The notes below the pieces were generated by a model that did not search any database, had not been told where the DNA came from, and was given only the letters and a program-made list of their open reading frames with translations. The position numbers and the translations under genes were made by a program. A DNA stretch of 63,053 nt, the filler included, from Octopus bimaculoides (taxonomy: Eukaryota): NCBI RefSeq assembly GCF_001194135.2. It is 5 parts of 5 records of this genome, joined end to end, with 100 filler letters (N's around TTAATTAATTAA, not from the genome) between each part and the next. Parts side by side here need not be neighbours in the genome. Positions count along the whole stretch, not along the records: positions 1 to 23,573 come from NC_068985.1; 4 more parts are not named here. One strand, written 5' to 3'. Positions 1-63,053 of this stretch are shown piece after piece (position 1 is the stretch's first letter; each line of letters begins with the position of its first letter).

Positions 1-59
1 CACACACTACAACTGACCAACTCCTTCCTCCCCTCCCCATTTTCACACATGCATACGTC

Positions 60-362
60 AAGATCACCAGCATTCTATCTCTCACACACACAGCCCCTCG
101 TTCTTCGATCACCGTTCTTTCTCCCCTTTTTGTTATCTCCTGTGTAAAATTTCTAACTTCCGGTCAGCCATAGCTATGATTGACCGTTGACCGAACACTA
201 TTCAATTTTTTTTCTCCGTGTTTTTCTCCTTGTCTCCGTATTGTTGAAGAGCGTAGCTCGAAACGTTAAAGACTTTCCGTATTCCCGAGCGTCATACTAA
301 TGCATCCTTTTGTTGTTTACACCACCTGTCCTCGTCTGTTGTTGTTTTTTCGTACATTTTCC
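60..362 (+). mobile_element. Penelope-like element 3' tail fragment (putative)
   Basis: Contains GAAGAGCGTAGCTCGAAACGTTAAAGACTTTCC...CCCGAGCGT...TTGTTGTTTACACC...CTCGTCT. It is clearly related to 43360-43590 in this window, and the ...GA-stem-GAAAC motif is typical of PLE tails. Confidence 0.45.
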
Positions 363-639
363 CATATATATATATATACATATATATACACATATATATG
401 CACATATATATATGCATGTATATATATATATATTGTATGTATATATGTGTGAGTGTGTGTATGTATGTATTTGTACACGTATAGTTTTTATAAAGTTGTG
501 TAACAAATGAGTTGTGAAGATGGCTTGAAAATTGGATATGAACAGCCTTTAATGTACTGCCCAAGGCTGCAGGTACTTCTGATTGTTCAGAGCATCATAT
601 CATAGCCCCATCAGTCATAGCAGCAAGATCTTGTTGAGA

Positions 640-1600
640 ATCTTGCCGCAGAACTGTTCGCATAAGTGCAGATGAGGTTTCACAAAGACCAGATTTTTAA
701 TATCAAGTTCCTCGTGGAAAAGGTTAGGAAACGATGTTTTACTATACATGGCGTTTATTGATTATAAAAAGGCCTTTGACTCAGTCAGGCCTTCGTCATT
801 GCGGAAGGTGTCGCAGATGATGACGAGTGAGGTCCGCAGTAAGTGGCCATCAGGAAAGGAGTTCAACTAGGGTGTCTTGTTTCACTTATCAGCTTTAAAC
901 TCTATTCTGTAGGTGGGCTGCAGAAGTCAGCAGATGGTCGTTGCTGGATCAGTGAGCATATCAATGGCTGGCGGCCAAATAACTTTTGCTTTGCTAGTGA
1001 CATCGTGCTGATTGCTACCTTGTCGGCTGAGTCCAGGGACTGATTAACACAATTAGTCAAGTCTCTAGTGAATTTCAATTAGAGATCAGCACTAAAAAAC
1101 GTCCAAGATCATGGCCTCCACCAGGGAACCAAAGCAGCTTATTATATAATGCCTAGAAGAAAAACTAGCCCAGGTTAACAAGTTCAAGCACCTAGATTCT
1201 AGTGTTGATCAAAACAACATGGAAAGATTGTACCTTCAGCAAGAACATGAAGTTCAAACTTCTAAATATCTGATTTGGTCAGTAATGCTGTAATGGATAC
1301 GAATTTAAATCAGGGACTTTAGTGGGTGTGCTGACACTAAGACACTTCGGGTGTTGGTGAGGATGTGCTTCAGTCTAGCGCTGCCGATCAGATCTTCGAG
1401 GAAAGGCGAAGGTGTGAGAAAGAAGATGACGATAGTCAGATGGCGAAAAGTGAAATATTTTGACCACATTGTCAGAACATAAAACTTAAAGCCCATATCC
1501 TCGGGGAATGAGTGAAATGGGGGCACGAGCGATAGAAGCGATGAGATCAAAAAGTGAGCGGGGAGGAACCTGCTGGAGTGCACGGCTGCAATACGAGATA
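640..1600 (+). mobile_element. Decayed RTE-clade LINE reverse transcriptase remnant
   Basis: Translations DQIFNIKFLVEK..LYMAFIDYKKAFDSV (from 687), GVQLGCLVS, NNFCFASDIVLIA (degenerate YADD box) and VNKFKHLDS match RT motifs. Stops and frameshifts are present. Confidence 0.8.
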
Positions 1601-1624
1601 GCAGTGTATGATGTGCAGTGCTGA

Positions 1625-1780
1625 TTCCAGGCAGCTTCTACCTATTAAATTTCAACGACAAAGCTTTGGTCAATTCGAAGCTTGTGTAGAAGACACCTAC
1701 CGATGATACAGCGGGACTGAACCCGAAATTGGGTGTTTATGAAGCGAACCTCTTAACCAAACGGCCATATCTGCGTCTAT
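1625..1780 (-). mobile_element. Old SINE family A 5' (tRNA-derived) fragment
   Basis: The reverse complement resembles the family A head (GGCCGTTTGGTTAAG..GGGTTCAGTCCC..GTGTCTTCTAC..GACCAAAGC). Confidence 0.6.
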
Positions 1781-1809
1781 AAAAATAAATCCTGCATATT
1801 ATTCCCTAC

Positions 1810-2430
1810 CAACTTGAAAAAAGAACACAACTGCATCTACGACCATATTTTTTCTGCCGCGTCTAAATAAAAGATGGGATAATGCAGTTATGGCTTTATC
1901 GTCTGAGCATAGGTCTGTTAGAAATAACAGCCAACTCTCGCTCAAATAAGACTTAGCGCCTTGAAAGAGTAGAACATAATAGCTAATGTAGTCCTAAGTA
2001 TACTGCGCCTGAATAAAAGCGGTTCAGTCATCGCTGGATCGTCATTGCTCCTGCTATGACTAATGGCCAAATGTCCGCCAAATCACACTCTATAGCCTTA
2101 TAAAGGGTGAGCACAATATAAATAGATGACCGTAGTCTTCGGTACATTGTGCTTGAATTAAAAGTAGGATAGTTATGGGTGAATCATATTTGATCATAAC
2201 TTTACAGACCGAGGTTCAATCTGGTACTAAAACGCAACAACGTATGTTTGTCTTCATATTGCTTGTTTAGTCCCACATCTGTCCTGATTAAATAGACTTA
2301 TGATCAAATTTATTCCAGCTATGGCCATCTATTCTTGATTTTTTTTTTCAGTTGCAATATAAACCAAATTACATTTTCAAGAACGTTGGGTTTGTTTAGG
2401 AAAGTGGACATTTGACTGCTATTTCTAGCA
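1810..2430. repeat. Cluster of degenerate copies of a dispersed repeat (family C, CTGCTAGAAATAGCAGCC core)
   Basis: The core recurs at about 1915, 2415 (inverted), 48470, 60985 and 61185, with related sequence near 37950 and 40700. Confidence 0.5.
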
Positions 2431-2449
2431 CGTACAGGGATCATGTAAA

Positions 2450-2495
<46 letters not shown>

Positions 2496-3403
2496 CTGTA
2501 TAGTTACTTTTTCTCCATGCCGAATGTTGTCAGATATATACACAGTTCGACTAAATTTTTATGATGCTGAAAAGTATCAAAAGGCGATAAACAATTAAAA
2601 ACTGCGCATCACTTGTTGAAACAAGTTGTATGCCTTGATGCGGATGGTGGATCACAGACAAAATAAGGTTCAATGTGGGATAATAAGCTAACACAATTGT
2701 TGGAACTGTGTAATAAACACGAAATTTCAAAAAAAAAAAAAAGCAACATACAGATTTTTTTATTATTTGTCATAAGGGCAACGGGCGAATGAAAAGAGGG
2801 GGAAGATATAACACGTGACTAAAAAAAAAACAAAAAAACAAGACATCCGAAAAGAAGTAAACAAGCAAAAAAGTAACGAAGCAGTCAAGCAAGAACAAGA
2901 ACAAGAACAACAGAAATATATAAATATTAACAATAATAGTAACAACAACAATACCAACACTACAATTAAGTGTTGGTAACAATTACAATATCAATTACAA
3001 TAAATAAAACAGAAATATTTATGGTATAAAAGATCTGTGTTAGTGTTAGATGAAACACAAGGGAGAAATAGCCAAATAACGAATTAATACGTGCCTTTGG
3101 AGCAAGGGAAATATATTTTGAATATTAATAAAAAAAGAAGAGCAAATAGNNNNNNNNNNNNNNNNNNNNNNNNNNNNNNNNNNNNNNNNNNNNNNNNNNN
3201 NNNNNNNNNNNNNNNNNNNNNNNNNNNNNNNNNNNNNNNNNNNNNNNNNNNNNNNNNNNNNNNNNNNNNNNNNNNNNNNNNNNNNNNNNNNNNNNNNNNN
3301 NNNNNNNNNNNNNNNNNNNNNNNNNNNNNNNNNNNNNNNNNNNNNNNNNNNNNNNNNNNNNNNNNNNNNNNNNNNNNNNNNNNNNNNNNNNNNNNNNNNN
3401 NNN

Positions 3404-3912
3404 TTTCGGGGTCGATAAATTAAGTACCAGTTACGCACTGGGATCGATGTAATCGACTTAATCCCTTTGTCTGTCCTTGTTTGTCCCCTCTGTGTTTAGC
3501 CCCTTGTGGGCAATAAAGAAATAAGAAACGTTAGCACGCCGGGCGAAATGCTTAGAGGTGTTTCGTCTGCCGTTACGTTCTCAGTTCAAATTCCGCCGAT
3601 GTCGACTTTGCCTTTCATCCTTTCGGGGTCGATAAATTAAGTACCAGTTACACACTGGGGTCGATGTAATCGACTTGATCCCTTTGTCTGTTCTTGTTTG
3701 TCTCCTCTACGTTTAGCCCCTTGTGGGCAATAAAGTAATAAGAAACGTTATTATGCCGAGCGAAATGCTTAGCGGTATTTCGTCTGTCTATACGTTCTGA
3801 GGTCAAATTCCGCCGGGATCGATAAATTAAGTACCAGTTGTGTACTGGGGTCGATCTAATCGACTGACTCCCTCCTCCAAAATTTCGGGCCTGTGCCTAG
3901 AGTAGAAAAGAA
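3404..3912 (+). mobile_element. Head-to-tail trimer of SINE family B
   Basis: Three consecutive units share GTTAGCACGCCGGGCGAAATGCTTAG / GTTCAAATTCCGCCG / GGGGTCGATAAATTAAGTACCAGTT, joined at AAGAAATAAGAAACGTT. Confidence 0.9.
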
Positions 3913-3915
3913 TAT

Positions 3916-4112
3916 TTTAAAGGCAGCGAGCTGGGCGAAATCCTTNNNNNNNNNNNNNNNNNNNNNNNNNNNNNNNNNNNNNNNNNNNNCGCCGAAGTCG
4001 ACTTTGGCTTTCATCCTTTCGGAGTCGATGAAATGAGTGTCAGTTGTGCACTGGGGTCAATATAAACGACTTACCCCTTCTCCCTGAACTTGCTGGCTTT
4101 GTGCCAATAGTA
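3916..4112 (+). mobile_element. SINE family B copy (spans a gap)
   Basis: AAGGCAGCGAGCTGG head; GTCGACTTTGGCTTTCATCCTTTCGG core. Confidence 0.85.
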
Positions 4113-4204
4113 TTAGAAGTAATAATTCTTCTCTGTTGTTGTTGTTGTTGTCGTTGTTATTTAGCCCCAAATCCATCCTCTATGCAGAGGCATATATCAA
4201 AATA

Positions 4205-4875
4205 TTTCAGACACAAACACCTTTCTTATATTCAGACAATGCAATTGCCAGAGTTGTGGGAACGACGGACAGATTGGTTTGCGGTAATCGCTCCGGCTCT
4301 CTTGTCTCTGTGTTCGAACCCCTCCTAGGTTAGCTTTGTCAGACATCTTTGAAGGTCTTTCTATCACTTTTTATTTCTGTCTTTGTCTTTTTATGGAAGA
4401 AATCGACAGTGATGTCGATCTCTCCCAGAAAATGGTCCGGTCTGGACAGGGATGGGTTCTGCCAAGCATTAAAATACTCAAGATACGCTGTATGTCACGA
4501 CAGCACCATTCAAGTCCATCAAGGAGTTAAGGACTCAAGGAAAGGTATCAGAATCTCTATCGAAATTCTGTCCTCTTTTTAAAAATACTCTTTTAAGGCT
4601 TCTCGTACCCTTGCAATTTCTGCGCTTTTACAAGTGTAATTTTTAAAATATGGAAACAGCAAAGGTAGAAATAAAATGGTTATTTTTTCATCTTTTTCTT
4701 TGTATCTCAAAGATCTTAAGCATATGACTCGGAGTTCACTAGCACGTAGCACTCTGAGTGACTTCTTGAGTTGTCAGTCACTTAAGCTGGCTCTGATGAC
4801 AGAGCAGTCATGGGAAAACTGCGACCTACGGGACTTTCTGAATAGCACGCTTAATGAAAAATTATCTTGAAACAC
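4205..4875 (-). pseudogene. Decayed reading frame, possibly LINE ORF1-like
   Basis: One minus frame gives ~220 codons of complex protein-like sequence (LRVLRASELRVICL..EKITILFLPLLFPYF..RPDHFLGEIDI) with scattered stops. The family is not recognised with certainty. Confidence 0.3.
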
Positions 4876-5091
4876 TATTTTCTTCGTTTCATATATGCTT
4901 TTGCATATGTTGTGCGTATATATATTTTTAAATGCCCTTTCGTGTTTAAAGATTAATACACTGTTCCCATCTCAAAGGTGTTTCCAGTGTACTCTTTTTT
5001 TTATCATTGCCAGCTCTTGCAACTCCTCTACTAGAGGAAGCTAAGTTTAGGAAATATTGCTAACGCAACAGATTTTGGAAAAAATAATATA

Positions 5092-5347
5092 TAGTCGTGA
5101 CCAAAAGTTTGGAACATTTGTTAAAAAATTAAAGTTGTTTTGCCCAAATAGAATTCGATTTAAATATATACAACGAAGAGATATACTTGTCTAATAACTG
5201 ATCCAATGATTCAATGTTTAGAAGAAAAAATAGGCAAAATCAAAAATATAGTTCTAGACGAAATTGCTTACTTTTAGCATAACTTTGGGCATTTAATATA
5301 AAAATTCTAATTTTCAGATCTGTGCTCCAAACTTTTTGCCACGACTG
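5092..5347. mobile_element. Tc1-like MITE (256 bp)
   Basis: 25-bp TIRs TAGTCGTGACCAAAAGTTTGGAACA / CAGTCGTGGCAAAAAGTTTGGAGCA (21/25 match), flanked by TA at 5090-5091 and 5348-5349. Confidence 0.85.
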
Positions 5348-5409
5348 TAAAGTTATGTTTGCAAACAGGTCATTTATCTGGCTGACAATATGTGAATCTC
5401 TGATCACAA

Positions 5410-5530
5410 GGAAGAGTTGGAGAGCATCATAGCCATGTGTTGAGAGGAATAATTCACCGTTGAAAACATAGGTATTTTGCCCATCATCTTCAAACGAGCC
5501 TTATTCAGGGACCTGTTGAGCTAGATGGAC
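5410..5530 (-). repeat. Dispersed repeat fragment, inverted relative to 13190-13480
   Basis: GAGCATCATAGCCATG is the reverse complement of CATGGCTATGATGCTC at ~13461. Confidence 0.65.
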
Positions 5531-6177
5531 ACAATGCTCAAGAACACAATGCCCAGCTTAATCCAGGAAATTAACTTATGATCTTGAGCCCAACACCCTA
5601 ACCGTTAAAACTTAATCCCTTCACTAACTGTTTCCAATACAAATGCACGGCCTGAAAAAGTCAACCCTAGTGCGTAAATGGTGCTCAGAAGATAAATCGT
5701 CAGAACAAATACAGCAGAATATTTTTGCCGACGCTTTATAGCCAGGATGAGCAACTTTTTTCGCGAAGCGGGCCGCATGAGAAATGGTTCAACATCAGGC
5801 AGCCAGCTCTACAAAAAAAAAAAGCAAATTCAATGTAATTTTTCTTAGGACGTGTCATTAAGAAAGTCCCTCGGGCCACAGTTCACCATCAGCTGTTCCA
5901 AAGCCCCTACTATTTTATTACTCTGATATTCATGGTTTCTGATTTTCAGGAAAAGTATAATCGTTTGATTTAAAACCCGTTTCTTGATAGTAACTTATTT
6001 TGCGAACTGCAAAATTGAGTAAAAAAAAACAACAAAAAAAACAGTTTGAGACCCTGATTTGAACTCAAAGCCTAACATAACCAGTATTTACAACATTTCC
6101 ACTAGACTACTGTAACGATTAAACTAAACAAATAAATTCATAGCAAATTAAATTCTGCAGCATTAACCAACCAACCT

Positions 6178-6178
<1 letters not shown>

Positions 6179-6253
<75 letters not shown>

Positions 6254-6281
6254 CACTACTACTACTACTACCACCACCACC
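6179..6281. repeat. (TAC)n/(CAC)n microsatellite
   Basis: Direct reading. Confidence 0.95.
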
Positions 6282-6549
6282 NNNNNNNNNNNNNNNNNNN
6301 NNNNNNNNNNNNNNNNNNNNNNNNNNNNNNNNNNNNNNNNNNNNNNNNNNNNNNNNNNNNNNNNNNNNNNNNNNNNNNNNNNNNNNNNNNNNNNNNNNNN
6401 NNNNNNNNNNNNNNNNNNNNNNNNNNNNNNNNNNNNNNNNNNNNNNNNNNNNNNNNNNNNNNNNNNNNNNNNNNNNNNNNNNNNNNNNNNNNNNNNNNNN
6501 NNNNNNNNNNNNNNNNNNNNNNNNNNNNNNNNNNNNNNNNNNNNNNNNN

Positions 6550-6627
6550 AGTCCATTATAGAAGCCCTGTATGCAAACACATCAACATACTCCTGAGATA
6601 AACGCTTCTTATGAAGAATTAAATTTC
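6550..6627 (-). CDS. Candidate internal exon truncated by a gap (phase 1: GNLILHKKRLSQEYVDVFAYRASIMD)
   Basis: Long T tract then CTCCTCAAG acceptor on the minus strand; the frame is open up to the gap. No homology recognised. Confidence 0.2.
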
Positions 6628-6894
6628 CTTGAGGAGAAAAAAAAAAAAAGATTGCTTCACCATCTAAGCAAAGGACAACAACGACTACAACAATATGAAC
6701 AACAACAACGACAGAAGCAGCAACAGCAGTAACAATTACTTCATTAATGACAATAACAAGCATGATAAACAATAAGAAGAATACTGTGCAACGTCAATAT
6801 TCTCAAAGTGGTGGGGGGGGGGGGATAAAAAAAAAGCAACACGGTAACAAAATAAAACATGAACAAGGACAAAAAAAAAACAAAAAACAAAAAA

Positions 6895-7247
6895 CAACGA
6901 CGACGATGACGATGATGATGATGATGATGACAACGACAAAAGGTGCAACAAACAATAATATGCAACAATGCATCGGTGATGTCAACAAACGCCACGGCTA
7001 CAGGAAAACACAACAACAACAACAACAACAAAATGAACAATCGCACAACCATCTTCATCGGCAGCGGCATTATGAACATCATCATCATCGTCGTCATCAT
7101 CATCAACGTCGTCGTCGCCGCCGCCACCACCACCATCATCAACATCATCCTCATCATCATCATCAGCATCATCATCATCATCATCATCCTCATCATCATC
7201 CTCATCATCATCATCATCATCATCATCACCACCATCATCATCATCAA

Positions 7248-7279
<32 letters not shown>

Positions 7280-7301
7280 CCACCACCATCATCATCATCA
7301 A

Positions 7302-7333
<32 letters not shown>

Positions 7334-8139
7334 CCACCATCATTGCCATNNNNNNNNNNNNNNNNNNNNNNNNNNNNNNNNNNNNNNNNNNNNNNNNNNN
7401 NNNNNNNNNNNNNNNNNNNNNNNNNNNNNNNNNNNNNNNNNNNNNNNNNNNNNNNNNNNNNNNNNNNNNNNNNNNNNNNNNNNNNNNNNNNNNNNNNNNN
7501 NNNNNNNNNNNNNNNNNNNNNNNNNNNNNNNNNNNNNNNNNNNNNNNNNNNNNNNNNNNNNNNNNNNNNNNNNNNNNNNNNNNNNNNNNNNNNNNNNNNN
7601 NNNNNNNNNNNNNNNNNNNNNNNNNNNNNNNNNNNNNNNNNNNNNNNNNNNNNNNNNNNNNNNNNNNNNNNNNNNNNNNNNNNNNNNNNNNNNNNNNNNN
7701 NNNNNNNNNNNNNNNNNNNNNNNNNNNNNNNNNNNNNNNNNNNNNNNNNNNNNNNNNNNNNNNNNNNNNNNNNNNNNNNNNNNNNNNNNNNNNNNNNNNN
7801 NNNNNNNNNNNNNNNNNNNNNNNNNNNNNNNNNNNNNNNNNNNNNNNNNNNNNNNNNNNNNNNNNNNNNNNNNNNNNNNNNNNNNNNNNNNNNNNNNNNN
7901 NNNNNNNNNNNNNNNNNNNNNNNNNNNNNNNNNNNNNNNNNNNNNNNNNNNNNNNNNNNNNNNNNNNNNNNNNNNNNNNNNNNNNNNNNNNNNNNNNNNN
8001 NNNNNNNNNNNNNNNNNNNNNNNNNNNNNNNNNNNNNNNNNNNNNNNNNNNNNNNNNNNNNNNNNNNNNNNNNNNNNNNNNNNNNNNNNNNNNNNNNNNN
8101 NNNNNNNNNNNNNNNACCACCACCACCACCACCACCACC

Positions 8140-8213
<74 letters not shown>
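6895..8213. repeat. Compound (GAT)/(CAA)/(CAT)n/(CAC)/(TAC)n microsatellite region around a gap
   Basis: Direct reading. Confidence 0.95.
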
Positions 8214-8630
8214 CGGTGCTGCTACTGCTGCAATAATAACAAAACCAGCAACTATTTTGACTTTAAAAAAAGAAAACATTAAAACGTTAGCAAATAGAAC
8301 AGCAGCAACAACAATAACGGAAGGAACAAATTTTGGTGGCAGTTGCAAGACCAATTGAGTGACCTGCTCACTGACTTAATACTCGAATGCGGTTGAGTAT
8401 TCCACAGAGTTCCCCAGAACTTGACATAATAATCCTCAGGCAGAATCGGTGCAACACAGTATGATTGTGTGGACCTTTGAATTACATGTACAATCTATAC
8501 CTGTGTTTGTCAACCATTGTTTTACCTATGGACCCCTTTGATTTCCATTTTACTCGGATGGACCCTCCTCACCATTCGATATTTAAAAAAAATCCTATTG
8601 TTTTTTTGGAATTAAATATTATTAAGAATT

Positions 8631-8869
8631 ACTCTTTTACTCTTTTACTCTTTTACTTGTTTCAGTCTTTTAACTGTGGCCATGCTGGAGCACCGCCTTT
8701 AGTCGAGTAAATCGACCCCAGGACTTATTCTTTGGAAGCCTAGTACTTATGTACTTATTCTATCGGTCTTTTACGCCGAACCGTTAAGTTACGGGGACGT
8801 AAACAGACCAGCATCGGTTGTCAAGCGAGATTGGGAGGACAAACACATACACACACACACACACACACA
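8631..8869 (-). mobile_element. SINE family A, 3' half
   Basis: (CTCTTTTA)n tail plus CTTGTTTCAGTC..GGCCATGCTGGAGCACCGCC..TCGACCCCAGG; the element runs into a gap. Confidence 0.9.
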
Positions 8870-9659
8870 NNNNNNNNNNNNNNNNNNNNNNNNNNNNNNN
8901 NNNNNNNNNNNNNNNNNNNNNNNNNNNNNNNNNNNNNNNNNNNNNNNNNNNNNNNNNNNNNNNNNNNNNNNNNNNNNNNNNNNNNNNNNNNNNNNNNNNN
9001 NNNNNNNNNNNNNNNNNNNNNNNNNNNNNNNNNNNNNNNNNNNNNNNNNNNNNNNNNNNNNNNNNNNNNNNNNNNNNNNNNNNNNNNNNNNNNNNNNNNN
9101 NNNNNNNNNNNNNNNNNNNNNNNNNNNNNNNNNNNNNNNNNNNNNNNNNNNNNNNNNNNNNNNNNNNNNNNNNNNNNNNNNNNNNNNNNNNNNNNNNNNN
9201 NNNNNNNNNNNNNNNNNNNNNNNNNNNNNNNNNNNNNNNNNNNNNNNNNNNNNNNNNNNNNNNNNNNNNNNNNNNNNNNNNNNNNNNNNNNNNNNNNNNN
9301 NNNNNNNNNNNNNNNNNNNNNNNNNNNNNNNNNNNNNNNNNNNNNNNNNNNNNNNNNNNNNNNNNNNNNNNNNNNNNNNNNNNNNNNNNNNNNNNNNNNN
9401 NNNNNNNNNNNNNNNNNNNNNNNNNNNNNNNNNNNNNNNNNNNNNNNNNNNNNNNNNNNNNNNNNNNNNNNNNNNNNNNNNNNNNNNNNNNNNNNNNNNN
9501 NNNNNNNNNNNNNNNNNNNNNNNNNNNNNNNNNNNNNNNNNNNNNNNNNNNNNNNNNNNNNNNNNNNNNNNNNNNNNNNNNNNNNNNNNNNNNNNNNNNN
9601 NNNNNNNNNNNNNNNNNNNNNNNNNNNNNNNNNNNNNNATATTTTTTGTTGGGGCTCCA

Positions 9660-10662
9660 ACATCTGGTTTAATTCCTAAGTTTTCTGAAAGATACACATT
9701 TTTTAAATGGAAATTTTGTAGGGATACGTTTTCGATAGAGTAAATTGCAATTTATTAGGAAAATAAAACCATACCTGTATTGCAAATATACAAATGAGAA
9801 ACGTGATTTATTTAATTTCATTTTATTTTTGAAAATTAGTATTCATTTTATAATTTTTGAGTAAGCATCGAGAAATTTGACAAAAGTTAAATCTTATAAT
9901 AATTCTGCTTGTCACACCGTTACTTAACCCGTCCGTAACGCTTTCACGTGATTAGTTAAAGAGAAAGTCGAAGAGCGAGAGAAAAAGAGGAAGAAAGAAA
10001 ATGTGGGAGAGAAAAAGATGGAGAGAGAAGCGTCCATGAGTTAGAAGGAATGTAATTGTAACGCTTTCACGTGATTAGTTGAAGGGAAAGAGAGAACAGG
10101 AGGGAGAAAGAAAAAGGAGAGAGAAAAAGGGGATAAGGTGAAGAGTAAGATGGTGGTGAAACTGAAAGGTATACGCAAATTGAAATATGTATAGACTTTG
10201 ACCCATCGTCTTGGCTTATATGTTACCAACGAAGTGGTCTCCAGAGTATATCATGTTCCATTAAATTTTTAGCCCCGTGAAATTGTGACCCCTATATTTT
10301 ATATCTAAAATGATTTTATTTACTATAAAATTTTTCTTTTCTATGTAATGAATTGTGGACCATGTAAATTTTAAAATGCAAAAATAAGAAAAATGGAAAA
10401 ATAAGAGTGACTATTTATTCTATGAGAGCTTTGTATTAAGCCTATAAAATTGTGCGTAAAGTATATAAAGTGTATATATAAAGTGAATTGAATAATCATC
10501 GCATTCCAATTTCCTTTACTCTTCAATGAGTAGCAAATAAGTGACTATCTTTTGATACAGACACAACATAGGCTACATTTTCAGGGTTTTTTGGATGAAG
10601 TTTTCAGATATAACCCAGTAGGTTTACCATTAAATCCGTGAAATATTAACGGGTCCCGCTAG
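9660..10662 (+). mobile_element. Non-autonomous Helitron-like element, 3' part
   Basis: Ends with the hairpin CCGT-GAAATATTA-ACGG (10636-10652), then CTAG (10659-10662) followed by T. Internal short duplication TAACGCTTTCACGTGATTAGTT. The 5' TC end is not visible. Confidence 0.5.
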
Positions 10663-10785
10663 TTATGATTATTGTACGTAAGCTATATTTCCTGATCCTG
10701 CATGTCACATGTTACCAATATTAGAACAGCATACGGTTGTAATATAAGAATGAATTCGTTTTTATCGTTTTAGTCGTTTTGACGT

Positions 10786-11284
10786 TCATAGCTGACGACG
10801 AGAAAGAACGCGGAAGCGCATGAGTCTAACGATCCAATGACGTCATTCACGGTCTAATGTGTTTTCATACATATTGTCCAGGAGGATAATTTCCGCAGCG
10901 AAATCCCCCCCACCGCATTTTCCGAGTGTCCTCGAACGAGTTAAATATTACTTTACACGATCATATTTTACTCAGCGCTGATTGGTGCGACTGTATTTAA
11001 TTCTAGCTTGACCAAGCTTTACGCAGATAGGTGATGTACCATATGCCGTTCTAATGTAAGAATGCATTCATTTTTATTGGGTTGTTCTTCACAGATTGTG
11101 TGCTCGCAGCTGACGACACGAATGCAGAAACGCATTTGTTTTACGACCCATTAACGTCATTCACAGCCCAAAGTCTTTTCACGCATGTCATCCGGGAAGA
11201 GAATTTTTTCCCGGGGCTATTTCAGCAGTAGACGTTCTCCCCACGTCCGAGTGTGCACAAGCGTATTAATACAACTTTACACGA
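10786..11284 (+). ncRNA. Two diverged tandem ~315-bp units, each with a degenerate type I hammerhead ribozyme core
   Basis: Unit 1: TCATAG-CTGACGA-N14-GAAGC-GCATGA-GTC-TAACGA (10786-10832). Unit 2: TCGCAG-CTGACGA-N10-GAAAC-GCATTT-GTT-TTACGA (11104-11146). Further shared blocks are ACGTCATTCAC, CCGAGTGT and ACTTTACACGA. Confidence 0.55.
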
Positions 11285-11623
11285 ATAATTTATCTTTCTA
11301 CTATATCATTTTCTCTATTTTTTTGGCATATGAATTAAAAGAAAATTTTTATTATCTTCTATCTTCATCAGTAACTTGATTTTCTATGGGGTTTTTTCTT
11401 AGGTATAGACATTCTTATATCAGAATTTTTGACACAGTATCCATGTTTATTTCTGACTACAACAGCTGTTCCTCAGTGCTTATTTGAATTTCTTCCGAGT
11501 CTTTATGTTCTTCATTCAAATACCATTGAGGTAAACTTTGCTTTCATCCTTTCATGGACGATAAAATACCAGTCTGCTACTTGGGTCAATATAATCAATT
11601 TGCTGGCCTTGAGGTAAAATTAG

Positions 11624-36924: not shown

Positions 36925-37204
36925 AAGCCAGCCACAACACGTTTGTGGTCAGAGTGAATAAAAAATCCGCAAATCACTATAATGTCTCGAAATCGTTGCT
37001 GTTTCAACACGGTTATATTTAAAAACCGCTTCAAATGTTATTTCGAGAATTATATATTGAGAGTTTTCAAAGCTATTTCAGGAAGTATATATATACACTC
37101 CGGAGAAGACATATACATACGGCAGCTGATATATAAAGAGGAGTCTGTTTTGAGGTTGTCGTTGAAATATCAGTCAGTTGCTTAACATGAGGTGACATAT
37201 TTGC

Positions 37205-37290
37205 CTCTACACCACAAAGAAGAACACTTTCTTTATTTGGCACTTAGGCCATAACACAGAGGGGGACACTACAAGGACAGACAAAGCAAT
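37205..37290 (-). mobile_element. SINE family B tail fragment
   Basis: CTTTCTTTATT..GAGGGGGACACTACAAGGACAGACAAAG is the reverse complement of the long family B tail. Confidence 0.55.
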
Positions 37291-38330
37291 ACAGTACGTG
37301 GGGTACGAATGATGAATGAAATGAATTACTTACAATGAGGTGATGAAATGGCTTACGAGTCCCCCAAAACTCGCAGTTTCATTTAACAGTTCTCTTATAC
37401 AGTTTATGATCATTTTTTTTCTTCAACAATGGTAAGTGGCCACAGCTCCTCTACCGTTACTACCCTTGGCAGGGTGTCGAAGCCCCCGTATAATCCACTT
37501 ATTTGAAACTTGTCCGGGTGTATCTGTTGCAGTCTCCGCATCACATGTTCTTCCACCAATATCGCTTTCTTTTTTTCCTCAAACGTTTCAGTTCCACAAA
37601 GAAGAACATTCGCACGAGATGTTAACCTCCGACAGAAACGAAATTGTAGTGTGGTCAGAGGGGAGCGCTTTCAGACTGGTCATCGATAAACAAGAACGAT
37701 GAAAGAAGCTTTTAAAATTATAGACTTCTGGTGAGATTAAAAAATTTTTTTTTTTTCAATTATTTTGGAATCTTTTACTGCTTCATTAAAAAGTGAAATC
37801 TCAAATGGAATCGCCCGGCAAGACGAAATCATAATTTTCCTGTTGTCACTGAAAACCGGGTTCGATTCCAACTGTAAAAATTGATACTCAAAATTTTATT
37901 GCTCAACACGAAGTCCAAGTTGATGTTTAACTTCAAGTCAGCTCCGTCCTAGAAGAGTTATGATCAAAGACATTCCAGCCGTGACAATTCACTCAATTTG
38001 CTCAAACATCTCACACTACAATATCCAACATGTCCTTCATTTTTTTAAAGGCAATAGTTGTGATTTAAGAGAAGTTTGGTGACCCCGCAGAATGTCTCTT
38101 GTTGGTTCATAAAAGTCAATTTAATGGAGATGGATTACAGATACGTTTGAAGTTTATGGTTCTAGAGTTCGAATTCCACCGAAGTCACAAAAGAATTTTT
38201 CCGGATTTTGTATTCCTCTGACATTCACAGATGAATTTCCTTCCAATTGAATAAATAAACTCGTTGACTAAATTTGAAACAAAGGGTTCAAGCTCGACCC
38301 ACCCAACACCTTACAGAACGGTTTATGTTC

Positions 38331-38531
38331 CCCTTTACCTGACTATGGTCGCCTAACTCCCTTTTTTCTTTTTTCCTTTTTATTTCCGACCACCAGAGTA
38401 ACACGAGACTTTATGCAAGGAAAGCTTTAATATTATTCAAAATACATGAAACAAAGGCTTAACTAAAAGTCTGAAAACAAGCATGAACATTTTAGGACAA
38501 ACTTGTGAAAATGTTTTGGACAGGTAAAGGG
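38331..38531. mobile_element. piggyBac-like MITE candidate (201 bp)
   Basis: Inverted ends CCCTTTACCTGAC / CCCTTTACCTGTC (12/13). TTAA is present on the right flank only. Confidence 0.45.
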
Positions 38532-38599
38532 TTAAGGAATCCGATGCGATGATAAGAACACGTGTTTACCAATTTGAAATTCGAAACCTGGTGAGGCAA

Positions 38600-39285
38600 G
38601 TCAAAGTCTGCCAGCGTCTGCCGATGGAACGCGGATCCACTTAGGATGTTTAAGGGTCTAGTTAGGGCCAGATGTCCAGGTGAATCGAAGCTAGAATGAG
38701 GTTACGAGCAGGGCGGCTAGTGTCACCCAGAAATAAGTTGAGAGGAGTCAGAGAGCTTGGGACGACATAATTTCGAAAGCCATCTTTGACTCCCTCTTCA
38801 TCCAGTCAGACCAGTTTTCAAGGTGCCGCTTACTGTCTGCTAGTGCCAAATACTCAGGAAACTAGATTGATGCCAGCGACTATGGCTAATATTGGTGGCC
38901 TACTCAGCTTGGACGAACTTTGCCCTATACGGAGTTGAACCTGATAATCAAGATGTGATGGGAAAAGACCAGACGGCCACACCTTGTGTCCCTGGTCGCA
39001 AAGCAAATGCCTTGCGACTCTTTTGCCTCTTCTCGCATACTGGATGCTGCGGCCAGGGCGAGATCCACAGCCTCTGCGGCCGAGAGGAACAAAACCGTGA
39101 AATACCCCGATCTGTCGCCCGACTACATTTTCCATCCTGTGGCGTTCGAGACGTTTGGTGGAGTCGAGCTACTAACAGCGAGATTCCCGTCTTCACTGGT
39201 AACTCGTCTAACGGATGTAACTGGTGAGACTCGTGAGGGCGCTTGACTATTCCAGCGCATCAGCCTCGCCATCATTGCGTATTTA
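38600..39285 (+). mobile_element. CRE-clade non-LTR retrotransposon C-terminal remnant (restriction-like endonuclease)
   Basis: DGKRPDGHTLCPWSQSKCL (from 38957), then SAAERNKTVKYPDLSPDYIFHPVAFETFGG..RLTDVTGETREGA*LFQRISLAII, matching the CRE-type RLE signature. Frameshifted. Confidence 0.8.
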
Positions 39286-39699
39286 ACTCGTTTATTTTTG
39301 TATTTCATGTTGTTAACATAGTTGGTGGCGTCCTGTACACATATATGCATACACACACACAGATATATGGGTAGGTAAAATGAAAACCGGTAATTCATTA
39401 AGGGTGACGGAAAATGATTAACAAGAAACAAAAAATGTGAGAAAAGAAAATGCAAGGATAACAAGGGAGGTAACTCTATCTCCTACCACAAGGGAAGTGA
39501 TTGTTGTTAAGTTTTGGGAAGTCTTTTAAACACTCTAAGAATGCTGGAGGATTATAAAGAACCATGAAGTATAGGATTCTATTTGAAACGGTATTTTATT
39601 TCATTCTTTCGATAATGTGAAAGTCCATTGTATGTATATAAGAAATTTACATTCACTCGCCCCTATAAATATGCTTATATGTATGTATTATATATATAT

Positions 39700-40220
39700 C
39701 ATCATTTAATGTCCGTTTTCCATGGGTTGAACGGTTCGACCGGGGTCTGGGAAGCCAGGAGGCTGCACCAGGCTCCAGTCTCATCTGGCAGTGTTTCTAC
39801 AGCTGGGCGCCCTTCCCAACGCCAACCACTCCGTAAGTGTAGTGGGTGCTTTTTACGTGCCAGCGGCACAGGGGCCAGAGGAGGCTGGCAACGGCCACGA
39901 TCGGTTGGTGCTTTTTACATGCCACTGGTATGGGTATCACAACTACAATTTCCATTTGTTTTTTATTTTGATGTTGATGTACTTGACTCAATGGGTCTCC
40001 TCAAACACATTAGGTCGCCCTACAATCCAAGGTACTTTTGAATGGGCTGGGTCTGGTTATGCGAAACTGGTGTTGGATACAGCCGTGAACTCACTTTATT
40101 TGCCGGGTCTTCACAGTCACAGCATATTTCCAGAGGTCTCGGTGTTTCTTCATTGCCTCTGTGAGGCCCAACGTTCGAAGGTCATGCTTCACCACCTCAT
40201 CCCATGTCTTCGTGGGTCAC
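39700..40220 (-). mobile_element. RTE-clade LINE 3' end (family R)
   Basis: (CAT)n tail and 3' UTR; the minus strand encodes KTWDEVVKHDLRTLGLTEAM. Confidence 0.85.
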
Positions 40221-40238
40221 CCTCTATAAATATATATA

Positions 40239-40532
40239 TTGGGTCATCCCATAAATAATGCAGTTTTTTTATACTTTTATTTTTCAAAATTATGATAAAG
40301 TTCCTTTTTAATCTAAAACATACTCGCCTTCATTTTCTACAATGCCCTTCCATTTATCTGGTAGACTAATAACTGTTAAAATCAAACTGCACTCTTCAAA
40401 ACTTGCACTAAGAATAAGTAGAAGGTAAAAGTACTACCTGCTTCTACAGCAAGTTGGTGCAGGTAGTTTATCCTGTCCCCTTCCAGCATTTAGTTCATGC
40501 AATTGAAAAAACCGCATTAATTATGGGATGAC

Positions 40533-40536
<4 letters not shown>
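40239..40536 (-). mobile_element. Mariner internal-deletion derivative (298 bp), same family as 32508
   Basis: Both TIRs (TTGGGTCATCCCATAA) with TA flanks. 40370-40536 is the reverse complement of the 32508-32680 left end; the other end encodes SLPDKWKGIVENEGEYVLD*. Confidence 0.92.
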
Positions 40537-40595
<59 letters not shown>

Positions 40596-40879
40596 GCATA
40601 CAGACATATATATACACATATTTATACACTTACACAGACATAAAGATATATACTTATTTATCTCCCAACTAAAATGACTTCAACCAACGAAGCAGAACAG
40701 ACGTGGTTGCTCAAATTGCTAGATATAGCAACAAAGCTTTAATGAAATCAATGCTAAGATCTTATGAACATGAAAGATACATTAAAAAGGTGTAGTCTTA
40801 GATAGACCGTGTCTGAAAAAGAAATGGGATGGTTATAGACAGGATATCTTTCATCATAAGTCTGGTGGCTTAAGGATCA

Positions 40880-41316
40880 ACCTTGTGCTAAGCAAAAACA
40901 ATTCCAGCCACTCTTACTATTTCCTCCCTCAAAGTCCAATTCTTGACCTCATCGTGGTGGGAAGGTTAAACAAGTGTCAGAGCTATGCTGTAAGGGACTT
41001 TGAGTCCCAGATAGGGCCACCCAAGGCAGATAGACCTGACAACAGCAGTGCTAGGGTTGCAACCTAGCTAACTGGGCAACAATGGTGAATTCCAGGCGGT
41101 GTCTGTTCTGGAATCCAGCAGCTTCCTGGTAGCGTTGGATTGCATCCTGCAATGAGAAAGTTTAACATGGGGAGAACCTGTCACCGGTCATCTGTGGTGG
41201 TTTATGAATACAGATGGGAACTGCTTTCACAGATTCTGGTCCCCTTTGAAATTTCTATGAACTCACAATGTGGTGAACTCAATAGGAGCTGGCTTAACCC
41301 CTCCTGGATGAGAGCC
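40880..41316 (-). mobile_element. RTE-like element 5' UTR remnant (putative)
   Basis: The minus strand has CTGCCTTGGGTGGCCCT..GCATAGCTCT..CACCACGATGAGGT, resembling RTE 5' regions, and begins GGCTCTC. Assigned from recall of RTE UTRs. Confidence 0.4.
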
Positions 41317-41335
41317 ATTACAAGACAAGATGTAA

Positions 41336-41548
41336 GGTGGTGAGCTGGCAGAAGCGTTAGCACGCTGGGCGAAATGCTTAGCGGTATTTCATCTGTCTTT
41401 ACGTTCTGAGTTCAAATTTCACCGAGGTCGACTTTGCCTTTCATCCTTTCGGGCTCGATAAATTAAGCACCAGTTGCGTACTGGAATCGATCTAATTGAC
41501 TGGCCCCCTCCCGCAAAATTTCGGGCCTTGTGCCTAGAGTGGAAAAGA
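41336..41548 (+). mobile_element. SINE family B with 19-bp TSD
   Basis: ATTACAAGACAAGATGTAA at 41317-41335 and 41549-41567. Confidence 0.95.
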
Positions 41549-41724
41549 ATTACAAGACAAGATGTAAAACAAGACTCCCACTGTTTATAGATTCTCTGAC
41601 CCCTTTATCTTTTACTGTTTGAAGTTCTTCAAAATAGAAAAGGGGAGACTTGAAGTGTGAATAATTTATGGGGCAGAAACAAATAAAAAGGAAAACATCA
41701 AGGGTGTGGGGGAAACGAAATAAT

Positions 41725-41900
41725 AATAATCCTTTCAACTCTAGGCACAAGACCTGAAATTTGTTTGGGAGGGGGACTAGTCGATTAGATTGGCCCCAGT
41801 ACTTGACTGGTACTTATAATTTATTGACCTCGAAAAGATGAAAGGTAAAGTTGACCTTGACAGAATTTAAAATCAGGACATAGCAACGAGCAAAATACAT
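41725..41900 (-). mobile_element. Older SINE family B copy, inverted
   Basis: The reverse complement aligns with the 3' 150 bp of 41336-41548. Confidence 0.8.
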
Positions 41901-42036
41901 ATGTGTGTGTGTATATATACATATGTATGTGTGTGTGTATATATATACATACCCACACGTGTGTGTGTTAAATAAAATGAGACAACATTTTATTTGACTG
42001 TGTGGAATTTTCAGGACATTTATAATGAGAAAGTTA

Positions 42037-42084
42037 GTCTTAAAGCTGTTTCTGGGATATTAGGAATATCCCTTCATCAGAGAC
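42037..42084 (-). ncRNA. Minimal type I hammerhead ribozyme (near-canonical) in a PLE-like tail
   Basis: Minus strand: GUCU-CUGAUGA-A-GGGAUAUU(CCU)AAUAUCCC-A-GAAAC-AGCU-UUA-AGAC. It has a 4-bp stem I, an 8-bp stem II and a palindromic loop III. Confidence 0.75.
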
Positions 42085-42466
42085 AATTTGAGAAAGTTAA
42101 CTAGAGGGAAATATTAGAGTTCAATATGAGGGGTTATTTTGGAAAAGGAAGCAAATAAGGAGTATGGAGGGGAAATAGGAGAATTAATGTAGAAGAAATA
42201 AGAATAAAAATGTATAAAGATGTTATTGTTGCAGTTCCATTATCGAAGGAAAGTGGTGAGTAGAAGTGGTAGAAATGGTTCCTGTCCTGAAAATTCCACA
42301 CAGCCTTGGCTTTGTTGTCTCAGTTTATTTAACATAGACATGCTAACATAAGACCAGCATTAGACTCCTCACTCATACCATTATTCAACCGAGAGCTTAA
42401 CTAGTCCTTCCCTTCCATAGCACTTACCTGCAACCTTGGGTCTTCTGGATACCAATACCTCTCATA

Positions 42467-42500
<34 letters not shown>

Positions 42501-42963
42501 CGCACACATACATACATACACAACATTCATACACACACACAGTTAACTAATAATATTTTGTAACGATGTTACATCCATAAACTCATTAACAGCTTTAACG
42601 AAACGACTGAGATTAGTTCATTAAAAAGTTAGTTACCATTCAATTTTCAATCATCAAACAATATACTTAAAAATTTCTTAATCAAAAAAGTTATGACTGC
42701 AGAAACAGCATTAAAAATAAAAGCATAAATCGCAAAAACATCTCTGAAAAAAATAAATTAACTGAATTAATTAAAACACACATGTTAAACGAGAGATTGT
42801 TAAAGATGGCATCAGGATAAAATTTTAAAAGTATTTTATTACTCAAAAATGTTAGCAATGTTTTTTTTTTTTGGTTTGTTTTTCCATTTTATTTTCTTCT
42901 TCAAATTAAATGTTTTTAAATTTTTTTCTTCTTGTTTTATAATTTTTGTCTTTTTTTTCCTAT

Positions 42964-43063
42964 NNNNNNNNNNNNNNNNNNNNNNNNNNNNNNNNNNNNN
43001 NNNNNNNTTAATTAATTAANNNNNNNNNNNNNNNNNNNNNNNNNNNNNNNNNNNNNNNNNNNN
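42964..43063. other. Artificial scaffold-join linker
   Basis: N44-TTAATTAATTAA-N44. Confidence 0.95.
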
Positions 43064-43359
43064 CACCACCACACCACACCACATCACACACCACCACACC
43101 ACACCACACACCATCATACCACACACCATCATACCACACACCACAATACTACACCACACCACACCACATCACACCACCCCGCATTCGCTAGCATTGACCA
43201 CTTCCCAGCACCCACACCAGCGCACACACTAGCACTGGCCACTTCCCAGCAACTACACCATCAGCCACACACTTACACATGCACACACGCACACGTCAAG
43301 GTCACCAGCCCCCTTACACACGCACATACACGCTCTTACACACACGCACGCACACCTTC

Positions 43360-43590
43360 GTTTTGGGATCACCACAACTTTATTGTAGCTCTTCTGTGTG
43401 ACCCCTCTGTCCGGCATTCACCATGATAGATCGCTAGCCATTAAACCTTTTCTATTTCTCTCACTGTTTATTTCTGTGTTCCTTTCTGTCGAAACGTAAA
43501 AGACTTTCTCACTTCCCGAGCGTTAAACATCTGTTTGTTGTTTACACACCCGTCTTCGTCTTTTGTTTTTTTTGTAAATTCTCACTATAT
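43360..43590 (+). mobile_element. PLE-like tail fragment related to 60-362
   Basis: Shared GAAACGT.AAAGACTTTC..TTCCCGAGCGT..TTGTTGTTTACAC..CTTCGTCT. Confidence 0.5.
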
Positions 43591-43610
43591 ATATGTATGT
43601 ATTTGTGTAT

Positions 43611-43799
43611 TTGTGTCTGTGTTTGTCCCTCCCCCATCGCTTAACAACCGATCTTGATGTGTAACTTAGCGGTTTGGCAAAAGATTCCGATAGAATAAGT
43701 AGCAGATTTACAAGAATAAGTCCAGGGGTCTATTTCTTCAACTAAAATGCAGTGCTCCAGCATGGCCACAGTCAAAATGACTGAAACAATTAAAAAGAA
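43611..43799 (+). mobile_element. SINE family A 3' half
   Basis: TGTGTCTGTGTTTGTCCC..GCTCCAGCATGGCCACAGTCAAAATGACTGAAAC. Confidence 0.85.
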
Positions 43800-43858
43800 G
43801 CATCTCTCTCTCTCTCTCGCTTTCTCTCTCTCGCTTTTTCTCTCTCTCTCGCTTCCTC

Positions 43859-43913
<55 letters not shown>

Positions 43914-43959
43914 ACCTACCTACCTACCTACCTACCTACCTATCTACCTACCTACCTAC

Positions 43960-44025
<66 letters not shown>
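43800..44025. repeat. (CT)n-(CTAC)n-(CTAT)n microsatellite
   Basis: Direct reading. Confidence 0.95.
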
Positions 44026-44026
<1 letters not shown>

Positions 44027-46416
44027 AACCGAGTTATTTCTCTATAACTAAAGGCTTTCTGTGGTTGACGTCAATTGACCATACTCCTCGGGGAGCTTGA
44101 CAAAATGGAAATGGAACAATAGTGATGGTATTTAAAGCCGTCCGGTACCTTTAATTCGTCTTTTAGTTGACCTGGTGATTAATCATTTGGCTAAAAGTAT
44201 TATTGATGATGTTTCATCAAAGTGGTTCTTCTTTAGAGTTAATCCCCTTGTTTTTGGTTTGGCGTGGTTGAACATACAATTGATCACGTAGCTGGCAGTG
44301 TGGATCCTGACGTCCCTTATTTTCGTTAGGTGACCTGATGTGGGCAATGTTTAAAGTTAACAGGAAAAGTACATGAAGCAAGTTGAGACAAGTTCGGATT
44401 TTATGCTTAGGGCTAGAGTAAGGTGATAATATGGAGTTTCTCAGTGAGGTATAAATGACAGATATTGGATACGTTTGTGCATGATGGCACATTTGTCTAT
44501 GCTTAACCATGTGATGTTTGTGTGCATATTCATTCGTCTTTGATTTAGATAGTACTGTACCTTTTCTCTGCTAGCGGAAGCGGAACGAATTAGTGTTGTT
44601 TCAGATGGCTTTTGAATTTATTTTCTGTAGACGTATGTAACAAGTTGAAACGGAACATACACAAGTATGCAATAGTATGCTTTTTGCCAGGTATTTGTCT
44701 TTCGTAGGTCAGGTCGTTATGCTGAGACAGTTGCTTGTCACTTCTTGTTAGTGTAGGATACATGCGTTGTAGCTGTTTATGATGCGATACATTTGAAACT
44801 CGCTTCTGTACAGCCTCCCCATTCCTACTGCTGATGGAGTTTGGCATCGAATGCAAAGAAAGAAATGTCCAGTAGTGTCCATATACATTTGTATATGAAA
44901 GCAATCAACTTCAGTTGAGTCAATGTCAGCGAAGTAAACACACAGAATAGTATAGTATAGTATAGTTTAATAATATAGTATAGTATAATATAGTATAGTA
45001 TAGTATAGTATATANNNNNNNNNNNNNNNNNNNNNNNNNNNNNNNNNNNNNNNNNNNNNNNNNNNNNNNNNNNNNNNNNNNNNNNNNNNNNNNNNNNNNN
45101 NNNNNNNNNNNNNNNNNNNNNNNNNNNNNNNNNNNNNNNNNNNNNNNNNNNNNNNNNNNNNNNNNNNNNNNNNNNNNNNNNNNNNNNNNNNNNNNNNNNN
45201 NNNNNNNNNNNNNNNNNNNNNNNNNNNNNNNNNNNNNNNNNNNNNNNNNNNNNNNNNNNNNNNNNNNNNNNNNNNNNNNNNNNNNNNNNNNNNNNNNNNN
45301 NNNNNNNNNNNNNNNNNNNNNNNNNNNNNNNNNNNNNNNNNNNNNNNNNNNNNNNNNNNNNNNNNNNNNNNNNNNNNNNNNNNNNNNNNNNNNNNNNNNN
45401 NNNNNNNNNNNNNNNNNNNNNNNNNNNNNNNNNNNNNNNNNNNNNATATATATATATATATATATACACACAAATAATTACAAAATCAATAACTGGTATT
45501 TTGAATGCAATTAATACATATGTCTCAAGTGGTTATGTAATAAACTGTGACGCAGATTCTTGTCTTTTCACTCGTTGCAAGCGAAATAACTTGGTACATT
45601 CAAATTTGACCTGCATAAAGTGACTGGATAAGTAAAGCCACATAAAAACATACAATAAAACCGTATAGAAATATGGAAAGATTAAAATAAAAAAACGGTA
45701 AATAAAAAAGAGATAAGAGAGAATATAGTTGTTGAAATATATAAGAAAGGCAGAGAAGAAACTAAAGATAACATACAGACTTCATTCTCTACTAAATTAG
45801 TACTACAAGAAAATCTCAAACTTATATTTTTTGTTACCGAATATCTGCTTCTTTGTGAAATACATTCATTACATTTCTCTTTTCACATAGCTTCTAAATT
45901 ACGGACCTATAAACTCCAGGATCTACCAGAAAGTTGTATCAACACGACAATTTTACTTATTTGAAAACTGCCGGAAACTCAGTCTTTTTCGTGTATCTCT
46001 ATTAATTGTGCTCCCATATTACCTATGATTCTTTCGCACTAATATCGACTGCATTGTGGCTAACAGCTCAAATTTGCTCCCACTTAAACGAACACTTTCT
46101 GACTGTGTTGATCTTTCCGATACCAATCATGGACTCACACGTCAGGACACTACCTCATGAATTCGCACTAGAACCATGAATGAAAATATATAAGTAATAA
46201 TTTGAATCTCTTCATATTCTATTTTCATTTTTCTTTTAATTATTTAAATGTTTTTACCGTATTTTATTTTATTTTATTTATATGTATTTGATTATTATTT
46301 CTCTTTATTATTAATAATTATCCCTTAGCAATATACTTAGGATAATTACATTCATTCTAATCTCCCTTTTTACTCCTTTTTTTTCTCTGTTCCCTGTAAG
46401 TGTATTATTCAGTTAC

Positions 46417-46475
<59 letters not shown>

Positions 46476-46722
46476 NNNNNNNNNNNNNNNNNNNNNNNNN
46501 NNNNNNNNNNNNNNNNNNNNNNNNNNNNNNNNNNNNNNNNNNNNNNNNNNNNNNNNNNNNNNNNNNNNNNNNNNNNNNNNNNNNNNNNNNNNNNNNNNNN
46601 NNNNNNNNNNNNNNNNNNNNNNNNNNNNNNNNNNNNNNNNNNNNTATATATATATATATACATGTATATATGCGTATATATAACGACATACATGCATTCA
46701 AGCGTACGTACTCACGAATATT

Positions 46723-46753
<31 letters not shown>

Positions 46754-46766
46754 AATGAGTGAATGA

Positions 46767-46803
<37 letters not shown>

Positions 46804-47223
46804 TGAGAGAGAAAGAGAGAGTGAGATAGAGAAACAAGAGAGAGAGAGAGAGAGAGAAAGAGAGAGGGGTGAGATATTTGGCATAAAGCCAAGTGCTGAC
46901 CTATGAAATGAATGACTAAATAACTACCTTTTATTCATACCGAACTTGTGGTCCTTGGAGGTTAATTATGAAATTGAGCAGAACCCCAGACCATGATAAA
47001 TAGTATTAAAGAACAAACACAACAACATCAACAACAACAGTATCAAGAACAACAAAACGCTCTCGATCATTAAAACAGGGCTGTGTTGGTGGTGGTGGTG
47101 CATCATCTCCTTTCCCCTAATAAAAAATAATATTTACTATAACTTTTATACGATCTCTATATCATTTGTCAGAATCTTGTTATGGCATCAACTCGGCTCA
47201 GGGCTCTACTTCACAAAACGTAT

Positions 47224-47307
47224 CATTGTATCGGAAATGCGAATCCTTTGTCAGAATACCCAGCTCCCGTCTCCTTCCTCATAGATCCCTTCTCATCAAC
47301 ATGACCC
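47224..47307 (-). CDS. Candidate terminal exon (phase 2: GHVDEKGSMRKETGAGYSDKGFAFPIQ*)
   Basis: A very long pyrimidine tract ends in TTTTAG at 47308; the frame is open to TGA. No homology recognised, and it could be non-coding. Confidence 0.25.
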
Positions 47308-47559
47308 CTAAAACACCATGGGAAAGAAAGAAAAATAACAAACCAAAAAAAAGAAACAAAAAAAAAAGAAGAAAAACCCATACTTCGAGATATTTGTTAA
47401 GGAAATAAAGAAAATATGTTTAAAAATATAGACTTGTTGGTGTTTGTGCTATTTGTTGTGGTTTTGATGATGATGGTGATGGTCATGGTGGTTCTGATGA
47501 GGGAGATTACAGGGGCTATAGGGGTGGCCGTGATGGTGGTGGCTGGGTAGATGCTGGTG

Positions 47560-47710
47560 ATGGAAGTCTTACTGGATTTTGTGGTAGTACTGGTAGGAAT
47601 AGCAGGAGTAATAGTAGTAGTAGTAGTAATTGTAGTAGTAGTAGTAGTGGCAATAGTAGTGGTGGTGGTGGTGGTGATGGTGGTGGTGATGGTGGTGAAT
47701 ATGAGTACGG

Positions 47711-47745
<35 letters not shown>

Positions 47746-48142
47746 GTGATGATGATAGTGGTGGTAGTGGTTATGGTGTTTTCTGGGGTGATGGTGGTGG
47801 TGGTGGTGGTGGTGGCGGTAGTGCTAGCTGCGATGGTAATTATGAAAGTGTGATGTTGGTAGTGATAGGGATGCTGCTGATGGTGGTGGTTGTGTTAGTT
47901 GTGCTATTGATGGTGGTGCTGCTCTATGGTGGTTATGATGCTTGTGGGGGGNNNNNNNNNNNNNNNNNNNNNNNNNNNNNNNNNNNNNNNNNNNNNNNNN
48001 NNNNNNNNNNNNNNNNNNNNNNNNNNNNNNNNNNNNNNNNNNNNNNNNNNNNNNNNNNNNNNNNNNNNNNNNNNGGTGGCGGTGGTATTGGTTGTAGTGG
48101 TGGTGGTGGTGCTGCTGCTGATTCTGGTGGTATTAACTGTAT

Positions 48143-48205
<63 letters not shown>

Positions 48206-48220
48206 GTAGTAGTAGTAGTG
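47560..48220. repeat. GGT/GAT/TAG/TAC trinucleotide region
   Basis: Direct reading. Confidence 0.9.
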
Positions 48221-48801
48221 TAGCAGCAATGGTGGTGCTATCCCGACAGTGGATGGGAGCGGGAAGAAGGGGAAAATTAGATAAAAAAAGGTCATAAATA
48301 AAAAAAGAAACGGAAAGTAAATAAAATATTTAGGATATGTCAGCGGAGAGAGTCAAGGTTCAATTTTAGCTGTACGTCTGACTCCCTTGTGGGGTCTAAA
48401 AAGGCAATATAACTCAAATTAATGCTTGACCTTTACGAAACAATACTAAATTATACGTGTTTACATGACCTGCTAGAAGCAACAGCCAAAGCTCTCTCAG
48501 ATCACATCGTGTTGCTTTTCAAAAATATATAAATGGAAGGACATGTTTGATATTATGGACTGCAGTCTTAGATCATTTATGTTTGAGGAGACGGGATAGC
48601 CACGGTTGGAATGCCTTTGACCCTATACCTACTCAATTACTGTTGACCTTGGCCTAAACAGCAGCAGCAGCGACAGCAACAATAACAACTACAACAATAG
48701 CAGTTAGCTGAACTATAACTGACAATTTTCACTAAATGTACATCATACCATTACATTATTTTTTGTTATCCCCCTTCTCTGTGTCACTCTTTTCTCCCCA
48801 G

Positions 48802-48833
48802 AGGATGTAAGCCGAAGAAGGGAAATGTCTGAT
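48802..48833 (+). other. Candidate 32-nt micro-exon
   Basis: CTTTTCTCCCCAG acceptor and GTACGT donor; an internal GTAAGC is an alternative donor. Confidence 0.15.
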
Positions 48834-48849
48834 GTACGTTAAAGTATAT

Positions 48850-48872
48850 CATGCACACACACACACACACAC

Positions 48873-48921
<49 letters not shown>

Positions 48922-50030
48922 AACATATGTACACAGATACACACACGAACACACACGGACGCACATGGACACATGCATATACACACAAACATAGACACAC
49001 AAACATTTATACGTATACGCAAACATGTACACATACAGAGGCAAGTACACACAATGCAAACATAAACACATATACACATACACCAGCACATCAACAGATA
49101 AACACATACACNNNNNNNNNNNNNNNNNNNNNNNNNNNNNNNNNNNNNNNNNNNNNNNNNNNNNNNNNNNNNNNNNNNNNNNNNNNNNNNNNNNNNNNNN
49201 NNNNNNNNNNNNNNNNNNNNNNNNNNNNNNNNNNNNNNNNNNNNNNNNNNNNNNNNNNNNNNNNNNNNNNNNNNNNNNNNNNNNNNNNNNNNNNNNNNNN
49301 NNNNNNNNNNNNNNNNNNNNNNNNNNNNNNNNNNNNNNNNNNNNNNNNNNNNNNNNNNNNNNNNNNNNNNNNNNNNNNNNNNNNNNNNNNNNNNNNNNNN
49401 NNNNNNNNNNNNNNNNNNNNNNNNNNNNNNNNNNNNNNNNNNNNNNNNNNNNNNNNNNNNNNNNNNNNNNNNNNNNNNNNNNNNNNNNNNNNNNNNNNNN
49501 NNNNNNNNNNNNNNNNNNNNNNNNNNNNNNNNNNNNNNNNNNNNNNNNNNNNNNNNNNNNNNNNNNNNNNNNNNNNATATACACAAACGCACACATAGGC
49601 ACATGTAAATACACATGCTCAAGCATAGTGTCACAAATACGTATACTTGCATAAACATACGCATACAGTCATTTGCATAAACATACGCATACGTAGACAC
49701 GAAAAATACTCCTCATACCCACACATATTTTTACACTCATACACATTGTCATACACATTCCCATTACACTCACACACATACACACTCTATTACATTCACA
49801 AGCAGTCATACACCTACACTAATGCACTCATACATACACACATCCACAACTGTTATACTCATACACATACAAGAACACACACACTTACATTCATACAGAA
49901 ACACTCACACACAGTTTTAAATTCATACACACATACTCATATATACTGTCATACATACACACATACACACTAACACTCTATAACACTCACACACACACAC
50001 ACTCACATACATGCAAATACATGTGTTTAC
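48850..50030. repeat. Degenerate (CA)n region around a gap
   Basis: Direct reading. Confidence 0.9.
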
Positions 50031-50551
50031 ACACCTCCCATTTCCCCATCCTTCCTCTACTTAACCATGTTTTATTATTACACATTAGAGAATAAGTACC
50101 GAAGGGTTCCTTCTCCCCTTCAACTCTCCCCACTCCCCTCTCTCTCTCTTTCTCCTTCTCTTTCTCTCATTTGATCGTTTTCTCCTTCTTTCTCATCCTT
50201 ATATATTCTCCGTTTTTCTTGTTTGTTTTCTAGTTTCACTTTCCTCCCTCAATCAACTTAAAGTCTCTCTCTCCCTCTCTGACCCTCTCACTTTCTCTCT
50301 CATGTTCATTTTTCTGTCTCAATCCATTTCTCATCTCTCACTCACAAGTTCAACTTCTCTCTTCTCTCTTACATGCACATTTCTCCTATCTCTCTCTCCC
50401 TCTTTTCATCTCTTCTTTCTCTTCTTTCTGTCTGTCTGTCTGTCTGTCTGTCTCGGTCTGTGTTCCTCCTCTTCTCTCTAACATTATTTTTCAAAGCAAT
50501 GAATTATTGTTCCACTGGAGTTTATTAATAATTATTTTGCTCACATGCTGC

Positions 50552-50584
<33 letters not shown>

Positions 50585-50780
50585 GAACAACAACAATAAT
50601 CATGCGGAAGATGATGATGGTGATCATGGTGATGATGACGATAATGAAAATGCAAATATAATATAAACACAATAATTGGAATTAAGTTTATTTGGTGAAC
50701 TGTTTACCAAAATAATAATTACGGTAATGAGGATGATGATGATGATGATGGTGATGATGTTGACGACGACAATGATGATG

Positions 50781-50831
<51 letters not shown>

Positions 50832-50905
50832 AGAAGAATTTTGATAACGAATTCGTTATCGCAATCGCTAAGTCATCAGACCTTTCAGGATGTACATATA
50901 TATAC

Positions 50906-50971
<66 letters not shown>

Positions 50972-51071
50972 NNNNNNNNNNNNNNNNNNNNNNNNNNNNN
51001 NNNNNNNNNNNNNNNTTAATTAATTAANNNNNNNNNNNNNNNNNNNNNNNNNNNNNNNNNNNNNNNNNNNN
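50972..51071. other. Artificial scaffold-join linker
   Basis: N44-TTAATTAATTAA-N44. Confidence 0.95.
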
Positions 51072-51127
51072 GGAATGCAAAAGAAGTGCTCAAATGTAAA
51101 TGAAGCCAATATTTCTTTATATATATA

Positions 51128-51170
<43 letters not shown>

Positions 51171-51793
51171 GTTACCTCTCACTCTCCAATCCTGTCCCCA
51201 TGGTCCTGTTCACTGTATCATTGCAAACCCTCAATACACCCAGGTTTTCACCACCCACTGCACCCCCACTCTACTTATACTTCCTTGGCAATGTCCTGAC
51301 ACTTATATTATTTACTTCCATACCTCAAGGGTAAGCCCTAACACTTGCCACCATCTGTCTCTCTCTTCTTTTACTTGACCATCCCATTTATATTCTGATC
51401 CCCCATTCCTTGTGAGAATGCTAAAGGAAAGCTTGATGATACTGAAATAAATGGCACATGCATGGTAGATTAGAAAACCCAAATGGTACAAATATCTACC
51501 AAACTAAAAATAGTGTCTACATAATTGGCATCATCATAAACCATCTGATAAGCATCCATACTGTTTAGTTTTACCAAAATTTTAGAGAAAATGCATGCAA
51601 ATCTTGAGGAAAAAATTCTGGGGTGAAAGCTTTAAATCCCACAGAAAAAATTTTTTGTTTGGTCTTTGCATAGTTGTGGGATTTCCCATATGTGGAACAC
51701 AAATTAACAAAAATTTCATGAAAAATTCCCCAGTTATGGTGGGTTATATGCCATGTGGGAAGCAGAATTCTGCTGTTCAAGCATTTGTGATCA

Positions 51794-52221
51794 GCATAAA
51801 AAGTCATAGTGACTATTTCAGGGGTTGATAAGAGTGTCATTCTCCTTGATTTTCTGGAATGTGGTTATACTGTGAACAGCCAGCAGTACATCAAGACATT
51901 CCAAAAAGCTTAGAGAAGCCACTGAGAGGAAGAAGAGACCAGGCAGGAATCCAAAAAGGACCTACATTTACTATGGCATTTCATGGCCATGCACATCTTT
52001 GGTAACTGGTAACAGCAAATCGAGCCGGTCAGTGGTTCCTCCTGCTTCCCCATGTTTGATCCATTGAAGGATAATCTTCAGGGACAAAGACATGATAATG
52101 CAGTTGAAGTCAAAGTGACCGTGAAGAATTTAGCACAACTGTGCAGATCTATGTTTCCTAAAGTTGTGTTCAATGATGGCACAATTGTGTCCCTCACAAA
52201 GGAAACTATATTAAATTGTAG
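51794..52221 (+). mobile_element. Mariner catalytic-domain remnant
   Basis: KVIVTISGVDKSVILLDFLECGYTVNSQQYIKT..HVFDPLKDNLQGQR..Q*WHNCVPHKGNYIKL*; heavily decayed. Confidence 0.7.
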
Positions 52222-52794
52222 CTTTGTTTAGCGGAAGAATTATTTTACAAATATATGCAATTTTTTATCGCCCTATGTGAGTTAATGGAAAAAGTTATGC
52301 CTACTTGCACATTATTTTGTTACAATTCATGTACTTTAATGCCAGTAAACCATTTTCGAAAATAATACAGAGAATGTTAAATAGAATGGGTGTAGAAAGA
52401 AGTCTATAAATAGCATACTCTATATATACACACAATGACATACACAAACATATACATATATGCACCCATCCACATTTATACACTTGTGTACATACATGCA
52501 CACACATACATGTGCTCAAACAGTGTTTATAAATAGTACAGTAAATGTGAAATGGATATAAATAATGCAGTATATTAGTAGAACACTGTAATAAATATGC
52601 TTGTAAAGTTCTCTTTGGTAAATAGGAAGCACACTGGCTGAGTGGATTAGGAGTCAGTTTCTCAGCTGGAAGGATGTAAACTTGTTTTCCCCTTGTCAAG
52701 GATGCTGTGATGGGTTGAACACTGGGAAATGGAAGAAGGTGTCTGAACATCAGTTAGAATCATCAAGGTCATCATCATCATCATTATCATCGTC

Positions 52795-52950
52795 GTCATC
52801 GTCGTTGTCGTCATCCAATGTCCATTTTCCCTGCTGGCATGGATTGGATTGTTTGACAGGAGCTGGCAAGGCTGGAGAGCTGCACCAAGGCCCCGGTTGT
52901 CTGTTTTGGTATGGATCCTATGGCTGGATGACCTTCCTAAAGCCAAGTAC
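52795..52950 (-). mobile_element. LINE family R 3' tail
   Basis: TTCCCTGCTGGCATGGATTGG..GAGCTGCACCA..GGATGACCTTCCTAA. Confidence 0.75.
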
Positions 52951-53058
52951 TTTAGAGAATGTCTAATCACTGAAACAAGTAAGAGAACATACACACACAT
53001 ACACACACACACACAAATACATACATATACATATATATGTACATACTATATTGTATAT

Positions 53059-53384
53059 GTGAAGGCACATGGCTTAGTGGTTAGGGCATTCGGCTCATGA
53101 TCGTAAGGTCATGAGTTCGATTCCCGGCGACGTGTTGTGTCCTTGAGCAAGACACTTTATTTCACATTGCTCCAGTCCACTCAGCTGGTGAAAATGAGTA
53201 GTACCAGTATTTCAAAGGGCCAGCCTTGTCACACTCTGTGTCATGCTGAATCTCCCTAAGAACTACGTTAAGGGTACACATGTCTGTGGAGTGCTCAGCC
53301 ACTTGCACATTAATTTCACGAGCAAGCTGTTCTGTTGATCGTATCAGCTGGGACCCTCTTCGTCGTAACCGATGGACTGCTCCT
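53059..53384 (+). mobile_element. tRNA-derived SINE family D (tail variant 2)
   Basis: Box A TGGCTTAGTGG (53070), box B GAGTTCGATTCCC (53113), central TGTGTCCTTGAGCAAGACACTTTATTTCACATTGCTCCAGTCCACTCAGCTG. A degenerate inverted tail fragment lies at ~8360-8500. Confidence 0.9.
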
Positions 53385-53619
53385 TATATATATATATATA
53401 TATATTATTAATTTACCTATGATTGTATGTATATTTTTATTAATATTTAGCAAAAGTAACAAAGTGATTTAAGGGCCGAAAGTTTCATGCATTGGCACTT
53501 ATCTAACTAGTTTGGTAAGTGCCAAGCATTCTTTGCTGGATGTGCAATGTCAATGTGCATGTTTGACAAAAGTGTAAGCATGTTGACAGAAAAGTTGGGC
53601 ATAAAAGGCATCATATGTG

Positions 53620-54392
53620 ATGTGTTAGATAGACGACTCTGCTGGTATGGTCATGTGATGTGTATGGACGAGGACAGCTGTGTAAAGAAGTGTTGATCTC
53701 TGACTGTGGAGGGCACCTATGGTAGAGGTAGACCCAGGAAGACATGGGACAAGGTGGTTAAGCATGATCTTTGAACTTTGAGCCTCAAAGAGGCAATTAC
53801 TGGTGACCGAGACCTTTGGCGATATGCTGTGCTTGAGAAAACCTGTCAAGCCAAGTGAAATCATAGTTACGACTGCTGCTGGTGTTGTCTAACTGGTACC
53901 AGTGTTGGTGGCACATAAAGAGCACCATTTGAGTGTTGGACCTCATGGAGGCAAGTTCCTTTCGAGTGTTGGGTCTCAAGGAGGCAAAGCGACTGAGTTC
54001 CTTTTGAGCGTTGGGCCTCACAGAAGTGAGTTCCCTTTCGGACGTTGGGCCTCACAAAGCAAAGCAGCTGAGCTCTGTTTGAGTGTTGGGCCTCTTGGAG
54101 GCAATGACTGAGACCTTTGGCTTTATGTTGTGCTTGAGAAGAAGACCCATCAAGCCAAGCAAAATCACAATCATTGCAGACACTGGTGTCACGCAAATGG
54201 CACTCGTGCCGGTGGCATGTAAAAGCACCCATTACACTCTTGGAGTGGTTTGTGTTAGGAAGGACATCCAGCCACAGAAAACCATGCCAAATCAGACTGG
54301 AGTCTGGTGCAGCCTTTCAGTTAGCCAGTCCTGGTCAAACCGCCCAAGTCATGCCGGCATGGACAACAGACCTTAAATGATGAAGATGATGG

Positions 54393-54393
<1 letters not shown>
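53620..54393 (+). mobile_element. 5'-truncated RTE-clade LINE (family R): ORF2 C-terminus, 3' UTR with tandem repeats, (ATG)n tail
   Basis: RRLCWYGHVMCMDEDSCVKKC*..GRGRPRKTWDKVVKHDL*TLSLKEA..DRDLWRYAVLEKTCQAK*. Confidence 0.88.
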
Positions 54394-54442
<49 letters not shown>

Positions 54443-54450
54443 CATATACA

Positions 54451-54594
54451 GTTTTCATCTACAAAATCCAGTCAGAAGGGTTTGGTCAGCCCTGAGGCTG
54501 TAGCAGAAGACATTTGCCATAGGTGCCTTGCAGTGGGACTGAAACCTGGAACCATGTGGTTAGGAAGCAAGCTTCTAACCACACAGCCATGCCT
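54451..54594 (-). mobile_element. SINE family A 5' half
   Basis: Reverse complement of the family A head. Confidence 0.85.
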
Positions 54595-55660
54595 GTTTAT
54601 TTTTAGATGATTAAATTTTTTTCTGTATGGTTTTAGCACAAAACCAGGATGGATTAGGTTTAATTTCGGTCACTTCACCGTCATTAGACTTTCTAAAATG
54701 TCTCTTATATTGTCAGACAATATTTGTTTATTTATTTCTACTTATTTTGTTTATTGTTTTTGGTGGAAGGATGGTGGGGAAAGTAGTAGTGTTGATGGCG
54801 ATGGTGGTGGTGATGTGGATGGAGTTAGTGCTGAACGTTTTGGTGGTAATGGTGACGGCGGTGTAGGCGATTGTAGTGGCGGTGGTGATAGTGGTGTTGG
54901 CGATGGTGGTGATGATGGTGGTGGTGGTGGTGAGAGTGCTGATGGTGGTGGTAAGGGTGGTGATGGTGTTGTTGGTAGTGGTGATGACGATGGTGGTAGC
55001 GATGGTGGTGGTGACGGCGGTAGTGTCGACAGCGATACTCTTGTAATGGCAGCGAAGCTGGTTGGTTGCTATCTGTTGCCCGAATAAATTGGTTAAATGG
55101 AATAAATAAAACAAATAAACAAACAAACAAAGAAAAGAAAAGAACAGCAAAAAACAAACAAACAAACGAACAAACAAACAAGCAAACAAAAGAATTGCAT
55201 AGGAAATAAGATGACGAAGAAATTCACGAAAGCTATCCTGATGCTGCATTTATGAAGAATCATTACTTAAAAATTTTCTCTACCCAAAAGAAAAAGCAAA
55301 AATCCTCGCAGGCAGGAAATCCTATTACATCTTAAATTTTTGTAAAAATTTTGGTTGTTTCCTTTTACTTTGGTTTTGGCACCATTTATCAAGACTTAGC
55401 AAATGTTAAATGTCAGTAAATATGTTAAGATTCTTCAGCAAAGAAAATGGGTCCAGTCAATCGTTTGCATTGTAGAAGGGGTTGTGTTCTGTGGTACTTG
55501 CGAAAGATGGAGTTTTGCTGTGGTATTTGTTGGGAAAGAATAAGAAAACCAAAAGAGACAAAAAGCGAAGGAAAAATGCATATCTAATCTCATTGAATTT
55601 GGTTAAAGTTCGGAAAGAAACCTGACTAATATTATTTCGTTCATTCAATACGAAACTCAC

Positions 55661-55709
55661 AAACAATTGTTAATCACAACTTCCATTCTTTCTGATTGAA
55701 TGTACGCGT
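55661..55709 (-). CDS. Candidate 49-nt exon (phase 1: DAYIQSERMEVVINNC)
   Basis: CCCATAG acceptor and GTGAGT donor, with an open frame. Weak pyrimidine tract. Confidence 0.15.
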
Positions 55710-55714
55710 CTATG

Positions 55715-56790
55715 GGTGTGTGAGTGTGAGTAAGTGTGTGTGTGAGTATGTGTGTGTGTGTGTGAGTATGTGTGTGTGTGTGAGTATGTGTGTGTGTGTG
55801 TATAAATATCTTTATATTTGTATATATGTATGTGTGTGTGTGTCTGTGTGTTTGTATGCATGTGTATAAATATATTTATATATGTATATATGCATGTGTA
55901 TGTGTGTATATACATATTTATATATGTATATATGTATGTGTGTGTGTGTGTGAGTGTGTGTGTGTATAAATATATTTATATATGTATATATGCATGTGTA
56001 TGTGTGTATAGATATATTTATACATGTATATATATTTGTATGTATGTATGTATGTGTGTGAGTGTGTGCATGTGTATAAATATATTTATATATGTATATA
56101 TGTGTGCGTGTGTGTATATGTGAGTGTGTGTATATAGATATATTTATATATGTATATATGTATGTATATGTGTGTGTGCATGTGTATAAATATATTTATA
56201 TATGTATATAGGCGCAGGAGTGTGTGGTAAGTAGCTTGCTTACCAACGACATGGTTCGCGGTTCAGTCCCACTGTGTGGCACCTTGGGCAAGTGTCTTCT
56301 ACTATAGCCTCAGGCTGACCAAAGCCTTGTGAGTGGATTTGGTAGTCGGAAACTGAAAGAAGCCCATCGTATATATATATATATATATATATGTTTGTGT
56401 GTCTGTGTTGTCACCCAGCATCGCTTGACAACCGATGCTGGTGTGTTTACATCCCCGTAACTTAGCAGTTCGGCAAAAGAGTCCGATAGAATAAGTACTA
56501 GGCTTACAAAGAATAAGTCCCCGGGGTCGATTTGCTCGACTACAGGCGGTGCTCCAGCATGGCCACAGTCAAATGACTGAAACAAGTAAAAGAGTATGTG
56601 TATGAGTGTGTGTGAGCATGTGTATAAATATATTTATTGTGTGTGTGTGTGTGTGAGAGTATAGATATATTCATAAATGTATATATGTATGTATGTCTGT
56701 GTGTGCATGTGTATAAATATATTTATGTATGTATGTGTGTGTGTATAGATATATTTATATATGTATGTGTGTGTGAAATGATACATGTGC
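55715..56790. repeat. TA/TG minisatellite (unit TGTGTATAAATATATTTATATATGTATATA) split by a SINE
   Basis: The unit is repeated many times on both sides of 56211-56596. Confidence 0.85.
56211..56596 (+). mobile_element. SINE family A, full length
   Basis: GGCGCAGGAG head, GGTTCAGTCCC box-B-like motif, internal (TA)n and AAGTAAAAGAGTA tail. Confidence 0.95.
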
Positions 56791-56829
56791 GCTTATGTGT
56801 ATCATTAACATTTGTGTCGTAGATGTCAA

Positions 56830-57019
56830 TGTCCACCATCATCATCATCCTCATAATCACCTCCACCACCACCATCATCATCAACACCGCCATCATCATC
56901 CTTATCATCAACGTCGTTGTGGTCATCATCATCACTGGTATCATTACCATCACCACTACCACAACCACCACCACCACCATCACCATCATCTTCATTATGA
57001 TCATCTTCATCATCACTGC

Positions 57020-57058
<39 letters not shown>

Positions 57059-57150
57059 CCTCATAATCACCACCACCACCACCACCATCATCATCACACT
57101 TGCCATCACTGTCACTACCACTACCGCCACCACTACAACCACCGCCATCG
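56830..57150. repeat. CAT/CAC trinucleotide region
   Basis: Direct reading. Confidence 0.9.
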
Positions 57151-57711
57151 TAATTTTTGTGCCTATTTTCCTATGGTGCTGTAGGTTTGGATGGGTTGCC
57201 ATTTTTAGCACATCCCTACATCATCTTGATTCTGTGAGTAATCTCACATGACAAGATTCCTCCCACCTTATACATCGTTTTTCAGATCTTCCTCTCTTAT
57301 AAATATCTTTCACACTCATTAATTGGTGCTTTCACACCCAATAATCTCATCCATTTTCGTTTCTCTCTTCTGAAATATGTCCGGAGTCATTACAGTGCTT
57401 GTAAAAGATCAGATTTAATTAATGTTACCCTTTCAGCAAATAACAATATTCTCTTCTCGTTACAAATTGCATGATTTTAATTTTAATTAATTTAATTTTC
57501 AGAATTCTCTCCCCTGACTCTCTTGGTTATATTTAAATACAAAACTTGTGTTTCCTTTCTAGGTCACATTGGGAATGTAGATGAGTCTAATGTCTTGATT
57601 TATTAAAAGTTTATTGCTTATTACATTAAATGTATGCACTCACACACATGTGCATGCACACACACACGCACTTCAATCTTTGGGTAAAGATGGATGTTTA
57701 GAATGTATGTA

Positions 57712-57900
57712 TTCGAGGGGATGCTGAAAAGTTCCTGGCTTTGGGTAAAAGAAAATACAGGAGGATCAGTTAATTATGATTTTATTCAACATATTCCCCT
57801 CTCAAATTCACACACTTATTGCACCAGCCCATCAGTTTTTCTAAGTCCTGTAAAAGAACTTGGAAGATTGGGCCTACAACCAAGCCTTTCGCTCTACCTG
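57712..57900 (-). mobile_element. Mariner right end (C-terminus + TIR)
   Basis: The minus strand encodes QDLEKLMGWCNKCVNLRGEYVE*. The plus strand begins with the TIR-like CGAGGGGATGCTGAAAAGTTCC. Confidence 0.75.
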
Positions 57901-58131
57901 TAAAGGCAGAAACTTTTCAGCATTTCCTTGTATGTGTGTCCTTATATATGTCTGTATTTGTGCATGTGTGTATGTGCGTGTGTGTATTCATATATATATA
58001 TAATGGAATAATTACTATGAAGCATTGTGTAGAATATATTGTATAAAGGATCATGGGTAAGACCAGAACAATGCGAAGTAAATGCAAGACAAATCACAAG
58101 AAAACAAATATATGAATTAATGTAGACTTAC

Positions 58132-58251
58132 CTTGCATTCAATATTTTGGGGTTATGACCCCATCCTCAAGAAATTAATGAATGTTGCAGATGTGCGTGT
58201 GTGTGAGTGTGTGTGGAGTGGATATGCGTGGAAAGATTCTCCGAGGCCATC
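58132..58251 (-). other. Candidate 5' exon ending ATG CAA G|GTAAGT
   Basis: Perfect consensus donor AAG|GTAAGT at 58132/58131 with ATG at 58138; the upstream part runs into a gap. Confidence 0.3.
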
Positions 58252-58805
58252 NNNNNNNNNNNNNNNNNNNNNNNNNNNNNNNNNNNNNNNNNNNNNNNNN
58301 NNNNNNNNNNNNNNNNNNNNNNNNNNNNNNNNNNNNNNNNNNNNNNNNNNNNNNNNNNNNNNNNNNNNNNNNNNNNNNNNNNNNNNNNNNNNNNNNNNNN
58401 NNNNNNNNNNNNNNNNNNNNNNNNNNNNNNNNNNNNNNNNNNNNNNNNNNNNNNNNNNNNNNNNNNNNNNNNNNNNNNNNNNNNNNNNNNNNNNNNNNNN
58501 NNNNNNNNNNNNNNNNNNNNNNNNNNNNNNNNNNNNNNNNNNNNNNNNNNNNNNNNNNNNNNNNNNNNNNNNNNNNNNNNNNNNNNNNNNNNNNNNNNNN
58601 NNNNNNNNNNNNNNNNNNNNNNNNNNNNNNNNNNNNNNNNNNNNNNNNNNNNNNNNNNNNNNNNNNNNNNNNNNNNNNNNNNNNNNNNNNNNNNNNNNNN
58701 NNNNNNNNNNNNNNNNNNNNNNNNNNNNNNNNNNNNNNNNNNNNNNNNNNNNNNNNNNNNNNNNNNNNNNNNNNNNNNNNNNNNNNNNNNNNNNNNNNNN
58801 NNNNN

Positions 58806-58872
<67 letters not shown>

Positions 58873-59101
58873 CGTGCAAGATATGTGTATATACAGGCAT
58901 AGAATCATGACATGTTGATTTAAACATTTCTTCATCATGAAGTCTCAGGATTTATGTAAGCAAGTGATAGTTGATGAGATGGAAAGAATGTAGTAGTTGA
59001 GCAAATCGGAAGGATCTAAGTTACCAAATCCCAACAGTGTCAGATTGAATTTTGCTGTTTAGAAAAACAATACAAAAAGAAGATATTGAGACTGTGCTTA
59101 C

Positions 59102-59141
59102 CTAATTCTAGATAAGATTGCTCCACTGAAGCCATAGACAT
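59102..59141 (-). CDS. Candidate first coding exon MSMASVEQSYLEL(G)
   Basis: ATG at 59141, 13 open codons, then an AG|GTAAGC donor (phase 1). Confidence 0.25.
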
Positions 59142-59164
59142 CACAATAGATTGACAACTAATTT

Positions 59165-59400
59165 TGTCATCATCTTGCCATGCTGGCATGGGCTGGACAG
59201 TTTGACAGGAGGTGATAAGGCTGGAGAGCTGCACCAGGCTCCAGCTGTTTGTTGTGGTATGGATTCGATGTCTGGATGCCCTTCCTAACGCTAACCACTT
59301 TACAAAGTGTACTGGGCGACTTTTATGTGGTACCAGAATGAGAGCTTTTAATGTAGCACTAGCAAGGGTGCTTTACATGTGGTGCCAGCCAATGTGCTTT
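59165..59400 (-). mobile_element. LINE family R 3' tail
   Basis: CCATGCTGGCATGGG..GAGCTGCACCAGGCTCCAG..GGATGCCCTTCCTAACGC. Confidence 0.8.
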
Positions 59401-60959
59401 TTTACATGGCAGTGCCATTGTCATTTGAAATCATTCTAAGACTTGCTATGGTTTTCATGATAAAATTAAGTACTACCATAGCAATGAGATTGATTTAATA
59501 TTCCTATAAATCATCATAGATTTGAATGGGAATATAATAGAAGCTTAAGCAGATTATATTCTATGTCCTACAAGCCTTATACAGATTAGTATTGGGCACT
59601 TAGCATCTCTGCTGCTCTGTTATGAAATACAAATCCTAGTTTCCAGAGTACTGCCAGCCAAAACTCTGGGAGTAGCAAAGGAAATATCTTTAGGCTAGTA
59701 CTCCGAATAAATGAACCAATTCCTTGTTCCCCACTAGTATAATCCTATAATACAACACCTTATTATGTAATGAGGAAGAAATAATTGCAGATGAAAATAT
59801 AAAAGTAAAAAAAAAAGGGGAAAAAAGTCATAGTAAAAAATGAATCAAAATAAAATAATGGAAAACAAGTGAGGTGGAAATCTTCTAAATGGCAATGAAA
59901 TCCCTCTCAAGGAAATAACGAAGGAAATGCAGACGATAAAGATGAATTAAGAGTCACAATTCTTTGAATATCAAATAAACTGCTGATAGACAAAATTACG
60001 CATCAGTGATTCTTGAAGTTGTAATGACGAAAACAGCAAAGTTCAGAATATAAACAAACCGCAAGAGATAGATTGCTAGAGCTTAAATAAAGAATAACAA
60101 CAAAATGATGCTGTTTTACGCACTGAATATCTCAAAACTGCTCACTGGTGCATTCGGATGCACTGAAAGACAATTTGAGAAATGGTTAAGTGAACTGGGT
60201 TATGTTGTATCCGACTCAATCTAACCAGAAAATCTTTCATGTCTTATTTCTTTAAATTATATTTTGTTTTAATGGTGTGTTATCATACGTTTTATATGCA
60301 CAACAACAATGCAACAACTACAGCAGTAGCAACAACATCTACAATAACAATAATAGCAGTAAAAGCAACAACAGCAACTGCAATAACAACAAGTATCAAT
60401 TGGAATTAATTCTGTTCTTGTTTGTCTAATCTTCAATGAAAGGGTGTATAGGTTCATTGGCTTGCTTATTTGAATGAGAAGGATGTTAATTGTCTGTTTA
60501 GTTTAGATGATGTTGAGATGTGTAGAACTGGTGTTTATTCTATTATAGATATTCAGTCGTCTCATTTATTGTAATTCAATTAACACATTGTTATAGAAAG
60601 TAATTAATGCCTAGAATATCGATGTGGCAAGATTAGGTGAATGGAATCAGAAGCAGCTGTGAGGAGATTGAGGCAAATTTTGCTTGGATCTTATACCACT
60701 GATCTTTATTATGTACATCACCTGGTCAGAGAGAGTAAGAGAGAGAGAGGGAGGGAGGGAGAGAGGGAGTGGGAGAGAGAGAAGGAGGGAGGGAGAGAGT
60801 GGGAGAGAGGGAGATAGATAGATAGATAGAGAGAGAGGAGGTACACCAAAGCTTATACTAATTTAATTTAATTGTTTGGAGAGAAATAGACCATATGAAT
60901 GAAATGTTGCTGGCTAATTAAGCATTTGTCACTTATATATGTGCTTGAACTGACGAAGG

Positions 60960-61215
60960 AGGAGAATTTATATGACCACTTGATCTGCTAGAAATAGTAG
61001 CCAAATCAACCTCAAATTACACCTTACTCTATGAGCGAAGGATGTGTTGGATAACATAGTCCTGGGTTCTTAGAATATATGAAGAAGATGGAATGGTCAT
61101 AGTTATGATCATAGGTCTGCTTGATCTAGAAGTAAACAACAGTTGCTAAATTACTCTGAGAGAGGCTGTGTGTATTGACTCTACCTGCTAGAAATACCAG
61201 CGAAATCTTTAAATC
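60960..61215 (+). repeat. Family C dispersed repeat copies
   Basis: CTGCTAGAAATAGTAGCC and CTGCTAGAAATACCAGC cores. Confidence 0.55.
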
Positions 61216-61221
61216 ACATCT

Positions 61222-61660
61222 TCATCATCATCATCATTTAATGTCCGCTTTCCATGCTAGCATGGGTCAGACGATTTGACTGGGGACTGGCAAAGCGGAT
61301 GGCTACACCAGACTCCAGTCTGATCTGGCAGAGTTTCTACAGGTGGATGCCCTTCTTAATGCCAACCACTCCGAGATTGTAGTGGGTGCTTTTTATGTGC
61401 CAGTCCGGCGGTACTGGCAACGGCCATGCTCAAAATGGTGTTTTTTATGTGCCACCTGCACAGGGGTCAGTCCAATGTTTTGTTCACATGCCACCGGCAC
61501 AAATGCCAGTAAGGTGAAACTGGAAACAATCGCGCTCAAATGGTGCTTTTTACGTGCCACCGGCATGGGAGCAAGACCGCTGCTCTGGCTGCGATCCCGC
61601 TCGGATGATGCTGTTAGCACTACACTGGCACGGATGCCAGTCATCAAATTTGGTTGACAT
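61222..61660 (-). mobile_element. LINE family R 3' UTR and tail
   Basis: (CAT)n TTAATGTCCGCTTTCCATGCTAGCATGGG..GGATGCCCTTCTTAATGCCAACC. Confidence 0.85.
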
Positions 61661-62280
61661 AAAAAAGGTTGATGCTTCCCATTGCCTTATTCTTTATAAG
61701 TGTGATAGACATATCATCAAAATGCTAGACTAATGGGTTTTGAAAATCTGCTTCTGTCTGTCTATATTCAAACTTGAGAAAATGAATATCTAAACTATTG
61801 TAAAGCAGTCTTTTGCCACTGTTGTATCTGTCTTTTGATGATGGTAGTCGCTCTCACAGATATTGCTATATTCTGAAGCTGTCAATAGAATGGTTCTATC
61901 TGGTACTGTGCGATGCCCAGTCACACAGTGTTATTATCCTCAAAAGGTTGGAGTGTTATAACATTCACTCAGTATCACAGAACAGTTACTATATCAGCAC
62001 AGACACAACTACCAACAGTCTACATGTACTCTCAACCTTCTGACCTTCTTCCTGTTGACCCAGCTACTGGTTTATTTATAATGGCTGGCTACTACCACTT
62101 TTTACTGGAAGAGGTGTACAGTTTCACTATACAACAATAACAAACGTAATAACGCTTAAATGTGTTTCTTTTTTAATATGAAGAAGAAAAGAGTACATTG
62201 AAAAATGAATGAAATGCAAGGTCAGAAATAAGCATCTTAGGTACCAGGAGAGAGATCTGAGCTGTTGCATCCATAAATAC

Positions 62281-62364
62281 AAGTGCATATTCAAGTGAGT
62301 CTGAATATGGTGCAGTTTAAACTGGGTACATATTCAAGTGCATCTGAATAGTAAAGTACTGAAA

Positions 62365-62410
<46 letters not shown>

Positions 62411-62470
62411 AGTGCATATTTAAGTGAGTCCAAATATAGTGCCGTATACTATTCAAGTGAGTCTGAATAA
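62281..62470. repeat. Four copies of TATTCA-N8-TGAATA
   Basis: At 62288, 62331, 62417 (degenerate) and 62450. Confidence 0.85.
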
Positions 62471-62640
62471 TGTACAATGCATAATATATTCCAGTGTGTT
62501 GGAGACCTCAATGTGCATTGCAGGGACCCAAGGGGAAAAACCCCTTATATTCTCAATTTTGCAACCTTTGTGCTTCAACCCCATGCCACCTAAAATAAGT
62601 TGCAGGCTTATTAGGGGCTGTACAAGCACTGAGTAGTTTT

Positions 62641-62840
62641 TTTTCTTCTTTTTACTTGTTTCAGTCATTTGACTGCGGCCATGCTGGGGCACCGCCTTTA
62701 GTCGAGCAAATCGACCCCAGAACTTATTCTTTGTAAGCCTAGTACTTATTCTATCGGTCTCTTTTGCCAAACTGCTAAGTTACGGGGACGTAAACACACT
62801 GTCATCGGTTATCAAGCGATGGTGGTGGGGGACAAACACA
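62641..62840 (-). mobile_element. SINE family A 3' half
   Basis: CTTGTTTCAGTCATTTGACTGCGGCCATGCTGG..GGGACAAACAC. Confidence 0.9.
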
Positions 62841-63053
62841 TCATCATCATCATCATCATCATCGTTTAACGTCCGCTTTCCATGCTAGCATGGGTTGGAC
62901 GATTTGACTGAGGACTGGTGAAACCGGATGGCAACACCAGGCTCCAGTCTGATTTGGCAGAGTTTCTACAGCTGGATGCCCTTCCTAACGCCAACCACTC
63001 AGAGAGTGTAGTGGGTGCTTTTACGTGTCACCCGCACGAAAACGGCCACGCTC
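62841..63053 (-). mobile_element. LINE family R 3' tail
   Basis: (CAT)n GTTTAACGTCCGCTTTCCATGCTAGCATGGGTTGG..; the element runs off the window end. Confidence 0.9.

What the first reader, a model, noticed from the sequence alone, without database searches (positions are those of the whole stretch)
10786..11284. Retrozyme-like tandem: two ~315-bp units whose consensus rebuilds a type I hammerhead
Seen: two diverged direct units (offset 318-324 bp) whose best-conserved block is CTGACGA..GAA(A/G)C-GCAT..-GT(C/T). The flanks TCATAG/TCGCAG and TAACGA/TTACGA give the consensus stem I UCGUAG:UUACGA, with different damage in each copy. Stem III approximates the palindrome ACGCAUGCGU. Predicted cleavage sites (10826 and 11140) are 314 nt apart. 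Established: metazoan non-LTR retrozymes are tandem monomers of a few hundred nt, each with a type I hammerhead, often with palindromic loop III, and they produce circular RNAs. Inference: this is a fossil of an octopus retrozyme family. These copies are probably inactive (GAAG in unit 1; GUU triplet and weak stem II in unit 2).
Basis: partly seen in the sequence, partly recalled or inferred. Interest (0 to 1): 0.85.

Follow-up and report, generated by a model that had tools for sequence, protein, structure and literature searches.

The report
Decayed tandem repeat, hammerhead-like motif
Two old, diverged copies of a ~314-base repeat each carry the letters of a hammerhead self-cutting RNA in the right order, but neither copy could work and no other copies could be reached, so it is either a dead 'retrozyme' or a coincidence, and ordinary either way.

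Summary
The repeat is real: about 1.8 head-to-tail copies of a ~314-bp non-coding unit (10720-11037 and 11038-11290), 69-76% identical, found nowhere else in the window.

Both copies carry CTGACGA ... GAA(G/A) ... GU(C/U) at matching positions, with spacing typical of animal type I hammerheads.

Neither copy is a hammerhead by any test:
- Rfam models give nothing, even at about 10 bits.
- A model I built from four proven retrozyme hammerheads scores unit 2 at 8.2 bits, which is noise level, and does not list unit 1.
- Unit 1 has G at the essential A15.1. Unit 2 has no helix II.

The "consensus hammerhead" appears only if the favourable base is picked at every site where the copies differ. One base of the proposed palindrome is in neither copy. 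The block is not the best-conserved part of the unit, there is no compensatory change, and the 10.1-11.1 pair is C-G rather than the near-universal G-C.

Against pure chance, a null simulation gives about 7e-5 per repeat pair for a pattern this good.

No cephalopod DNA could be reached, so the decisive test (other copies) was not run.

My estimate is about 50% coincidence in an ordinary decayed duplication and about 40% dead retrozyme relic. Interest is low either way.

The parts
10720..11037 (+). Unit 1 of the direct repeat (full unit, about 318 bp). GC is 41% and CpG o/e is 1.7.
11038..11290 (+). Unit 2 of the direct repeat, truncated at about 253 bp. Similarity to unit 1 ends near 11287-11292. 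It has lost 7 of unit 1's 18 CpGs to TG/CA.
10786..10832 (+). Hammerhead-like block of unit 1: UCAUAG-CUGACGA-CGAG/AAAGAA/CGCG-GAA-G-C/GCAUGA/G-U-C | UAACGA. Position 15.1 is G (A is required), helix I pairs 4/6 and helix II 3/4. The energy of the hammerhead fold is -0.3 kcal/mol.
   Evidence: no Rfam hit; not listed by model R1
11104..11146 (+). Hammerhead-like block of unit 2: UCGCAG-CUGACGA-CACGAAUGCA-GAA-A-C/GCAUUU/G-U-U | UUACGA. All core letters are present and helix I pairs 5/6. There is no helix II, because of a 4-nt deletion plus CG>TG/CA changes. GAAA is held in the loop of a competing 8-bp hairpin (11118-11125/11132-11139).
   Evidence: 8.2 bits, E = 2.2 with R1; no Rfam hit
10738..10767 (+). 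Best-conserved block of the unit (17/20 identical; partner at 11050-11079). It lies upstream of the hammerhead-like block.
   Evidence: (D3)
10827..10851 (+). Conserved block just 3' of the putative cleavage site. It holds the 12-nt palindrome AATGACGTCATT (10836-10847); its partner in unit 2 is degraded.
   Evidence: (D2)

Best explanation
This is an old, non-functional tandem duplication: about 1.8 copies of a ~314-bp, CpG-rich, non-coding unit lying among SINEs and microsatellites. It has been decaying neutrally through substitutions, CpG loss and small indels. The hammerhead-like run of letters is a coincidence that common descent carried into both copies. No ribozyme is or was encoded, and the locus does nothing today. 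The repeat, its decay and the inactivity of both copies are shown. That the resemblance is coincidental is inferred.
For: - No hammerhead family of Rfam matches, either at gathering score on the whole piece or at E<=10 on 801 nt.
- Nothing matches on the 63-67-nt blocks alone either, where a 10.4-bit chance hit to a microRNA was still listed.
- A covariance model built from four experimentally cleaving retrozyme hammerheads (sequences from PMC7229834 Suppl. Table 2) scores unit 2 at 8.2 bits, E = 2.2. That is second among nine noise-level hits. Unit 1 is not listed.
- A single copy is no better than 25% of shuffled windows.
- The piece holds four other CTGANGA..GAA..UH sites with no stems.
- There is no compensatory change. 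Every difference in a stem breaks the pair in one copy.
- The block is conserved only at the array's average.
- Both copies have C at 10.1. G10.1-C11.1 is described as the most conserved pair after A15.1-U16.1 (PMC3088659) and as highly conserved (PMC4209133).
- 2.1-1.1 is G.U, where all four reference ribozymes have A-U.
- The circular fold has z = -1.3, which is unremarkable.
- No RT, GIY-YIG or other Pfam domain remnant appears in six frames of 9639-11625.
- A six-frame search of the units found no relative.
- Ordinary tandem duplicates greatly outnumber retrozymes, so the base rate favours this reading (my own knowledge).
Against: - The joint pattern is rare under my null model: 7e-5 per simulated repeat pair. 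An alternative, slightly less parsimonious alignment of helix II gives CGCG/CGCG, that is 12/12 pairs, seen in 0 of 60,000 simulations.
- In the hammerhead register 76% of cells pair, against 26-43% when the partners are slid by 1-3 columns.
- The spacing is what canonical animal type I hammerheads have: helix I of 6 bp, helix II of 4 bp with an A-rich 6-nt loop, and helix III of 2 bp with a near-palindromic loop.
- Unit size, tandem arrangement and GC below 45% fit non-LTR retrozymes.
- The number of broken pairs per copy (3 of 12) and of core changes (1 and 0) is what about 15% neutral decay of an intact ribozyme would give.
Confidence: 0.5

Rival explanations
1. This is a dead relic of a hammerhead-bearing tandem retroelement: a non-LTR retrozyme, or the related pseudo-LTR of a Penelope-like element. 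In the living family, read-through transcripts of tandem units would self-cleave after GUC, giving ~314-nt monomers. A host ligase would circularise these, and a Penelope-like reverse transcriptase would copy them back into DNA as head-to-tail arrays. Here both units have since lost activity. The whole mechanism is inferred from the known family; nothing of it is shown at this locus.
For: - Head-to-tail units of 314 nt with 41-43% GC fit the family's description (150-450 bp, GC <45%).
- All 11 fixed core letters are present in unit 2 and 10 of 11 in unit 1, in the right order and spacing.
- Helix III, of 2 bp capped by a near-palindromic 6-nt loop, resembles the coral (AGUACU) and mussel (GCGC) retrozyme ribozymes.
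- CpG decay independently supports two favourable choices: G2.4, and CGCG as the 3' strand of helix II. Unit 2 lost 7 of 18 CpGs to TG/CA.
- The null simulation gives 7e-5.
- A best-case ancestor would fold as a hammerhead at -6.8 kcal/mol, like the mussel (-5.7) and axolotl (-6.2) ribozymes.
- The non-integer 1.8-unit array is natural for copies made from multimeric or circular RNA.
Against: - Neither copy passes any hammerhead model.
- The locus fails the working definition of a retrozyme, which requires a TRF-detected tandem with at least two consecutive complete hammerhead motifs.
- C10.1-G11.1 and G.U at 2.1-1.1 depart from the consensus.
- The ancestral state of the essential 15.1 position (G or A) is undecidable from two copies.
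- There is no covariation, and the ribozyme block is not preferentially conserved.
- No further copy, no Penelope-like ORF remnant nearby and no evidence of a family were found.
Confidence: 0.4
2. These are two neighbouring copies, or internal sub-repeats, of some other mobile element. One possibility is tandem 'monomer' promoter repeats from the 5' end of a retrotransposon: CpG-rich units carrying a CCAAT plus TGACGTCA (CRE-like) site. In that case the hammerhead-like letters would be incidental.
For: - The units are richer in GC and CpG than their surroundings (o/e 1.7 and 1.3 against 0.98), as inserted foreign sequence would be.
- A perfect 12-nt palindrome, AATGACGTCATT, preceded by CCAAT lies in one of the best-conserved blocks.
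- A 66-nt stretch between the two similar parts has no partner, so 'element - spacer - element' is possible.
Against: - There is no ORF or Pfam remnant downstream or upstream.
- There is no tRNA-like part.
- There are no terminal repeats and no other copy in the window.
- The palindrome is intact in only one unit.
Confidence: 0.1

Closest known systems
Metazoan non-LTR retrozymes (tandem ~150-450-bp repeats with type I hammerheads; Cervera & de la Pena 2020, PMC7229834), e.g. the Mytilus galloprovincialis ~350-390-bp retrozyme
   Same: - Head-to-tail arrangement.
- Unit of 314 nt and GC of 41-43%.
- Order and spacing of CUGANGA / GAA / GUH.
- Helix II of 4 bp with a 6-nt A-rich loop (unit 1).
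- Helix III of 2 bp with a near-palindromic loop.
   Different: - Only 1.8 units, about 70% identical, and not detected by TRF.
- No complete hammerhead in either unit.
- C-G instead of G-C at 10.1-11.1, and G.U instead of A-U at 2.1-1.1.
- No sequence similarity to the coral or mussel elements.
- No family, no RNA and no cleavage shown.
Minimal hammerheads in pseudo-LTRs of Penelope-like elements (Cervera & de la Pena 2014, PMC4209133)
   Same: - Type I topology.
- A weak, palindromic helix III that suggests action as a dimer.
- Occurrence in tandem.
   Different: - Those have a long helix II (6-8 bp), a short helix I (4-5 bp), an extra unpaired base after A9 and a G10.1-C11.1 pair. None of these is seen here.
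- No RT or GIY-YIG remnant lies beside the array.
Ordinary decayed tandem duplication / short satellite remnant
   Same: - Two adjacent diverged copies.
- No coding capacity.
- Neutral-looking substitution pattern (44 transitions, 27 transversions, CpG loss).
- Setting among SINEs and microsatellites.
   Different: The hammerhead-like arrangement is rarer than my null model predicts.

Membership tests
Hammerhead ribozyme, type I (Rfam RF00163 and related models) | Match to the family covariance model | tested here: not met
   - There are no hammerhead hits at gathering score.
- There are none at E<=10 on 801 nt or on the 67-nt and 63-nt blocks.
- My own model from 4 proven retrozyme hammerheads gives unit 2 8.2 bits (E = 2.2, noise level) and does not list unit 1.
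Hammerhead ribozyme, type I | Invariant core C3 U4 G5 A6 N7 G8 A9 / G12 A13 A14 / A15.1-U16.1 / H17 | tested here: inconclusive
   Unit 2 has all of them (with GUU). Unit 1 has G at 15.1, so it fails. Which state is ancestral cannot be told from two copies.
Hammerhead ribozyme, type I | Three helices around the core, including helix II starting with the highly conserved G10.1-C11.1 | tested here: not met
   - Unit 1: helix I 4/6; helix II C-G, G-C, A.G, G-C.
- Unit 2: helix I 5/6; no helix II.
- 10.1 is C in both copies.
- The hammerhead fold of unit 1 is worth -0.3 kcal/mol.
Hammerhead ribozyme, type I | Compensatory changes in the stems across copies | tested here: not met
   0 pairs have a change on both sides. 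All differences break a pair in one copy. With only two sequences the test has little power.
Hammerhead ribozyme, type I | Self-cleavage after H17 | not testable with these tools
   Needs in vitro transcription of the units and of a family consensus.
Non-LTR retrozyme | Tandem repeat of about 150-450-bp units with GC below 45% | tested here: met
   1.8 units of about 314 bp, GC 41-43%. TRF itself does not report the array.
Non-LTR retrozyme | [quoted passage not shown] | tested here: not met
   Neither unit has a complete motif.
Non-LTR retrozyme | A multi-copy family in the genome | not testable with these tools
   - There is no other copy in the 23.5-kb piece.
- Protein-space searches of all six frames found nothing.
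- The same database also lacks the window's abundant SINEs and ORFs, so it does not cover this genome.
- The metagenome scan gave only chance matches.
Non-LTR retrozyme | Expressed as highly self-paired circular RNA | tested here: inconclusive
   The circular MFE z-score is -1.3 for the unit, against -3.0 (coral), -0.9 (mussel) and -3.3 (axolotl). No RNA data are on hand.
Penelope-like element pseudo-LTR | Adjacent RT / GIY-YIG ORF or its remnant | tested here: not met
   No Pfam match at E<=1 in six frames of 9639-11625. Beyond that lie assembly gaps.

The most novel reading that the evidence does not exclude
Its type I hammerhead would have an unusual C10.1-G11.1 helix II (CGCG/CGCG) and a palindromic GCAUGC loop 3. 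Intact members elsewhere in the genome would make ~314-nt circular RNAs, and this locus would be a decayed dimer of that family.
Probability: 0.35. Interest if true: 0.4.

Novelty: new member of a known kind. Interest (0 to 1): 0.2.

Why it matters
If the relic reading is right, it would extend hammerhead retrozymes to one more animal lineage. It would also point to a family whose ribozyme departs at the most conserved stem pair. That is a modest addition to a kind of element already described from corals, mussels, amphibians and many other invertebrates. This locus itself is dead in either case and has no bearing on any open question. If the resemblance is chance, the value is only cautionary. 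A 'consensus' built from two diverged copies by picking the helpful base at each difference can rebuild a small ribozyme motif, so family-level evidence is needed before such a call.

Tried and rejected
- **Protein-space route to other copies.** A 58-aa stop-to-stop ORF over the block found no candidates. All six frames of both units joined into one query found nothing at E<=10. Exact look-ups of two ORFs of the units and of ten window ORFs found none on record.
- **More DNA from the same genome.** A six-frame query of the window's SINE-like repeats found nothing. That shows the protein collection does not cover this genome's non-coding DNA, so searches are weak negatives.
- **Metagenome scan.** The pattern CCAWTRACGTCATTCACRG gave 46 loci. 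All match only the pattern itself over 17-26 nt (one 34-nt match at 82% identity), so they are chance.
- **Similarity to known retrozymes.** Local alignment to the coral and mussel retrozymes scores within shuffles.
- **RNA fold stability as a discriminator.** Rejected, because a genuine mussel retrozyme has z = -0.9.
- **tRNA-derived SINE.** No tRNA-like part was found.
- **A snoRNA and a microRNA match.** These score 16.8 and 10.4 bits against gathering scores of 37.6 and 64, so they are chance.
- **Literature.** No paper links hammerheads or retrozymes to octopus or cephalopods. Nothing on a ~315-bp octopus satellite turned up.
- **Polarising differences by CpG decay.** This helps for two sites only. 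The essential 15.1 site stays undecided.

Full report
**1. What is in the sequence**

The region holds two head-to-tail copies of a non-coding unit.
- The repeat finder reports matching blocks at start-to-start offsets of 312, 314, 318, 324 and 325 bp. The longest is an ungapped 87-nt stretch, 74% identical.
- blastn of unit 1 against the whole piece finds unit 2 at E = 3e-13, with a second piece at E = 0.006, and nothing else.
- MAFFT gives 76% mean column identity. Over 228 ungapped columns the identity is 69%.
- Similarity covers about 10720/10726-10963 against 11038-11287. The last ~66 nt of unit 1 has no partner after 11290, so the array is about 1.8 units.
- Tandem Repeats Finder does not report it, even at score 30.
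- The units are GC-richer (41-43%) and CpG-richer (observed/expected 1.7 and 1.3) than the piece (0.98).
- The piece itself is a gap-ridden (13 runs of N), AT-rich stretch full of microsatellites and SINE-like repeats. It has no convincing ORF.
- That the source is an octopus was not tested by any tool.

**2. The hammerhead-like letters**

- Unit 1 reads UCAUAG-CUGACGA-CGAGAAAGAACGCG-GAA-G-CGCAUGAG-U-C|UAACGA.
- Unit 2 reads UCGCAG-CUGACGA-CACGAAUGCA-GAA-A-CGCAUUUG-U-U|UUACGA.
- The putative cleavage sites, 10826 and 11140, are 314 nt apart.

Unit 1 has G at 15.1, where A is essential. Its helix I pairs at 4 of 6 positions, and its helix II is C-G, G-C, A.G, G-C.

Unit 2 keeps every core letter, and its helix I pairs at 5 of 6 positions. 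It has no helix II, because of a 4-nt deletion and CG>TG/CA changes. Its GAAA sits in the loop of a competing 8-bp hairpin.

The hammerhead fold of unit 1 is worth -0.3 kcal/mol.

Two details of the observation do not hold.
- The block is not the best-conserved part. It scores 12-15 of 20 in sliding windows, against 17/20 at 10738-10767 and at 10941-10960, and 16/20 at 10827-10851.
- The proposed palindrome ACGCAUGCGU needs a C that neither copy has.

**3. Direct tests for a hammerhead**

- Rfam's covariance models give no hammerhead match at gathering score on the piece or at E<=10 on 801 nt.
- There is none on the 67-nt and 63-nt blocks alone, where a 10.4-bit chance hit was still listed.
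- I took four retrozyme hammerheads that cleave in vitro (coral, mussel, two axolotl) from Supplementary Table 2 of PMC7229834. I aligned them and built a model.
- Over the piece with filters off, unit 2 scores 8.2 bits (E = 2.2). That is second among nine noise-level hits. The best hit (10.7 bits) is a chance match inside a SINE copy. Unit 1 is not listed. This model is small and over-fitted to four sequences, so I give it limited weight.
- On the two-sequence alignment, 76% of cells pair in the hammerhead register, against 26-43% when partners are slid. No pair has changed on both sides, and each difference breaks the pair in one copy.

**4. Chance or not**

One copy alone is unremarkable.
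- The piece holds six CTGANGA..GAA(A/G)..U-H sites. Four of them have no stems.
- Dinucleotide shuffles yield 0.26 sites as good as either unit, and 25% of shuffles have at least one.
- The two copies share descent, so they count as one event.

The joint pattern is unusual, however. I simulated 60,000 repeat pairs with the units' own composition and the observed pattern of identical and differing columns.
- A site with the core kept in both copies (at most one copy-specific change) and at least 11 of 12 stem pairs recoverable from one copy or the other arose in 4 cases (7e-5).
- If every core letter may be taken from either copy, the rate is 1e-2.
- An alternative alignment of helix II (6 rather than 7 matches of 10) gives CGCG/CGCG and 12 of 12 pairs. 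That was seen in 0 of 60,000 simulations under the strict rule.

CpG decay is real here. Unit 2 turned 7 of unit 1's 18 CpGs into TG/CA, against 2 the other way. It independently supports two of the favourable choices: G at 2.4, and CGCG as the 3' strand of helix II. It says nothing about 15.1.

**5. Fit to the known family**

The literature describes canonical animal type I hammerheads as follows (PMC4209133):
- helix I of 6 bp;
- helix II of 4 bp;
- helix III of 1-2 bp capped by a small palindromic loop.

They sit in tandem repeats of 150-450 bp with GC below 45% (PMC7229834). The locus fits that geometry. The mussel ribozyme's GAAAC-GCGC-GUC is of the same style as GAAAC-GCAU(G/U)(A/U)-GU(C/U) here. 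A best-case ancestor would fold as a hammerhead at -6.8 kcal/mol, within the range of the real ones (-5.7 to -10.7).

The departures are these.
- 10.1-11.1 is C-G. That pair (G-C) is called the most conserved after A15.1-U16.1 (PMC3088659).
- 2.1-1.1 is G.U, where all four references have A-U.
- The working definition of a retrozyme, a TRF-detected tandem with at least two consecutive complete motifs, is not met.
- The circular-RNA fold z-score (-1.3) does not discriminate, since the genuine mussel element has -0.9.
- No RT, GIY-YIG or other domain remnant is found in six frames of 9639-11625.
- There is no tRNA-like part.

**6. The missing test**

- Searches in protein space with one ORF and with all six frames of both units found nothing.
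- The same database also lacks the window's abundant SINE-like repeats and ten of its ORFs. It does not cover this genome's non-coding DNA, so those are weak negatives.
- No paper in the library links hammerheads or retrozymes to cephalopods.

**7. Weighing**

The estimate below is my own inference, not a computed result.
- Under a relic hypothesis, about 15% decay per copy predicts roughly what is seen: 3 of 12 pairs broken per copy, and 0-1 core changes.
- Under chance, the pattern has a probability of about 1e-4 per repeat pair.
- Against the relic stand three things: the low base rate of retrozymes among ~300-bp tandem duplicates (I guess 0.1-2%), the C-G at 10.1-11.1 (perhaps a ten-fold penalty), and scores below 10 bits where I would have expected about 20 for a lightly damaged typical hammerhead.
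- These factors nearly cancel. I put coincidence in an ordinary decayed duplication at about 0.5, a dead retrozyme or Penelope-like relic at about 0.4, and another repeat type (for example CpG-rich promoter-like monomers with the CCAAT/TGACGTCA site) at about 0.1.

**8. Verdict**

At best this is a dead member of a well-described kind of element. Interest is low. A genome-wide BLAST and a family consensus would settle it in minutes.

Noticed in passing
window 3404-3822; also 3990-4092, 12220-12322, 14105-14281: A 217-bp SINE-like unit is present as two tandem copies (~90% identical), with several further partial copies dispersed in the piece.
   Followed up: partly
window 8638-8869 and 22361-22590; inverted relative near 23190-23330: A second dispersed repeat family (82-89% identical copies). 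Each copy ends in an AC/GT or ATGT microsatellite.
   Followed up: no
window 21398-21530 and 21756-21885: A block that is 100% identical over the 121 nt 21410-21530 / 21765-21885 (offset 355) lies on either side of the N gap 21531-21764. It looks like an assembly artefact rather than a biological duplication.
   Followed up: no
window 17127-17216 and 17218-17307: Two adjacent 90-91-bp direct copies, 81% identical, of unknown nature.
   Followed up: no
window 10836-10847 (unit 1); 11150-11161 (unit 2): A perfect 12-nt palindrome, AATGACGTCATT (CRE-like TGACGTCA core, preceded by CCAAT), lies 10 nt after the putative cleavage site. It is in one of the best-conserved blocks and is degraded in unit 2.
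   Followed up: partly
window 11118-11139: Unit 2 forms an 8-bp hairpin (ACGAAUGC / GCAUUUGU) with AGAAAC in its loop. It competes with any hammerhead fold. Unit 1 has only a short version, so it is not conserved.
   Followed up: yes
window 10720-11290: The units have CpG observed/expected of 1.7 and 1.3, against 0.98 for the piece, and GC of 41-43% against about 36%. This suggests sequence of foreign (inserted) origin rather than duplicated local DNA.
   Followed up: partly
window 4793, 23096 (+); 7634, 12098 (coordinates on the reverse-complemented piece, as printed): Four further CTGANGA..GAAA..UH letter patterns without stems. That makes five independent sites, against 1.7 expected from shuffles. 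It is a mild excess and is probably compositional.
   Followed up: partly
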